DNA of 64,000 bases, from the NCBI GenBank assembly GCA_039803205.1, contig JBDRYB010000006.1, positions 32,001 to 96,000 on the forward strand. The letters are read 5' to 3'. The DNA comes from a candidate division WOR-3 bacterium (lineage in GTDB: Bacteria > Hydrothermota > Hydrothermia > JBDRYB01). Below, one piece after another: positions 1-64,000 of this stretch. Position 1 is the stretch's first letter, and the number at the start of each line of letters is the position of its first letter. The notes under the pieces were generated by a model. The model was not told the origin of the DNA and ran no database searches. It saw only the letters and a list, made by a program, of their open reading frames with translations. The position numbers and the translations under genes were made by a program.

Positions 1-2
1 CT

Positions 3-548
3 GGCGCTTTCTCGGGCGCCAGGGTATTCTCTTGGAGGGGCTACACGATCCTCTTGGGTGCGGAACTGCTTTTCCAGTCAGCCGCAGGCCAATCCGCTTT
101 CGCTGGGGCCCTGAGCATCGGGATAGGCGGAAGCATTCCTCTTATGAGATCAGAGGTTCTCTGGGCTTTTCAGGCAAAGCATCTCGGATACGAGCTCATG
201 CCATTTGAATCCGTGAGATCGAGATTGCCAGCCGGAGCTGAGGCGGGAGCAAAGTGGATCTCTCCTGGGAAGAGCTGGGAGCTCTCAGCGGGCCTGGGTT
301 CCCAGATGGACCTGCCAGTGTATGGAACCCTCGGTGGGGTGTGGTGGGTTTACGGCTACCCTATTGGCGTCGCGGCCTCCTTCAACTCAAAGACGAGGAA
401 ACTCGCTGGTGAGGGCGATATTTTGACGGGATTGAGCGCCGGTGCCCTATTCAGGCTTGGCACCACGAGATTGGCATATTCCTGGACTCCCCAAGGGCTT
501 TTGGGAGATGCGCACAGGATCCAAATTGACCTGGGATGCCCCCGGTAA
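3..548 (+). CDS. Outer-membrane beta-barrel protein, PorV/PorQ-like C-terminus (5' partial)
   Basis: Frame open from position 3. Alternating amphipathic strands; C-terminus LAYSWTPQGLLGDAHRIQIDL resembles DYSFSDMGGLPDLHRIGLSV of the PorV/PorQ-type gene at 55518. Confidence 0.55.
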   Translation, partial: GAFSGARVFSWRGYTILLGAELLFQSAAGQSAFAGALSIGIGGSIPLMRSEVLWAFQAKHLGYELMPFESVRSRLPAGAEAGAKWISPGKSWELSAGLGSQMDLPVYGTLGGVWWVYGYPIGVAASFNSKTRKLAGEGDILTGLSAGALFRLGTTRLAYSWTPQGLLGDAHRIQIDLGCPR

Positions 549-985
549 GAATCATAGTCTCCAACCGCAGGGCCAGGAGGGACTACGAGATAATCGAGAC
601 AGTGGAGTGCGGTATCGTGCTTTTGGGCTCAGAGGTTAAATCCATAAAGGCAGGCATGGTCTCCATAGCCGAGGCCTATGCTGAACCCATAGGGGGAGAG
701 ATATGGCTCATGGACATGCATGTCGCGCAGTATCCCCACTCAGGGCCCTTCGTCCACGAACCCACGAGGCCGAGAAAATTGCTCCTCAGAAAGAACGAGA
801 TAAAACACCTCATAGGCAAGGTCTCCCGGAGAGGATATACCCTCATCCCCCTGAGCATATACATAAAGAGGGGTTTCATAAAGCTTGAGCTCGGTCTGGC
901 CAAGGGAAGAAAGAAGCACGAGAAAAGGGATGTCATAAAGAGAAGGGAGGCTGAGAGGGAAATACGGAAGGAGCTTAGGGGATAA
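536..985 (+). CDS. smpB: SsrA-binding protein SmpB
   Basis: NRRARRDYEI, GIVLLGSEVKSIK, RKLLLRKNEI, GYTLIPL, AKGRKKHEKR motifs. Confidence 0.97.
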   Translation: MPPVRIIVSNRRARRDYEIIETVECGIVLLGSEVKSIKAGMVSIAEAYAEPIGGEIWLMDMHVAQYPHSGPFVHEPTRPRKLLLRKNEIKHLIGKVSRRGYTLIPLSIYIKRGFIKLELGLAKGRKKHEKRDVIKRREAEREIRKELRG

Positions 986-2340
986 TGCCCGCGCTGTTCC
1001 TCGCCGCGACCACCTACATAAATGTGCCTTATCTCTCAACAGAGATAGGGGATTTCGTGCCGCCGGATAGCGCATTCTCCGCCTTCGGAATGACGAGAAC
1101 GGGCGGCGCTTGGCTCGCGACCCAGCTAAAAGAGGTGAAGATAAAGATAAATGAGGAGAGTATTCAGCTCAATGACAACCTTTACAAGGCTCCAATGTCC
1201 TTCTGGAAGGACGATGTCCTCTACATGCCAGCGGAGTTCGTCTCGTTCACGCTTTGCAAGGTCATAAGGGGATATGCTTACTGGGACAGGGAAAAGAAGA
1301 GGTTCTTCGTGAAGGATGATAAACCCACGATAGGGAATATCTCTATTGATGACAGGGGGGATTCGGTGTGTCTTACAGTGAGATACGCCGAAGGGGTTCA
1401 CCTCAAACCCCAGGCAGATCCAACTGCCCCCAGCGTCATAACCCTGAGCGTTCCCGGAGGGTTCTACTGGAAGGATTATCGGATTGAAGGGAAGGGGCCG
1501 GTCACCTCAATCCTGATCACTCACGCTGAGAGAGGAATGACCATACATGTATCCCTCGGTGAGGGGGCTTCGGGATACCAGTTGCACGACAGGACTGACC
1601 TCTTCGTTCTCTCGGTCTATAAGACCAGGAAGGTGAAGGAGCCGGAGCAGAAAAAAAGGAAGCTGGACCTCATAGTGGTAGACCCTGGGCACGGAGGAAA
1701 GGACCCAGGAGCAATAGGGTATGATAGCCTATGCGAGAAAGACATCACGCTTTCGGTTGCCCTCCTCCTAAAAAAGGAGCTCGAGCGAGAGCTGGGGGTT
1801 AGGGTCATCCTAACGAGGGAGGACGACAGGTTCGTGACCCTTGGGGACAGAGCGAGGATAGCCAACAGGGCAGGGGCTGATCTCTTCATAAGCCTGCACT
1901 GCAACTGGGGAAAGCGCAAGGAAGCCCGGGGAACAGAGACCTATTTCCTCGCGGCCGCTAGGACGGATTGGGAGCGCTCGGTTGCCGCATTTGAGAACAA
2001 AGCAATAGAGTATGAGGGGGAGCTTACTGACAAATCAGACATAGTGGGCTACATCCTCTCGGACATGATCCAGAACGAGTATCTGAAGGAATCGCAGGAC
2101 CTCGCGGCTTTCGTTCACGAGGGTATAGTGGAGGAAACTAAACTTGAGAACCGCGGCGTGAAACAGGCTGGTTTTTATGTCCTTCGGGGCTGTTATATGC
2201 CATCAATCCTCGTTGAGATGGCCTTCATATCAAATAAACAGGACGCGAAACTGCTTCAGGAAAAAGAGGTTCAGATGAAAATAGTGAAGGGCATAGTCGT
2301 GGGGGTCAAGGAGTTCAAAAAGCGCTATGAGAGCAAATGA
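985..2340 (+). CDS. N-acetylmuramoyl-L-alanine amidase (Amidase_3)
   Basis: VVDPGHGGKDPGA, EKDITL, LTREDD, FISLHCN, PSILVEMAFISN. Start overlaps the smpB stop (TAATG). Confidence 0.93.
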   Translation: MPALFLAATTYINVPYLSTEIGDFVPPDSAFSAFGMTRTGGAWLATQLKEVKIKINEESIQLNDNLYKAPMSFWKDDVLYMPAEFVSFTLCKVIRGYAYWDREKKRFFVKDDKPTIGNISIDDRGDSVCLTVRYAEGVHLKPQADPTAPSVITLSVPGGFYWKDYRIEGKGPVTSILITHAERGMTIHVSLGEGASGYQLHDRTDLFVLSVYKTRKVKEPEQKKRKLDLIVVDPGHGGKDPGAIGYDSLCEKDITLSVALLLKKELERELGVRVILTREDDRFVTLGDRARIANRAGADLFISLHCNWGKRKEARGTETYFLAAARTDWERSVAAFENKAIEYEGELTDKSDIVGYILSDMIQNEYLKESQDLAAFVHEGIVEETKLENRGVKQAGFYVLRGCYMPSILVEMAFISNKQDAKLLQEKEVQMKIVKGIVVGVKEFKKRYESK

Positions 2341-3118
2341 GAGCCCTATTGGTTTCTTTGACTCAGGCCTCGGCGGCTTGACCGTGGTTAGGGAGTTTCT
2401 CAAGATCGCGCCCTCAGAGGACATAATCTATCTCGGGGATACAGCGAGACTACCCTATGGCACAAAATCCGAGGAGGCCGTGAAGAGGTTTTCCCTTGAA
2501 AACCTTGATTTCCTTCTGGGCAAAAGGGTAAAGGTGATAGTGGTCGCGTGCTCAACCTCTGCCTCCGTGGCAATGGACGCGCTCAGGGAGAGAAGCCCCG
2601 TGCCGGTTATAGGGGTCGTGGAGGCAGGAGCGAGAGCACCCATATTCTCAGAGAGGAGCTTTGGCACGATAGGCGTCATAGGAACAACAGCTAGCATAAA
2701 AAAGGGAGAGTATCAGAGGCTAGTGAAGGAACGCCAACCAAACGCAGAGGTTCGGGCAAGGGCTTGTCCCCTCTTCGTTCCCCTCGTTGAGGAGGGCATG
2801 GTAATGGGCCCCATCCCAAAGGCAATAGTTGAGTATTACCTTTCTGACATGCGCGATGTGGAGGTTCTCATCCTTGGATGCACCCATTATCCCCTTCTAA
2901 AACCCCTCCTTTCGGACTTCTTGGGAGCGGGAACGGTTCTGGTTGACCCATCGGAGGAGGCGGCCCGAGCCCTGAAGGAATACCTTGATGAGAATGATAT
3001 GGCAAAGAAAGAAGGGCAGGGAAGGGTGAGGGTTTTCCTCACCGACTTTCCCCCTGGATACGAGACCCTCGTGTCCAGGTTCCTGGGGCCAGTGCCCCTG
3101 AACATAGAAAAGGTGTGA
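2327..3118 (+). CDS. murI: Glutamate racemase
   Basis: IGFFDSGLGGLTV, YLGDTARLPYGTKS, catalytic cysteines in VACST and LGCTHYP. Confidence 0.96.
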   Translation: MRANESPIGFFDSGLGGLTVVREFLKIAPSEDIIYLGDTARLPYGTKSEEAVKRFSLENLDFLLGKRVKVIVVACSTSASVAMDALRERSPVPVIGVVEAGARAPIFSERSFGTIGVIGTTASIKKGEYQRLVKERQPNAEVRARACPLFVPLVEEGMVMGPIPKAIVEYYLSDMRDVEVLILGCTHYPLLKPLLSDFLGAGTVLVDPSEEAARALKEYLDENDMAKKEGQGRVRVFLTDFPPGYETLVSRFLGPVPLNIEKV

Positions 3119-3119
3119 T

Positions 3120-4682
3120 ATGAACATAATGGAATTTGAGGATCCGGAACCCCAGTTTGATATACCTGAGAGGCTTATGTCCGTTCTCGCTGAGAAAGGG
3201 GCGGACAGCGATGTTCTCCTAGACCTGACCCTGAACCCATCATTTGAGAATCTTCTGGAGCCGGACAACCTTCCGAACATGTCCAGCCTCGTAAAGAGCA
3301 TCCTCCGGAGCGCTGGCAGGCAAGAGAAGATCCTGGTATGGGGCCACGAGGACGCAGATGGGATAACATCCGTCGCTGTGATGCTCAGGACCCTGAGGCA
3401 CATAAATGCCTCTGCGGGATACTACATCCCCTCAAAGGCCTCAGAGGGGCACGGCCTAACCTCGGAGGGTATAGATTGGGCAAGAGGGCAGGGTTATGGC
3501 CTCATCCTGACGGTTGATACCGGATCAGGGGACCTTGAGATGGTTGAATACGCGAGGAGCATGGGCATGGACATACTAATAACCGACCATCACGAGCTCA
3601 CATCATCCACATCCGGCATAACCGTCGTCAATCCGAAGATGGGCGGAAGCTTCAAGCACCTCGCTGGGGTAGGGGTAGCCCTGAAGTGCGCCTGGGCCAT
3701 ACTCTCGCTCCGAAACAGCTATACCCTTTCCGATATAGAGAGGGAGTTTCCCGAGCTCATTATCTATGCGATGATAGGAACCCTAGCGGATAAGGTCCCT
3801 CTCTTCGCTGAGAACAAGGCCATAGCTGACAGGGGCAGAGAGCTGATGTCCAGGCTATCGTTTCCCTTCATAAGGGCATACGAGCGGATAAGGGGGGTAA
3901 GGCCGACCCCTGAGGCCATAATAACGGCCATATCAGCTGGCAAATCCTCCGGAGGGAAGCACCCTGGGGTTGAGCTTTTGGTGACAACCGACGAGGCAAC
4001 GGCCGAGGACATCCTGGCTGAGCTCCTTGGAGAGGCTGACAAGTGGTTTGCCAGGGCCGAGAGGATATACTCAGAGTTCATCCAGAAGATAAAGAGGGTC
4101 AGGGGCTACATCCTACTTGACGCTGGGGATACGGAGCCTGGCTACCTCTCTTATATCTCCAGCAAGCTCAAGAACAAGTATGATGTTCCGGCTATAGTGA
4201 TGGGCAGGAAGGCGGACGGCCGGGTGGTCGCTGAGATAAGGGCTCCCTGGGGTTACGACATGATGGACCTCCTATCCAACATATCCCATCTCCTATCCGA
4301 TTACGGCGGCCACAAGCTAGCCGCTGGGTTCACCATGGAGGAGGAGTATCTCTCATCCTTGGCTGAGGAGCTGGAATACTACTTCACCTCTGGCAAGGGG
4401 GTTTTTGACGAATCCCGCGGCGCTGATATGGTGCTTGAGGCCTCTGATTCTGAGACAGTGGACCTCCTTGATAGCGCTGAGCAGCTCGGAAAGCTGGGGG
4501 TTGAGATAAGGTTCCTCATAAAGGGAACCGCGGGGGATGTCTCTTCCCTCCTCGGCCGATACAACACATATGACCCCGAGGCACTGCTTTCCATCCACGG
4601 AAAGGATGTTAGGGTAAAAGCCCTCGTGGTCTCAGGGCCGGACGGATACACGGTGGAGAACCTTTGGCCTGAAGGGAAATAA
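3120..4682 (+). CDS. RecJ-like DHH/DHHA1 phosphoesterase (divergent paralog)
   Basis: GHEDADG, TVDTG, ITDHH, GTLADKVPL, YGGHKLAAGF. Confidence 0.85.
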   Translation: MNIMEFEDPEPQFDIPERLMSVLAEKGADSDVLLDLTLNPSFENLLEPDNLPNMSSLVKSILRSAGRQEKILVWGHEDADGITSVAVMLRTLRHINASAGYYIPSKASEGHGLTSEGIDWARGQGYGLILTVDTGSGDLEMVEYARSMGMDILITDHHELTSSTSGITVVNPKMGGSFKHLAGVGVALKCAWAILSLRNSYTLSDIEREFPELIIYAMIGTLADKVPLFAENKAIADRGRELMSRLSFPFIRAYERIRGVRPTPEAIITAISAGKSSGGKHPGVELLVTTDEATAEDILAELLGEADKWFARAERIYSEFIQKIKRVRGYILLDAGDTEPGYLSYISSKLKNKYDVPAIVMGRKADGRVVAEIRAPWGYDMMDLLSNISHLLSDYGGHKLAAGFTMEEEYLSSLAEELEYYFTSGKGVFDESRGADMVLEASDSETVDLLDSAEQLGKLGVEIRFLIKGTAGDVSSLLGRYNTYDPEALLSIHGKDVRVKALVVSGPDGYTVENLWPEGK

Positions 4683-4685
4683 CGC

Positions 4686-6188
4686 TCACCTTAGCCTGTA
4701 TATAGCGACTTCCCTCACATCCAGATAGCCACCGGGGATGCTTTTTACCAGCACAAACGCCCCCGTATCCGAGAGCAGATCTGCCTCAAAAACATCCATG
4801 GATTTAGCGAAGTTCTGGTTCGCGTTCGGGTTAGCGCGCTCGCGTTCTTCTATGGGCAAGGCTGGGTAATCGTGTTTCTCAACAATAAGGTATTCCGCGC
4901 CGCGGCTCCTCATCAATTCGGCAAGGGTTATCCTGCCTGAGACATACTCAGGAGAGGCCGGAAACCCATAGCGTTCCCCGAGGGGCCAGAAGAAACGCGT
5001 GCTCGTTCCGAGGGCCTTCGCGTCCTTCGGGATCGCTTTTGCTACTTCACGATAAACCCTGGCCTGAGCCGAGGCCTGGCCGCAAGCGAGCCGGATCTCC
5101 CTCTGAGCGTAATACATCTCTGGAACAAGGAGAGCGGCCAACAAAACCCACCTGAGCCTGGGTCCAAGTTGGGCCATGAGCGCGCCAAACCCTATGGCCA
5201 GAAACGGCAGAAACATAACAAAATAGGAGTATCTGAACCTCGGGAACCAGAATGCCGAAGCCAGGATCAAGAGAAGGAAGAAGACCCCGAGCCTCCTCAT
5301 CCGACCCAAAAGCAAGCCCCCAAGCCCCATCGCGGCAACGACCGGGGTCCAAAAGCCATACATGGGGATCACCTGAGAAGGGATTTCAGTGGCAATTCTC
5401 TTGAGCCACTTAACCGGAACCACCAGAGGGTTTTTGAACAAGAGGCCTGGGATAAACTGCATGCCGTAGTGAGCGTGAACATCTGAGAATGGGCTCTGGC
5501 CGAGAAAGGGAAGGATGTTGGTGAAGAAAATAAGAGCTGATCCCGCGACAAAACCAAGAGCGGCCCACAGGAAAAGCCTTGGCCTCCACGCGAACAACGG
5601 TAAAACCAAGGCCGCTAGCCCAGCGGCAGGGCCCAGCGGATAGACGAGAAAAAGAGCGATGCCGAGAAACCCACCCAAAAAAGACCTCCAGGCCCTCTGC
5701 GGTTCAGACAAGCAGAGGGTGGCTATCCCGACAAAACCGAGAGAAACCAGGACCTCTGGCCTGCCATAGTGGGACAGGCCCGCAAAAGGGGCCGAAAGCA
5801 TGAGCGCGCAACCAGAAAGAAGCCCCACCTTTCTGTCAACGAGGGAGCTGGCGAGCCAGAAGCCTGTGAAGACAACGAGAACGCTGGCTATGAGGCTGGG
5901 GAGCCTGAGAGCAATGAGATTCGTGCCAATGAGCTTGATGAAACCAGCTAGAATGCCCGCATAAACCCAAAACGATGTGATGCCCATACCTCTTGATTCC
6001 AGTGAAGAACCTGCCAGAAGCGCGCTCTTACAAAGCCCGTATCGCAAAAGCCCTGTAGCCAAAGAAGCAAACCAGGCCTCATCCCCATCAAGGTCTGGTA
6101 GGGGCCAGAAGCCAATCGTGAGCATCTGGAAGACAAACCAAGCGCAAAGAAGGACCAAAAAAACCTGAAAGTATCTGTCCTTGAACAC
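4686..6188 (-). CDS. GT-C superfamily (ArnT/PMT-like) membrane glycosyltransferase
   Basis: DEAWF after TM1, ALRLPSL, RPE motif, many TM segments. GTG start 6 nt after TAAAAT. Confidence 0.75.
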   Translation of the reverse strand: MFKDRYFQVFLVLLCAWFVFQMLTIGFWPLPDLDGDEAWFASLATGLLRYGLCKSALLAGSSLESRGMGITSFWVYAGILAGFIKLIGTNLIALRLPSLIASVLVVFTGFWLASSLVDRKVGLLSGCALMLSAPFAGLSHYGRPEVLVSLGFVGIATLCLSEPQRAWRSFLGGFLGIALFLVYPLGPAAGLAALVLPLFAWRPRLFLWAALGFVAGSALIFFTNILPFLGQSPFSDVHAHYGMQFIPGLLFKNPLVVPVKWLKRIATEIPSQVIPMYGFWTPVVAAMGLGGLLLGRMRRLGVFFLLLILASAFWFPRFRYSYFVMFLPFLAIGFGALMAQLGPRLRWVLLAALLVPEMYYAQREIRLACGQASAQARVYREVAKAIPKDAKALGTSTRFFWPLGERYGFPASPEYVSGRITLAELMRSRGAEYLIVEKHDYPALPIEERERANPNANQNFAKSMDVFEADLLSDTGAFVLVKSIPGGYLDVREVAIYRLR

Positions 6189-6261
6189 TACGATATTTTA
6201 ACGAAAATCCTGGGGCACAGGCAATTGTGGATGGACATCCTTGGCCGGTATACTCTTAGTC

Positions 6262-7770
6262 TTGTCCAAGAAGGAGATTCTGTATCTTCTGCTTGTCCTC
6301 TCAGCGGGTGCAACGATGGGCATATTCGGCCTCATCTTTTTTCCTAAGATACCTGTTAACTCCGATGCCATAAGCTACTTCACGGCCGCGAGAAATCTCC
6401 TTGGGGGCAAGGGCCTGGTTATATCGCTTAGCACCCCAACAATGGCTTACTTCATGGGGGTTCCCCACCCTGATTATCATATGCCGGGCTGGCCGCTTTT
6501 ACTCGCTGGTTTCATGTGGCTCACAAAAACAGGGCCATGCACGCCTATCATACTGAACATCGCCCTCGCGCTCGGCTCCTCAGCTCTCGCGTATTTCACG
6601 CTTCTTCTTTGGTCAGACAGCGAAAAGGCCTTCTGGGGCGCTCTTCTATTCATGCTATTCCCTAGCATAATGGTTTATCAGTTCACCGGGATGGCTGAGA
6701 TGCCCCTCCTCTTTTGGCTGATGCTTTCGGTTTTCACAGCCTCCCTGCCTCGGGCCGGCCGAACTATTGCCCTGCTCATTGGTATAGGGATAATTCTCAT
6801 ATTTGCATATGCCACGAGGGAAACAGCCCTGTTTTTCCTGCCGCTCATCCTTTCTCTCTTACGGGAAAGGGGGGCCAGGTGGTCAACCTTGACCATTCTC
6901 ACGCTCATTATCCTAGCGGCCTCCCTGATCCTCTCGTATCTTTATTATTCGCTGTGGCCAGGATTCTCTGAAACAAGCTATGTCTTCAACCAACATGGCA
7001 TTCTATTCAAAACCGGAACAATCACCCCAGAACACAACCCCATGTGGAATGTGGTGAGACCAGAGGACTTTCCGAAGCTATCCCTGCCAGAGCTCTTCTG
7101 GCTCCTTCTCAAGAAACCCCTCAGGCTACTTTTGATCCTGCCGAGGAACAAGTCATGGGAAACGATCGCGGCAGATGTTTGGACGCTCGGAGCAATAATC
7201 CTGGCCCCAATCATTGTCAAGGGATGGAAGATGAGGCTCGGTTTGGGCTTTCTGGTTCTCATCGTTCCCGCCATGTTCACCCTTTATTACCCTAAGACCG
7301 ATTACCTGATGAGGATAGGCCTCGTTTTCGGTTCTGTGGCCGTGGTTTTCATAGCGGCGCGGCTCAGGCTCACCCGGATAAGCAGGTTTCTGATTTGCAT
7401 GGCCCTCGCGTGCGAGCTTACAATTGGGGCCTTATGCTCCTGGAACCTTCAGAAGACCTCCAGGGAGGGGCTTAGGAAGATGCAGGAGATCTATCCTGTT
7501 CTAAAGGAGAACCTTCCGCCTGATGCGCGTATAGTCGGAATCAGGGGGTTCAGCCTTGAGCTCCTTCCTGTGTATGAGCCGGATATCTATACGGTTCTTT
7601 ATCCGGACAGGGCCGAGCATGCCCGGATGCTGAGCGAGCGCATAGGCACGGATGCCCTCGTGTTCGCTTCCGGCCAAAAGCCTTATCCTGGGCTTGAGGA
7701 TGAGGGGTGGTATACTAAAGCGCTGACAGCAGGAGGGGATAGCCTGTTCATTTGCACGAAGCGGAAATGA
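6262..7770 (+). CDS. GT-C superfamily (ArnT/PMT-like) membrane glycosyltransferase
   Basis: SDAISYFTAARNLLGGKG, PGWPLLLA, MAEMP, TRE motifs; polytopic. Start revised to TTG 6262, 7 nt after TATACT (ORF track gives 6241). Confidence 0.72.
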   Translation: MSKKEILYLLLVLSAGATMGIFGLIFFPKIPVNSDAISYFTAARNLLGGKGLVISLSTPTMAYFMGVPHPDYHMPGWPLLLAGFMWLTKTGPCTPIILNIALALGSSALAYFTLLLWSDSEKAFWGALLFMLFPSIMVYQFTGMAEMPLLFWLMLSVFTASLPRAGRTIALLIGIGIILIFAYATRETALFFLPLILSLLRERGARWSTLTILTLIILAASLILSYLYYSLWPGFSETSYVFNQHGILFKTGTITPEHNPMWNVVRPEDFPKLSLPELFWLLLKKPLRLLLILPRNKSWETIAADVWTLGAIILAPIIVKGWKMRLGLGFLVLIVPAMFTLYYPKTDYLMRIGLVFGSVAVVFIAARLRLTRISRFLICMALACELTIGALCSWNLQKTSREGLRKMQEIYPVLKENLPPDARIVGIRGFSLELLPVYEPDIYTVLYPDRAEHARMLSERIGTDALVFASGQKPYPGLEDEGWYTKALTAGGDSLFICTKRK

Positions 7771-9596
7771 ACCTGGCTCTTTTCCTCTCCTCCCTCCCTT
7801 ATACTTTCCTTGCCCTCGCCCTCTATCCCCTCGCCCACATCCCCATAGGCGCGCCCTTGTTCCTGGCTGGGAAAGAAAAAACGGAAACCAAACCATGGGT
7901 TTTGGCCGCCTCTCTCGCTCTGGGCCAGATAATAGTTTCCGCAACAACATACCTCCTTTACATATGCGGTCTGAGGTTCCCAACTCTGGGGTTTGTGGTT
8001 TCCGGGGTCCTCATACCGCTCTGGGTATGGGGAGCGTTTCTGTTGATTAAGAAACCTCCGGATCTCAGCGACTCCAAGCGGCTTTTGTGGGGACTCGTTT
8101 TCACGGGGGCCCTGCTTCTTCCGCTCAGCATACTAGGGATTGTCTGGGATGATCCCTATCACTTCTCAAAGGTAGCGAGCATCCTGAACGGGGATCACCC
8201 CTATTTCGTTCCAGGGGGAACCAAGGGTTTTCTCGGAGCATATCACTTTGGGGTTGATTTCCTGGCATCTTTCTGGGCCTGGGCCGCGCTGGCCTGGAGG
8301 CCGTGGATCGTTTTGAATGTTATTTGCTTCTGGAGCTCGCTCTCGGCTTACATCCTCCTTAACAAATTTGCCAGAGGGTTTATTGATGAGCCATGGGCCA
8401 GCATTCTCCCGTTTCTCGCCTTCTGGCTCGGGTCTTGGTATTCGCCGTATGGGCTTTGGGACATGTTGGCTCACGGGCGCATTTGGGATGCCCTTGAACT
8501 AAATCACCACAACACCTGCTTCTTCGGCTACTTCTCCCAGCCCCCCATGGCCTTCGGTATGCCCCTAACGCTAGCTGTTCTATGTCTTGCCGAGGAAAGG
8601 CGATTCTGGCGCGCGGGACTCATGGCCGGCCCTTTGCTCTTAGCAAACCAAGCCCTCTTTGTTTTCTGGGCGGGATACACGGCTCTAACTGGCCTTTTAA
8701 GGGAAAAGAATTACTTCAAGGTCCTGAGTATCGGCATTGCTCTTGCGGTTCCATTCATTCCCCAGCTTACCGCGAGGGAGTTCTCAAATCCATCTGAGTT
8801 TGCTTTTGGCCTGCCAATACTCTGGTTAATGAGGGTTTGGGAGCCTTATCCTGCCACATTCCCAATAGCATACATCCTGTTCTTCTTCCCGACCCTGCCG
8901 CTTTATATCCACGGGGTCTGGGTTTCTTTGAGGAGCAAACAAACAAGGCCCCTTTTCCTACCTCTGGTTCTCATAACAGGACTGGCATTTGTCGCACCCC
9001 ATTTCATCAGATATGTCTACACCGAGGACTTCTTCAAATTCTTCATGCTCTGGGGAGTTTTCGGGCTTCCGCTCGCTCTAATTAGCATAAGAGGCCTTTG
9101 GGGGAAATCCAAAGTCTGGCGCTGGGCCATCGCTCTCTTTCTGGCTCCAGGCCTTTTGGCCTATGCGCTCGGAATGACATACCACTCCCTGAGAACGAGA
9201 CAACTGATCGGTTGGGAGAGGGTGAGGCCAGATATGATGAGGGTCAGCAAGGCCCTGAAGGGGAAGGGTGGGGTTCTGGTGATCGTTCAACCGGGCGTCT
9301 TTGCTTCATTCGGAATAAGAGGGTATGGCTACGAAGAGAGGAAGGCTCATCACCTGAGGAGGATACTGGCAGGCGCGGGAATTTCTCATTATCCTGGCGA
9401 GATATACGGTAAGGCTGTTCATGACTATGAGCCCCTTGAGAGGGAATGGGCCTCCCTCGAGGAGATACCGGATTCCCTTCTGAGCGCCCTGAATGTCCGC
9501 TTCGTGGCCCTGCCGCCCGATTTGCCCAAACCGAAAATAACCGGAGAGGCGGTCCTGAAAACAGAGAGGATAGCGGTTTATCCCCTTCAACGATAG
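7767..9596 (+). CDS. Polytopic membrane protein, probable GT-C-like glycosyltransferase
   Basis: Many TM segments; WDDPYH and YHFGVD periplasmic-loop motifs. ATG overlaps the upstream TGA (ATGA). Confidence 0.55.
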   Translation: MNLALFLSSLPYTFLALALYPLAHIPIGAPLFLAGKEKTETKPWVLAASLALGQIIVSATTYLLYICGLRFPTLGFVVSGVLIPLWVWGAFLLIKKPPDLSDSKRLLWGLVFTGALLLPLSILGIVWDDPYHFSKVASILNGDHPYFVPGGTKGFLGAYHFGVDFLASFWAWAALAWRPWIVLNVICFWSSLSAYILLNKFARGFIDEPWASILPFLAFWLGSWYSPYGLWDMLAHGRIWDALELNHHNTCFFGYFSQPPMAFGMPLTLAVLCLAEERRFWRAGLMAGPLLLANQALFVFWAGYTALTGLLREKNYFKVLSIGIALAVPFIPQLTAREFSNPSEFAFGLPILWLMRVWEPYPATFPIAYILFFFPTLPLYIHGVWVSLRSKQTRPLFLPLVLITGLAFVAPHFIRYVYTEDFFKFFMLWGVFGLPLALISIRGLWGKSKVWRWAIALFLAPGLLAYALGMTYHSLRTRQLIGWERVRPDMMRVSKALKGKGGVLVIVQPGVFASFGIRGYGYEERKAHHLRRILAGAGISHYPGEIYGKAVHDYEPLEREWASLEEIPDSLLSALNVRFVALPPDLPKPKITGEAVLKTERIAVYPLQR

Positions 9597-9639
9597 ACAG
9601 CCAGTGCGGGGACCCTGAAATAGGCGTTATAATTTGCCT

Positions 9640-9834
9640 ATGAACCAGGTAGCCTTAACCGTAATCATTATAGCGGTTCCTCTCATCACGGCGAGCGCGG
9701 CCATAACCGGAACAATAGTCGGCGCTCTCTTGGTGGGCATATTTGCTTACCTCATGCAAAAGCGAGCGCTTGACTTCGGATTTGGCCTAAAATCAACCCA
9801 CTCAGCCAACGAGGCTGAGGGGAAGCGGGAATAG
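9640..9834 (+). CDS. Small membrane protein
   Basis: Long hydrophobic stretch; ATG 6 nt after TATAAT (9628-9633); fills the intergenic gap. Confidence 0.55.
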   Translation: MNQVALTVIIIAVPLITASAAITGTIVGALLVGIFAYLMQKRALDFGFGLKSTHSANEAEGKRE

Positions 9835-9835
9835 A

Positions 9836-10354
9836 CTACTCCCAGCTCGCGCTGAATTCAACCCTTCCTTCCCTTTGCAGGAATTCAACCCTCGGGTTCC
9901 TCGCACCTGCCAGCTCAAGGGATTTCTCAACCCAGCCCGCTACTGTGTGGAGGTATAGCTCAGGTATGGTCTCCTCATGTTCAATCCTGAAGTCAACCCC
10001 CCGGTCGCGGTGCTCATCCACTATTATCTTGCCCCAGTTGTGATAAAAACCCCAGAAAGCGCCGGCCCTCTTTATTATGAACCTTGGACTCGCGAAGATA
10101 AAGAAGAGCCTGTATGGGCCGTGGGCCGCGTGAACAGCCTTGAAGCGGCCTATTTCCCTGGAGACAAGTCCCCTCTCCCTCTTGGAAAGCCTTTCTATCT
10201 CCTCCAAGATCTGGAAATACGCGGACATGGGATACCAACTGCCCGGCTTTATGTCCTCCGGCAGAATAGCGATGAGGCGCTCTGCCGTTGCTCTGTCGCA
10301 ATTCTCACGGAGGTAATCCCTGAGATTCCTCAGAGCATATCCCTTTATCTCCAT
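9836..10354 (-). CDS. H-NOX/V4R-like (DUF2378-like) standalone ligand-binding protein
   Basis: N-terminal IKG, WYP, G-W-x-x-x-L-E-L-A-G and terminal W pattern. GAGGAGGT RBS and its own promoter. Confidence 0.55.
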   Translation of the reverse strand: MEIKGYALRNLRDYLRENCDRATAERLIAILPEDIKPGSWYPMSAYFQILEEIERLSKRERGLVSREIGRFKAVHAAHGPYRLFFIFASPRFIIKRAGAFWGFYHNWGKIIVDEHRDRGVDFRIEHEETIPELYLHTVAGWVEKSLELAGARNPRVEFLQREGRVEFSASWE

Positions 10355-10376
10355 TTCTTACCTCCTCATGTATATT

Positions 10377-10405
10377 AATATAATATAAAAGATATGTATC
10401 GTCAA
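10377..10405 (-). promoter_or_regulatory. Sigma70-type promoter TTGACG-17-TATATT for 9836..10354
   Basis: Read directly in the AT-rich divergent intergenic region. Confidence 0.6.
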
Positions 10406-10457
10406 GCCGGAGCGATCGCTTTGATCCCCGCTCAGCGGCCGTCTTAGAATATTCAGC

Positions 10458-11273
10458 ATGATCGGCGTTATTGGGCGCAGGGGCTCTCAGGGCCTCCGGC
10501 AAGCCCTATCGCTCGTTCATTCGGTTGCAGGCGAGAGGGCAATCTTTTCCTCTGATCTGGCTGATGAGGCTCCGGCGGGGGCCCGGCTTGAGGACATGGA
10601 GAAAATATCGGCCCTTGCGGATGCCTTTCTTTCCCTCGGTGGGGATGGCACCCTCTTGGAGGCCGCTAGACTCGCGAGAGGAAGGCCCGTGGCTGGCGTC
10701 AATCTGGGATTCTTGGGGTTTCTGGCTTTTTATCACCTGGAGGAGCTGGAATCTCTGGTCAAGGCGATCCTCAAAGGAGATTACGCCACTGAGGAGCGCG
10801 CCTGCCTTGAGGTTGAAAGGGGGGGCGGAAAGGATGTAGGGCTGAACGATATAACCCTTCTCGGGACCAGGGCCAGAATGCTCAGCATTGAGGTCCACAG
10901 GAACCGCGATTTCGTTCTGAGATACAGGGGGGATGGGCTCATCATATCAACCCCGACAGGCTCCACCGCCTACAATCTTGCGGCAGGCGGCCCCATACTC
11001 TATCCCTCACTAGACGCTATGGTTCTCGTTCCCATATGCGCCCATTCTCTCACCGTGCGCCCCATTGTTCTTCCATCGGACTCAGAGCTCTGGGTTAGCG
11101 CGGAGAGCCGAGGGGAGAAAATGCTTCTCTCGGCCGATGGCAGGGAATCCTTCATCCTTGAACCATCCGATGCCTTCACCGTTAGGATGTCAGAACAGAA
11201 GGCCAGGTTCGTGAGGACATCCTGGGCCCCTGACTTCTTTTCGGTTCTCAGGAAGAAGCTTGAATGGGGATAA
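10458..11273 (+). CDS. nadK: NAD(+) kinase
   Basis: LGGDGTLL, GVNLGFLGFL, LND, DGLIISTPTGSTAYNLAAGGP. Confidence 0.96.
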   Translation: MIGVIGRRGSQGLRQALSLVHSVAGERAIFSSDLADEAPAGARLEDMEKISALADAFLSLGGDGTLLEAARLARGRPVAGVNLGFLGFLAFYHLEELESLVKAILKGDYATEERACLEVERGGGKDVGLNDITLLGTRARMLSIEVHRNRDFVLRYRGDGLIISTPTGSTAYNLAAGGPILYPSLDAMVLVPICAHSLTVRPIVLPSDSELWVSAESRGEKMLLSADGRESFILEPSDAFTVRMSEQKARFVRTSWAPDFFSVLRKKLEWG

Positions 11274-11289
11274 GGGATCATCCGGGCAT

Positions 11290-12882
11290 ATGAAACTCAT
11301 CTCTCTGAGGGTTGAGAACTTCATCCTGGTCGCGGAGGCCCGAATAGCGCTCTCCGGCGGGTTCAATGTCCTGACCGGAGAGACCGGGGCTGGGAAGACC
11401 ATGCTCCTCTCGGCTATATCCGCTATACTTGGGGCAAGGATAGACTGGGAGTCCTTCGGCCAGAGAAACTCCGTAGTTGAAGCGATATTCTCATCGGGGA
11501 AGGAAACAATAACGGTAAGGAGGGAAATATCCGGGAAATCCAAAAAATCAAGGGCGTTTTTCAACGGCGAGCCGGTCACGGGAGCGGATCTCTGCGCCCG
11601 CCTCAGCACGCTGGTCGCGATACACGGCCAGCGCGAGAACCAGCGCCTGCTTGATCCCGAGAACCACCTAGGGTTTGTTGATGCGTTCGGCAAGCTCTCG
11701 GATCTCAGAGAGGCTTTCGCAAGCGCTTGGAGGAAGAGGGAGTCACTGAGAACCCTCCTTGAAAAGACCAAAAAGGAACAAGAGGCCATAAGGGAGGCAG
11801 AGGAGCTTTACAGGTTCCAGCTCAGAGAGATTGAAGAGGCAGGGCTCAGGGAGGGCGAGGAGGAGGAGCTTGCCGAAAGAAGGCGCGTTCTCTCGGAGGG
11901 GGCGAGGCTCGCTGAGGCGATAAACCGAGCGCTTTACGCGATCCAGGAGGAGGAGGGTTCCGCACTCTCGGACACAGCATATGCCATATCATCCCTCTCT
12001 GATTTCTCCGACATCTCAAGGATAAGGGAGGCAATTGATCTACTCCATTCATCAAAAGATGCCCTCTCTGAGGCCGCGAGGGTCCTCGTGGCTCTGAGAG
12101 ATGGGATCCACTACGACCCTGAGGAGCTTGATTCGGTGAACCAGCGCCTGTTCAAGATAGCCAGGCTCAAGGAAAAGTTCAGGACGGACCTGCCGGGCCT
12201 CCTGAGAATAGCGGGGGAGCTGAGAGCAAAGCTGGAGAAGCTCCAGACCAGCGACGAGGAAATAATCCGGCTCGAGCGCGAGCTTTCCGAGGCCGAGCGC
12301 GAGCTCAACCAGCTCGGCCAGGCCCTTTCCGAAAGGAGGCGAGGGGCCGCGGCAGAGCTCTCCAAGAGGGTGGAGGAGGAGCTGAGAGAGCTCGCCATGT
12401 CAGAAGCCAGGTTCAGGGCAGAGGTATGGCGAGACGAGCCTTCGGAAAGGGGTTTTGACCGGTCAGAGTTCCTGTTCTCGGCTAACCCGGGTCAAGCCCT
12501 TCTCCCTCTCGTTAAGGTCGCCTCGGGCGGGGAGCTTTCAAGGGTAATGCTCGCTTTGGAGACCGCGCTGGCAGAAGCAGAGGATACCCCGATCCTCGTC
12601 TTTGACGAAGTGGACCAGGGCATAGGGGGCAGGGTCGCTGAGATCGTTGGCAAGAAGCTCAAAGCCCTCTCATCCCATCACCAGATACTCACCGTGACGC
12701 ACCTCCCTCAGATAGCCGCTAGCGCTGACGCGCATTTCATAGTTGAAAAGAAGGGCTCAAGGGTATCAATAAGGCTTCTCTCTCATGAGGAGCGTGTCAG
12801 GGAGATAGCGAGGATGTCCGCTGGCGAGAGAATAACCCCCGAGGCTATTGCCCTGGCAAAGAGGCTACTGGGCGTGGAATAG
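11290..12882 (+). CDS. recN: DNA repair protein RecN
   Basis: LTGETGAGKT, IHGQ, ASGGELSRVML, VFDEVDQG, VTHLPQIA. Start revised to ATG 11290. Confidence 0.96.
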   Translation: MKLISLRVENFILVAEARIALSGGFNVLTGETGAGKTMLLSAISAILGARIDWESFGQRNSVVEAIFSSGKETITVRREISGKSKKSRAFFNGEPVTGADLCARLSTLVAIHGQRENQRLLDPENHLGFVDAFGKLSDLREAFASAWRKRESLRTLLEKTKKEQEAIREAEELYRFQLREIEEAGLREGEEEELAERRRVLSEGARLAEAINRALYAIQEEEGSALSDTAYAISSLSDFSDISRIREAIDLLHSSKDALSEAARVLVALRDGIHYDPEELDSVNQRLFKIARLKEKFRTDLPGLLRIAGELRAKLEKLQTSDEEIIRLERELSEAERELNQLGQALSERRRGAAAELSKRVEEELRELAMSEARFRAEVWRDEPSERGFDRSEFLFSANPGQALLPLVKVASGGELSRVMLALETALAEAEDTPILVFDEVDQGIGGRVAEIVGKKLKALSSHHQILTVTHLPQIAASADAHFIVEKKGSRVSIRLLSHEERVREIARMSAGERITPEAIALAKRLLGVE

Positions 12883-12892
12883 TAGGGCCCTA

Positions 12893-14389
12893 TTATCTGA
12901 CAGTGACCTTTGCCTTCTCATCCCCAGCAACCACGAAATAGACCCCGGGCACCAGGGGGCTTATTAGGGTCTTGCCCTTTATTTCCCTCCTTATAACAAG
13001 CCGGCCAGCCGAATCGTAAATCCTCGCCTCGCCTGAGGGGCCGGTTATATAGAAGCCGGAGGGAGCCATCGTGATCCTGAGACCCGGTTTCGCTCCAGTG
13101 TTCCCAGCAACCCCTCCCGCCTCAGTAAGGTGAACCACTGATGTGATGCTCGTATAGTAAGGTGGGTCTGACATTGGCTTCTTGAACCACTCCTGAACAT
13201 ATACCCCTCCCTGGCCATCGGGAACCAGGCCAGTAGCAGTTCCTCTGGAGTATTCCCTTACTGTATCTATCCAGGCCCAGATCAGATTACCTGAGGTATC
13301 AAGCTTGTAGACAGCGGGATATTCGTGTTCGTTGGTGCCCCCGATGAAGATGTTTCCTAAGGAATCAAGAGCTATTAACCTTGCTCCTTCGCGGCTGTCC
13401 CAACCGGGATTGACATCAAGTTTCCATTTTTCGTTCCCTATGGTATCTACACACATTATCTCCCAGCAATCGGGCCCACCGCCGCCGGTTAGGTAAAGGT
13501 TCCCCTTCTTATCTACTGCCATGTTACTAACACTCTGTTCCACCGGGCCTACATATTCTTTAATCCAATCAGTATTCCCGGTGGCCGTGTCCAGCCTCGT
13601 CAACCAGGCTGTTCCGGTTCCACTCCCGGACATATAAAGCCATTCACCAAAGAGAGCCATCGCCTCTGCACTGCGTTCTACCATAGTGCTTTCTGCCCTG
13701 ATCCAAAGGGGATTCCCACTCGTATCCAATTTTATAGCGAGAGGAAGCGGCATTGGACACGAACCAAATATGTCTGTTCTGAACCCCACCATGTAAGAAT
13801 TCCCTTCCCCATCAACCGAAAAGTCATGTGCCTGATCCATCCTGTGAAATGGCCCATCATATACAAAACACCACTTGAGGTTCCCGAAAGTATCAAGGGA
13901 GAACACGAGAACATCCATAACGGTAGCGGGCTCATCTACATCACCTACAACGAGGAGATCTCCTGTGGGACCTATTGCGATTACGCCTGAACCGTTGTCC
14001 GGAAGGCTATCAAGGATATAAGACCAGATAGGGAGCCCGCTGAAGGGATTAAGCTTGAGGACCCAGGATGAAAACACGGTGTCCGCACCGGGGAGGATCA
14101 CGCTTCCTACGGTGTATATGCCTGAGTGGGTCGGGAGTGCACTGCACATTACGCTCCAGTCGTAAGATACGGTGTCCTGATGAAACTGCCAGAGAGTATA
14201 TCCATCATGGGTTAAGGCCCATGCTACAGCGTGAGGATCCAGATAAGGCCTTGAGAGGCCCACCCCCAAAAGAAACCCCTGTGGGGTTTTCATGAAGCAG
14301 TCTGAGCCCAAGGTCTTCCCCGGCCTCATCCCATAAAGCCAGACACGCCAATCAACCTGAACCTGAAGGATAAGGGCGAGCAGAATCAT
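12893..14389 (-). CDS. Secreted beta-propeller protein with T9SS-like C-terminal domain
   Basis: Repeated (K)LDxxGNxxW blades; CTD IYDSAGRLV...PGVYFV...KVTVR; AAGGAGGTG RBS. Confidence 0.75.
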   Translation of the reverse strand: MILLALILQVQVDWRVWLYGMRPGKTLGSDCFMKTPQGFLLGVGLSRPYLDPHAVAWALTHDGYTLWQFHQDTVSYDWSVMCSALPTHSGIYTVGSVILPGADTVFSSWVLKLNPFSGLPIWSYILDSLPDNGSGVIAIGPTGDLLVVGDVDEPATVMDVLVFSLDTFGNLKWCFVYDGPFHRMDQAHDFSVDGEGNSYMVGFRTDIFGSCPMPLPLAIKLDTSGNPLWIRAESTMVERSAEAMALFGEWLYMSGSGTGTAWLTRLDTATGNTDWIKEYVGPVEQSVSNMAVDKKGNLYLTGGGGPDCWEIMCVDTIGNEKWKLDVNPGWDSREGARLIALDSLGNIFIGGTNEHEYPAVYKLDTSGNLIWAWIDTVREYSRGTATGLVPDGQGGVYVQEWFKKPMSDPPYYTSITSVVHLTEAGGVAGNTGAKPGLRITMAPSGFYITGPSGEARIYDSAGRLVIRREIKGKTLISPLVPGVYFVVAGDEKAKVTVR

Positions 14390-14669
14390 CCTTCACCTCC
14401 TTCATATCCATATTATAAGAGAAAACAGGGGGCCGCGCAAGGATCAGTACCCCGTAGCAGTCGTAGATGTATACAGTGAGGTCTATCATCGGCCAGACGC
14501 TCGCGGTAACCGTTCCATGCACATCCTTCGGGGGTGGAGGCGGTGTTTGCCCATCCGGATCCACTCCCATTGTTTCGGCTCCCTCTGTCTCCTCAGGCAT
14601 GTTCTTTTGGCACCCTATTGCCACCAGGATGCCCATCACCATCATGCTTGCTCGTATGAGCTCCTTCAT
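14352..14669 (-). CDS. Putative lipoprotein, possibly truncated
   Basis: GAGGAGG RBS; lipobox-type signal MKELIRASMMVMGILVAIG-C; proline-rich linker. 3' end reads through the next gene's promoter and RBS. Confidence 0.5.
   Translation of the reverse strand: MKELIRASMMVMGILVAIGCQKNMPEETEGAETMGVDPDGQTPPPPPKDVHGTVTASVWPMIDLTVYIYDCYGVLILARPPVFSYNMDMKEVKDDSARPYPSGSG
14412..14440 (-). promoter_or_regulatory. Sigma70-type promoter TTGCGC-17-TATAAT for 12893..14389
   Basis: Perfect -10 box, 17-bp spacer, followed by an RBS. Confidence 0.55.
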
Positions 14670-14900
14670 CCTAAAAACCTCCTCGTTTTTCTGGCGGGTC
14701 CAGGCCCGCGGCCCCAAATTATGCTCTGTTGTGTGTGTGTCAAGTGGTGAAATTTTGGCTTTTTAATGCGCTATTTGGCGATCTCGTTCGGGAAATCCCG
14801 TCTAAGACCGCACAGCTAAATATACCCTTGGGCCAAACCAGGTTGAAACCAGCTCCTCATTTGTTTTAAGCTTTTCGGGCAACAAAAAGGGGTAAGGAGC

Positions 14901-15890
14901 TTGGATGAGATAGTTCTATTGAGCGGAACCACATGCGTTCCCCTTATGAACAAGGTTAGCCTCTGTCTTGATATTGAGCCAGGGGACTTTCTGATAGGGC
15001 GATTCGCTGACGGGGAGGTGAGGGTCCAGATAAAGAGGAACATAAGGGGAAGGGATGTTTATGTGATCCAATCAACGGGCGCTCCGGCGGAGAACCTTCT
15101 TGAACTGCTTCTCCTCATAGACGCGGCAAAGAGGGCATCAGCCGCTCGCGTGACAGCGGTAATACCCTATTTCGGATATGCCAGGCAGGACAGAAAGGCC
15201 GAGCCTCGTGTTCCCATATCCGCGAAGCTGGTCGCGAACTTCATTGAGGTCGCTGGTGCGGACAGGGTTCTCACGGTTGACCTTCACGCTGACCAGATAC
15301 AGGGGTTCTTTGATGTGCCAGTTGACAACCTATACGCGACCCCTATCTTCAAGCCATACATTGACCGTCTCATCTCCGAGGGGAAATGGATGGTTGTAGC
15401 GCCGGATGTTGGGAGCTCAAAGAGGGCATACAGGTTCGCTGAGATACTCGGCAATTTGCCAATTGCCCTGGTTGACAAGCGCAGGGTGAGGCCGAACGAG
15501 GTAGAATCCGTGAGGCTCATAGGCGAGGTAGAGGGAATGAACTGCCTTCTCGTTGATGACATAATTGATTCCGGGGGTTCGCTGAGGAAGGCCTCGGCCA
15601 CGCTCAAGGAACACGGCGCAAACAGAATATTTGCGGCCGTAACCCACGGCGTCTTTTCCGGAAATGCCAAAGAAACCCTGTCCAAAAGCGGAATTGAGGG
15701 CATATTGGTCACCAACACCCTGCCGCCCCGGGACGAGAGGCTCCCAACCAACGCGAGGGTCTTGGATATATCTCCCCTGCTCGCTGAGGCCATAAGGAGG
15801 ATACACGAAAACCGCTCCGTTTCGGAGCTCTTCATAGGAAAAGAATCATGGAAAACCTTAGGCTTGTGGCAGAACATAGAGAAGGTTTAG
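14901..15890 (+). CDS. prs: Ribose-phosphate pyrophosphokinase
   Basis: FADGE, IPYFGYARQDRK, DLHADQIQGFFD, LVDDIIDSGGS. AAGGAG upstream of TTG. Confidence 0.97.
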   Translation: MDEIVLLSGTTCVPLMNKVSLCLDIEPGDFLIGRFADGEVRVQIKRNIRGRDVYVIQSTGAPAENLLELLLLIDAAKRASAARVTAVIPYFGYARQDRKAEPRVPISAKLVANFIEVAGADRVLTVDLHADQIQGFFDVPVDNLYATPIFKPYIDRLISEGKWMVVAPDVGSSKRAYRFAEILGNLPIALVDKRRVRPNEVESVRLIGEVEGMNCLLVDDIIDSGGSLRKASATLKEHGANRIFAAVTHGVFSGNAKETLSKSGIEGILVTNTLPPRDERLPTNARVLDISPLLAEAIRRIHENRSVSELFIGKESWKTLGLWQNIEKV

Positions 15891-16480
15891 GCAAGGGACA
15901 TTGCCGCAGAATCCGAAAGGCGGGCTGGATCCCAGCGGTTATGTATGGTATGGGCGAGAAAAGCGTGGCCATAAAAATACCGGAAAACGAGATCCTAACC
16001 ATCCTAAGAAGAACAGGCGGAGAGAGGGTTCTCGTTGACCTAATTATAGGGGATGAGGCCAAGCTGGCAACGATACAGGATGTCCAGCGCGATCCCGTCA
16101 CTGGTAAGGTCATACATGTGGACTTCTTCCTGCTCCAGAGGGACAAAGAGGTGGAAATAGAGATACCCATAACTACAAAGGGCATAGCTCCTGGGGTCAA
16201 GAAGGGTGGGATACTTGATGTGATAACCCACTCCCTCAGGATAAAAGCCCTTCCGCAGAACATACCACCTCACATAGAGATTGATATATCCGGACTTGAT
16301 GTCGGCGGGGTAATTCATGTGAGAGACCTATCCCTGCCCGGGGTTCACATATTGAATCCGCCGGATCAACCAGTGGTCTCTGTCCTCGCCCCGCGGGTCG
16401 CGGTTGAGAAACCCTCCGAGGAGGCTGAGGCTGAGGGGGCCGAGAAGCCTGAGGCTGAGGGAGAGACAGAAACCAAATGA
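15848..16480 (+). CDS. rplY: 50S ribosomal protein L25 / Ctc (long form)
   Basis: IPAVMYG, VQRDPV...HVDF, GVKKGG, IHVRDL. Canonical prs-rplY-pth order. Confidence 0.96.
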   Translation: MENLRLVAEHREGLGKGHCRRIRKAGWIPAVMYGMGEKSVAIKIPENEILTILRRTGGERVLVDLIIGDEAKLATIQDVQRDPVTGKVIHVDFFLLQRDKEVEIEIPITTKGIAPGVKKGGILDVITHSLRIKALPQNIPPHIEIDISGLDVGGVIHVRDLSLPGVHILNPPDQPVVSVLAPRVAVEKPSEEAEAEGAEKPEAEGETETK

Positions 16481-17070
16481 GGGCAATCGTGGGCCTCGGC
16501 AATCCGGGGCCCATTTATTCCCTGACCAGGCACAACATAGGCCACATGCTCGTGGATTTCTATGCGCAAAGAGAGGGCATGAGGCTCACGGCTGGCAAGG
16601 GGGATTTTCTGGCCGGGCTGAAAGCCGAGCTCTGGGTTGTTAAAACAACATGCTACATGAATGTGTCCGGAATAGCCGTCGCACAATTCCTGGAAGAAAC
16701 AAGCCTTGCCCCATCCGACATTCTCGTCATATACGATGATGCCGCTCTCCCGTTCGGCAAGCTGAGGCTGAGGCCCCGGGGAGGCTCAGGCGGGCATCGT
16801 GGCATGGAATCCGTTATATACCATCTGGGGACAGAGGGGATCCCGAGGCTCAGGATGGGAATAGGCCCTCCTCCGAAAGGTGTTTTTCTCAGAGATTTCG
16901 TCCTGTCCAGGTTCTCAAAGGCCGAAGAAGCGCTCTTGCCAGAGTTCCTTGAGGCGGGGGCCAGGTGCGTTGATCTCTGGCTCTCTGATCCCGAGCGGGC
17001 GCCGGGCGCCTGTGGGGAATTATCGGTGGAGAACCAAACGAATACAGAAGAGGACAGGCCCAACCCATAG
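16477..17070 (+). CDS. pth: Peptidyl-tRNA hydrolase
   Basis: IVGLGNPG, TRHNIG, YMNVSG, GGSGGHRG, RLRMGIG. Confidence 0.95.
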   Translation: MRAIVGLGNPGPIYSLTRHNIGHMLVDFYAQREGMRLTAGKGDFLAGLKAELWVVKTTCYMNVSGIAVAQFLEETSLAPSDILVIYDDAALPFGKLRLRPRGGSGGHRGMESVIYHLGTEGIPRLRMGIGPPPKGVFLRDFVLSRFSKAEEALLPEFLEAGARCVDLWLSDPERAPGACGELSVENQTNTEEDRPNP

Positions 17071-17219
17071 GATCTCGGGTGTACTGCTTCATAAGCGCCA
17101 AAAGCCTCTGCGACAGAAGCATCTTTTAACGAGTTCAACCCTCTTGTCTCCCAAACCAGATCCCGCGCCACTTCATCCACAATCTGGCCTTCGTATGGGG
17201 CTCTGGGCTCCATTCCTCC

Positions 17220-17606
17220 CTATTCCCAGGGCAATTCCTTGAAATAGACAGCCCTCGCTGTGTCAGCTTCAAGGACCAAATAGACCCAGGCTCCAGCGTA
17301 TATGGGGTGGTGCTTGCGCAGAGGGCCGCCGAGAGCGGGAAAAAAGAACCAGAAAACACTGGTATCTCCCTCAAAGCCAATTCCCTTGAAATCAGGTTCG
17401 CCCAGCTTGAACCCTAGGCTATCCTCAAGAACAGAGCGAACAGGATTGATGAACCTTCTCAGCGCGGCCCTCGCGTCCTCGGAATAGTATGAGCTCTCGC
17501 CGAAGATCATTGGATTAGGATAAGCCCCCCTCAGAACCGGAGCCCGTGGCCCCCCGCCAGCGCAGGCCAGGAAAATGACCGGAAAAATAAGGACAAGCTT
17601 TCTCAC
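17220..17606 (-). CDS. Hypothetical lipoprotein
   Basis: GTG 17606 gives MRKLVLIFPVIFLA-C lipobox-type signal (ORF track start 17672 lies in the promoter region). Confidence 0.6.
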   Translation of the reverse strand: MRKLVLIFPVIFLACAGGGPRAPVLRGAYPNPMIFGESSYYSEDARAALRRFINPVRSVLEDSLGFKLGEPDFKGIGFEGDTSVFWFFFPALGGPLRKHHPIYAGAWVYLVLEADTARAVYFKELPWE

Positions 17607-17705
17607 CCGCAAAGGATAAAGCTTGGAGAACCCCTGAGGAAACGACTGATTAGGAAACATTTCAGGAAACATTTTTCATTATAATGTAGGCTCGCGAGGT
17701 AGGTT

Positions 17706-17870
17706 ATGAGTATTTTTCACGAATTTGCCGAGAGGCTCATTTTGTTTGGGGTCGTTGCACACACGGCCCTGGTTCTGGGCTTTGTTGGAATCGTCCTCCT
17801 CACAGGAGGGCATGGAAACCCGAAACCAGGAAACATTGCTCACATGGAGGTGAAGGCATGCTCTCGTTGA
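17706..17870 (+). CDS. Small 54-aa single-TM protein (absent from ORF track)
   Basis: Translated by hand: MSIFHEFAERLILFGVVAHTALVLGFVGIVLLTGGHGNPKPGNIAHMEVKACSR. Preceded by TATAAT (17680-17685) and GAGGT; overlaps the S8 gene start. Confidence 0.45.
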   Translation: MSIFHEFAERLILFGVVAHTALVLGFVGIVLLTGGHGNPKPGNIAHMEVKACSR

Positions 17871-19219
17871 TTCTGGCACTCGTATCCCAGGGAAGGTTCA
17901 TAGTCCACTTTTCTTCCGCGTCTGACATGCAGATGGCCTTGCCCGCGCTCGCAGAGAAGGCCCAGGTGATAAAGACGGTCTCCAGGGCCCTGAATTTTGC
18001 TGTGGTCATCACAGAGGATCCGGACGCCCTGAGAGGACTGCCCGGGGTCATCCTCGTTGAACCGGATGGCCAGGTCTACTCGCTCTACACCCCGAACGAC
18101 TCAATCTGGCCCCAGCAGTGGGGCCCCCCGAACATACATTGCCCTGAGGCCTGGGACCTCACCTTCGGCGATAGCGCTGTGAGGGTCGGTGTCCTTGACG
18201 AGGGCATTGATTATCTGCACCCTGACCTGGCTCCTCATTTCGGCTCGAACCCCGGCTATGACTTTGTTGACGAGGACCCTGACCCCGCGCCTGATTGGGG
18301 CCTATACCACGAGATCCACGGCCAGCATGTAGCTGGAATCCTCGCGGCAGTCACGGGAAATGGGATATACATGGCAGGGGTCGCGATGTGCCATCTCTAT
18401 GCCCTTCGTGTCCTTGATTCCATGGGGGTGGGCTGGAACTCCGATATAGCTGAGGCCATCCTCTGGGCCGCGGATTCCGGGCTTCATGTGATAAACATGA
18501 GCCTCGGGGGCACATCCTCATCAGCAGTTCTGAGGAACGCCTGCGACACAGCTTTCGCGAGGGGCGTTCTCCTTCTCGCGGCCTCAGGAAATAACGGAGC
18601 AAATTACATCCTTTATCCCGCGGCATACGAGAGCGTCATTGCTGTTGGTGCAACGGATTCCACGAACAACCTCTGGGGGAACAGCAACTACGGGGACGAG
18701 CAGGAGCTCGTCGCACCAGGTGTGGATATAATCTCCATAATGCCATACGGTAACCTCTTCTATGGCGAATACCTGACCGTCTCCGGAACATCAATGGCTT
18801 GTCCTCATGCGGCAGGGGTCGCGGCGCTGGTTAAGGCGCAGTTCCCTGGTATGACGAACTCTGACATCAGACAGAGGCTCAGAGAAACCTCGGTTGACCT
18901 GGGCGACCCGGGCTGGGACATGTATTATGGCTATGGCAAGGTTGATGCATACAGGGCACTCGTCGGGGTTGAGGAATTGGCCGGGAAACCAGGAGTCTCT
19001 ATGATATCCGGGCCCACGGTGGTTTCTGGCCCCGCGGAGTTCGGATATAGCGGGCCAGGCATCAGTCTCTTTGATCCATCCGGCCGAAGGATAGCCGGGC
19101 TTTCCAGAAAAGGAGACAGGTTCTTCCTTGATCCGGATGGAATGGCACAGGGCGTATATTTCCTAGTGGGAGAGGGGTCCAATGCCCCGGTGAAAAAGAT
19201 AATCCTGAAGGAGAGATAG
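17858..19219 (+). CDS. Subtilisin-family S8 serine peptidase with T9SS-like CTD
   Basis: Triad VLDEGID / HGQHVAG / SGTSMACPH; CTD FDPSGRRI...GVYFL...KKIILK. Confidence 0.93.
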   Translation: MLSLILALVSQGRFIVHFSSASDMQMALPALAEKAQVIKTVSRALNFAVVITEDPDALRGLPGVILVEPDGQVYSLYTPNDSIWPQQWGPPNIHCPEAWDLTFGDSAVRVGVLDEGIDYLHPDLAPHFGSNPGYDFVDEDPDPAPDWGLYHEIHGQHVAGILAAVTGNGIYMAGVAMCHLYALRVLDSMGVGWNSDIAEAILWAADSGLHVINMSLGGTSSSAVLRNACDTAFARGVLLLAASGNNGANYILYPAAYESVIAVGATDSTNNLWGNSNYGDEQELVAPGVDIISIMPYGNLFYGEYLTVSGTSMACPHAAGVAALVKAQFPGMTNSDIRQRLRETSVDLGDPGWDMYYGYGKVDAYRALVGVEELAGKPGVSMISGPTVVSGPAEFGYSGPGISLFDPSGRRIAGLSRKGDRFFLDPDGMAQGVYFLVGEGSNAPVKKIILKER

Positions 19220-20821
19220 ATGACCGGAATCCTCTTGCTCATGTTATCAGCGGAACCGACCAGGTGCGCTACTCCCTTGGTATACGAGCGGCAGACCCAG
19301 GCCGCGCTGGTTCCGAAAACCTGGGGCAAAAGACCAAAAGCAGGGCCCAGCGAAGGGGACACGGTCCTCCTATGGGTCATGGACCTCTCGGTAATGCCGC
19401 CGGACTGGAAAAAGATACCATTCGTTTGCATGAGGGTCACCCAGGACGCATACATAATGGTTGATGCCGCGGCTCTAGATTCCGGGTATGTGACCACCAC
19501 GACCGTGGACTCCATAGAATCCGCTTTCCAGGACAAAAGCCTCGGGCCTTGGCCCGACACGGGAATATATGTCATAGACACCTCCGCTTTTGGCCCTCCG
19601 CCGGACGAGCTTGACGCTGACCCCAGGATATATCTCCTCTACTACATCATAGAGGGCTACATGGGATACCAATTTGATGGGTATTTCAACTTTGCGGACG
19701 AGTATCCGGACTCCGTGGCTTGGAATCATTGGGGGATGCACTCCAACGAGCGGGAGTGCATATACCTGGACTGCCACAATGAATCCCCCGCGACCCCGCG
19801 AATGCTCGGCGTCCTGGCTCACGAGTTCCAGCACCTCATACACTGGCTCGGGGATGCGGACGAAACACCCTGGGTCAACGAGGGTTGCTCTGAGCTCGCC
19901 ATGTTCCTATACGGAGCGCCTGACCCAATAGTTGAGTTCCCGGGCAATCCGGACAACAGCCTGGTCACATGGTCAACCGGCTTCTCCGACTATGTGAAGG
20001 TCTATCTCTGGACACTATACCTCTACGAGCAGTTTGATTCGGGCTTCGCGCTCACGAGGGCGCTCGTCGATGAGAACGCGAACTCTGTTTTCGGGGTGGA
20101 GAATGCCCTTTCTGGCCAGGGCGTGCCAGGAATGACCGAGGCCTTCTCCATGTGGGTCCTGGCTAATTACCTTGATGATACGGGAACCTACGGCTACTAT
20201 GGTGAGGACCTCCCACCCTTCGCTCACCAGGGGAGCTACAGCTCTTATCCAGTTGGGCCGGTCTCAAAAACAGTCCACCTTTGGGCCGCTGACTACATAA
20301 GGTTCACGAATGTTCCTGACGGCTTGCAGTTTACCTTTAACGGCCAAGATGGAAAGCATTTCTTTTTGCTTGCTATGCTCTTCGATTCGTCGGGACCGAC
20401 CATGATATATGACATCTCACCGTCAAACGCGAACCAGGACACAACCGTGTATTTCTCGGAGGTAGGTTATCAGTATTACAAAGCGGTTATCGCGATAGCA
20501 GGATATCCCGATCCCTTGTCCGGAGACTCGTCAAACCAGAGCTACACATTTTGGGCTAACGGGACAGGCACGGACGAAGGCTCACGCTCCGAAAAACTCC
20601 GCTTCTGGTCAGATGGAAAGGGGGTCTTCCTTGGCCTACCATATGAGGAAGCAGTATCCATCAGGGTCTACGATGCTGGAGGTCGGATGATCCAAGGGCT
20701 CCACGAAGGGACCCTTGCCGCCGGAAACCATGAATTCACCCTGGATCCGTGGCCAAGGGGCATCCGTTTTGTGGTTCTCAGATACGAGGGGAAGAACCTC
20801 AGCCTGAAAATAGTTCACTAA
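19220..20821 (+). CDS. Secreted zinc metallopeptidase (M30/gluzincin-like) with T9SS-like CTD
   Basis: LAHEFQHLIH plus WVNEGCSE; CTD VYDAGGRMI...GIRFV...LKIVH. Confidence 0.82.
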   Translation: MTGILLLMLSAEPTRCATPLVYERQTQAALVPKTWGKRPKAGPSEGDTVLLWVMDLSVMPPDWKKIPFVCMRVTQDAYIMVDAAALDSGYVTTTTVDSIESAFQDKSLGPWPDTGIYVIDTSAFGPPPDELDADPRIYLLYYIIEGYMGYQFDGYFNFADEYPDSVAWNHWGMHSNERECIYLDCHNESPATPRMLGVLAHEFQHLIHWLGDADETPWVNEGCSELAMFLYGAPDPIVEFPGNPDNSLVTWSTGFSDYVKVYLWTLYLYEQFDSGFALTRALVDENANSVFGVENALSGQGVPGMTEAFSMWVLANYLDDTGTYGYYGEDLPPFAHQGSYSSYPVGPVSKTVHLWAADYIRFTNVPDGLQFTFNGQDGKHFFLLAMLFDSSGPTMIYDISPSNANQDTTVYFSEVGYQYYKAVIAIAGYPDPLSGDSSNQSYTFWANGTGTDEGSRSEKLRFWSDGKGVFLGLPYEEAVSIRVYDAGGRMIQGLHEGTLAAGNHEFTLDPWPRGIRFVVLRYEGKNLSLKIVH

Positions 20822-20825
20822 CCCC

Positions 20826-20871
20826 AAAAGCCCCGGTTCAAATTTCGCTCACCTCTCAGACCGGGGTTTTT
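20826..20871 (+). terminator. Probable intrinsic terminator (possibly bidirectional)
   Basis: AAAAGCCCCGGT...ACCGGGGTTTTT just after the peptidase stop; the loop is unusually long (about 22 nt). Confidence 0.5.
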
Positions 20872-20877
20872 CAGTTC

Positions 20878-20976
20878 GGCTTGGGAAATCTTGAGGTGCC
20901 CACGAATCAGCCCCGTCGCTGAGCCAAGGGGCTAATCCGAACACGATAGCTTGTTGCATCACCAGATTCCCCTGCC
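20878..20976 (-). ncRNA. Candidate structured RNA (rod with internal bubble), family unassigned
   Basis: Minus-strand stems GGGGAAUCU/AGAUUUCCC, GGUG/CACC and GGAUUAGCCCC/GGGGCUGAUUC. The G-U wobbles would be A-C mismatches on the plus strand. Confidence 0.35.
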
Positions 20977-21014
20977 TTAAAATTTCCCGCGAACCCGCAG
21001 AGGAGGGAAAAGAA

Positions 21015-21653
21015 ATGAGGAACTTTCTGCTCCTGAGCATGGTGTTTCTGGCTCTGGTTGGCTGTAAAAAGAAGCCAGAAGGGCCGGACGAGTTCACGAA
21101 GGCGTATCTTGCGGCTGGGGACCTGGGCGCGGAGGATCCTGAGCTGGGCGCTGATAGCCTGTATTCCCTTTACAAGAACAACCCCAAGTATCCTGACGAG
21201 GAGAGGTTGAGGGAGTGCCTTTTCCTCTCAGCGAACTGGGTCTACGGGAAGATAAGCCAGGTGAGTGAAAAGGACACAGCTGAGCAGACAAGGCTCATGA
21301 GGAAGGCCGCGGCCAGATACCAGGAGTTCGTTGAGAAGTATCCCACAAGCCCCAAGGCTGGCCAGGCATACAAGGACCTCGCTTACTGCCTCTTCATACT
21401 CAAGGACTACAGGGGTTGCATTAATGTCTGCAACACCTGGATAAACGACCCCCTCGCGTCCGCTTCCCCTTATCTCCCATACGCTTACAAATACGCCGGC
21501 AGGGCTTATACCTACCTGAACAAGAAGGACAGCGCCATAATATACCTGAAGGAGGCATACAAGCTCTTTGATGCCCAGGCATTCCTAGGAGAGGCAAAGG
21601 CCATGGAGGAGGACCTGAATAAGCTCGGCGTTAAAAAGCCATACTATAAGTAA
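21015..21653 (+). CDS. TPR lipoprotein (BamD/CpoB-like helical repeats)
   Basis: Lipobox ALVG-C; YQEFVEKYPTSPKAGQAY TPR pattern; GAGGAGG RBS. Confidence 0.75.
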   Translation: MRNFLLLSMVFLALVGCKKKPEGPDEFTKAYLAAGDLGAEDPELGADSLYSLYKNNPKYPDEERLRECLFLSANWVYGKISQVSEKDTAEQTRLMRKAAARYQEFVEKYPTSPKAGQAYKDLAYCLFILKDYRGCINVCNTWINDPLASASPYLPYAYKYAGRAYTYLNKKDSAIIYLKEAYKLFDAQAFLGEAKAMEEDLNKLGVKKPYYK

Positions 21654-21690
21654 AACGAAACCTATTTTCATTATCGCTCGCTTGAAATAG

Positions 21691-22296
21691 ATGCGGGTTA
21701 TTTTGGTCAGACACGGCAAAACTCGCTGGAACGAGGAGGGAAGGCTGCAGGGGTGGAAGGGCGAAGCCCTCTCAGAAAGGGGGCTGAGAGAGGTTGAGGA
21801 GCTCTCGGAAAGCCTATCACAGTTAAAGCCTGAAGCAGTTTATTCATCGGACCTCCGGAGAGCGGTCCAGACAGCGGAAATGCTCATGAGATTGAACTCA
21901 TGGAGGGCCCCCCATGTAATCGATCGCCGTCTAAGGGAGATAAACCACGGCCTGTGGGAAGGCATGAGGGTCTCGGAGATAATGGACCTCAAGAACATGC
22001 AGACGGTTGAGGGGTTCAGGCCCCCAGGAGGGGAGAGCTTTCGGGATGTGGCCGAAAGGGTCTCAGGGTTCATCTCGGATCTCAGGTCCACTGGCCACAA
22101 AGAGGTCATCGTTGTCGGCCATCAGGTATCAAACGCTGTTTTCTCGCTCCTGGCCATGGGCTTCTCCCCTGACCACAGGGTCTTTGACCTCCTCTCAGCT
22201 GGGATGGTCTCCTCGCTGGGCCTCCTCGCTAACTCCGGCAGGAACCTCATGAGCCTCGTGCAATTCAACACCCAATTTGAGGAGATAAGGCTTTGA
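21691..22296 (+). CDS. Histidine phosphatase (PGAM family)
   Basis: LVRHGKT, YSSDLRRAVQTA, LREINHGLWEG, GGESF, VVGH. Confidence 0.92.
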   Translation: MRVILVRHGKTRWNEEGRLQGWKGEALSERGLREVEELSESLSQLKPEAVYSSDLRRAVQTAEMLMRLNSWRAPHVIDRRLREINHGLWEGMRVSEIMDLKNMQTVEGFRPPGGESFRDVAERVSGFISDLRSTGHKEVIVVGHQVSNAVFSLLAMGFSPDHRVFDLLSAGMVSSLGLLANSGRNLMSLVQFNTQFEEIRL

Positions 22297-23840
22297 AGAG
22301 CAGGCTCGCGACAATAGGGAACTGGCTCGGGGATAGCCTGGTCGTTCTCTCGGGGTTGTGGATAGTTTCGGTTTTGATTCTCAGGGTATCTCAGGGGCCC
22401 ACAGGATTCGTTTTCGGGATAAAATTTTCCTTGATGGACATTCCAGGAACCGTGCTTCTGGCTACTGGGATGGGGTTCTTGGGCCTATCCATCTCAAGGT
22501 GGAGAAAGCACATGGGTAGGCTGGCCGCCGCGATCGGAAGGACTTGGTGGTTTCCCGTTGGTTTCTGGATAGCGCTTTCCCTCTCGTGGTGGCTCGTGAC
22601 CATGAACAACATCCGGACCATGGCAATATGGGGATTAGACACGGCTATATTTGAGAACATATTTTACAGGATATCAAGAGGAGACCCATACCTTGAGTTC
22701 ATGGGCATCCATCACCCTTACTTCATTTTTTATCCCATGGGGCTCCTCTACAGGTTCACTGGCCTGGCTGGCCCTATCCTCCTCCACAAGGTCTTGATGT
22801 TCTCATCGGTTCCTTGTGCCTGGCTCCTGGCAAGGGAGCTTGGCCATGACGAAGAGGGCACTGGTCTGGTTATACTGCTCATCGCGTTAATGCCAACCCT
22901 CTGGTGGATGGGAGGGGACGCGCCTTATCCGGATGTTTGTTTTCTGTCCTTGGGGATACTCATGGTTTGGGCTGGCCTCAGAGAGAACTATGCCCTTGCT
23001 GCGGCATTGGGCTTGGGGATGCTTCTGAACAGCGAATCAGGCGGCCTTGTTCTGGCCTGCACGGGAGCCGCCCTGGCTATAATGACCAAAAGATGGGCCT
23101 GGCTCTGGCTCGTCCCGGTCGGATTGGCGTCTGTTCCAATAGCCTTATGGTTTCAGGATAAGGTAGCTCCAGAGAGGGCAGGGGCCAGGCTCTTATATCG
23201 TTACGGCATAGATAGCATCACACCTGCATCCCTTCTTGGAGTTGGATTGAGGGTCTTTTGGCCATCAAGGCTTTACGCCCTCATCAGGCTGTTTCTGCAG
23301 GCAGGCCATCTTCCGTTCCTCGGCTTGCCCATATCAGCGCTCGCCATTATCCCAGCGGCCCCGCAACTCGCTGTAATAGCCCCAGGAACGAACCAAGCGA
23401 AGCTGGGGCTTTATCACGGATTCTATTCCCTTCCCCTGATCGCCATCGGGGCCATATGGGCGCTCAGGCGGTTCAGGAACCCTGTCCCTCACGGCCTCAT
23501 TGCCATCAGCGTTTCCCTCCTCAGCGGGATGAGGCTCTACAGGTTCTCTCCGCCTGAGGGTTTCGTAAAGAGGTGCGAGGAAGTAGCCTCGCTCGTTCCA
23601 AAGGGTGATTCGGTTGCCGCTTCCCCGTATATCTCTCTAAAGCTCTCCAGAAGGCCGTATCTCAGGATAGTCAACAACTCGGACGAGCTAATGGAGGAGC
23701 TCGGCCGGACGAGGCCCTGGGTCGCTCTTGAGGCACGCGGTTTCCGGGACATGAACGAAGCGGATTCCCTTCTTCTTCCCCGTGGCTACGAGAGGGTTTT
23801 CGCTGATACCTGCTTTGTCGTATGGAAGCCGCCAAAATAG
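22293..23840 (+). CDS. DUF2079-like membrane protein (GT-C-like)
   Basis: DTAIFENIFY loop, many TM segments, YHGFYS, C-terminal VPKGDSVAAS...LSRR. Confidence 0.65.
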   Translation: MKSRLATIGNWLGDSLVVLSGLWIVSVLILRVSQGPTGFVFGIKFSLMDIPGTVLLATGMGFLGLSISRWRKHMGRLAAAIGRTWWFPVGFWIALSLSWWLVTMNNIRTMAIWGLDTAIFENIFYRISRGDPYLEFMGIHHPYFIFYPMGLLYRFTGLAGPILLHKVLMFSSVPCAWLLARELGHDEEGTGLVILLIALMPTLWWMGGDAPYPDVCFLSLGILMVWAGLRENYALAAALGLGMLLNSESGGLVLACTGAALAIMTKRWAWLWLVPVGLASVPIALWFQDKVAPERAGARLLYRYGIDSITPASLLGVGLRVFWPSRLYALIRLFLQAGHLPFLGLPISALAIIPAAPQLAVIAPGTNQAKLGLYHGFYSLPLIAIGAIWALRRFRNPVPHGLIAISVSLLSGMRLYRFSPPEGFVKRCEEVASLVPKGDSVAASPYISLKLSRRPYLRIVNNSDELMEELGRTRPWVALEARGFRDMNEADSLLLPRGYERVFADTCFVVWKPPK

Positions 23841-23873
23841 GCCGGGCGCGTAAATCAGCGTTATAATTTTCCC

Positions 23874-25973
23874 ATGATAGCGTTCCTCCTCTCGTTAACC
23901 TGGACAAGCTACACGAACCGCAACGGCGTTCTTGACATATGTCCAGCCTCAGACACCCTCTATCTCGCCACAACAGGGGGCCTCGTGGTCTATTGGCCAG
24001 GCCACGGTGTCATTGCCGAACACACGAACATCCAAGGGCTTCCTGGGGTCGTCTTGTCCGGCGTCGCCCTGGATGGAGAGGCTAGGCCGTGGGTTCTGTG
24101 TCTGGGGGAGGGAATAGCGTATTGGGATGGGACGGAGTTCCAGAGGTATCCCCTTTACTCGCTTCCGATAAGCAATCCGGATAACATACGCTACGCCAAC
24201 GGTATATGGGCCAGGGGAAGGTGGGTCTATGTCGCGACAAACGAGGGGCTTTTGGTCCTGGACACGAAGGGAACCTCGGACACCCTTGACGACGGAAGAA
24301 GGCTCCTCTCGTTCTTTGACAAGGATACCGTATACACCCTTTACTTCTACAAGGACAGCGTCATAGCTGGTGGAAAGGGGGGCGCGTGGACAACTGATAC
24401 AGCCTCAATCCTGAACGAATCCTCCTGGGATCAGATATACCCATATAGGCCGGTCTTCGCTGTCCTCGTGAGCGATACATCCGTATATCTTGGAACGGAC
24501 AAGGGGCTGAGAAGGCTCAACGATCTTCTCATAGGCGAGGCCATTAGGGTAATAAGGATAGCTGAGCACGAGGGGAGGATATATTTCAACACCTACAATA
24601 AGGGGGTCTGGAGATACATCCCGAACCCGGAAATGGACCAGTTTAGCGAGGATACCCTCTGCCCTATAACGGACACGACCAAAAGGATATTCATGTGTCC
24701 CAGGGGCCTCTACGCTGGCCCAGCTGGGATATGGGTGGGTTTTGGCTGGCCCTACATAGATGACCTGGCCCCTCAGCTCTTCACCGGGGGATTCGCCAAA
24801 TACGAGGAGGGAAAGTGGAAGTTCAGGGGCTTTGGGGATATCGGGTTTGGGGTGGTGGGCGCGATGGCGAGGACGCCGGACGGTGCCATATGGATAGGAA
24901 CCACGCAACCAGGACAATATCCTGTTTCCTGCATGCGTTTCAAGGATGGGGTCTGGGACACGCTTTGGGCCATAAGGCACATAACATCATTCAAGGTCAC
25001 GAGAGGGGGAAGGCTCTTCGCTGGCTCTTGGGGCCAGGGGGTTTACGAGGTGGACACGGCCGGAAATGTCATCCGGCAGTATGATGAGAGTGAGGGTCTC
25101 AGCCCTCCGTATGTCGTTTCTTTGGGGACCGACCTGGCCGGAAACATCATAGTGGGGGTGATGGGCAATGTCTGCGCTTTCAGGATAAGGGATACGCTCG
25201 TGGAAAACTTTCAGGGACTCTATCTGGACAATACGCCGAATGTGGTTGAGATGGCTCCGGACGGCTCGCTTTGGATAGGCACATCCTCAGGCATTTACAT
25301 CTTCTCGGAGTCAGGGGGATCGTGGCATCAGACAGGCACCATAACCGGCGGCCTCCCTTCCCAGAACATAACATTTCTGGAACGCCACAAGGACAGGATG
25401 TATGTGGGGACAGCCGGGGGCCTCGCGATCTGGAGGGAAGGCTCAATGAAAACCTGCCTGGCTGGCAAAAACATCAACTGCGTGGAGCACGAGGCTAACG
25501 GGAGGATGTGGGTCTGGACAGCCGAGGGCCTTTATAGAACCGACAGCCTTGGCGGCGTGCTGGAGTCATACACGCCCGGCTCAAGCCTCCTGGTTGGTGA
25601 TGGGGAGGGCCTCGGCGATTATCCCATAGCCGATGCCATGGTCTTGGCCCCTGAGGCGGACCAGCTCTGGGTTGGCACGGACAAAGGCGTGTCCGTTCTC
25701 TGTGGTATAGGGGCCAGCGAAGGCTGGGTTAAGGGGCTTTACCTGTATCCGAATCCGCTTCACCTGAATCACGGCAAATACAGGTTTTACATCCCGGACG
25801 CGCTTCTGGGCTCATCGGTCTGGGTCTATACCGTTGATAGCAAGCAGGTAACATCAGCCGTTCTGGGCCCTGAGAGGGCGGTTGACCTCCCGAAGAGCAT
25901 AGCCCCTGGGCTTTATCTCGTCCTGGTCAAGAATGGGGATGAGTCCGTTGTCCTGAAGCTGGTTGTGATGTAG
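23874..25973 (+). CDS. PorZ-like two-component-regulator-propeller protein with T9SS CTD
   Basis: Repeated W(V/I)(G/A)TxxG blades; CTD YLYPNP...VYTVDSKQV...PGLYLV...KLVVM. Confidence 0.7.
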   Translation: MIAFLLSLTWTSYTNRNGVLDICPASDTLYLATTGGLVVYWPGHGVIAEHTNIQGLPGVVLSGVALDGEARPWVLCLGEGIAYWDGTEFQRYPLYSLPISNPDNIRYANGIWARGRWVYVATNEGLLVLDTKGTSDTLDDGRRLLSFFDKDTVYTLYFYKDSVIAGGKGGAWTTDTASILNESSWDQIYPYRPVFAVLVSDTSVYLGTDKGLRRLNDLLIGEAIRVIRIAEHEGRIYFNTYNKGVWRYIPNPEMDQFSEDTLCPITDTTKRIFMCPRGLYAGPAGIWVGFGWPYIDDLAPQLFTGGFAKYEEGKWKFRGFGDIGFGVVGAMARTPDGAIWIGTTQPGQYPVSCMRFKDGVWDTLWAIRHITSFKVTRGGRLFAGSWGQGVYEVDTAGNVIRQYDESEGLSPPYVVSLGTDLAGNIIVGVMGNVCAFRIRDTLVENFQGLYLDNTPNVVEMAPDGSLWIGTSSGIYIFSESGGSWHQTGTITGGLPSQNITFLERHKDRMYVGTAGGLAIWREGSMKTCLAGKNINCVEHEANGRMWVWTAEGLYRTDSLGGVLESYTPGSSLLVGDGEGLGDYPIADAMVLAPEADQLWVGTDKGVSVLCGIGASEGWVKGLYLYPNPLHLNHGKYRFYIPDALLGSSVWVYTVDSKQVTSAVLGPERAVDLPKSIAPGLYLVLVKNGDESVVLKLVVM

Positions 25974-26003
25974 GGCCTGGTGTCGGCGTGCTCGCCCCGT
26001 GCC

Positions 26004-27677
26004 CTATCCAGGAAGCATGTCCACTCCTCTGAGGAGAAGGGTTCCTCGCCTTATGGGAGTATCAGCCTCAACCTTGAATACTATATCAACCATATCCCCT
26101 GGCCTGAGGGAGACCCAGGCAGGATGGGGGGTTGAAAAGCTCACCAGCGCCTCAACATCGTTCTGATCCGCGAGGATGCTGAGGATGGAGCCGATCTGTT
26201 CAATTGACCTTATCCTAACTCCCCGGGCCAGAAAAACAGGCGCCCGGTTTCCGAAAGCGAAGGGGGTAAGCTTGTTGTAATCCCTGTAGAATGTTATGCT
26301 CATCTCCTCAAATGTCACCGTCGTATCTATCTCAACCGATGGCGAAAGGTCAAGGTTTGCCATCTTCCTCTTGGCTATCTCCTCTATTTTTTCCTTGAAC
26401 TCCTCTATGAACTTGTTTGGGATGGTGAAACCAGCGGCCATTGGGTGGCCTCCGAAATCATCAAAAAGATACGCTATCTCCTCAAGGGCTTCCTGAATGT
26501 GAAATCCTGGGATGGAACGGGCAGAGCCGCGAGAGGAGCCGTTCGCGCTCCTGGCTATTAGGGCTATTGGCCTGTTATATTGCTCTGAGAGCCTTGATGC
26601 CACTATGCCTATAACGCCCTCATGCCAGCCAGAGGAATCAGCAACCATGAACATCCTATCCTTCTGGGCCATGAGCATCTCCTTCGCCTCAGCGAGTATC
26701 CCGCGCTCTATGGACTGCCTTCTCTGATTCTCGCCCTCAAGGAACTGAGCGAGCGAGAGCGCTTCCGACCCAGAGGTGGTGATGAGGAGCTCAAATGACT
26801 TGTAGGCGCTGGTGAGCCTTCCAGCCGCGTTCAGCCTCGGAGCGAGCACATAGGATATGTGCCAAGGCTTTATGTCGCCGCTCACCCTTGCTGTGTGAGC
26901 GAGTGCCTTGAGGCCAGCCTTCAGTGTGTTTGAGAGAACCTTTATCCCGTATTCAACCAGGATGCGGTTTTCCCCGATTATGGGCGCGACATCCGCAACG
27001 GTTCCCAGGGCAACGAGATCAAGATCCCATAGGAGGGGCTTCGGATCAGCGCCCATTATCTCATAGAGGTAAAGCAGTAGCTTGAAAACCACACCAACGC
27101 CCGCCAAGTCCCTGAACGGGTAATCCCCAAGCCTGGGATTCACCAAAGCCAGAGCATCAGGAAGCTCTGATATGGGCTCGTGGTGATCCGTAATTATTAG
27201 ATCAATTCCGAGATCCCGCGCGAGGCTCGCCTCTTTCAACGCGGTTATGCCGCAATCAACGGTGATGATCAGGGATGCGCCCTCATCCGAGGCCCTTTGG
27301 ATCCCCCCCTCGGAAAGCCCGTATCCCTCGGAAAACCTGTCCGGGATGTATGGGATGACCCTTGTTGCCCCGAGCCGCTTCAGGTTCCTGTAAAGCAAAG
27401 CGAGGCCAGTTACCCCATCGGTATCGTAATCCCCGTGGATGAGTATGGTTTCATCCCTCCTTATTGCTCTGGCCATGCGCTCTGCGGCCTCAGAAACGCC
27501 GGAGAGCTGCTCAGATGGTATTATGTCGTTGAAGTCCTTCTCCAAAAAAACCCTTATCTCCTCCAATGATGATAGTCTCGTCGCCAGAACCCTCGCTATT
27601 GCTCCGTGTATTCCGAACGCCTCAAGTATGTCTCGCCAATAAAGCTTATCTTCCTTGAATTTCCAACGGAATTTCAC
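26004..27677 (-). CDS. recJ: Single-stranded-DNA exonuclease RecJ
   Basis: HGDYDTDG, IPDRFSEGYG, TVDCG, TDHH, LGTVADV, APRLNAAGR, GSARS, FGGHPMAAG. Start revised to GTG 27677, 6 nt after TACAAT. Confidence 0.94.
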   Translation of the reverse strand: MKFRWKFKEDKLYWRDILEAFGIHGAIARVLATRLSSLEEIRVFLEKDFNDIIPSEQLSGVSEAAERMARAIRRDETILIHGDYDTDGVTGLALLYRNLKRLGATRVIPYIPDRFSEGYGLSEGGIQRASDEGASLIITVDCGITALKEASLARDLGIDLIITDHHEPISELPDALALVNPRLGDYPFRDLAGVGVVFKLLLYLYEIMGADPKPLLWDLDLVALGTVADVAPIIGENRILVEYGIKVLSNTLKAGLKALAHTARVSGDIKPWHISYVLAPRLNAAGRLTSAYKSFELLITTSGSEALSLAQFLEGENQRRQSIERGILAEAKEMLMAQKDRMFMVADSSGWHEGVIGIVASRLSEQYNRPIALIARSANGSSRGSARSIPGFHIQEALEEIAYLFDDFGGHPMAAGFTIPNKFIEEFKEKIEEIAKRKMANLDLSPSVEIDTTVTFEEMSITFYRDYNKLTPFAFGNRAPVFLARGVRIRSIEQIGSILSILADQNDVEALVSFSTPHPAWVSLRPGDMVDIVFKVEADTPIRRGTLLLRGVDMLPG

Positions 27678-27723
27678 CCTTATATTGTAAGGCCTGGCTT
27701 TGCGCGTGGACAAACAGCGCGGA

Positions 27724-28809
27724 TCATAATCCGTAGAGAAAGGCCAAGGCCAGCACGAGGTCTGAGTCCCTGCCTGTCATGAAATACGGCCCGTTATAGA
27801 GCAAGTCCTCGCTCACGGTAGCGTCAAGCCTCCCCGGGCCAAATGCTATGCCCATGCCAAAACTGCCGACGAATCCGGACGAACCCACGAAGACATACGG
27901 GTTATTCGGATCGATCATCCTCTCTTCTCTGTAGATAAAGAGAAACTTGGACATATTTGAGCGCATTATGAACCAAGGGCCCAGCCTCATCTCAGAACCA
28001 AAACCCGCAAGGAGCCTTGCCTCATCAATTCTCTCCTCGCCGTTCCCGCGCCTCCTGTAGGCGTCAAGCGTTAGGCCTCCTGCCACGAAGGCCATATCCA
28101 AAGGATTCCCGTTTACCCCAAAAAACAGGCTACCGCCGGTCATCAGATCGGGCATCGCGGAATCCCCTATCTTCTTGCCGCTATTGTTCCTGTAGATTTT
28201 TGAACCCGCTATTATCTTCAGGCCCCCAGAGCTCGCGTATCTCAATCCAAAATGGATGTTGGAGAGCTCGGATAAGGGCTGAAGAACGCTGTCCGGGCCC
28301 GAGGAATTATCCGAGTAGGAGCTGAGGCTGATGTTGGCGAAAGCGCTAATGTGTCCTCGGCCAAGAGGCAGGATGAGCCCTGGGGAGAAGGAATATCTGT
28401 TTCCCTCTATGGTGTAGGAGGTATCCCCCTCCCTGTGAAACGCGTAACCGAGCCTCAGCCCCCAACCGAATCCCTTCCCTGAGCCAACGGCCAGTGTCAA
28501 ACCGTAGGCATTCCTCTCGTCCGTTATCGTCGGGAAGGTGTAAACCGGGTTGTTCAGATAGAAACCGAGGGAACCGGGGCCCTTCTCAACCAAGATGCCG
28601 CCGTATGCCTTTCCGAAAGCAAGGTCTTGCTGTGTTTTCATCTCGGTCACCGATAGGTCCGCGAAACGGGTGATATAGGCAGGGTTATCCTGGATAACGA
28701 GCGCCTCGTCGTCCAAGATGAACTGATAAAGGTTTCCCATGCCAGCGACCCTCGTCTCCGTTGCCAGAGCCAACCCAACGAGAACCAAGGGGGTAAGTAT
28801 GCTTCGCAT
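27724..28809 (-). CDS. Outer-membrane beta-barrel protein
   Basis: Signal peptide then TETRVAGMG...NPAYI; amphipathic strands; AGGAG RBS before ATG 28809. Confidence 0.65.
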   Translation of the reverse strand: MRSILTPLVLVGLALATETRVAGMGNLYQFILDDEALVIQDNPAYITRFADLSVTEMKTQQDLAFGKAYGGILVEKGPGSLGFYLNNPVYTFPTITDERNAYGLTLAVGSGKGFGWGLRLGYAFHREGDTSYTIEGNRYSFSPGLILPLGRGHISAFANISLSSYSDNSSGPDSVLQPLSELSNIHFGLRYASSGGLKIIAGSKIYRNNSGKKIGDSAMPDLMTGGSLFFGVNGNPLDMAFVAGGLTLDAYRRRGNGEERIDEARLLAGFGSEMRLGPWFIMRSNMSKFLFIYREERMIDPNNPYVFVGSSGFVGSFGMGIAFGPGRLDATVSEDLLYNGPYFMTGRDSDLVLALAFLYGL

Positions 28810-28887
28810 CGCTGTGCTCCTTTTGTTTGCGGTGGATATTATAACCCGGGCCCGCTCCCGGAAAAAAGCCGTTGGGGAACGCGGCCC

Positions 28888-28916
28888 TTGACAATCCACC
28901 CAAAAAATGTTATATA
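28888..28916 (+). promoter_or_regulatory. Sigma70-type promoter TTGACA-17-TATATA with extended TG
   Basis: Perfect -35 box; TGn before an imperfect -10; GGAGGT RBS follows. Confidence 0.5.
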
Positions 28917-28936
28917 TAACCAAGAGTGGAGGTTAT

Positions 28937-29317
28937 ATGAGGATAAGGGAATTTAAAACTGCTGTTGAAAACTTTAGGGTAGGCGTTCCCGGCCTTGTTG
29001 GCCTCTTCATATTTGATCGGCATAGGAGCCTTCTTCTTTACGGAGGAAGCGACGATATCGCATCATCCCTCGGTGAAATTTCCTTCTGCTACGCGAGGCT
29101 GGCCCGGAGCCTGGAAAAAGCCAATGCTTGCCGGAAGGATATGGGCGCCATAAAGAGGATTGACATCGTTGCCAAGAGGATGACCGTCTCCGCGAGCCTG
29201 ATCTCGGACGAGCACATAGTGATCGGGGAATGCGTTGGCCAGAAGGGGCTTGGAGTATTGGTCCATGGGATTCCCTTTCTCGGAAAGATCATGAGGAGGT
29301 TCAAAGATGAACGATGA
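28937..29317 (+). CDS. Roadblock/LC7 (MglB-like) domain protein
   Basis: About 126 aa; helix-VPGLVGLFIFD-helix-three strands-GLG-helix layout. Confidence 0.5.
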   Translation: MRIREFKTAVENFRVGVPGLVGLFIFDRHRSLLLYGGSDDIASSLGEISFCYARLARSLEKANACRKDMGAIKRIDIVAKRMTVSASLISDEHIVIGECVGQKGLGVLVHGIPFLGKIMRRFKDER

Positions 29318-29735
29318 TCCCGAACTGACCATGAGTAATACGGCCGCGATTCAAAGGCTCCTGACGGATATGGCCAAGGAATCCCCGAGGTGCGTTCTTC
29401 TTTGTATTTATAGGGAAGGAAAAGAAACCCCATCTTCTTACATTACCACCGGTATACTCTCCGATCCGGTTCCATTCTCCTCGTTTATATGCAAGATTCT
29501 CAGTGCGGCTGAGGAGGTTATATCCGCGAGGCTCGGCAAAGCCGAACAAATAAAGCACCTAATGGTGGAAACCGAAAGGTTCACGATGATCTCGAGGAGG
29601 CTCTGGAAAAGCTACTATGTCCTCTTGGTGCTCAGGTCTCCGGTTGAGTGCCTCGGCATGCCCATAGAGTTGCTGGACAGGTGGGAAGGAACCCTGAGGG
29701 AGAATCTGGCAAATATAGCTGGAGGTCTAGACTAA
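29307..29735 (+). CDS. Second roadblock/LC7-like protein
   Basis: IKHLMVETERFTMISRRL...YYVLLVL...LG pattern typical of the fold (alternative start 29331). Confidence 0.5.
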   Translation: MNDDPELTMSNTAAIQRLLTDMAKESPRCVLLCIYREGKETPSSYITTGILSDPVPFSSFICKILSAAEEVISARLGKAEQIKHLMVETERFTMISRRLWKSYYVLLVLRSPVECLGMPIELLDRWEGTLRENLANIAGGLD

Positions 29736-29782
29736 GAGGGGCCGGAGCCCTTCGGGTTAGCTTTATAATTTATGCCTGTGAG

Positions 29783-30967
29783 ATGAGATTCGTTCATGTA
29801 GCGGATACCCATATTGGCGCTGGGGGCTCCAAGGAAAGGGCTGATGATTTCAGATCCGCGTTCCGCGAGATAATAGACAGAACCCTTGAGCTCTCAGCGA
29901 GGGCTTTTGTTCATGCGGGAGACCTCTTTGAAGGCTCCAAGCCATCCGTAAAGGACATAGTATTCGTTGCCAGTGAAATAAAGCGCCTGATCAACGAGGG
30001 TATAGAGGTCCTCCTACTGCACGGCAATCACGACAGGATAACCATAAAAGGAGAGGTGCCACCCCAGAGCATCCTTGAGCTTTTCGGCGCAAAGGTTTTT
30101 GGTTTCACAAGTGAAAGAAGATGCTATACGGTTGATGGGGTTGAGTTTTGGGGGATCCCATATATGGACCATAGTAATAGGTTCATTGAGTTCCTCTCTG
30201 AGATAGGGAGCCAAGCAAAAAGCCCAGCCGTCTTGGTTCTTCACCAGTTTTTCTGTCCCCCGACTTCCTTTGGTAATCCAATCTTATATGCGGATGACAT
30301 ACCGGAGGTCTTCTCATATGTCGCTCTTGGCCACTGGCACCTACCTTGGAAAAGGGAAGGTTTTCGCTATGCCTATCCTGGTGCACCAGAACCAACAGAG
30401 CTTTCAAGCGATCAGGCAATTGAAAAGAGAGGCTTTTGGCTCGTTGATATTACCGAACAGGGGGTAAAACTGGAGTTTCAACCCCTCTCGTGCACGAGGC
30501 CTTTTTTCTATCTTGAGTCCAATTCCAATAAAGATAAGCTAAAAGAACATCTTGTGAACCTCAGGGATAAGATCAAATCCTCTGCCAAAAGGCCCATGCT
30601 CAAGATCAAGCTGACTGTGGGGCCTGATACGAATGCCGATCAGCTTATAGAAGATGCGATATACGAATCGGGGTTAAATCTGGACGACATCATCCTGCTG
30701 AGCCCTAATATTGATAGAGCAATACCATCCCCGTTTGCGGATGAAATCAGCGAGGAATACAAGGCGGAAGACATCATCACGAAGTTTTTTGGAGATGACC
30801 CACAACAACTTGAGCTCGTTCTCGCTATGAGGGACGCCATAAGACAAACCGAGGCTGAGCGGGAATCGTCAGGAACACAGGCAACGAGGGATAGACAAGC
30901 CCTCATTGAAGCCGCAAAGGACGCCGCTCAGAGATTCCTCAAGGAGAAACAAAATGCGCCTTATTAG
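29783..30967 (+). CDS. mre11: Mre11/SbcD DNA repair nuclease
   Basis: HVADTHIG, HAGDLF, GNHD, LHQ, ALGHWH, YPGAPE. Start revised to ATG 29783. Confidence 0.9.
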   Translation: MRFVHVADTHIGAGGSKERADDFRSAFREIIDRTLELSARAFVHAGDLFEGSKPSVKDIVFVASEIKRLINEGIEVLLLHGNHDRITIKGEVPPQSILELFGAKVFGFTSERRCYTVDGVEFWGIPYMDHSNRFIEFLSEIGSQAKSPAVLVLHQFFCPPTSFGNPILYADDIPEVFSYVALGHWHLPWKREGFRYAYPGAPEPTELSSDQAIEKRGFWLVDITEQGVKLEFQPLSCTRPFFYLESNSNKDKLKEHLVNLRDKIKSSAKRPMLKIKLTVGPDTNADQLIEDAIYESGLNLDDIILLSPNIDRAIPSPFADEISEEYKAEDIITKFFGDDPQQLELVLAMRDAIRQTEAERESSGTQATRDRQALIEAAKDAAQRFLKEKQNAPY

Positions 30968-33608
30968 CTTGCGCCTCAGAAACTTTCTGAGCCACGAGGA
31001 TACCTATGTTGAGTTTCCCGAGACAGGGATAACCCTCATCTCCGGCGAAAACGCAACGGGGAAGAGCTCCCTCTTTGATGCCTTCCGTTTCGCGCTCTTT
31101 AGTAGGAAGGCTTTCCCAAGGCCGAGAGACCTTATTTCAAAGGGAGCAAAGAGTTTCTCGGTTGAGGCTAAATTCAAACACAAGAACTCCACCTACACCA
31201 TTATAAGGGAGTATACGGTGGCAGGAGATACTCTGAGACCAACAAGGGCTGAGATCAGGGTTGACGGAAGGCTGGCCGCGGAAGGGGTTAACCCCGTTGA
31301 CTCTTTCATCATCCGTGAAATAGGCTTGAATCACGAGATGTTCAAGTATTCAGTAATGGCTGTTCAGAACGAGATAAGTGGGGTTCTGGGGCTTTCCTCC
31401 CAGGAAAGGAAGGCAGTTTTTGAGAGGATGTTCGGGTATCAGCATCTTATCCTCATTGCTGAGGCTGTCAGGTCTCTTGCGGAATCCGATAGGGATTTGA
31501 TTAATGGGCTCCTGGGTTCAAAAGGATACAAGAGCAAAGCGGGGCTTGAGCACGATATATCGCAGAAAAATGCCTCTCTCAGCGAGCAGAAAAGCGCTCT
31601 TTCCGCGCTGATCTTGGAGAAGGAGGCCCTCAAAACCGAAGAAAGAAGGCTGTCAGAAAAAGGGAGGGCCATAGAGGAAGAGGACAAGGCCCTAAAGGAA
31701 GCCGAGATAGAAAAAGCCGCTATTCTGAGCGAGATAAGGGTGAGGGAGGAGGAGATAACCAGCCTGGAGAGGTGGTGTCAGGAAAGCAGAAGAAAGATAT
31801 CCGAATTACCGGAGCTAAAGGAATCGCTTGCCCAATTGGAAGGCCCACTTGCCGAGCTTTCCGCGCTTAGAGAGGAGGAAGACTTGGTGGAGATATACGA
31901 GAAAAGGGGTTCCGAGGCCTCGGCGCTTGAGAAGAGGCTTGAGGAAATAAATGGATACGAGAAGGAACTCGCGAGGCTTTTCCCGATTCACGAGGAGTTT
32001 CTGAGACTTCATGAGGAGGAAAGGAGGGCTCAGGAAGAGCTCGTGGGGTTCAAGGAGGCGTTTGGAAAGGCCACTGAGCTCACAGAGAGACTTAACTGGG
32101 CCAGGAGAAAGAGAGAGCTTGCGGAACAAAAACTTCAGGAGTTTTCCGGCATAGCTGAGACAAAGGGCGATCTCCTGGCTAGGATAGAGGCGAACGAATC
32201 CGAGCTCAGAAAAACCGAGGCGGAGCGCGGCGCGGCCGAGGAAAGGGCTAAAAAGGCCCAGAAGGACATTTCCGAGGTTCAGACCCTTGGGGAAATATGC
32301 CCTCTCTGCAAACAGACGCTCAGCCAGGAACACAAGGCTCGCGTTCTCGGGATATTGGAGAAGGAGTTCAGAGAGGCAAGCGGGCTCGTTGATAACCTGG
32401 CGGCAAAACTGGAGGCGCTCAAGAAGGAAATTGAAGAATTGAAGAGAATGGTCCAGAAAGCGGAGCAGAAGGAGCGCTTGAGCGAGGAGCTTCTGGGCCT
32501 TCTCGCCGAGGAAAAGGAGCTGAGGGAACGGCTTGAGGCGCTTTCCGGCGTAAAGGAGAAGCACGAGGCTCTCGTATCAAAACTGTCTGAGCTCCGCGGG
32601 AAAATACAGGAGCTTGAGCCGGATGAGAATGCTTTCGTGGCCGCTGAGGATTTTATCCGGAGGAACCCCAAGGGGGAACTTGAGCTCAAGCTGAGCGATA
32701 TCAGAAAAGAAATGGAGGCGCTCAGGGCCAAAAGGCGATTCCCGGACATGGGCCTGGATGAGATAAAAAAGAGGATAAATGACCTTCTCCCATCAGAGAA
32801 GACAGCGATAAAAATATCTTCGGCTATAGAAACCCTGGAGGCCCTCGCGATTGAATTGGTAAACCGGGAATCAACCCTCGGGTCAAAAAGATCCGAGCTT
32901 GCAGAGAGTAGGGCAAGACTTGACAGACTCAGAGGCATTGAGGAGAAAAGGGCGGAACTGGAGAAGAGAAAAAGGGCTCACTCGGAGGCCCTTGAACTTC
33001 TACGGAATAAGCAGGAAGAGCTGAACGAGCGAGAGAACGACTTGAGCAAGGCTGTGGCATTCGCGGAACAAGAGCTGCGTAATCTATCGGATATACACGC
33101 TACAATTGAGCAGTCCGAGAAAAGGATCGGCCTGTTCTCAAGGATAAGGGAGAAACTGGAGTCGCCTCAGGGAATAGAGGGAGAATTCAAACTCTCCATG
33201 CGCAGGCTTGAGGACAACCTGAACGCTTATTTTCGGGACTTTTCATTCTCCGGCCTCCACAAGGTTCGTCTGAACGAGAATTTTGAGCCGGTCAAAATAG
33301 ATGAGATGGGGAGGGAGATGGCGAGGCTCTCGGGAGGGGAACAGGTTGCTCTGGACATAGCCATGAGGTTCTCAATAGCAAGGACGCTTCTTGGCACAGA
33401 GAGTGAATCCCTTTTCCTTGACGAGCCAACCCACAACCTTGACCAGGAAAGGATGTCATCCCTACGACAACTCCTCATGCAATTCAGAACCCACCCCATC
33501 TCGCCCCAATTGATAATAATAACCCACGAAGAGGACATGAAAGCGGTAGCTGACACCACAATTGAGGTGATAAAGGAGGGGGGGTTTTCAAGGGTGATAT
33601 TAGAGTGA
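30954..33608 (+). CDS. rad50: Rad50/SbcC SMC-family ATPase
   Basis: GENATGKSS Walker A, CPLC zinc hook in the coiled coil, LSGGEQ signature, FLDEPTHNLD, IITH; AAGGAG RBS. Confidence 0.92.
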   Translation: MRLISLRLRNFLSHEDTYVEFPETGITLISGENATGKSSLFDAFRFALFSRKAFPRPRDLISKGAKSFSVEAKFKHKNSTYTIIREYTVAGDTLRPTRAEIRVDGRLAAEGVNPVDSFIIREIGLNHEMFKYSVMAVQNEISGVLGLSSQERKAVFERMFGYQHLILIAEAVRSLAESDRDLINGLLGSKGYKSKAGLEHDISQKNASLSEQKSALSALILEKEALKTEERRLSEKGRAIEEEDKALKEAEIEKAAILSEIRVREEEITSLERWCQESRRKISELPELKESLAQLEGPLAELSALREEEDLVEIYEKRGSEASALEKRLEEINGYEKELARLFPIHEEFLRLHEEERRAQEELVGFKEAFGKATELTERLNWARRKRELAEQKLQEFSGIAETKGDLLARIEANESELRKTEAERGAAEERAKKAQKDISEVQTLGEICPLCKQTLSQEHKARVLGILEKEFREASGLVDNLAAKLEALKKEIEELKRMVQKAEQKERLSEELLGLLAEEKELRERLEALSGVKEKHEALVSKLSELRGKIQELEPDENAFVAAEDFIRRNPKGELELKLSDIRKEMEALRAKRRFPDMGLDEIKKRINDLLPSEKTAIKISSAIETLEALAIELVNRESTLGSKRSELAESRARLDRLRGIEEKRAELEKRKRAHSEALELLRNKQEELNERENDLSKAVAFAEQELRNLSDIHATIEQSEKRIGLFSRIREKLESPQGIEGEFKLSMRRLEDNLNAYFRDFSFSGLHKVRLNENFEPVKIDEMGREMARLSGGEQVALDIAMRFSIARTLLGTESESLFLDEPTHNLDQERMSSLRQLLMQFRTHPISPQLIIITHEEDMKAVADTTIEVIKEGGFSRVILE

Positions 33609-34745
33609 ACCGATAGCGGACGCGAACGCGTCTCTCATTCTCCTAGCGTAGAGCTCAGGCCCAAACACCTCTTTTGCCCTTCGGATTCCCTTTTGACCGA
33701 GCTCGCGCCTGAGGGCCTCATCCTTGATCAGCCGGATCATGGCATCCGCCATAGCCTCAGTATCAAACGGGGGGATGAGAATCCCAGCATCCCCAAGAGC
33801 CTCCTTTGCCCCACCTGTGTCGCTTGATATAACCGGAACCCCCAAGGCCATACCCTCCAGAACGCTGAATGGGAGACTCTCCCTTGCTCCCCCTCTTGGG
33901 ACACTGGGATTGAGGACCAAAAGGGCTTTTGAGGCCCAAGACATCGCCTCTTCCCAGGAAAGCATACCGAGAAAAACAACCCTCTTGAGATCGCGCTCCT
34001 TGATGAGGTTCCTGAGAGAAGGCTCCTCGGGCCCAGAACCCGCGATATACAGAAAAACTTCAGGAAGCTCTCTCTCAACCCTCTCCCACGCCGATATAGC
34101 GAGATCGACCCCCTTCTCAGGCGTCAGCCTTGCGGAGACAAAGATATACGGGCCGGTCCGGGGCACATCGGGTAGCTCGGGAACTATAATTGGGTTATGG
34201 ACAACCCTCACACGAGAGACATCAATGCCGAGAGCCGCGATCCTATCACGCAGGTTATGTGATACAGCGCAGGTCACGGGCGCCTCCCTGATGCTTTTTC
34301 TGAGCAGGTGATCTGAGAAGATGACGAGGGGATGATCCGGTGGGATCCCCTCAGCCCTGATGAGCTCAGAGTCTACACTGTGAAGGTGAAGGACCCAAGG
34401 AACGCGCTCGGCTCTCAGGAAATCCAAGATGAGGCCCGCGGCCAGGCTTCCCTGGATGTGAAGGACATCGGGATTGTGGAAGCGGCTCAGCCTCCTGGTT
34501 ATGCCAGCCAAGGCCGGGCCCGTGAGCCTCCTGCGCATGTCTATTTCGTATGGGGTTCCTGCAAACCAGGAGAGGGCTTTGACTATGGCGCGGAGAGGCC
34601 TTCTTGGCTCCCTGTGATTTAGCCAGTGATCCGGAATCACATATTGAATTCCCTCGGCCTCAAGCGCCTTTCTGGTTATTTCGAGGAATGTCCATACCCC
34701 TGTTACCCAGTCCTTCTTTGCAAGCGTAATCGCTAGAACCTTCAT
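33600..34745 (-). CDS. Glycosyltransferase family 4
   Basis: ARLTPEKG, ESLPFSVLEGMALGVPVI. ATG overlaps the upstream stop. Confidence 0.9.
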   Translation of the reverse strand: MKVLAITLAKKDWVTGVWTFLEITRKALEAEGIQYVIPDHWLNHREPRRPLRAIVKALSWFAGTPYEIDMRRRLTGPALAGITRRLSRFHNPDVLHIQGSLAAGLILDFLRAERVPWVLHLHSVDSELIRAEGIPPDHPLVIFSDHLLRKSIREAPVTCAVSHNLRDRIAALGIDVSRVRVVHNPIIVPELPDVPRTGPYIFVSARLTPEKGVDLAISAWERVERELPEVFLYIAGSGPEEPSLRNLIKERDLKRVVFLGMLSWEEAMSWASKALLVLNPSVPRGGARESLPFSVLEGMALGVPVISSDTGGAKEALGDAGILIPPFDTEAMADAMIRLIKDEALRRELGQKGIRRAKEVFGPELYARRMRDAFASAIGSL

Positions 34746-36076
34746 CTCATCCTCCTCCACATGAAAAGGAGCATTACGATGGTATTCACGGTTATGGTTA
34801 TGGTGGTAGCTGAGGCGAGGCCAGCTATGCCAAACGGCTTTATGAGGAGCCAGTTCAGGGAAACGCTCAGGAACGCGGCAATCAAATTCATCAAGAGGGG
34901 AATCCTGAATTCCTTCATCCCCCTGAAGGTGGCAAGGGCTATGTGAGAGCCAAACAAGGGAAACAGTGCAAATCCATAGCAGGAAAGCGCTTTAGATGTG
35001 GCATCTGTTGCCAAGGCTCCGAACGCTCCTCGCTGGAAAACAGCCATTACTATGGGCTTTGAAAAGAGCACGACAAACAGGCTTGTTGGAATGAGGGCGA
35101 GCGCGCCCAGGCCGATAAGCCTCAATGTAAATCGCCTGAGGCCGCGGATCTCGCCTTTTGATGCCATTTCAGATGCCTTCGTGAGGTGAACTGTGGTCAG
35201 AGCAGTCATTATAACCAAGGGTATCTCAAAGAGCTTCCAGGCGTATCCAAGAGCGGCTATTGAACCTTCGGGCAAAGATGAGGCAAAAGCCCTGTTTATC
35301 GTTATGTATATCTGATCAATCACATAGCCCAAAAGAAGAGGAGAAGATAGGGCAAGGAACTCCTTTGTCTCCGGGCCTCTCATTTTTCCAAAAATTGATG
35401 CCTTTCGCAGGATCGGAAACAAGAGCGCGGCCGCGGCAGCGAGATAACCGACGCTCCAGCCTATTCCAAGGGAATATATTCCAGCCAAGGGCGCGAGAAA
35501 CATCAGGCCAATCACTCCCGCGTTCAGTATTATCCCGGATAACTGCGGAAGCCCAAAGTTCCTCCTCGCGTTGTAGTATGCCGAAGCCAGATGGGTGAAG
35601 ATTATGCCTATTGTCGTGGGAAGCATGAGGTATACGAGCTTAGCTCCTATCCACCGAGTATCCGAGGAAAACATTGGCCCCACAGCGCGCACGAAAAGCG
35701 GAGCCAGGCACCCCAAAACCGCCGAAAGGCCGAGGCTCGCTATAAGAGCCAATGTCCCGAATGAGCCGAATAGCCTGGATTGCGCCTCATCCCCCTCCTT
35801 GAGGCCCTTATCAACGAGCATAGGGGTTGCCACCACCAGGAACGGGGTTGCCAGAAGTATGGCCGTGAGATGGTAAATGGTCTGAGCGGCAACAAAAGCG
35901 TCAACCCCAGCTGTTGCCCCGAAGAAGAAGGCAACGAGGATCTCCCTGAGAAAACCCATGGCCTTTGAGGTGAACGAGAGGGCTGTGACGACAATAAAGC
36001 CCCGCTTTCCGGATTGTCCCTCGGAAAACGCTCCCCTGAGATACCACCCTACGCTCCTCATCTCAGATAGCTCCAA
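34742..36076 (-). CDS. MurJ/MviN-like MOP flippase
   Basis: GFLREILVAFFFG...VDAFVAA, LGYAWKLFEIP, FQRGAF, GLASAT. Sits between two GT4 genes. Confidence 0.85.
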   Translation of the reverse strand: MELSEMRSVGWYLRGAFSEGQSGKRGFIVVTALSFTSKAMGFLREILVAFFFGATAGVDAFVAAQTIYHLTAILLATPFLVVATPMLVDKGLKEGDEAQSRLFGSFGTLALIASLGLSAVLGCLAPLFVRAVGPMFSSDTRWIGAKLVYLMLPTTIGIIFTHLASAYYNARRNFGLPQLSGIILNAGVIGLMFLAPLAGIYSLGIGWSVGYLAAAAALLFPILRKASIFGKMRGPETKEFLALSSPLLLGYVIDQIYITINRAFASSLPEGSIAALGYAWKLFEIPLVIMTALTTVHLTKASEMASKGEIRGLRRFTLRLIGLGALALIPTSLFVVLFSKPIVMAVFQRGAFGALATDATSKALSCYGFALFPLFGSHIALATFRGMKEFRIPLLMNLIAAFLSVSLNWLLIKPFGIAGLASATTITITVNTIVMLLFMWRRMR

Positions 36077-37176
36077 GGCAAAACCCCGGTGGGTTTCCTC
36101 AGGGGGGCTGGCCTCTCTGGCAAGCGCTCGACCCGCTCAAGGAAGCGATCGAAGTCGCGTTCCCAGCAGGCCCTCTCTCTTACTATGGACCTGTTGACTT
36201 CTCTGGCTTTCTCCAAGAGCTCGGGCCTCCTGAAACACAACTCCAGCCTCTGAGCAAGCTCCTCAGGGCAATAGGGATTGAAAACCAATCCGTTCAATCC
36301 ATTAACCACCCACTCAGATTTTGCTGGGAGATCGGATACAACGGGAAATGCTCCCAGGGCCATCGCCTCGAGGAGGGAGACCGGGGTAGTGTCCGAGAGG
36401 GAGGCAGAGATGAATATGTGGGAGGCCGCGAGCCGATCGCAAAGCTCGTCTTCAGGAAGCCATCCCGTTACCTCTGCGGGTATGCCTCGCTGAGCTATCT
36501 CATTCCGGAGGGCTTTCTCCAGGGTCCCGCCCGAGGCAAACGCCATCGTGAACTCGTGGCCCCTACCCTTCAGCAACGATAAAGCCTCAATTATCACAAA
36601 GGGCGCGTAAATGGGCTCAAGCTTGCGGTGGCTTATTATCCTCCAAGGAGGGCCCGGCCTGAACTCCGGGAGGGGCCTTTCCAGGAGATCGCGCGGAAGC
36701 CCATAGGGCATGAAAAATATCTTTTCCGAGGGGACGCCGAAATCCTCCACGAGTATCCTGTCCGCAACCCTCGCGTCTGTCTGTATTAAGTGAGCCCTCC
36801 TAAAGACAAACCGGAGGATAGCCCTGTGTATAGGGCTCCTACGAGGGCTCACGAGGATGTCCGGGCCCCACAGGGAAACAACGAGCTTCTCTCTCTCCGC
36901 GATTAAAGCGGCCAGAAACCCATATCCGGTTGCCATGTGCGCGTTGATGAAATCCGGCCCGAAATCAGAGGAAAGGCCCTTGATCCTGTTTGTGGATGAA
37001 AGATACCTAAGAGGCCTGAAATTGATATTTGGGTTTATGTAGACGGTTATCCCTCTGAGCTCCTCCCTCGGCGGCTCAAGGCTCGCAAGAAGCACATCCA
37101 CCCCTCTTGTCCTGTATGCCCTGACCCACTTCAGGGTGTGAAAAGATGAGGCATCCGAAAGCAGGAGAACCCGCAC
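36058..37176 (-). CDS. Glycosyltransferase family 4
   Basis: HTLKWV, WGPDI, DTTPVSLLEAMALG. Confidence 0.88.
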   Translation of the reverse strand: MRVLLLSDASSFHTLKWVRAYRTRGVDVLLASLEPPREELRGITVYINPNINFRPLRYLSSTNRIKGLSSDFGPDFINAHMATGYGFLAALIAEREKLVVSLWGPDILVSPRRSPIHRAILRFVFRRAHLIQTDARVADRILVEDFGVPSEKIFFMPYGLPRDLLERPLPEFRPGPPWRIISHRKLEPIYAPFVIIEALSLLKGRGHEFTMAFASGGTLEKALRNEIAQRGIPAEVTGWLPEDELCDRLAASHIFISASLSDTTPVSLLEAMALGAFPVVSDLPAKSEWVVNGLNGLVFNPYCPEELAQRLELCFRRPELLEKAREVNRSIVRERACWERDFDRFLERVERLPERPAPLRKPTGVLPWSYLR

Positions 37177-37220
37177 TGGATAAAGTATAAACCAACCCGA
37201 GAACCCAGAGAAATAACCCG

Positions 37221-39656
37221 CTATGCCTTTATCCTCATCCGCCTCATCAGATCCCTGGTCCTTATTGTCTTTCTCTTGCCCGTGAAGGAGACCTCAATCG
37301 CGACCTCCCCCTTCCACCCCCCAAGCCCAAAGTGCAGAACCTGGGAGCTCTGGGATGTTGTTCCCTTCGCGAATTCAACCTGTCTCATCATTAAATCATC
37401 CCCGGCCACCAGCCTCACAACCGCCCCGCGAGGCAAGCCCTCTATTTCAATCCAGGAGTTGTCTTTATCTGTCTCGTTGACCAGGAAACGAAAGCCTGAG
37501 CCAGAGCCTATAGCAATATCTAGATCGCCGTCGTGGTCAAAATCCAAGACCGCGTTTCCCCAGCCGTTCAGGACGCGCGCGCCCGCGAGATATGTTACAT
37601 CCTGGAAACGGGCCTCGCCCGTCTCAGAGAGCATGTTCTGGTAGAGATAGCTCCTCTCCTTCTCGTAGACAGAGGTGATAAACAGGTCAAGGTCCCCGTC
37701 GTTGTCAAAATCCCCCCACAGCGGCTCTGAGTGGCACTCATCGTAGGTTATCCCGGATTCCTGTCGGAGGTCCTGGAAGGGCGCGTCCCGGTTCCCTGTT
37801 GCCTGATAGAGGACGGTTTTCTCGGAGAAATCTATGTATCTCGGATGAGCGAGGTTGCAGACGATAAGGTCAAAATCCCCATCGTTGTCGTAATCAGCCC
37901 AGGAGGCCCCTATTGAATGGCCGAACCAATCCCTCGTGTCCCTTCCGGCTACTCCATAACGAAAAGCCGAATCTGTCAAAAACCCTCCCTGGTTTATGTA
38001 AAGGAAATTTCTCTGGAGCCTATAGTTGGTCACATAGAGGTCCATATCCCCGTCCAGATCAAAATCACAAGGCGCAACCCCCCTTCCGCAGAGGGTCTCT
38101 GGGCCTATATCGGTTGGCGTGTATTTCCCTTTCTCGTTGAGGTAAAGGAGATCCGGGGTCCCCTTCCCAAGTCCTCCTGACTCGTAGTTAGCCAGGTATA
38201 TCTCCGGCCAGCCATCCCCGTTCAGGTCAAAGGCTGATGCCCCTTCTGTTGGGAGGGTGTCAGAGAGGCCTGCGGCGGTTTCCGCGAACCGCTTTCCCTT
38301 CTCGTTTCTGAAGAGCCTCTTGGCCTTTCCAATGATGAGAATGTCATCCCAGCCGTCTTTATCATAATCAAGGAAAATCGCGCCCGATCCCCAGACACCC
38401 GATAGCCCAACCCTATCCGTTACCTCCCTGAACCCCTTGCCCTTCTGATTCTCAAACAATCTTCCCTGCAGAAGGACATCCTCCCATCCGTCTCTGTTGT
38501 AATCCCCAACAGCCACGCGGGAGGCTCTCAGATCCGCCGGAAAACCAAGCTGAACCGTCTTGTCTGAAAACTTGATTCCGGAGTAACCAAAGAGGCTCCT
38601 GGCTTCCGAAACCGGGTCAACAATACCCATCTCAGAAAGGGCAATCAGGGACTTCTCTGGCCATGTGTTTCTGGGAGAACCGAGAATAACCGATAGCAGA
38701 AAGTGCTCAGCCGCCTGGGATCGGTTGCCCCTTCCTCGCTCAAGGATGCCCATCGTGTAGTGATACATGGAGACGAGGCCGAGGTCGTTGTTCAAGGGGG
38801 GCAATTTAGCATCCCCCCAGAGCTCCTCATCCTGCGCGGCCGAGAGCATAGCATGATAGAACAAGGCCCTGAGCCTTTTTTCATCGGAGGACTCAAGGCC
38901 ATCGCCCTCAATGGGCCTCTCCTCAGCGAGGATGTAGGCCTGCTTTGCCCAGTCCGCGGCCTCATGCACATCAAGCCCGAAGCTCACGACCAGGCTCGCG
39001 GAGGTAAGGAGGAGCTCCGGGTCATCCGGCCTTCTCTTCGTCCACCTCCTGAGCTCAGCTATGGCGCCGGTTGTATCCCCAAGGCTCAGCATCGCCACGA
39101 TCTTTATCCGCAAAGGCCAGCTGAAGGCTGGACACCTCCAAATGCGTTCCTCAAGCGCCGCGATCCTCCTTATGCGTTCGGAGTCCGGAAGCACCAGCGC
39201 GTTGTTAGCGAGCTCCTTGACATACCTTACTGAGCCTGGGCAATTCGGGTCAAGGCTGATAAGCCTTAGGCCCGCCGAATCCGCTCGTGCCTGGTCATCC
39301 AAAAGCCAAGCGGCTTCAAGGGATAGCCTGAGGGCAAAGGTATCGTTCTGCCGGAAAAGCGAATCAGCTAGCCTAAGAAAGCGGGCTGAGTCAGTTTCAA
39401 GGAGCGAAACCATGTAATATCCCCACATCTCATCGTTCAGAAGATCGCGAAGATCGGAGAAAAGAGGGATCGCTTTGGAATATTCTCTCCATTTGTAATA
39501 GGTTATCGCCAGCTCCGCCTTTGCCCTGAGGGTATCCTCCCCAACATAGATCGCCCTTTTGAGCGCTCGCTCGGCTTCCGAGAACATGTGGCACCGGCGG
39601 AACAAAACCCCCTCTTCTATGTCCCCGCCCAAGAGAAGGAAGACAAGCATCATCAT
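37221..39656 (-). CDS. TPR plus FG-GAP/CRTAC1 (ASPIC-UnbV) protein
   Basis: Seven D(Y/F/L)xxDGxxD motifs; SQSSQVLHFGLG ASPIC motif; helical TPR-like N-terminal half. Confidence 0.85.
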   Translation of the reverse strand: MMMLVFLLLGGDIEEGVLFRRCHMFSEAERALKRAIYVGEDTLRAKAELAITYYKWREYSKAIPLFSDLRDLLNDEMWGYYMVSLLETDSARFLRLADSLFRQNDTFALRLSLEAAWLLDDQARADSAGLRLISLDPNCPGSVRYVKELANNALVLPDSERIRRIAALEERIWRCPAFSWPLRIKIVAMLSLGDTTGAIAELRRWTKRRPDDPELLLTSASLVVSFGLDVHEAADWAKQAYILAEERPIEGDGLESSDEKRLRALFYHAMLSAAQDEELWGDAKLPPLNNDLGLVSMYHYTMGILERGRGNRSQAAEHFLLSVILGSPRNTWPEKSLIALSEMGIVDPVSEARSLFGYSGIKFSDKTVQLGFPADLRASRVAVGDYNRDGWEDVLLQGRLFENQKGKGFREVTDRVGLSGVWGSGAIFLDYDKDGWDDILIIGKAKRLFRNEKGKRFAETAAGLSDTLPTEGASAFDLNGDGWPEIYLANYESGGLGKGTPDLLYLNEKGKYTPTDIGPETLCGRGVAPCDFDLDGDMDLYVTNYRLQRNFLYINQGGFLTDSAFRYGVAGRDTRDWFGHSIGASWADYDNDGDFDLIVCNLAHPRYIDFSEKTVLYQATGNRDAPFQDLRQESGITYDECHSEPLWGDFDNDGDLDLFITSVYEKERSYLYQNMLSETGEARFQDVTYLAGARVLNGWGNAVLDFDHDGDLDIAIGSGSGFRFLVNETDKDNSWIEIEGLPRGAVVRLVAGDDLMMRQVEFAKGTTSQSSQVLHFGLGGWKGEVAIEVSFTGKRKTIRTRDLMRRMRIKA

Positions 39657-39708
39657 GCCGAAACAAAGAAATCACGGAGGCGAAAAAGACGGATTCCCGC
39701 CCCCGGTA

Positions 39709-40149
39709 TCAATAGACTGCCCTCACCGGAACCGAAGGAAGCAGGCTCTCAGTCGTATCCTTGCCCACGACCATCCAAACCCTAACGGATAGGGTATCGG
39801 ATTCAGTTATGCGGAGGTTGCGCTGAACCAGATACTCTACCCACCTCTCGGCCTTTTTCTTGATGAGGCCCTCGCTCGTGAACTCACCTATCTCTCTCTC
39901 CTTGGCGCTTATTGAGAGCTTTATGACCTCAGCATCCCCATAGACCTTCAGGAGAAAACGGCCAGGGTATATGGGTTGGCCGAGAGAATCCTTCTCATAG
40001 GGGCCCGGCATCTTGTTGACCCAAGCCGCACCCTCAATGGCTGGCGTGAGCTTGGGCCCTGTATGTCCCGTATCAGCCTGGGTTTGGGTCTTTGGCCCCC
40101 CGCAACCAACCACGATTAGGCCCAACATAACCCACAGAGAGCTTTTCAT
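39709..40149 (-). CDS. Hypothetical lipoprotein
   Basis: MKSSLWVMLGLIVVG-C lipobox; overlaps the EF-G paralog stop (ATGA). Confidence 0.7.
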   Translation of the reverse strand: MKSSLWVMLGLIVVGCGGPKTQTQADTGHTGPKLTPAIEGAAWVNKMPGPYEKDSLGQPIYPGRFLLKVYGDAEVIKLSISAKEREIGEFTSEGLIKKKAERWVEYLVQRNLRITESDTLSVRVWMVVGKDTTESLLPSVPVRAVY

Positions 40150-42143
40150 TTCTTCTCCTCCCTCTCAGCCTGCGCGGCCTGGATTACCCTTCTTGCTATT
40201 TCTGGCGGAACCTCATCGTAATGGGAAAACTCCATGTCAAACCAACCCCTTCCCCTGGTCTTCGCCCTTATGGCCGCTGTAAAATCAAGGAGTTCCGCCA
40301 TGGGGACCAGAGCCTTTATCACCTGCCACCTCCCGTGGGGCTCCATTCCTTGGATCCTTCCCCTCCTGGCGTTTATCTCTGAGATAACATCACCCATGGA
40401 GTCATCCGGAACCCAAGCCGTGAGGTTCATTATCGGCTCAAGGAGATATGGGTTCGCATTTGCCTCAGCCTCCTTGAAGGCAAGGGAACCCGCTATCTCA
40501 AACGCCATGTTTGAGGAGTCAACCTCGTGATACTTACCGTCATAGAGAGTAACCTTCACATCCACAACAGGGTAACCGGCAAGTGTTCCCGAGGCCATGG
40601 CCTTCTTTATGCCGCTCTCAACAGCCGGGATGAACTCTTTTGGTATGGCACCACCGAATATCTCGTTCACGAACTCGTAATCCCCACCCCTCGGAAGGGG
40701 CTCTATCCTGATGTAGCATATTCCATATTGGCCGTGCCCGCCGGTCTGCTTTACATATCTCCCCATTGCCTCTGCTTTCGTTCTTATAGCTTCCCTGTAT
40801 GGCACCTTTGGCCTCTCTTTCTCAACCTGAACCTTGAACTTCTCGGCCATCTTCGCGAGGATCACATCTATGTGGATGTCGCCATAGCCATAAAGAAGGT
40901 GCTGACGCAGTTCTGGATCGTATCTATATATGAACGAGGGGTCTTCCGCATTCAACCTTGAAAGGGCCTCTGATAGCTTCTCCTCGTCCCCCCTTGCCTT
41001 TGGCTTTATCGCGACAGCGTGCAGAGCCTTTGGGAGGGTGATCCAGGGCAGTTTGAGTGGCTTTGCTTTGGAGGAAAGGGTGTGGCCGGTTGCGGTTGAT
41101 TTTAGCTTCACGAGGGCTATTACCTGGCCCGGGAGCGCCTGAGACACCTCCTTCCTTTCCGCCCCGACGATCCCGTAAATAGCGTTTATCTTCTCGGATT
41201 CGCCGGATGAGGAATTGTAGAGCTCCATTCCGGGCTTCAGGGTCCCAGAAAATACCCTCGTGTAGTATATCTCCCCGAGGTGCGCCTCAGTTATGGTCTT
41301 GAAAACGAGAGCGGCTGGGTCTCCGGCTGGTTCTGGCCTTATCTCATCCTCCCCGGCCTTGATTGGCGGCATCTCGGAAAGGGAGAGCCCAAATCTAGAG
41401 ATGAAATCAGCAAGCTCTCTCACACCTATTCCCTCCTTTGCTTCTCCGAAAAACACAGGGGTCAACGAGCCGGATGAGAGGGCCTTCCTCATCGCGCCTG
41501 AGAGCTCCTCAGGAGTTATCTCCTGATCCGAGAGGTATTTCTCCATGAGGGCATCATCCGCCTCTACTATGCTCTCTATGAGGGAGGAACGGGTTTCCTT
41601 TGCCTCATCAGGAATATTGGATGGGTCCCCGAGGAGGTTTATGACCCCTGAGAAATCAGCCCCCTTGCCGATCGGGAAAACAAGCGCCTGGCATGAGACG
41701 CCGAATGTTTCCTGAAGCTCACGGAGCGCGGACAGGGGGTCAGTATCTGGGGATTTGCACTTGCTCAGGAAGAATATCCTGGCCGCGCCGGGCCGTGACC
41801 TCTCCCAGAACCTCTCTAGTCCAGAGGCTCCGGCGCCAACATCAGATACCATAACGATGTTGTCAGCAACAGCGAGCGCGCCCAAGACATCCGCCTGAAA
41901 GTCAATGTATCCTGGGGTATCGAGGAGCTGAATGAGCACATCACCCCAGGGTATATCCGCGACGGATGTGCTTATGGTTGTGCCCCTCTTCCTCTCCTCG
42001 GGGTTAAAGTCAAGGGTTCCCGTCTCCAATCTGGTTGTAAGGCCCGCGGCATACAACAAAGCCTCCCCCAGGGTTGTCTTTCCCGAGGCGGAGTGACCAA
42101 CTAGCGCCACAAGCCTCATCTGCCTGGTCTCATATCCGGACAA
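40146..42143 (-). CDS. fusA2: Elongation factor G-like protein (EF-G2 type)
   Basis: GHSASGKTT, DTPGYIDF, PKVPYRE, KQTGGHGQY, DGKYHEVDSS, LLEPIM. Located outside the str operon. Confidence 0.9.
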   Translation of the reverse strand: MSGYETRQMRLVALVGHSASGKTTLGEALLYAAGLTTRLETGTLDFNPEERKRGTTISTSVADIPWGDVLIQLLDTPGYIDFQADVLGALAVADNIVMVSDVGAGASGLERFWERSRPGAARIFFLSKCKSPDTDPLSALRELQETFGVSCQALVFPIGKGADFSGVINLLGDPSNIPDEAKETRSSLIESIVEADDALMEKYLSDQEITPEELSGAMRKALSSGSLTPVFFGEAKEGIGVRELADFISRFGLSLSEMPPIKAGEDEIRPEPAGDPAALVFKTITEAHLGEIYYTRVFSGTLKPGMELYNSSSGESEKINAIYGIVGAERKEVSQALPGQVIALVKLKSTATGHTLSSKAKPLKLPWITLPKALHAVAIKPKARGDEEKLSEALSRLNAEDPSFIYRYDPELRQHLLYGYGDIHIDVILAKMAEKFKVQVEKERPKVPYREAIRTKAEAMGRYVKQTGGHGQYGICYIRIEPLPRGGDYEFVNEIFGGAIPKEFIPAVESGIKKAMASGTLAGYPVVDVKVTLYDGKYHEVDSSNMAFEIAGSLAFKEAEANANPYLLEPIMNLTAWVPDDSMGDVISEINARRGRIQGMEPHGRWQVIKALVPMAELLDFTAAIRAKTRGRGWFDMEFSHYDEVPPEIARRVIQAAQAEREEKK

Positions 42144-42190
42144 AACTATCTCTCCTTTTTGTGTCCGAAATTATAACGAACCCGCTCGTG

Positions 42191-42210
42191 CTGGCGCAAT
42201 AATGCGCCAG
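42191..42210. promoter_or_regulatory. Palindrome CTGGCGCA-ATAA-TGCGCCAG, candidate operator
   Basis: Perfect 8-bp arms in the divergent fusA2/nurA promoter, just upstream of TATAAT (42217-42222). Confidence 0.4.
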
Positions 42211-42228
42211 GAGCCTTATAATTTGCCG

Positions 42229-43308
42229 GTGCATCCTGTTCTATACGCGAAGATAATCGGACTGAGAGAGAGGCTCCTGCAACTGAGAGAGGAACTTGAA
42301 CTGCGCAGGACCGATCTTGATGTGGGGAGCTTTTGGAAGACCTGGCATGGAAAGGCTGAGAGCTCTCATATAGCCGCAGGCGACGGCTCTTTTAACTATG
42401 CCAGGCGCCTCGGTTTTTGGCTATTTGGCGCCACGGCCTCGGGGGTCTACTCCGGATGCGACGCGGGAGATGTGTTTCTTGGGGAGTTGGACATCCTTAG
42501 GCTCGGGGATATCGGAGAGGATGCTCTGAGAGCCCTCGCTCAGTCAGGCTCAAAGATCATGGAGGCAAAGGCCCTAAAAATGGCCGGGGAAAGGATAACG
42601 GGCGGCCTGCTCCTGGCCGACGGGGCGCTTTCCGGCCTCTTCAAGAACTACACGGAGGACATGGGCAATAATAGAATAGCCTCGCTGGCAGGATTGGGGC
42701 CTGGTGAGGAGGAGAGGCTCTTCAGGTGGGCGAAGGACATTGCTGGGGAGCTCCCGGAGAACCCGGATGGGTGGTCAAGCTGGTCGGGCAAGGACATGGT
42801 GTTCTCTTTGGAGGAGGATAGGCGGTTTTCGGTTGGGATCCTCATGGCCCTTTGCAGAAAGGAGTATCTCGCTACCCTAATAGGGCTTTTGGATGGGAAC
42901 GCTAACCGAATGGTGGGCATAGCCAAAACATCTGAGGAATGCACGATAATTGAGGGATTCCCTGACATATATGTTCTGAGCGTGGGCACTCGGGCGCCGG
43001 GTTTCACCGAGCCAAAGCCCGTTGAATTGCCAAAGGATGAGGGACTTCCCGAACTTCCATGCTCTTTCTTCTACGCGAGGCTTGAGGAGGGTTATGGGGT
43101 GATGAGGTTGGAGGTCTTTGCTGAACCTGAGAAGGTTGACCCACCGAGATTGCTTTCGGTGCTCCTTGGGGCTTCTGTCTCAGGCTATCCATATCCTCTG
43201 GCCAAGGCTCACCATATGTGTTCGTTGTCGTTCTCATCGCTCTATAAATACCTCGGCCTTGCTGGGGGAAGATGGGAACCCTCGGGAAGAGAAGCCTTGT
43301 TTCAATAG
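42229..43308 (+). CDS. nurA: NurA-family DNA double-strand-break repair nuclease
   Basis: AAGDGS, LLADGAL, GIAKTS, GYPYPLAKAH. GTG start 6 nt after TATAAT. Confidence 0.85.
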   Translation: MHPVLYAKIIGLRERLLQLREELELRRTDLDVGSFWKTWHGKAESSHIAAGDGSFNYARRLGFWLFGATASGVYSGCDAGDVFLGELDILRLGDIGEDALRALAQSGSKIMEAKALKMAGERITGGLLLADGALSGLFKNYTEDMGNNRIASLAGLGPGEEERLFRWAKDIAGELPENPDGWSSWSGKDMVFSLEEDRRFSVGILMALCRKEYLATLIGLLDGNANRMVGIAKTSEECTIIEGFPDIYVLSVGTRAPGFTEPKPVELPKDEGLPELPCSFFYARLEEGYGVMRLEVFAEPEKVDPPRLLSVLLGASVSGYPYPLAKAHHMCSLSFSSLYKYLGLAGGRWEPSGREALFQ

Positions 43309-43341
43309 AAAACCGGGGCGGCCAAGCTTTAAGCTTTGCTC

Positions 43342-45087
43342 GTGAAGCTTCTCCGGATCTCCCTCGCGCAGATGAACCCCCTAGTGGGAGATATGGGGGG
43401 CAATCTCGCTCGGATCAAGGCCGCTGTGGATGAGGCTCTCCTCGCGGGTTCTGACATCGTCGTTTTTCCTGAGTTGGCCATATGCGGTTATCCGCCTGAG
43501 GACCTGCTCCTGAGACCGGATTTCATAGAGGAGAACCTGAGAGCCATGCGCGATCTCACCGATTTCACGGATGGGAAAGACATCCTCGTCATAGCTGGCT
43601 TCGTTGATAAGACAGGTGACATACACAACGCGGCCGCCGTAATACACAATGGCAAGCTGCAGGATGTCTATCACAAGGCTTTTCTCCCCAATTACGGCGT
43701 CTTCGACGATAAGCGCTATTTCATGCCAGGCGAGCGTTTTCCGGTCTATGTTTTCCGAGGAGTGAGAATAGGGGTCAATATATGCGAAGACATCTGGCAT
43801 CCTGACGGGCCTCTGTATTATCAATCCCTCTTGGGAGACGCGGAGGTCATCGTGAACATAAATGCCTCGCCCTATCACATGGGTAAGTGGAGCCAGCGCG
43901 AGACCATGCTCTCAACGAGGGCCTCGGATAACGGGGTCTTTGTGGTCTATCTGAACTCCGTCGGGGGCCAGGACGAGCTGGTTTTTGATGGGGGCTCGGT
44001 TGTCTTCGGGCCGGACGGGGAGCTCGTGGCCAGGGCACCCATGTTCCAGGAAGGTCTCTTCACAATTGACATTGATCCGAGCCTCGTGATGAGGCACCGC
44101 GTCCACGACACACGGAGGAGGGAGCAAAAGATGAGGTGCGGCGCGCTTGGCTCTGTTGAAGAGATACTGATTGATTCCTCGGAGCTCAGAGAGCGAGAGA
44201 GGGCTCTATCTTTCCTAAGCAATACACCATCCCTAGAGGAGGAGGTCTGGAAAGCGCTTTTAACAGGGGTCTCGGATTACACGAGGAAAAACGGGTTCAA
44301 AAGCGTCGTGGTGGGGCTCTCCGGGGGAATAGACTCAGCCCTCGTCTCGGTTCTGGCAGCTGACGCGCTTGGGCCCGAGAATGTATTTTGCCTCTTCATG
44401 CCATCCCGTTATACATCCAGAGAGAGCCGCGAGGATGCCTTTGAGCTCGCAAAAAATCTCGGTGTCAGCATAACCGAGATACCCATAGACGGGCTTTTCC
44501 AGGCGTATCTTGACTGTCTTGCTCCCCATTTCAAGGGCAAGGAACCTGATATTACTGAGGAAAACATCCAGGCAAGAATAAGGGGCAACATCCTCATGGC
44601 GTTCTCAAACAAGTTCGGCCACCTGGTTCTCACGACAGGGAACAAGAGCGAGCTCTCAACCGGATACGCCACTTTATACGGAGACCTTTCAGGAGGTTTC
44701 GCACCCCTCAAGGATGTGCCAAAGACCCTCGTCTATAAGCTGGCCAGGTTCAGAAACTCCATTAACCCCGTGATCCCGGATAGGATGTTCAGTAAGCCGC
44801 CCTCCGCTGAGCTCAAGCCGAACCAGACCGATCAGGATACACTTCCCCCATATGAAATACTTGACCCAATTCTGCACCTCTACATAGAGGAGGATGCTCC
44901 GCCCTCGGAGATAATCGGAAGGGGATTTGACCCAGATACTGTCAGAAAGGTCGTCCGTATGGTTGATAGCTCAGAATACAAGCGCCGCCAGGCTCCTCCG
45001 GGCATAAAGATAACCGTGCGAGCCTTCGGCAGGGACAGGAGGATGCCGATAACGAACGGGTTCGGGGGCAAGGAGCGTGCCAGCTAG
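43342..45087 (+). CDS. nadE: Glutamine-dependent NAD(+) synthetase
   Basis: Nitrilase domain FPEL/K/ICED; GLSGGIDS, ENIQARIRG, TGNKSE, PPSAEL, EYKRRQAPPG. Confidence 0.96.
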   Translation: MKLLRISLAQMNPLVGDMGGNLARIKAAVDEALLAGSDIVVFPELAICGYPPEDLLLRPDFIEENLRAMRDLTDFTDGKDILVIAGFVDKTGDIHNAAAVIHNGKLQDVYHKAFLPNYGVFDDKRYFMPGERFPVYVFRGVRIGVNICEDIWHPDGPLYYQSLLGDAEVIVNINASPYHMGKWSQRETMLSTRASDNGVFVVYLNSVGGQDELVFDGGSVVFGPDGELVARAPMFQEGLFTIDIDPSLVMRHRVHDTRRREQKMRCGALGSVEEILIDSSELRERERALSFLSNTPSLEEEVWKALLTGVSDYTRKNGFKSVVVGLSGGIDSALVSVLAADALGPENVFCLFMPSRYTSRESREDAFELAKNLGVSITEIPIDGLFQAYLDCLAPHFKGKEPDITEENIQARIRGNILMAFSNKFGHLVLTTGNKSELSTGYATLYGDLSGGFAPLKDVPKTLVYKLARFRNSINPVIPDRMFSKPPSAELKPNQTDQDTLPPYEILDPILHLYIEEDAPPSEIIGRGFDPDTVRKVVRMVDSSEYKRRQAPPGIKITVRAFGRDRRMPITNGFGGKERAS

Positions 45088-46447
45088 ACCTTGGACAGAG
45101 GTCCTGGGGGAAGCCGAAAGCTTCCTGCTCCTTGAAGACCTCTTCACTATGACAAACAGGCTGGCCCATTTTTCGGACAGGGCCATGGAGATCATCCTTA
45201 ACGAGAAAAGAAGGCCCACGAGTCTTGCAAAGCTCCTGTTCTTTCGGCTCTATTTCAAGAGGTTCTCGTCATTAGCCGAGGAGATGATCTCCAGGCCCAG
45301 AAAGGCCATAGTCCGTGAGAGAAAGCTGGTTCTCTCGGCGAAGCTCTCGGCCGTTGACGCGTCCGTGCTCGTTAACGCTATAAAGGCCGGTTATGATGGC
45401 TCATCCAGAACCTTTCCCGAAAAGGTCATTGCCCCCGTCCGCACTGCAACCATTAACACCTATGAAATGCGGTTCTTGTTGTGGTTCGTGAATCTCCTGT
45501 TCGGATACCTGAACGAGGTTATCCCAAAGTGGGAGACTGAAACGAGGGGAAACGAGAACACGCCGCTTGTCAGCTCTCATGAGCTCATCCGGGCGAGGCA
45601 CAAATTGGCCTGGCTTAGGGAAAACCTTGAGGACATGGGCGTAGAGCCTTTGGATTATCCGGAAAACCCTCCCCTCTCGTTCACATCCCACCCGGTTTAT
45701 TCCCAGATCTGGCGGTTTTACAGGAGGTTTGAGAGCTTGATCGCGCCAAAAGGATGGAATGAGGTCATGAACCTTCAAGATTGGCCAACCCTCTACGAGC
45801 TCTGGTGCTTCCTCTCGGTTCTGTTTCATTTTGAAGCACATTGGTCAAAGCACGATCAGGGCGCCGCAAAGGCCCTATCTGAGGAGCTCTGGATTGAGAA
45901 TACCTGGGACCTCTGGAAAATAGGCACGAGGCCATTTGCCAAGCTCTTGGAAAACAGAAACACCCCTTGCGCCGCAGGGTTTGCTCTGGACGAAGGGATA
46001 ACCCTGTATTTCCAGAGAAGGTTTCCCTATTACGAGGGCGTTGGGGACGGTCTCGGAAGCCTTTCAACGGAATACATTCCGGACATCTGCTTCATCTCAT
46101 CCAAAGGGAACCTGCCTGTTCTCATCCTTGACGCCAAGATGCAGGCATACGGAGGCCTCATAGGCAAACCCGAGACCGAAGAGGAGATAAAGGGCCAAAT
46201 ACCAGGCCTGCGCAAGATGCACATCTATCGCGATGCTGTTGTCCAATACGGCGACCCAGCGGTCTGGGGGGCTTTCGCGCTTGCTCCCCTTGCGCCAAGG
46301 CTTTCGGATAAAGTAAAATTTAGGCCGTTTGATCCGGCGTGGAGGATGAGGCACGGGTTCGGAGCCATAGAGATGAGGCCCTCAACGAAAGAGAGGGCCT
46401 TGGAGGAGATAAGGGAGCTTGTTGAGAAATGGAAAAGCCAAGTATAG
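45077..46447 (+). CDS. McrC-like DUF2357 / PD-(D/E)xK nuclease
   Basis: NTYEMRF, HPVYSQI, LYELWCF, IPDI...ILDAK, KMHIYRDA. Adjacent to an McrB-like gene. Confidence 0.82.
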   Translation: MPARPWTEVLGEAESFLLLEDLFTMTNRLAHFSDRAMEIILNEKRRPTSLAKLLFFRLYFKRFSSLAEEMISRPRKAIVRERKLVLSAKLSAVDASVLVNAIKAGYDGSSRTFPEKVIAPVRTATINTYEMRFLLWFVNLLFGYLNEVIPKWETETRGNENTPLVSSHELIRARHKLAWLRENLEDMGVEPLDYPENPPLSFTSHPVYSQIWRFYRRFESLIAPKGWNEVMNLQDWPTLYELWCFLSVLFHFEAHWSKHDQGAAKALSEELWIENTWDLWKIGTRPFAKLLENRNTPCAAGFALDEGITLYFQRRFPYYEGVGDGLGSLSTEYIPDICFISSKGNLPVLILDAKMQAYGGLIGKPETEEEIKGQIPGLRKMHIYRDAVVQYGDPAVWGAFALAPLAPRLSDKVKFRPFDPAWRMRHGFGAIEMRPSTKERALEEIRELVEKWKSQV

Positions 46448-46469
46448 GGGCAACCCCCTGCGGTTGCCC
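46448..46469 (+). other. GC-rich hairpin between mcrC-like and mcrB-like genes
   Basis: GGGCAACC-CCCTGC-GGTTGCCC immediately after the stop codon; no U-tract on the plus strand. Confidence 0.45.
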
Positions 46470-46568
46470 AAATCCGGATAAGAAACAGGCGCGAGGGCCT
46501 GCTAGGCATCAGCAATACCGGCCTGCCCCTACGGATCCGGGGATCGCAAAATTCGGAGGGATAGGAGA

Positions 46569-48473
46569 ATGAGGGCATTTCTTGAGAGCTGTAATTATTA
46601 TAGGATAATGGAAGCAGGGTACTTCAAAAATCTTCTGAAATGGTATACCAAATCAGAGCTTATACAGAAAGCTCTTAATGATGACCGAATCACCATCCAT
46701 AGATATCTCGGTAGTTTTCTTGGCCTGGGATATGCAACAGAAAGAAAAGACCTTGAAGACTACTTACTGGAAATTCAGGATCAAGACTCTAGACCAGAGC
46801 CTTTGGTTGACAGATTACTCAGAGCTCTGAATGACACGGATCCAATATTAAGAAGGGAAGCCGCATGGGACATTGGCAGTGTTGACTGGGGAGAGAAAAT
46901 AGAGGAAGTAGCGAACGCGCTGATTAAAGCTCTGAAAGAGGATAAGGATAGTAGGGTTAGATTTAGAGCTGCTATGAGCCTGGGAGATGTCGGTGCTTCT
47001 CCGGATTGCCCAGCTGATAAGAGAAACGAGATAATTGACGCCCTGATTGAAGCTTTGGAGAAGGAGGAATATAGGTGGGTCAGAGAGGATGTTGCCGAGG
47101 CCCTAGGGAAAATTGGCGTTTCTCCGGATTGCCCAGCTGATAAGAGAAATGAGATAATTGACGCCCTGATTGAAGCTTTGGAAAAGGAGGAATATAGTTG
47201 GGTCAGAGAGTATGTTGCCGAGGCCCTAGGGAAAATTGGCGTTTCTCCGGATTGCCCAGCTGATAAGAGAAATGAGATATTTGCCGTCCTGATTGAAGAT
47301 TTGAAAAAAGAGAAGTATGGTGATACTAGAGAGATTGTTTACGAGGCCCTGAAGGCCCTCATAGAGGCGGGCGCGAAAATGCCCGGAACGGCAGAGGGGC
47401 CGAAAATTGCAAAAGGTGAGCCGCCAATATTCCCGGGCAAACCAGACTTTGAGGAAATCTGGCCCGCCTTTGAGAAACTCGCAAAAGGGAACAGGAATCT
47501 GGTCTATAACCAGAATGAGGTCCAGCAATACCACTCAGCCCTGTGGTCAAACCCAAAATCCACCCGGCACTTCGTCATCCTCGCTGGCCCATCCGGAACC
47601 GGGAAAACAAAGCTCTCGGAGGTATACGCGGAGGCGGTTGTCGGTGCCGAGAACAAAGAGAGAAGGGTAAAGCTCGTCGCCATAAGGCCAGAGTGGACTG
47701 ACGCGAGGGATTTCATGGGATACTGGAACCCCATCGCGAACGAGGGCAAGGGCGCATATTGCGACCCAAACGGCATAGTGGAGTTCATCAAGGAAGCAGA
47801 AGCCAACCCGAACCAGCCCTACTTTCTGATCCTTGATGAGATGAACATCGCGCATGTGGAATATTACTTCTCGGACTTCCTGAGCGGGATGGAATCCGGC
47901 GAGCCGATAAAACTGCACGGAGAGACATTCACGCTAGGGAAATACACGGTTGAGGGTGGCAGGATAACCATTCCCCCGAACCTCTTTGTTACGGGGACCA
48001 TAAATGTTGACGAAACAACCCACGAGATAAGCCCGAAGGTCCTGGATAGGGCGTATGTGCTGGTTTTGAAGGCAAACTGGGAGATGTATTACGAGGGATC
48101 GCCCCTGAGGGATGACCCGGAGCTCGGCGAGATATTTGAGAAGCTGATGGGAGAAGGGGGCCCGGTTAGAGCCGCGGGCGAGATCCTGGAGGAGGCTGGC
48201 CTCGGCTTCGGCTACAGGACAGCAGAGGACATCGTCAGGTATGTAGCAAAGGCCAAAGAGCTGGGCACCAACGAAACTGGGGCACTTGACCAGATGTTCA
48301 TCTCAAAGATACTTCCGAAGATAAAAGGGACGGAGAGCGAGGAGCTAGAAGAAGCTTTGAACAAGATGAAAGGCCTTGCGAAAAGGGAAAATCTCGCGGC
48401 CACAGAGGGGTATCTCGAGAAAATGGAAAATGACCTTAAGACGAAGGGGTTCGTCAAATTCACGCCGATATGA
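46569..48473 (+). CDS. McrB-like AAA+ GTPase with N-terminal HEAT repeats
   Basis: GPSGTGKT, RPEWTD, LILDEMNIAHVEYYFSDFLS, GTINVDETT, KVLDRA, KILPK. HEAT-type helices (LRREAAWDIG, VRFRAAMSLG, VREDVAEALG). Confidence 0.88.
   Translation: MRAFLESCNYYRIMEAGYFKNLLKWYTKSELIQKALNDDRITIHRYLGSFLGLGYATERKDLEDYLLEIQDQDSRPEPLVDRLLRALNDTDPILRREAAWDIGSVDWGEKIEEVANALIKALKEDKDSRVRFRAAMSLGDVGASPDCPADKRNEIIDALIEALEKEEYRWVREDVAEALGKIGVSPDCPADKRNEIIDALIEALEKEEYSWVREYVAEALGKIGVSPDCPADKRNEIFAVLIEDLKKEKYGDTREIVYEALKALIEAGAKMPGTAEGPKIAKGEPPIFPGKPDFEEIWPAFEKLAKGNRNLVYNQNEVQQYHSALWSNPKSTRHFVILAGPSGTGKTKLSEVYAEAVVGAENKERRVKLVAIRPEWTDARDFMGYWNPIANEGKGAYCDPNGIVEFIKEAEANPNQPYFLILDEMNIAHVEYYFSDFLSGMESGEPIKLHGETFTLGKYTVEGGRITIPPNLFVTGTINVDETTHEISPKVLDRAYVLVLKANWEMYYEGSPLRDDPELGEIFEKLMGEGGPVRAAGEILEEAGLGFGYRTAEDIVRYVAKAKELGTNETGALDQMFISKILPKIKGTESEELEEALNKMKGLAKRENLAATEGYLEKMENDLKTKGFVKFTPI
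46998..47350 (+). repeat. 123-bp tandem repeat (about 2.9 copies) encoding 41-aa HEAT units
   Basis: TCTCCGGATTGCCCAGCTGATAAGAGAAA starts at 46998, 47121 and 47244. Units 1 and 2 are nearly identical. Confidence 0.95.
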
Positions 48474-48504
48474 GAACCCAATTGAAGTCCACTGGGTTCT
48501 AGCC

Positions 48505-48861
48505 CTACTTCTTGAAGAGAGACATTACCAACACGGTCGCAATCGTGAAAGCCAAGTAGAACAGAAATACCAAGAGGCTTGCCCACAGGACCTGCGCGAG
48601 GGTAATCCCCCCGATGTCCCAGCTCAGGAATTTGAAGGCATACGGCGCGGTCAGTTTCCTGCCCACCTTGAAACTGAAGACCAAAACATATGAGGCAACA
48701 GCAAGAGGAGGCAGGGCAAGGACAAAGGCGCTGTTTCTCTCGGAAAAGTGTTCTTTGATCCACGGACAAAAGAGCAGGATGATGCTTGTCAGAGCAAGGA
48801 TAAACCCCGTGAGCATGAGGACCCAAAGCATGGTCGTCATGACGATCTTCTCCTCTTTCAT
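48505..48861 (-). CDS. Small 3-TM membrane protein
   Basis: Three hydrophobic segments; TATAAT 8 nt upstream of ATG. Confidence 0.65.
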   Translation of the reverse strand: MKEEKIVMTTMLWVLMLTGFILALTSIILLFCPWIKEHFSERNSAFVLALPPLAVASYVLVFSFKVGRKLTAPYAFKFLSWDIGGITLAQVLWASLLVFLFYLAFTIATVLVMSLFKK

Positions 48862-48908
48862 GGTCTAAAATTATAAATCCAGCAAGCCAAAGCTTTATAA
48901 TATAACCC

Positions 48909-49367
48909 TTGAAGACCCTTTTACTTTGCCTCGGAAATGACATCATGGCTGACGATGCTGTTGGCATCAGGGTCGCAGAGGCGCTTGAGGGGAAGCTTGA
49001 CGGCCTCGCTGACATCAGAACGACATCGGTCTCGGGGCTTTACCTTCTGGATTACCTTGAGGGATACGAGAGGGCGATAGTGGTTGACGCGTTCACGCCG
49101 CAGGATCCGGTCCCCGGGCGCATAAGGGTATTTGATATTGTGGCATCGGAAAGGCCTCCCCTCGGCCCATCGCCCCACTACATAAGCCTTTCGGACGCTC
49201 TCACGATTGGAAAGAGGCTTGGCCTGGCTCTTCCCGAAAGGATAACCGTTATAGGCATAGAGGTTTCTGACCCATACACCATAGGCGGCGAGATGCACCC
49301 CGATGTAAGGGCCGCTATACCAAGGGCAGCGAAAAGGGTTTTGGAGATGCTCAGATGCACGAAGTAA
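48909..49367 (+). CDS. Hydrogenase maturation protease (HyaD/HybD/HoxW family)
   Basis: CLGNDIMADDAVG, IVVDA, SPHY, IGIE. Confidence 0.9.
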   Translation: MKTLLLCLGNDIMADDAVGIRVAEALEGKLDGLADIRTTSVSGLYLLDYLEGYERAIVVDAFTPQDPVPGRIRVFDIVASERPPLGPSPHYISLSDALTIGKRLGLALPERITVIGIEVSDPYTIGGEMHPDVRAAIPRAAKRVLEMLRCTK

Positions 49368-49702
49368 GCGTCTGCGAAAGCCTTCTTGATGTGGTTGAGG
49401 AGACAGCCAAAAAGCACGGAGCGAAAAGCGTCTGCTTGGTTAAGGTGAGGATAGGGGAGATCTCCGGGGTGGTGCCAGAGCTCTTGGAGCATGCCTTTGA
49501 GGTCCTGGCGCCTGAGCGCTCCATAACTAGACGAGCGAAACTGCTCATTGAGAGGGTGAAACCCAGTGCTGTTTGCGACGCGTGCGGGAAGGAGTTTACC
49601 CCTGAGGACTATATTTTCATATGCCCTGGCTGCGGTTCCGGTAGGACGAGGCTCTTGGAGGGGGATGAGCTGATCCTTGAGAGGATAAGGATGGAGGTAT
49701 GA
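49355..49702 (+). CDS. hypA: Nickel metallochaperone HypA
   Basis: MHE N-terminus; CDAC and CPGC zinc finger; GDEL. Confidence 0.96.
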   Translation: MHEVSVCESLLDVVEETAKKHGAKSVCLVKVRIGEISGVVPELLEHAFEVLAPERSITRRAKLLIERVKPSAVCDACGKEFTPEDYIFICPGCGSGRTRLLEGDELILERIRMEV

Positions 49703-49703
49703 T

Positions 49704-50381
49704 ATGTGCGAGGAATGCGGATGCTCAGAGGGGAACGAGGTTGTTGAGGTCGGGGAGGATATTCTCAAGGAGAACCTGAGGTTCGCGGGCCACAACCGTG
49801 AGCACCTTGACGAGCACGGGGTATTCTCGGTTGAGCTCATCTCCGCTCCTGGCTCAGGAAAAACATCGTTGATAGAGGCACTTTCGGAGCGCCTGAGAGG
49901 CATCGGTATTGCCGTGATAGAGGGAGATATAGAGACGGAGAGGGACGCTGAACGGATAAGGGCAAAGGGTATCCCCGCTTTCCAGCTTACGACTGGAGGC
50001 GCCTGCCACCTTGATGCTCGGCTCGTCCACGGGGCCCTTCACCACCTTAATCTTGATGGGGTAAAGCTCCTGTTCATTGAGAATGTTGGGAACCTGGTCT
50101 GCCCAGCCGCCTTTCGTTTGGGCGCTCACCAGCGCTGGGTCATCCTCTCGGTTCCCGAAGGGGACGACAAACCAGCCAAGTATCCCAGGGCTTTCAGGGA
50201 GGCCTCGGCTTTCATCCTGAACAAGATTGACCTCCTCCCCCACTTTGAATTTGACCCGGAGCGGGTTAAGAGGGAGGCCCTTTCCCTCAACCCTTATCTC
50301 AGATGCTTCTCTGTCTCCGCGAGAACAGGAGAGGGGATCCCGGAGCTCGCGGAATACCTCATGAGCCTCTTGAGGATATAA
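49704..50381 (+). CDS. hypB: Hydrogenase nickel-incorporation GTPase HypB
   Basis: MCEECGC, PGSGKTSL, ACHLDA, ENVGNLVCPA, EGDDKPAKYP, NKID. Confidence 0.96.
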   Translation: MCEECGCSEGNEVVEVGEDILKENLRFAGHNREHLDEHGVFSVELISAPGSGKTSLIEALSERLRGIGIAVIEGDIETERDAERIRAKGIPAFQLTTGGACHLDARLVHGALHHLNLDGVKLLFIENVGNLVCPAAFRLGAHQRWVILSVPEGDDKPAKYPRAFREASAFILNKIDLLPHFEFDPERVKREALSLNPYLRCFSVSARTGEGIPELAEYLMSLLRI

Positions 50382-50411
50382 AAAGGGGCCTATTTAGGCC
50401 CCTTTGGTTTT
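50380..50411. terminator. Bidirectional intrinsic terminator
   Basis: AAAGGGGCCT-ATTT-AGGCCCCTTT between convergent genes. Confidence 0.8.
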
Positions 50412-50426
50412 CCGGGGATCTATCCC

Positions 50427-52070
50427 CTACTTCGTCACAACGACCTTTCCGGTCCCCGTGAACCTTCCAGCCTCAGCCCTGAAGAGGTATGTCCCAACGG
50501 GGAGGCCTGACATGTCTATCCTGATGGAACCCGTGCCCTCCGCGCTCACGATCTCACGCCCAGCAACATCGTAGACCGTCGCGTTTGCCCTGGTGTTTGA
50601 AGGAAGCCCGCTGAGGACGAGGCTATGTCCAACCATCCTGTATGAGAAGAGGCTCGCGCCCGAACCCGTCTCAGCCACATCTATGCTCTGATCGTCGTAG
50701 GCCAGGTCCTTGTAGTGGGGGACAACAGCGTTGAGCCATGAGTTGAAGTAAAGGTCCAGGTTATTTACTGGGTCGTAAATATATGTGAGCCATATCCTCG
50801 CGGAGCCGTTGTCGTTCCTGAAGTGCTTCGGAGCGTGGACCATGCACTCGTTGACATTTGAGGTGTTGGTGAGATTCACGGGGGTTGACCAGACATTGCC
50901 TATGTGATTCGTGCAAACGGTCTTATACACATCATACCAGCCCCAACCGAGATTACCATCCCACTGGGTCATCTGGTTGTAGATGATCACATAGTTACCG
51001 TAGAAATCAGTGACTATGTTTGGGTAGTAGAGGAAGGCGTTCGGGTCAGCAGGGTTGAGGACCACGACAGGATAGGATGTGTCCTCGTTCGCTATGACTA
51101 TGGCCTTTGAGAGGGTGTCGGCCTGGGAATTGAGCGCGGCAAGCTCGCAAACATACAAGGGCTTCACGGTCACAGGGTTCGTCTGGATGTCAAATGAAAG
51201 GGCGGACTCGTCAGATATTATAGCGTCAAGCACATATCCGCCACCGAGGTCCATCTGGTATATGGGAGCGAAGAGATAGGGGCCATCAATATTGATGCTG
51301 GTTCCGTCCCAGGTTATCTTCCAGTAAGCAGGGCCCAGGCTCATGTCAGACCCGAAGAAGTAGACGACATCGTTGAACGGATCGTAATCAATCCCCGTGA
51401 TGTAGACCCCGGAGAGGAGCGCCGTTGGCTCGTAGATGTAGGTTCCTCCATTGGGGTCATAGACGCCGAGGTATATGATCTGGCCCGCATCAGAACCTGC
51501 AACGAACACATTCCCGTCGTTCATGTAGACCCCGATGTTCTTGTGGGTGCCTATGTTGTCGGTTCTGTCGCCAATCGTGTTTGATGGATCGGCTGTTGCG
51601 GTTGCCATGTAGCCCCATGCTGGACCAGGGGCGAGCTCTGGCCAAGTGCCAACGGGATACTCGTTCACATTACGAGGAACAGCCTGGGGATACCTGCCTC
51701 CAGCGTCCGCGAGCCCGGCCTTGAAGTTCAGTGAGTCCATGAAGTCCCAGGTTGAGCCCTCGTTCCATGACCAACGGATGGCCACGGGCGCGGATGGATG
51801 CCTGTAGAGCCAAGCCACGGATCTGAAGTCATTCGTGTTGACATTCGCGGGTTCCTGTATGGTGGTCCAGTAGTCAAACTGGCTCGTTCCTGAGTCCGTT
51901 AGGGCAACAGTGAGGGCCATGGGGCTAGCGAAGTGCCTCGGCCCGGCCCAATTGAAGACCGACGGAGCCTCCGGCTCAGAAACGCTCTCGCTCAGATAGA
52001 CCCTCTCTGCTTTAGGCGGAGCCGCAAGTAGCCCGCCAACCAGTCCTGCTATTGCCAGATACCTCTTCAT
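50427..52070 (-). CDS. Secreted protein with T9SS-like CTD
   Basis: Signal peptide; beta-rich body; CTD VYDVAGREI...GTYLF...GKVVVTK; AAGGAGG RBS. Confidence 0.75.
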   Translation of the reverse strand: MKRYLAIAGLVGGLLAAPPKAERVYLSESVSEPEAPSVFNWAGPRHFASPMALTVALTDSGTSQFDYWTTIQEPANVNTNDFRSVAWLYRHPSAPVAIRWSWNEGSTWDFMDSLNFKAGLADAGGRYPQAVPRNVNEYPVGTWPELAPGPAWGYMATATADPSNTIGDRTDNIGTHKNIGVYMNDGNVFVAGSDAGQIIYLGVYDPNGGTYIYEPTALLSGVYITGIDYDPFNDVVYFFGSDMSLGPAYWKITWDGTSINIDGPYLFAPIYQMDLGGGYVLDAIISDESALSFDIQTNPVTVKPLYVCELAALNSQADTLSKAIVIANEDTSYPVVVLNPADPNAFLYYPNIVTDFYGNYVIIYNQMTQWDGNLGWGWYDVYKTVCTNHIGNVWSTPVNLTNTSNVNECMVHAPKHFRNDNGSARIWLTYIYDPVNNLDLYFNSWLNAVVPHYKDLAYDDQSIDVAETGSGASLFSYRMVGHSLVLSGLPSNTRANATVYDVAGREIVSAEGTGSIRIDMSGLPVGTYLFRAEAGRFTGTGKVVVTK

Positions 52071-52108
52071 GTTTAAAACCTCCTTACGGTTTTAGCGCGG
52101 CGAAAAGC

Positions 52109-53080
52109 TTAAAGCCCTCCCTCTATCTTTTTCAAGATGGTCTTGTAGTTGTTCGGGTCAAAGGCCCAAAGGAACCATGTGGCGTCCTTGATGTTCCATG
52201 AAGGATCAGGGAAATCCGGATACATCTTGTGGAGGACATCAACCGCGTTCGCGTTCAGTCCATACTTGAAAAGGGTATAAGCCAGGATGCTGTAAACGGT
52301 CTGGGAATCCGTTGCTGTTATGGACTGGGGAACGCGCGGGTTGGAGCTCCCTGAGTAGTTGTTCAGGCCAGAGAGCGCGCCCGTGAGGTATATGTAAGCC
52401 GAGTTGAGGTCGCTCTTCTCGGCCAGATAAGCGAGGCCCATGCCGTATATGGAGAACCATATGTCCTGGTGTATCGGGGTTGTCTTCATATACTTGTAGT
52501 AGTATGTGAAGCTCTCCGCGGTGTCAGTCCATGCGCCGTTGTAGTAGAAAGGCATCTCTGAGCATATGTAGACCCACTGATCATCAAAGCCAACCACATC
52601 AACCTCAAGCTTCCCGTGGGTGACCTTGGTGAACCCCAAAAGATAACCGGGGTATGTAACCTTGAGCTTCCAGACCCCAACGCCGTTAAAAGCAACCGTG
52701 TGATACCATGATGTGTCTATGTATGTGGAGAACTGGGAGGTGTCAAAGGTTATCGTGTTCAGGGTGTCGGTGATGGGTATGGGCTCTGAGAAGGCCGGTT
52801 CAGCCAGAATGAGAACGATGCTGAAAGCGCCATATGCGTTGGAATAATTGGAGACCTGGGAGCAGGAGTATCCCTTTCCAACATAGGCCTCCGGAAGATA
52901 AGCGTCCACGGTTATCACAGAATCAAAGGTTGCCTCCGCACCGGCGAAATCTCCGGCCCTGTATTTCGCCCAAGCGGCATCAAGGAGCGCCTCTATCTCA
53001 GGCGGCGGTTCAACCTCAGGAGCCTTCTGGCACCCGAAGGCCAGGACACCCAAAACTGCAAAAGGAAATAGCCTTTTCAT
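52109..53080 (-). CDS. TPR-containing lipoprotein
   Basis: MKRLFPFAVLGVLAFG-C; AWAKYRAGDFAGAEATF / EAYVGKGY TPR pattern; AGGAGG RBS. Confidence 0.75.
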   Translation of the reverse strand: MKRLFPFAVLGVLAFGCQKAPEVEPPPEIEALLDAAWAKYRAGDFAGAEATFDSVITVDAYLPEAYVGKGYSCSQVSNYSNAYGAFSIVLILAEPAFSEPIPITDTLNTITFDTSQFSTYIDTSWYHTVAFNGVGVWKLKVTYPGYLLGFTKVTHGKLEVDVVGFDDQWVYICSEMPFYYNGAWTDTAESFTYYYKYMKTTPIHQDIWFSIYGMGLAYLAEKSDLNSAYIYLTGALSGLNNYSGSSNPRVPQSITATDSQTVYSILAYTLFKYGLNANAVDVLHKMYPDFPDPSWNIKDATWFLWAFDPNNYKTILKKIEGGL

Positions 53081-53091
53081 TCTCAACCTCC

Positions 53092-55506
53092 TTATCTGCT
53101 CATCACAAGCTTCGCTGTGTATGCCTTGTTGTTGACACGGAGCCTGTAGAAATAGACGCCGGATGGGGCCTTGCTCGCGTCCCAGGAGAGATAGACCTGG
53201 CCAGCATCGATCTCGCCCTCATAAACATCCGCTATCTTCTTGCCAGTTATGTCATAGACGCTCAGGGAAACCGAAGAGCGCTCAGGCAGAGAGAGGTAGA
53301 GCCTGGCCTCTCCGGGCCGGATCACGGATGGCGCGTAGAAGGAGAACTCTCCGGGAATGCCTGAGCCAGGCTTTCCGACCAGGAATGTTCCCATCCTGTC
53401 AGTCCAGGCAACGAGCCTCGTGCCATCAACGCTCATATATGAATCCAGGCTCACCCACCTTCCGTTATCAAGCCGATAGACGCCTGAGGTTCCTTCGGCC
53501 GGGAACTCAACCCTTACTGGTCTCAGAATGGTTCCCTCGCTGGCCGCGAGGACGAAAACCCGGCCCTCAGCCTTCGGGCTGAGCCATATATCAGAGGCCC
53601 TTGATTCCGTAGCCACCAGGATGGTCCCATATGAGAAGGCCCCTGGAGGAACGGTTATCCTGGCGGTTCCTCCGAGTATGGGCCAATCGCCGCCCTCAGA
53701 GGGTATCGAAAGAACCGTTGCCACATCCGAAGGCAGGGTTGTCGCTGGGTTTCCGTTCCTATCGTATGCCTTCGTGACCTGTATTAGGACATCGCCAGTG
53801 TAAAGGGTTCCGAAAGCATCGTAGAGCATGAGGCTCACCTCACCAGCGTATATCTTGTCCGTAGAACCGCCAGCCAGGCCCACGAGCTTGATGTCCTTGC
53901 TGATTGGAGGATAAAGCGTATCAGCTGTATCAGCCGCAAAGACCGTCACAACTGGGAATGTATCTCCGGGGGCCGCGTCGTTATACAAGGGTTCAGGCGA
54001 CACCAGGTAGCATGTCGCTTTCCTGAGATACACCGGATTCTGTATGGTGTAGAGGGTGTATAGGGTATCGTCAAGCGCAGGGCCTTGGGTATCGCTATTG
54101 CCCTTTATCCACATGTAGAAGCCGGTCTTGTTCCTGTTTATCACGACGAGATAGTGTTTATCCTCCATCTGGAAATAAGCGTGGTTGTGCTCATCCAGCT
54201 CTATGGGGGTCACGGAGTTCGTGGTTGTATCTACGAGGTAAAGGGCCCAACCCGGAACCGTATCCCCTTCTATGACTATCTTGTTGTCGTCGTCGCCCTC
54301 AAAGTTGACGCCAGCAGGGGCAGGGCTTATTCTGTATATCAGAGCACAGTATCCGAACTGGTTCTTCTGCTCATCCTTTGATTTTGACAGCATTATGGTG
54401 CCCGGAACAGCGAAGATCATCCTGTTGGGCGTGAAGCCCTCAAAATCATAGTCGTGAACCCTGCCGTGGAGGGTGACCTTGAGACCCCATTCCTCAACCG
54501 CCTTTGGCATGACGAGGCCATTCGCGTAGAGGGCGTATTCGGTCTGAGACCGAGCTCTGTAGAGAGAATCCCGGCCTACGCTCTTGAGGTAATCCTCCCC
54601 GAGCTTCTCCTCAAGGAACATCCACCATGTGAGCATGCGCTCGCGCTCTATCTCGGTCCCCTCAACCGGGTTCGGCCACAGGGGGTTTATCTGATAGAGA
54701 TAGCAGTTGCTGTGCTGTGGCGCAGTATCCGAGCAGAGGACGATCCCGTAGAACCTCCAGTGATTCTTGGAGACATCCGGATACTTCGTGAAACCACACA
54801 TGATATATGGTTTCATGGTATCCGGAGCGGTCTTATATGCCGAATACATGGCCATTCCAAGGAGGGAAATGGCCTCCTCCCGAGGGTCAAGCCTGTAGAG
54901 CACATATTTTCCGAAGAGATACCTGAGATAGTTCTCGTAGACGCCGAACTTGCTCGGTATGGCGAAGAACTCGGCGGCCGCGTTGTGCTTGCGTGGGTAT
55001 GTGAGGATGAGCATGGGCTTCTTGTTTGAGTATTCGTAAGTGGTGTCCAGGTCCTTTGGGTTGAAGTATCCAAAGAGCGGCCATAGTCCTGGAGCGTTCT
55101 TCCACACATCTCCTGGTTCAGAAAACCAAATAGGAGCCACAACGATGTAGACCTTCTCAGAGGGGATCAGTCCCTCAGCCTGCCAGAAAGAGAGGACCTG
55201 CGGCCTTATCTCTGATTCAAACTTCTGGGCGAGCGCCACAGCAAGGCTCTCCGCCCTGGCCGTGTCAACCCAGATATGTATTGTATCTCCAGGGTGGCCA
55301 GGGTCCTCAAAGATCCTCTCGTAGATAACGACGCCGTAAGAGTTTGGCCCAGCGTAGAGCACATGGCCCCACCACGGGGTTGTATCCCTCTGATACTGGA
55401 GCCTCGCGTTGTCCAGGTATATGGGGAGAGAATCCCCCACCTGATACTGGGCGCCGAGACCCGATACAGCCCCCAGGAGAAGGAGCGCTGATAAAAGCCT
55501 TTTCAT
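53092..55506 (-). CDS. Large secreted CTD protein; probable inactive M30-like peptidase fold
   Basis: Signal peptide; FlgD-like CTD VYDITGKKI...WD...SGVYFYRL...KLVMSR; in-register similarity to 19220..20821 without HExxH. Confidence 0.65.
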   Translation of the reverse strand: MKRLLSALLLLGAVSGLGAQYQVGDSLPIYLDNARLQYQRDTTPWWGHVLYAGPNSYGVVIYERIFEDPGHPGDTIHIWVDTARAESLAVALAQKFESEIRPQVLSFWQAEGLIPSEKVYIVVAPIWFSEPGDVWKNAPGLWPLFGYFNPKDLDTTYEYSNKKPMLILTYPRKHNAAAEFFAIPSKFGVYENYLRYLFGKYVLYRLDPREEAISLLGMAMYSAYKTAPDTMKPYIMCGFTKYPDVSKNHWRFYGIVLCSDTAPQHSNCYLYQINPLWPNPVEGTEIERERMLTWWMFLEEKLGEDYLKSVGRDSLYRARSQTEYALYANGLVMPKAVEEWGLKVTLHGRVHDYDFEGFTPNRMIFAVPGTIMLSKSKDEQKNQFGYCALIYRISPAPAGVNFEGDDDNKIVIEGDTVPGWALYLVDTTTNSVTPIELDEHNHAYFQMEDKHYLVVINRNKTGFYMWIKGNSDTQGPALDDTLYTLYTIQNPVYLRKATCYLVSPEPLYNDAAPGDTFPVVTVFAADTADTLYPPISKDIKLVGLAGGSTDKIYAGEVSLMLYDAFGTLYTGDVLIQVTKAYDRNGNPATTLPSDVATVLSIPSEGGDWPILGGTARITVPPGAFSYGTILVATESRASDIWLSPKAEGRVFVLAASEGTILRPVRVEFPAEGTSGVYRLDNGRWVSLDSYMSVDGTRLVAWTDRMGTFLVGKPGSGIPGEFSFYAPSVIRPGEARLYLSLPERSSVSLSVYDITGKKIADVYEGEIDAGQVYLSWDASKAPSGVYFYRLRVNNKAYTAKLVMSR

Positions 55507-55517
55507 CTCAAACCTCC

Positions 55518-56510
55518 TTAAAAGCTAACCGAAAGCCCTATCCTGTGAAGGTCAGGCAACCCACCCATGTCCGAGAAGGAGTAATCAACCGCTCCACGGA
55601 AGAACGAGATGCCGACCCCGCCGGAGAAGCCTCCGGACGGCGGAGCGTTTTCAGCCTCCTGGAACATGAACTTGTTCCCCGCCCTCAGGTAGAGCATGTT
55701 GAAGAGGTTATACTCCATGCCTATGGCATAGGATTCCACATAATCGTTCGGGTGGGTTATCTCAGCGGCCAAGAGAAGGCCTTGATACTCTGTTTTCCAC
55801 AGGCTCATGGACATTCCAACCCTGAACAGCAGGGGAAGGGGATAAGGGCTGAACTCAGCCGAGGAGTCGCCCTTAATCGCGCCCTGCTCGTATGTCCAGC
55901 GGATGTATGTTCCTGATGGCTTGAGGTCCGGGCCGAAGTTCTGCATGGACATAGCGAGAGTGAGGTCCCGAAATCCGGTCTTGTAGTATGTTCCGACATC
56001 CGTAGCGAATGTCCAAGCGGATGCGTAGGGGCCAAATCCCTCATACACGCCCTTTATGTTCAGTCCAAAGGAGAACTTGTCCGTGAAATACTGGGCATAG
56101 CTGACGCCCATCTGCATGGCCGTATATGAGAACTCATCGCCCTGTGTTATGTCGCCGTTCTCCTCAAGCCTCCACTCCTGGAACCCGGTGGACATGAGGC
56201 CTCCGAGGAAGATCCCGTAGTTACCTGCCTTGCCAGGAGCGACAAACGCCAAACCGCCAACATAGGTGTCAACCCAGTATGGGAGCATGGTCGTGGCAAT
56301 AGCCCTTGTCTTCACATTGGCTATGCCGGCTGGGTTTATGAAAACAGTGTAGGGGTCGTTTGCGACTGAGACATATGTCTCTCCCATGCCCACAGCCCTC
56401 GGCGAAATGGGTATGGTGAGAAACTTAGCGCCAGCTTGACCAACCTTCGCGAACTGCTGGGCCGCAAGAACCCCTGAAAGGATGAGAATGGCAGATATTG
56501 CCCTTTTCAT
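55518..56510 (-). CDS. PorV/PorQ-family outer-membrane barrel
   Basis: FLTIPISPRAVGMGE, INPAGIA, DVG, MQNFG, LPLLFRVG, GMEY, LRAG, DYSF...HRIGLSVSF. Confidence 0.88.
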   Translation of the reverse strand: MKRAISAILILSGVLAAQQFAKVGQAGAKFLTIPISPRAVGMGETYVSVANDPYTVFINPAGIANVKTRAIATTMLPYWVDTYVGGLAFVAPGKAGNYGIFLGGLMSTGFQEWRLEENGDITQGDEFSYTAMQMGVSYAQYFTDKFSFGLNIKGVYEGFGPYASAWTFATDVGTYYKTGFRDLTLAMSMQNFGPDLKPSGTYIRWTYEQGAIKGDSSAEFSPYPLPLLFRVGMSMSLWKTEYQGLLLAAEITHPNDYVESYAIGMEYNLFNMLYLRAGNKFMFQEAENAPPSGGFSGGVGISFFRGAVDYSFSDMGGLPDLHRIGLSVSF

Positions 56511-56521
56511 GTTTTTCCTCC

Positions 56522-58774
56522 CTATCTAAGGATCATCATCTTGCCCATCATGTAGTCGCCATCAGGCTTGGTTATCTTATAGAAATAGACGCCCGAGACA
56601 ACGCGCTGTCCGTTCCTCGTCAGGAGGTCCCATGCCTCTGTTCCGGAGCCAACCCCTCCCTCATCCACGCCGGATCTGTGTTCAAGGGTCTGAACCCAAT
56701 CGCCCGAAAGGGTGTATATATCTATCCTGCACGATGGCGGCAGATACTGGAATTCAACCTTCTGGACCACCTCCGTTGCTGTCCAGACGGCTGAACCGAG
56801 GAACGGGTTTGGAACGACCCTCACCTTGCTCTTCCAGTCATCCCCTGATGATGCAGTGATCATGTTCGTGGGAACCGGAGCGCCATCCGAGGACTTCTTG
56901 TAGTTGTCCTTCGCGCTCTCAAGCGCGATGAGCTTACCCTCATCCCAGTCAAAAGCAGTAACAGCGTAGTAATAAGGGAAACCAGGCTTCGGGCCGTTTG
57001 GATTATCAGCGTAGTCAATGAACTGGTGGGGCGTGGTATCAGAGTAAAAGGTTATCTTATCTTTGTCGTTGGGCCAGATGTCGTCCTTTATCCTTTCTTT
57101 TATGGAATCCGGAATCCCAGGTTTGAAGAACACGGCAAGGGGAGGATCCTTGAACTGAGGCGAGTAGATTGACCTGTAAACAGCGTAGCCCTGGAAGTCC
57201 AGCTGTCCGGAAACGGGATCAGGGGTCACCTCAGCCCTGTTATCCCAGACGAGCTTCACCCCATCAGGGTTAGCCGTATACGATAGGAACGGGGAGACCG
57301 GCGGCACTGGTATCTGCCAGTGCGGGGACTCGTTGGGGCCTGATGGGTGAGCGGGATCATAGCCTGAGCCGGTGTAGTAAGCAATGAGGCCAACATCAAC
57401 CAGGTTCCTCACTCCCGGCATCCACTTGCCTCCTCTCCAATAGTAATCGTTTCCGCCGGAAAGACCCATTCCAACACAACCGATCCAAACTATGGAGATG
57501 GTATCGCCGCTGTAAATTGTGAAGGGCCCGTATGAGTTGACGAACCTGTAGTCAAACTCCTTCGCGCCCAGGTCATATGGCATGGGAGCGAACCTGTAGC
57601 CTCCGGTCGCGTTGTGTTTTCCGGAGAGATACTGATAACGAGCCTCGTCCGTGGGCGGGTCAGATTCCCAGTTCCACCACTGATGGGCGTATGCCCTGGT
57701 TATCCTGAAGCTGGGGTCTCCAGGATCAGTGCTGTCAGTTGGGGTTCCGCTCGTGTATATGGCGGCTTTTGCGATATAGCCCGCGCACGCTCCGCCCTCT
57801 CCGACATCCATGTTTGGGTCAGCCGGGTTCTCCGCATCCCATATGTATGAAGCGTTCCTGGGAAGAAGATAATAATAGTAATAAGTTCCTGAGCCATCGG
57901 GCCTCTCGTATGAGAAGGAATCCGGCATGACGCCGCCGTTGTGAGCGTCTGCCCATGCCTTCGTTATCTCCTTTTCGGCCTCCTCATCTCCCCAGATTAT
58001 GTAGCCGTCAGGTATGCCATCTGGACCCTCAAGGGTTGTATCCGAGAGGATGCAGAAAGAGTCCTGCTCCGATGGGTTGTAGCTGAAGCTAGCCCACTCG
58101 CCGAATGTGTAGCCGTCAAAAGCGACCAGGTCATCTATGTGCGGGTCAGTTGGGTCCGCTCCGCAGTTGTCAGAGTCATATACCCATGCAACGAAGACAT
58201 TCTCCAGGGGATCCGGAGAACCGCAGTCGTTCTCGTCCTTGTTGTAGGTTATCAGGATCTCGTTCCCAAAGAGGGAGGCGTATGGCATGTGAGGCCAGGA
58301 AAGGGTTCTCTCTATCACCTTCACGCCCAGGTGTCTACCGCTGGTGTTGTATGTGTTGTCAAGGAAGTCGTGATATATGGCCACAACATCAAGAGCGGAT
58401 TTCCCAGGTCCTATGAAGTAGAAGCCTTGAACGGTATTTTCATCAGAGGGACCCCATTCCCACTCTCCATACTCGGTCTGGGTCACGAAGGTATCAGAAC
58501 CTATGACGGTTCCAACCCAGAACTTTCCCTGCCACTGGTAATAAACATTTACCCCGGGTGCCCATCCGGGCCAAGAATACGACGGCCCTATTTCGTTGGG
58601 CGCGTCGCCATCCTCGCCCCTGTTCCAGACGGTGTTCCAGAGCTCCCCTTTGTCAATCGCGTATTTGCTGACGGCCGTGAGGCCAAACGGAACATATCCT
58701 CCGTCCGGAACGCCTACGGTTCTGGCAGAGGAAAGCCCTGCCAGCACGCACATAGCAATTAAGGCCTTTTTCAT
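56522..58774 (-). CDS. Secreted acidic protein with Fn3-like module and T9SS-type CTD
   Basis: Signal peptide; PPVSP...LVWD...FQGYAVYRS...YYYAVTAFD; CTD VVPNPF...IYTLSGDWV...WDL...SGVYFY...GKMMILR. AAGGAGG RBS before ATG 58774. Confidence 0.8.
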   Translation of the reverse strand: MKKALIAMCVLAGLSSARTVGVPDGGYVPFGLTAVSKYAIDKGELWNTVWNRGEDGDAPNEIGPSYSWPGWAPGVNVYYQWQGKFWVGTVIGSDTFVTQTEYGEWEWGPSDENTVQGFYFIGPGKSALDVVAIYHDFLDNTYNTSGRHLGVKVIERTLSWPHMPYASLFGNEILITYNKDENDCGSPDPLENVFVAWVYDSDNCGADPTDPHIDDLVAFDGYTFGEWASFSYNPSEQDSFCILSDTTLEGPDGIPDGYIIWGDEEAEKEITKAWADAHNGGVMPDSFSYERPDGSGTYYYYYLLPRNASYIWDAENPADPNMDVGEGGACAGYIAKAAIYTSGTPTDSTDPGDPSFRITRAYAHQWWNWESDPPTDEARYQYLSGKHNATGGYRFAPMPYDLGAKEFDYRFVNSYGPFTIYSGDTISIVWIGCVGMGLSGGNDYYWRGGKWMPGVRNLVDVGLIAYYTGSGYDPAHPSGPNESPHWQIPVPPVSPFLSYTANPDGVKLVWDNRAEVTPDPVSGQLDFQGYAVYRSIYSPQFKDPPLAVFFKPGIPDSIKERIKDDIWPNDKDKITFYSDTTPHQFIDYADNPNGPKPGFPYYYAVTAFDWDEGKLIALESAKDNYKKSSDGAPVPTNMITASSGDDWKSKVRVVPNPFLGSAVWTATEVVQKVEFQYLPPSCRIDIYTLSGDWVQTLEHRSGVDEGGVGSGTEAWDLLTRNGQRVVSGVYFYKITKPDGDYMMGKMMILR

Positions 58775-58790
58775 GAAAAACCTCCTTATC

Positions 58791-61700
58791 TTACGGTTTC
58801 CAGAAGAACTGGATTCCAACCCTGGTCACCCTCCGGGCGTTGTAGACCGTCGGGTTCCTGACCTCTCCCTCTGGATCTCCGAAGTAGTAGAAATACTGGC
58901 CGTCATCAAAGCCAGTGATGTAGTGCTGGTTCCAGATATTGAATATGTCAGTGAAGAGCCGCGCCTCAAGGCTCTTGAACCCGAAGTCCTTGTAGAGCCT
59001 CATGTCCCAGTTGGAGTGAGGGGTAAGCCTGAGGGTGTTTGTCTTCTCAAGGGCATCGCGGATGTCCCTTATCGGAGGAGACCACGGAGTGCCAGACCCA
59101 TAGGTATATACAGCGGATATTCCGTAGCCAGAGGTGAACATGTTGGCCTCCAAGGGAACCGCCCATGTGAAGATCATGCTCAGGGTGTGGCGCTCGTCCC
59201 AGTTCAGGTAGTGCTCCTCTGAGTAAGAGAGGGGCAGTCTCGCCCAAGCGTATGAGTAAGAGCTGAACGGGGAGGAGAAACTCCCCTTAGCGAGCTGGAA
59301 GGTGTAGTTCAGGTCATAGGAGAAATACGGGAGGAATCCGCCCGGCATCTTGGAGAACTGGACCTCAAATCCCCTCACGGAAGCGAAGTCCTGGTTCACG
59401 AAGGTGGTGTAGTTGCGCCCCGTCTCAAGGTCATAGCGTTTGGTCTGAACCAGGTCAGAGATGTCCTTGTAGAAAGCAGTGAAGTCAACCACAAGCTCCC
59501 CTGTGAAAGCGTGCTTGACGCCAACCTCATAGGATATGGTCTTCTCAGGCTTCAAAGCAGGGTTGCCCATCAAGGGGAAAGCACCGTTCCACATGTAATA
59601 CTGGTTCATGTAGAGGTATCTGAGCAAGGGCTCCTGGAAGTAGTGACCGTATGTGAAATGCAGGACATCACGCTCGGTTATTGGGTGGGAGATGCCGATC
59701 CTTGGGCTTATATACCAGTGGGTAGGCGCTCGCTCAGGGGCAAGCAGGAGGTATGTATCGCGAACCTCAGGCTGGTTGACCCAGACCGGATCCGTGGCTG
59801 AGATTGTCTTGTAGCTCTTCACGGGGTGCCAGGGGTCCTTCGGGACCCAGGCGTTCGGGTTGAAGTAGTCAAACCTGAACCCGACATTCGCTATCATGCC
59901 CTGGAACTCCATCTTGTCCCTGGCATACACGGCCAGCTTGTAGGGTTTGGCGTTGACCTCATCCGTGTATATGTTGCCTCCTGATGCGTAATCCATGGAG
60001 TGCCTGTCAATGTGGTGCCTGACGAACTCAAACCCCATCTTCATCTCGTGGCCCTTCAGGTTCGCGAAGTCCTGAGACACCAGGTCAGACCTAAAGGTAT
60101 AGGTGGTATAATAGGCATTGAAATAAACCTGACGGTCCCATGTTGAGTAGTTCGGGGTATATATGTTTCCTAAGCGCTCCAGGGTGTCAACCACGAGGCT
60201 ATCAAGGACAGGATCCGAGACATCAAGGGTAAGGGTATCCCCCAACCAGTCGCCGTAATTAGCGGTATCGGTTACCTCTTTCACCACGCAAACGATGTAG
60301 TCAGAGTTATAACGCCCTATGGAAAGAGATGGGTGAAGGCCCGTCATTTGGGATTCCCACCAATACATGTTCAGTTCAACCCAGTCTGAGTCGGAGTCCC
60401 ACTCCCTTATCCAAGTCGGGTCAAGATACTTGCCGATGAGGGCTAGGGCGCGCGGGTCAACCTCAGGGTAGCCATCGTTGTCGCGGTCCCCGTAGTCATC
60501 TACTCCATCCATATTCATGTCCTCATAGACATCCATGTGGGTGTTGAGCTTATAGTAGCTCCCCCTCAGCTCCAGGTATGTCTTTGATGAGAAGAGGTAG
60601 TTTATGCCCCCGACATACTGCCTGCTCTTGTTGGAGCTAACCGGGAGGTGGCTCAGAGCGAGGCGCCAACCCGGATCGTATTCTCCCGCGAGTTGCTGGC
60701 TTCCAACCGTTGAGAAGAACAGCTTCATGGAGTTCGTGGGAGTGAAGGTCAGCTTTGTCTGGTCAGAGAGCTGGTTTGTAGCTGAGCCGGGGAACCTGGC
60801 TCCGTCCCATGTCCAGTCCCAGGATGTGAAGAGCTTGAGCTTGTTCTTCGTGAAGGGGATGGGGGTCCCAAGGCTGAACTGATACCGGGTCATGTTTTCC
60901 TTGTGGTCTATTGGCAGGGTGTATTCCCCATCCTTCCAATACTGATTATAGTAGAAAGCAGGTATTTCCGTGTTCTTTATGCCCATGGAGTCGTATCTGG
61001 CCCACCTTTGGTTCTCGTAATAGAACAGGGAATCATAGGAGAACGGGCCATCGGAGCGCATGTAGTCCCTGGTGAACCACTTCATATATGGATCGCCGTG
61101 ATTGGAGTTGAATATGTCTCCGGGCAGAGCGGATGTTCTCGCGGTGAAGCTTACATCGGGCTTGTTGCCGGCCTCCTTGGTGCTAACGGCTATCACTCCC
61201 GAGGCCGCAGAGCCATACTCGGCTCCGAATCCGCCCTTGGACACCGATGTCTCCTGAATGGCATCGAGGGGGAGAACAGTCGCCTGATAGCCCGTGTATG
61301 GGTTCCGTATCTCCGCGCCATCAACCACGAAGGCAACCTCACCAGGCCTACCTCCTCTGACCTGAAGATACGCCCCATACTGCTTCACGCCCGTCTGGAG
61401 CAATATTGCCTGCTCAACATTGGAAACGGGCATAGCGGCTATCTTTTCCGCTCTTATGTTGGTCACGGACGCTGTCACATCCTTCTTGATCACGGGCTCT
61501 TTAGCTATTACCTCAATCACCCTCGTGGTTACCGCGCCTGGCTCCAGCTTGAAGTTCAGCTCCACCGTTCTATCCGCATCAACCTTTACATTCTTATAGC
61601 TCATGGAGCCGTAGCCTATCATCTGCGCGGTTATGGTGTAGGTTCCTGGTGAGACACGAAGGATGACGAAGTAGCCGTTCTCATCAGCGGCCGTGCCTTG

Positions 61701-61856
61701 GCCTGTCTCAGCTATCTTGACGCTCGCGCCAGCGAGGGGATCACCCGTCTCTGAGTCCGTAACACGGCCAGCTATCTTGCCGTATTCGCCAGCCCAGAGC
61801 AAGGCTCCCGTTGCTGACAGGAGCGCCAGTATCCTGGTTAGTGATTTCATCAGCAC
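58791..61856 (-). CDS. TonB-dependent receptor with N-terminal carboxypeptidase-regulatory-like domain
   Basis: GKIAGRVTDSETGDPLAGA, plug VRGGR...GGFGAEYG...GVI, SPRIGIS, GNPALKPEKT, FYKDI, FNIWN, C-terminal strand. Confidence 0.93.
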   Translation of the reverse strand: MLMKSLTRILALLSATGALLWAGEYGKIAGRVTDSETGDPLAGASVKIAETGQGTAADENGYFVILRVSPGTYTITAQMIGYGSMSYKNVKVDADRTVELNFKLEPGAVTTRVIEVIAKEPVIKKDVTASVTNIRAEKIAAMPVSNVEQAILLQTGVKQYGAYLQVRGGRPGEVAFVVDGAEIRNPYTGYQATVLPLDAIQETSVSKGGFGAEYGSAASGVIAVSTKEAGNKPDVSFTARTSALPGDIFNSNHGDPYMKWFTRDYMRSDGPFSYDSLFYYENQRWARYDSMGIKNTEIPAFYYNQYWKDGEYTLPIDHKENMTRYQFSLGTPIPFTKNKLKLFTSWDWTWDGARFPGSATNQLSDQTKLTFTPTNSMKLFFSTVGSQQLAGEYDPGWRLALSHLPVSSNKSRQYVGGINYLFSSKTYLELRGSYYKLNTHMDVYEDMNMDGVDDYGDRDNDGYPEVDPRALALIGKYLDPTWIREWDSDSDWVELNMYWWESQMTGLHPSLSIGRYNSDYIVCVVKEVTDTANYGDWLGDTLTLDVSDPVLDSLVVDTLERLGNIYTPNYSTWDRQVYFNAYYTTYTFRSDLVSQDFANLKGHEMKMGFEFVRHHIDRHSMDYASGGNIYTDEVNAKPYKLAVYARDKMEFQGMIANVGFRFDYFNPNAWVPKDPWHPVKSYKTISATDPVWVNQPEVRDTYLLLAPERAPTHWYISPRIGISHPITERDVLHFTYGHYFQEPLLRYLYMNQYYMWNGAFPLMGNPALKPEKTISYEVGVKHAFTGELVVDFTAFYKDISDLVQTKRYDLETGRNYTTFVNQDFASVRGFEVQFSKMPGGFLPYFSYDLNYTFQLAKGSFSSPFSSYSYAWARLPLSYSEEHYLNWDERHTLSMIFTWAVPLEANMFTSGYGISAVYTYGSGTPWSPPIRDIRDALEKTNTLRLTPHSNWDMRLYKDFGFKSLEARLFTDIFNIWNQHYITGFDDGQYFYYFGDPEGEVRNPTVYNARRVTRVGIQFFWKP

Positions 61857-61880
61857 AACCTCCTTTCCTTACATGGTTTT

Positions 61881-62543
61881 TTACTTGAGCCTGAAAGCAA
61901 ATGGTATGTTGACCCTCACCCTCACCTTCCTGTCCCCCATCTGGCCCGGAGTGAACTTGCATTTCCTCGCGGCTTCAAGGGCAGGGGCATTGAAGACCTC
62001 GTTGGTTGACTGGAGGATCCTTTCGGTGCCGGGTATAACATTCCCGTTCTCATCCACTATAACCTGAACCGTCACCCTACCCTCCAGACCGGCGTTCCTG
62101 GCTATCTCAGGGTACTCGGGCTGGGAGAACGAGATCATCTCCGGTGCCTTTTCAACAGCGTAGAACTCGTAGACCTCCTCCACCTTCGGCGGAGGGGGGG
62201 CCTCAAACTCGGAGAACTCTATGGTGGTCTGTATCTCCACCTCCTCCTGCTGGGTTTCCTCCTCTCCGGCCTCCGCTACCTCAACCTGAACCTGAGGTTT
62301 TGGTGGCGGCGGAGGGGGTTCCTCTATGTTCTCCAGCTCGGCCATCTCCTCTATTTTGGTCACATTCTCAACCTTCTTCTGGTATGGGCTTATCTGAAGC
62401 CCTTTCACGAACATGAACATTAGGATGAATGCGATCAGGGAAACAGTGAGCGCCACCTGCACATTCCGGGGATAATCGTCCTCAAGCTCAAGTCCCTTCC
62501 TCAGGGACAACAAGCTGATGAGCTCATCCTTTTTTTCCGCCAT
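61881..62543 (-). CDS. tonB: Energy transducer TonB
   Basis: TM anchor, poly-Pro linker, PEYPEIAR...EGRV...VDENG...FTPG C-terminal domain. Confidence 0.93.
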   Translation of the reverse strand: MAEKKDELISLLSLRKGLELEDDYPRNVQVALTVSLIAFILMFMFVKGLQISPYQKKVENVTKIEEMAELENIEEPPPPPPKPQVQVEVAEAGEEETQQEEVEIQTTIEFSEFEAPPPPKVEEVYEFYAVEKAPEMISFSQPEYPEIARNAGLEGRVTVQVIVDENGNVIPGTERILQSTNEVFNAPALEAARKCKFTPGQMGDRKVRVRVNIPFAFRLK

Positions 62544-62576
62544 AGCTATTCACCTCCCCAAAATCCGGGTCCGCAT

Positions 62577-62606
62577 ATGATAACGATAGCGCGCGTCCCG
62601 TGTCAA
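62577..62606 (-). promoter_or_regulatory. Sigma70-type promoter TTGACA-18-TATCAT upstream of tonB
   Basis: Read directly in the exbD-tonB gap; GGAGGTG RBS follows. Confidence 0.6.
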
Positions 62607-62623
62607 GTATCGCGGCTCCATTT

Positions 62624-63040
62624 CTACTGCCCCACCTCCGGCAATGTCGCGAACACTACTCGGAGAGCGCCGGCGTCCCTCATGGACTCTATGGCATTGT
62701 TGACGCTTTGGTAACGCACATTCGCGTCCGCCTTTATCACAGTTATCAATGCGGGGTTCTCGGCTATCTTGGTCTTGAATATAAGGGTGAGCCTTCCTGG
62801 GTCAGGTATCACATTATCATCCACAGCCATCTTCCCGTCCTTGTTTATCCAGAGAAAGCTCAGATCCCTCTGTTTGCCCAGGCGCTCGGTTGTCCGGGCC
62901 GTCGGAAAGATAACCCTCAGACCGCCGGATCTGCGGAAAACGGTCGTGACCATGAAGAAGATGAGCAAAAGGAAAGCAATGTCCGACATGGACGCGGTCG
63001 GTATGTTGACCCGCATCTCCTTCTTTCGCTTTATCTTCAT
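62624..63040 (-). CDS. exbD: Biopolymer transporter ExbD
   Basis: SMSDIAFLLLIFFMV TM with conserved Asp; IKAD. Confidence 0.93.
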   Translation of the reverse strand: MKIKRKKEMRVNIPTASMSDIAFLLLIFFMVTTVFRRSGGLRVIFPTARTTERLGKQRDLSFLWINKDGKMAVDDNVIPDPGRLTLIFKTKIAENPALITVIKADANVRYQSVNNAIESMRDAGALRVVFATLPEVGQ

Positions 63041-63459
63041 GGCCCAGTCTCCTGCTTAATGACCCCGAGGGAAACCGCCTTGGCATCCGCGAGCTTGACC
63101 TCGTCAAAGACATCTATCATGCGCTTGTATGGGGCTAGCTCGTGGGTCCTTATGAGCACGATCGCCTTGGGGTTTTCTTCCAGCTTCTTCTTAACCTCTG
63201 CCTGAACATCCTGAAGGCTTATCTTCCTGTCTCCGGCGAAGATCTCGCCCCTGGGATTGATTGAGAGGACGAGCATTTTCTCCCCTGAGAGCTTTACGGT
63301 CTGGGCTTGGCGCTCGGGCAGGAGAAGCTTAAGGCCCTTCTCTCGCGCGAACACGGTTGTGACCATGAAGAATATTATGAGAAGGAACGCGATGTCCGCC
63401 ATGGAAGCGGTGGGTATTTCCGCTTCCTCCTCCCTTTCTCTTTTTCTGAAGCCGACCAT
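63037..63459 (-). CDS. exbD: Biopolymer transporter ExbD (second copy)
   Basis: SMADIAFLLIIFFMV. Start revised to ATG 63459. Confidence 0.92.
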   Translation of the reverse strand: MVGFRKREREEEAEIPTASMADIAFLLIIFFMVTTVFAREKGLKLLLPERQAQTVKLSGEKMLVLSINPRGEIFAGDRKISLQDVQAEVKKKLEENPKAIVLIRTHELAPYKRMIDVFDEVKLADAKAVSLGVIKQETGP

Positions 63460-63460
63460 A

Positions 63461-64000
63461 TCACAGGTATTCCTTGACCACGCCCTTCTCAGCGAGATAC
63501 TCAACCAGGGCGTTGGAAGCCTCCTCTATCTTGCGCTGATAGGAGTTCGTGCGGGTGGCAAAGATGCTGTAGAACAGGGATACCGGAGCGGCTATTATGA
63601 GACCCGTCGCGGTGGTTATCAGGGCCTCGGATATGCCTGAGGCAACCAGGGTCGGTTCAACCTCTCCGGCAAGGGCTATTGCCTGGAAAGCGCGGATCAT
63701 CCCCGTGACCGTCCCCAGGAACCCGAGGATCGGGCCGAGGGTGGCGCAAGCGGCCAAGTAGATCATCCCCCTGTCCAGGAAAGCGAGCTCAGAGAGGGCC
63801 TTTCTGACCATGGCCTCCTCAACAACTGCTCTGCCCTTCTGGGTCTTCTCAAGGCCAGCCGCAAGCACTTTGGCCACCGGGCTCTTTTTCTGATAGAGAT
63901 ACTCAAGGGCCTCTTTGACGCCCTTCTCCTCTATTATCTCTATAACCTCCTTGACCAGCTTCTCCGGGTTGGCCCGAGCGGATATGAAAAGAGCAAAGAG
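63461..64000 (-). CDS. exbB: ExbB/TolQ/MotA proton channel (5' partial)
   Basis: GPILGFLGTVTGMIRAF, GISEALITTATGL. Frame open to the window end. Confidence 0.93.
   Translation of the reverse strand, partial: LFALFISARANPEKLVKEVIEIIEEKGVKEALEYLYQKKSPVAKVLAAGLEKTQKGRAVVEEAMVRKALSELAFLDRGMIYLAACATLGPILGFLGTVTGMIRAFQAIALAGEVEPTLVASGISEALITTATGLIIAAPVSLFYSIFATRTNSYQRKIEEASNALVEYLAEKGVVKEYL

What the first reader, a model, noticed from the sequence alone, without database searches (positions are those of the whole stretch)
45077..48473. McrBC-like system with a HEAT-repeat N-terminus in place of a modified-DNA reader
Seen: an intact McrB GTPase (Walker A and B, NVD, DRA) fused to about five HEAT-like repeats with no recognisable DNA-reader domain; the DUF2357/PD-(D/E)xK nuclease lies upstream (C before B) and no methylase is nearby. 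Established: McrB specificity comes from swappable N-terminal domains (DUF3578, EVE, YTH, SRA), NxD-type McrB pairs with DUF2357 McrC, and HEAT solenoids usually bind proteins. Inference: a defence system possibly triggered by a phage protein rather than by a base modification.
Basis: partly seen in the sequence, partly recalled or inferred. Interest (0 to 1): 0.85.

Follow-up and report, generated by a model that had tools for sequence, protein, structure and literature searches.

The report
Restriction motor with antibody-like repeat sensor
A rare DNA-cutting defence pair in hot-spring bacteria carries, where its relatives carry a DNA-reading part, a stack of fast-changing repeats of a type known for gripping proteins, which suggests but does not show that it is aimed by a viral protein rather than by a DNA mark.

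Summary
Confirmed. An intact McrC (DUF2357 finger plus PD-(D/E)xK nuclease, 45077-46447) precedes an NxD-type McrB (46569-48473) whose N-terminus is five alphaRep/PBS-type HEAT repeats. The pair belongs to a small monophyletic clade (2 of 272 phylum genomes). All its full-length McrBs have helical N-termini, its McrCs lack the roughly 100-residue N-terminal extension of relatives, and the order is C-before-B where DNA was seen. The repeats vary mainly at the positions alphaRep binders use to grip proteins, are net acidic, were re-duplicated with different periods in three lineages, and differ heavily between strains whose GTPases are 98-99% identical. Ordinary McrB N-termini are instead swapped whole or kept almost unchanged. 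'No methylase nearby' is uninformative. Best reading (about 0.5): a diversifying protein receptor that loads or licenses the motor-nuclease. Ligand, defence activity and DNA-independence are untested, and a 60-residue N-cap is unresolved. HEAT-McrB fusions were not found in print; HEAT is reported only on the McrC side of CoCoNuTs. No earlier scan note held it. New variant of a known kind.

The parts
45077..46447 (+). mcrC-like gene, 456 aa: finger domain (DUF2357) plus PD-(D/E)xK nuclease; lacks the N-terminal extension (Ig-like in Bell et al.) of related McrCs
45224..45748 (+). McrC finger domain (residues about 50-224), the part that inserts into the McrB hexamer in solved complexes
   Evidence: VIA-align Z 9.1-9.2 to 6ut6_G and 6ut5_G
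45788..46288 (+). PD-(D/E)xK nuclease domain (residues 238-404) with D336, D352, K354 intact
46448..46568 (+). 121-nt spacer beginning with an 8-bp GC-rich hairpin (46448-46469); single copy in the genome; absent in G002, where the two genes abut
46569..48473 (+). HEAT-McrB gene, 634 aa (621 aa from the alternative ATG at 46608)
46608..46793 (+). N-cap, about 60 aa, helical, fold unresolved; weakly homologous to the N-termini of other clade members
46803..47366 (+). five alphaRep/PBS-lyase-type HEAT repeats (residues 79-266), pI 4.6; putative ligand-binding solenoid
46979..47347 (+). three tandem 123-nt copies (90% and 76% identical to the first): recent repeat duplication
47367..47444 (+). 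flexible linker (residues about 267-292)
47445..48470 (+). McrB-family AAA+ NTPase: Walker A 47586-47609, Walker B D423/E424 from 47835, NVD 48003-48011, DRA 48045-48053
   Evidence: Z 19.2 to 6hz4_A

Best explanation
A two-gene McrBC-family defence module whose specificity part is a diversifying protein receptor. From established McrBC biology (Niu 2020 passages; Bui 2026 passages): McrB forms a hexamer, its N-terminal domains sit outside the ring, McrC inserts its finger, stimulates hydrolysis and cannot stably bind DNA alone. Inferred: the six solenoids bind a foreign protein, most simply one bound to phage or mobile-element DNA, and thereby load the motor-nuclease on that DNA (protein-guided restriction); alternatively binding licenses an otherwise silent complex to cut DNA with little specificity (abortive infection). 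Repeat duplication, loss and exchange would retune the receptor, replacing the whole-domain swapping that ordinary McrBs use.
For: Fold: best match alphaRep 4xl5_C, Z 21.9, rmsd 2.0 over 158 residues; all 20 PDB sequence matches are alphaRep-type designed binders, fusions, or one named HEAT protein. Among 13 repeats from three proteins, within-protein identity is 0.205 at alphaRep positions 18, 19, 22, 23, 26, 30 versus 0.43 at the 15 other unconstrained positions, permutation p=3.4e-4 (positions from PMC3754942). The two newest copies differ at two residues, both such positions. Charge: 29 K/R versus 45 D/E in the solenoid; 17 K/R, 20 D/E, 13 aromatic of 78 at the variable positions. Near-identical duplications with periods 123, 120 and 108 nt in 3 of 4 lineages with DNA. 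Strains P0002, P0275, P0279 differ from the window at 4-7 of 343 GTPase residues but 15/28, 19/28 and 9/20 residues of the last repeat; P0275's last repeat resembles that of other species. Hot-spring strain contigs: 70 differences in 658 nt inside the repeats versus 70 in 6186 nt outside. Control McrBs: N-termini bimodal; among 371 pairs with homologous N-termini median identity 0.99 versus 0.91 for the GTPase, N-terminus at least 8 points below the GTPase in 46 of 371, against 5 of 5 clade pairs. Patchy presence, two different sites, and a deletion stump in G001 fit a defence gene. NACHT-HEAT NLR-like proteins show the same variation pattern.
Against: No ligand and no activity data. The variable-position pattern is a general trait of this repeat family (also in a HEAT protein without a P-loop), so it shows a binding face, not a phage target. 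Tandem repeats mutate and recombine quickly without selection and are misassembled; the strain contigs are short (150-186 nt), low depth (2.6-5.6), from one study, and could include misplaced copies. Pairs are not independent. 4 of 7 clade proteins scanned (P0006-P0009) have no Pfam HEAT hit; their solenoid nature rests on alignment only. The N-cap could hide a small DNA-binding element. If no part reads DNA, how the motor engages DNA is unexplained. The locus lies among housekeeping genes, not in a defence island. The McrC residue that activates the GTPase could not be assigned.
Confidence: 0.5

Rival explanations
1. The solenoid (or the N-cap) is a new reader of modified or damaged DNA, so the system is an ordinary Type IV enzyme with an unusual reader, by analogy with the HEAT-like AlkD glycosylases.
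For: AlkD shows HEAT-like repeats can recognise bases, using a Trp (PMC1874660 abstract); Trp/Tyr/Phe are common at the variable positions (13 of 78). No C5 methylase was found in this 96%-complete genome, so an m5C-type target would be tolerated.
Against: AlkD has a positively charged groove; this solenoid is acidic overall and at its variable positions. A reader of one fixed chemical mark should be conserved: DUF3578-type N-termini are 97-99% identical where GTPases are 89-96% (5 pairs), whereas these repeats are the least conserved part.
Confidence: 0.17
2. The solenoid is an adaptor or guard for a host protein: it docks a DNA-binding subunit encoded elsewhere (as LlaI R1 does on R2) or monitors a host protein that phages disturb.
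For: LlaI/BsuMI motors take their DNA-binding module in trans (abstract). HEAT solenoids are typical adaptors (general knowledge). Would solve the problem of how DNA is engaged.
Against: No conserved third gene: neighbours differ between G000, G002, L101/L102 and L103. A fixed host partner predicts a conserved binding face, and the face is the most variable part.
Confidence: 0.15
3. The repeats are a decoy, brake or near-neutral spacer (soaking up phage inhibitors or holding the enzyme off), and DNA is engaged by the motor-nuclease core with little specificity.
For: Repeat number varies freely (3 in P0002 versus 5 here); assemblies break in the repeats, as expected of unstable DNA; variation could be mutational.
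Against: Changes are not spread evenly: scaffold positions stay, binding positions change; no frameshift or stop was seen in any full-length member fetched; the helical N-terminus is kept across GTPases only 56-64% identical.
Confidence: 0.1
4. A domesticated, non-defence machine (as S. aureus PcdA is an McrB co-opted for division), with the solenoid binding a housekeeping partner.
For: Precedent: PcdA (PMC10602043 abstract). Housekeeping neighbourhood, mcrC overlapping nadE, NurA upstream; no hit for the clade motif in viral contigs.
Against: Found in 2 of 272 phylum genomes, deleted in G001, at a different site in G002; McrC 57% identical between G000 and G002 while flanking housekeeping proteins are 65-93%; nuclease active site kept.
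Confidence: 0.08

Closest known systems
NxD-branch McrBC systems (Bell et al. 2024, PMC11090510; section 7 read whole, other passages, supplement term search)
   Same: NxD signature followed by E; DUF2357 plus PD-(D/E)xK partner
   Different: HEAT solenoid on McrB; McrC lacks the N-terminal extension (8-34 versus 88-127 residues, 6 versus 24 proteins); C-before-B where 96 of 98 control loci are B-before-C
Type III CoCoNuT CnuCD/CnuD (same paper)
   Same: HEAT-like repeats joined to an NxD McrBC system
   Different: There the HEAT region is on the McrC side or a separate gene, beside an Hsp70-like unit; McrB carries coiled coils, the nuclease is lost and HEPN/helicase genes accompany it. Here HEAT is on McrB, the nuclease is intact and there are two genes
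E. coli and T. gammatolerans McrBC (Niu et al. 2020, PMC7680126; passages)
   Same: Motor fold (Z 19.2 and 16.4) and McrC finger fold; E. coli McrC also lacks the N-terminal scaffold part
   Different: NxxD motif; DUF3578 or YTH reader of methylated DNA
STAND/NLR-like sensors with superstructure-forming repeats (NACHT-HEAT; Avs, bNACHT)
   Same: NTPase plus variable repeat solenoid; NACHT-HEAT proteins are among the best matches to the repeat profile and vary at the same positions; HEAT is a recognised NLR sensor-type repeat (passages)
   Different: The NTPase is an McrB motor, not a STAND switch; repeats are N-terminal; the effector is a separate McrC
alphaRep artificial binders (PMC3754942; passages)
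   Same: Same scaffold and same six variable positions
   Different: Natural, longer loops (36-41 residue units), fused to a motor
PADLOC PDC-M26A
   Same: Best PADLOC hit, 1.2e-50
   Different: The hit is the GTPase only and is as strong for ordinary controls; McrC hits no PADLOC model; the term was not in the main text of the preprint I searched

Membership tests
McrBC (Type IV restriction) | McrB-family AAA+ domain with Walker A, Walker B and Nx(x)D signature | tested here: met
McrBC (Type IV restriction) | Adjacent McrC with finger domain and intact PD-(D/E)xK site | tested here: met
McrBC (Type IV restriction) | N-terminal reader of modified DNA on McrB | tested here: inconclusive
   No reader family at E<=0.1; residues 79-266 are HEAT; residues 1-77 unresolved
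McrBC (Type IV restriction) | McrC basic residue that stimulates GTP hydrolysis | tested here: inconclusive
   Only the nuclease domain aligned to TgMcrC by sequence; no residue assigned
McrBC (Type IV restriction) | GTP-dependent, modification-dependent DNA cleavage | not testable with these tools
   needs biochemistry
NxD branch of McrB (Bell 2024) | NxD motif followed by E/D | tested here: met
   NVDE at 479-482
NxD branch of McrB (Bell 2024) | N-terminal Ig-like domain on McrC (usual, not universal) | tested here: not met
   9 residues precede the shared core versus 88-127 in 24 of 24 controls; a stop lies 8 codons upstream of the start
CoCoNuT | Long coiled coil fused to or encoded beside McrB | tested here: not met
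   Model shows short helix pairs, longest N-terminal helix 17 residues; no coiled-coil gene adjacent
CoCoNuT | Associated HEPN/helicase effectors with McrC nuclease often lost | tested here: not met
   Neighbours are nadE, NurA, a small membrane protein and hydrogenase-maturation genes; nuclease intact
alphaRep/PBS-lyase HEAT repeats | Helix-pair solenoid with conserved scaffold and variable positions 18, 19, 22, 23, 26, 30 | tested here: met
AlkD-like HEAT DNA binders | Positively charged groove | tested here: not met
   By residue counts only; no electrostatic surface was computed
AlkD-like HEAT DNA binders | Sequence or fold kinship with AlkC/AlkD | tested here: inconclusive
   Family not listed; an unlisted family is not excluded
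STAND/NLR-like sensors | STAND or NACHT NTPase | tested here: not met
   NTPase is McrB-type; nSTAND3 only 0.033, under cut-off
LlaI/BsuMI three-gene McrBC | Separate DNA-binding R1 gene and methylases in the operon; motor without fused N-terminal domain | tested here: not met
   Two genes, fused N-terminus, no methylase in the loci seen

The most novel reading that the evidence does not exclude
Protein-guided restriction: an McrBC motor-nuclease aimed at invader DNA by a natural, recombination-diversified alphaRep-like receptor that recognises a foreign (probably DNA-bound) protein, with different strains of one population carrying different receptor alleles. This would join NLR-like pattern recognition to a Type IV restriction machine and imply a nuclease retargetable by exchanging repeats.
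Probability: 0.35. Interest if true: 0.9.

Novelty: new variant of a known kind. Interest (0 to 1): 0.7.

Why it matters
Every characterised McrB in the papers I read picks its target by binding DNA, and Bell et al. state that no NxD-motif McrB had been characterised. If this clade picks targets through a protein-binding solenoid, restriction enzymes and NLR-like receptors are less separate than assumed, and the open question of how McrB N-terminal domains couple to DNA engagement becomes testable in a minimal two-gene, probably thermostable system with natural allelic series. Because the scaffold is the one used for alphaRep libraries, a designed binder could be swapped in as a direct test. 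Against this: the clade is rare and nothing is yet shown experimentally.

Tried and rejected
'No methylase nearby' as evidence: rejected (19 of 98 control loci have a methylase motif by a rough regular-expression test). N-terminal divergence between close relatives as such: not special, since 605 of 942 control pairs also show it through whole-domain swaps; only the graded pattern differs. PDC-M26A membership: generic GTPase hit. Complex prediction of McrC with the McrB N-terminus (14-270): no verdict, score 0.00, neither for nor against. ESM Atlas on residues 12-80: no usable hit. AlkD-type chains were not among the 50 rows or the 20. Clade motif scan: 0 matches in genome contigs and viral contigs; McrC alignment scan of genome contigs: none confirmed; plasmids: one weak DUF2357 hit; so contexts of P0005-P0009 could not be read. 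Foldseek of the McrC model gave no E<=0.001 match (model pLDDT 59). No RNA holder listed. N-cap conservation is weak: leave-one-out 8.2 bits for the window (1 of 300 shuffles higher), 13.6 for G002 (0 of 300), none for P0003. The spacer hairpin is not a repeated element in this genome; promoter/terminator scan gave nothing decisive. No donor of the repeats in the own genome (one other HEAT_2 protein). Earlier scan notes: none by sequence, one unrelated by words.
Full report
Observation. The window holds two intact co-oriented genes: 45077-46447 (456 aa) and 46569-48473 (634 aa). The first has DUF2357 and PDDEXK_7 matches, the second HEAT_2/HEAT_PBS and AAA_5 matches and a weak NCBIfam McrB match. 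The structure model of the second shows an unresolved helical N-cap (1-77), five helix pairs (79-266), a linker and the AAA+ domain; against 48,161 solved chains the solenoid is closest to an alphaRep binder (Z 21.9, rmsd 2.0, 158 residues) and the motor to E. coli McrB (Z 19.2). The McrC model is poor overall (pLDDT 59), but its finger domain ranks the four McrC chains first (Z 8.4-9.2), and the nuclease motif is kept. Three repeat units are tandem 123-nt copies. Database names of near-identical proteins read 'candidate division WOR-3 bacterium'; the four runs holding the DNA are hot-spring metagenomes of one study.

A small clade. Of 2630 homologues (120 listed), nine score E<=1e-107 and the next 1e-50; the profile search of 1.84 billion representatives added three fragments or partial proteins, P0131, P0133, P0137. 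McrC has 10 homologues. In a tree of 102 GTPase domains (FastTree, midpoint root; P0002, P0004, P0133, P0137 left out as near-duplicates or fragments) the nine clade sequences are monophyletic, support 1.0. Pfam finds HEAT in 3 of 7 clade proteins scanned and 0 of 42 hand-picked control McrBs out of 160 loci; controls carry MrcB_N (14), EVE (2), Mrr_N (1), TPR (1) or nothing recognised. P0006-P0009 align to the repeats only as degenerate helical units. In the phylum, 2 of 272 genomes have the clade McrB and the same two have a strong McrC match; G001 has a 37-residue match.

Context. G002 has mcrC directly followed by the start of mcrB at a contig end, and the rest of mcrB at another contig end, between ribE and fhs; its nadE is followed by ispG (gene names recalled from the sequences). 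G001 has nadE, a short mcrC stump, then an aldehyde dehydrogenase on the other strand, the gene that follows HEAT-mcrB in L101 and L102: most simply a deletion. No mcrC lies downstream of mcrB in L102 (7.0 kb) or L103 (4.7 kb). Among 98 control loci with at least 2.5 kb on each side, 96 are B-then-C, 2 have no McrC found, none is C-then-B; two shorter archaeal loci are C-then-B; 19 of 98 have a methylase motif. So the order is unusual and the missing methylase is not. Clade McrCs have 8-34 residues before the shared core, controls 88-127 (6 and 24 proteins); Bell et al. describe an Ig-like domain there in NxD systems. E. coli McrC also lacks an N-terminal scaffold part, so the loss need not impair function.

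The solenoid behaves like a binding surface under change. Thirteen repeats from the window, P0003 and P0005 were aligned on the conserved Arg. Identity within a protein is 0.205 at the six alphaRep variable positions and 0.43 at the 15 other positions not fixed by the search pattern (p=3.4e-4). The two newest copies differ by two synonymous and two non-synonymous codons, the latter at positions 18 and 23. The solenoid has pI 4.6; N-terminal regions of the eight other clade proteins have pI 4.6-6.6. Near-identical duplications have periods 123 nt (window, 99% over the best 80 nt), 120 nt (G002, 95%) and 108 nt (L102, 96%); L101 shows none. Five other strain-level proteins differ from the window at 4-7 of 343 GTPase residues; the three that cover 20 or more residues of the last repeat differ at 9 of 20, 15 of 28 and 19 of 28, and P0275's version resembles G002 and P0003. 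P0002 has three repeats where the window has five. Contigs of runs X3 and X4 differ from the window at 70 of 658 nt inside the repeats (4 pieces) and 70 of 6186 nt outside (8 pieces); four pieces that straddle a boundary or cover the spacer or N-cap were dropped (7/93, 11/199, 11/275, 10/115), X1 and X2 are near-identical to the window, and 58 pieces were not shown.

Control. Fast N-terminal change is common in McrB: of 942 control pairs with GTPase identity at least 84% (102 of 111 proteins usable), 605 have a much less similar N-terminus. But the distribution is bimodal: most are non-homologous swaps, and among the 371 pairs with homologous N-termini the median identity is 0.99, above the GTPase (0.91); 46 of 371 fall 8 points or more below it, against 5 of 5 clade pairs (0.59-0.89 versus 0.86-0.99). 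Pairs are not independent. The variable-position pattern is also present in NACHT-HEAT proteins and in a HEAT protein without a P-loop, so it marks a binding face, not its ligand.

Mechanism. Established: McrB hexamer, N-terminal domains outside the ring, McrC finger in the pore, McrC unable to hold DNA alone. Inferred: it binds a foreign protein and so loads or licenses the motor-nuclease (0.5). Rivals: new reader of modified DNA, AlkD-like or in the N-cap (0.17); adaptor or guard for a host protein (0.15); decoy, brake or neutral spacer (0.10); domesticated function (0.08). Nothing here identifies a ligand or shows defence.

Prior knowledge. Searches returned no paper describing HEAT fused to McrB. 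Bell et al. 2024 (PMC11090510: section 7 whole, passages, 2 of 4 'heat' rows of one supplement; figures not seen) place HEAT-like repeats on CnuCD/CnuD and defer other NxD systems to a later paper. Other papers: PMC3754942, PMC7680126, PMC12258605, 10.64898/2026.10.19.760177 (passages); 10.64898/2026.08.31.748284 (abstract and passages); PMC10602043, PMC1874660 (abstracts); 10.1101/2024.01.29.577857 (term search only); Avs and bNACHT papers (search listing only). The library lacks most subscription papers.

Verdict. Real, rare, McrBC by machinery but not shown to be modification-dependent; a new variant of a known kind. Interest 0.7; the boldest reading, protein-guided restriction by a diversifying repeat receptor, has probability about 0.35 and would merit 0.9.

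Noticed in passing
L062:5825-7936: An NxD McrB of Nostoc linckia carries TPR repeats just before its GTPase: an independent fusion of an alpha-solenoid to McrB, with ordinary B-then-C order.
   Followed up: partly
L080:2-2652 and L081:236-3896: Two archaeal loci (Thermococcaceae, Desulfurococcaceae) also have McrC before McrB; no HEAT hit, and L081 McrC keeps its N-terminal extension.
   Followed up: partly
L194:2296-2460 (G001): mcrC stump of about 37 codons after nadE, followed by a hairpin resembling the window's 46448-46469 hairpin in reverse orientation: trace of a deletion of the system.
   Followed up: partly
window 42202-43308: NurA-family nuclease gene directly upstream of nadE; SbcD/Mre11-like and SbcC/Rad50-like genes at 29648-33608 (recalled from sequence). 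No HerA search was made.
   Followed up: no
genome G000: 14 N4/N6 methyltransferase matches over the Pfam cut-off plus 6 N6_Mtase matches, and no C5 methyltransferase found, in a 2.3-Mb genome.
   Followed up: no
window 48505-48861 (-): 118-aa hydrophobic protein with no family match; a 36% homologue elsewhere in G001, none found in G002.
   Followed up: partly
P0132: A 7137-aa protein with 29 stretches matching the clade's HEAT profile and no P-loop motif found.
   Followed up: no
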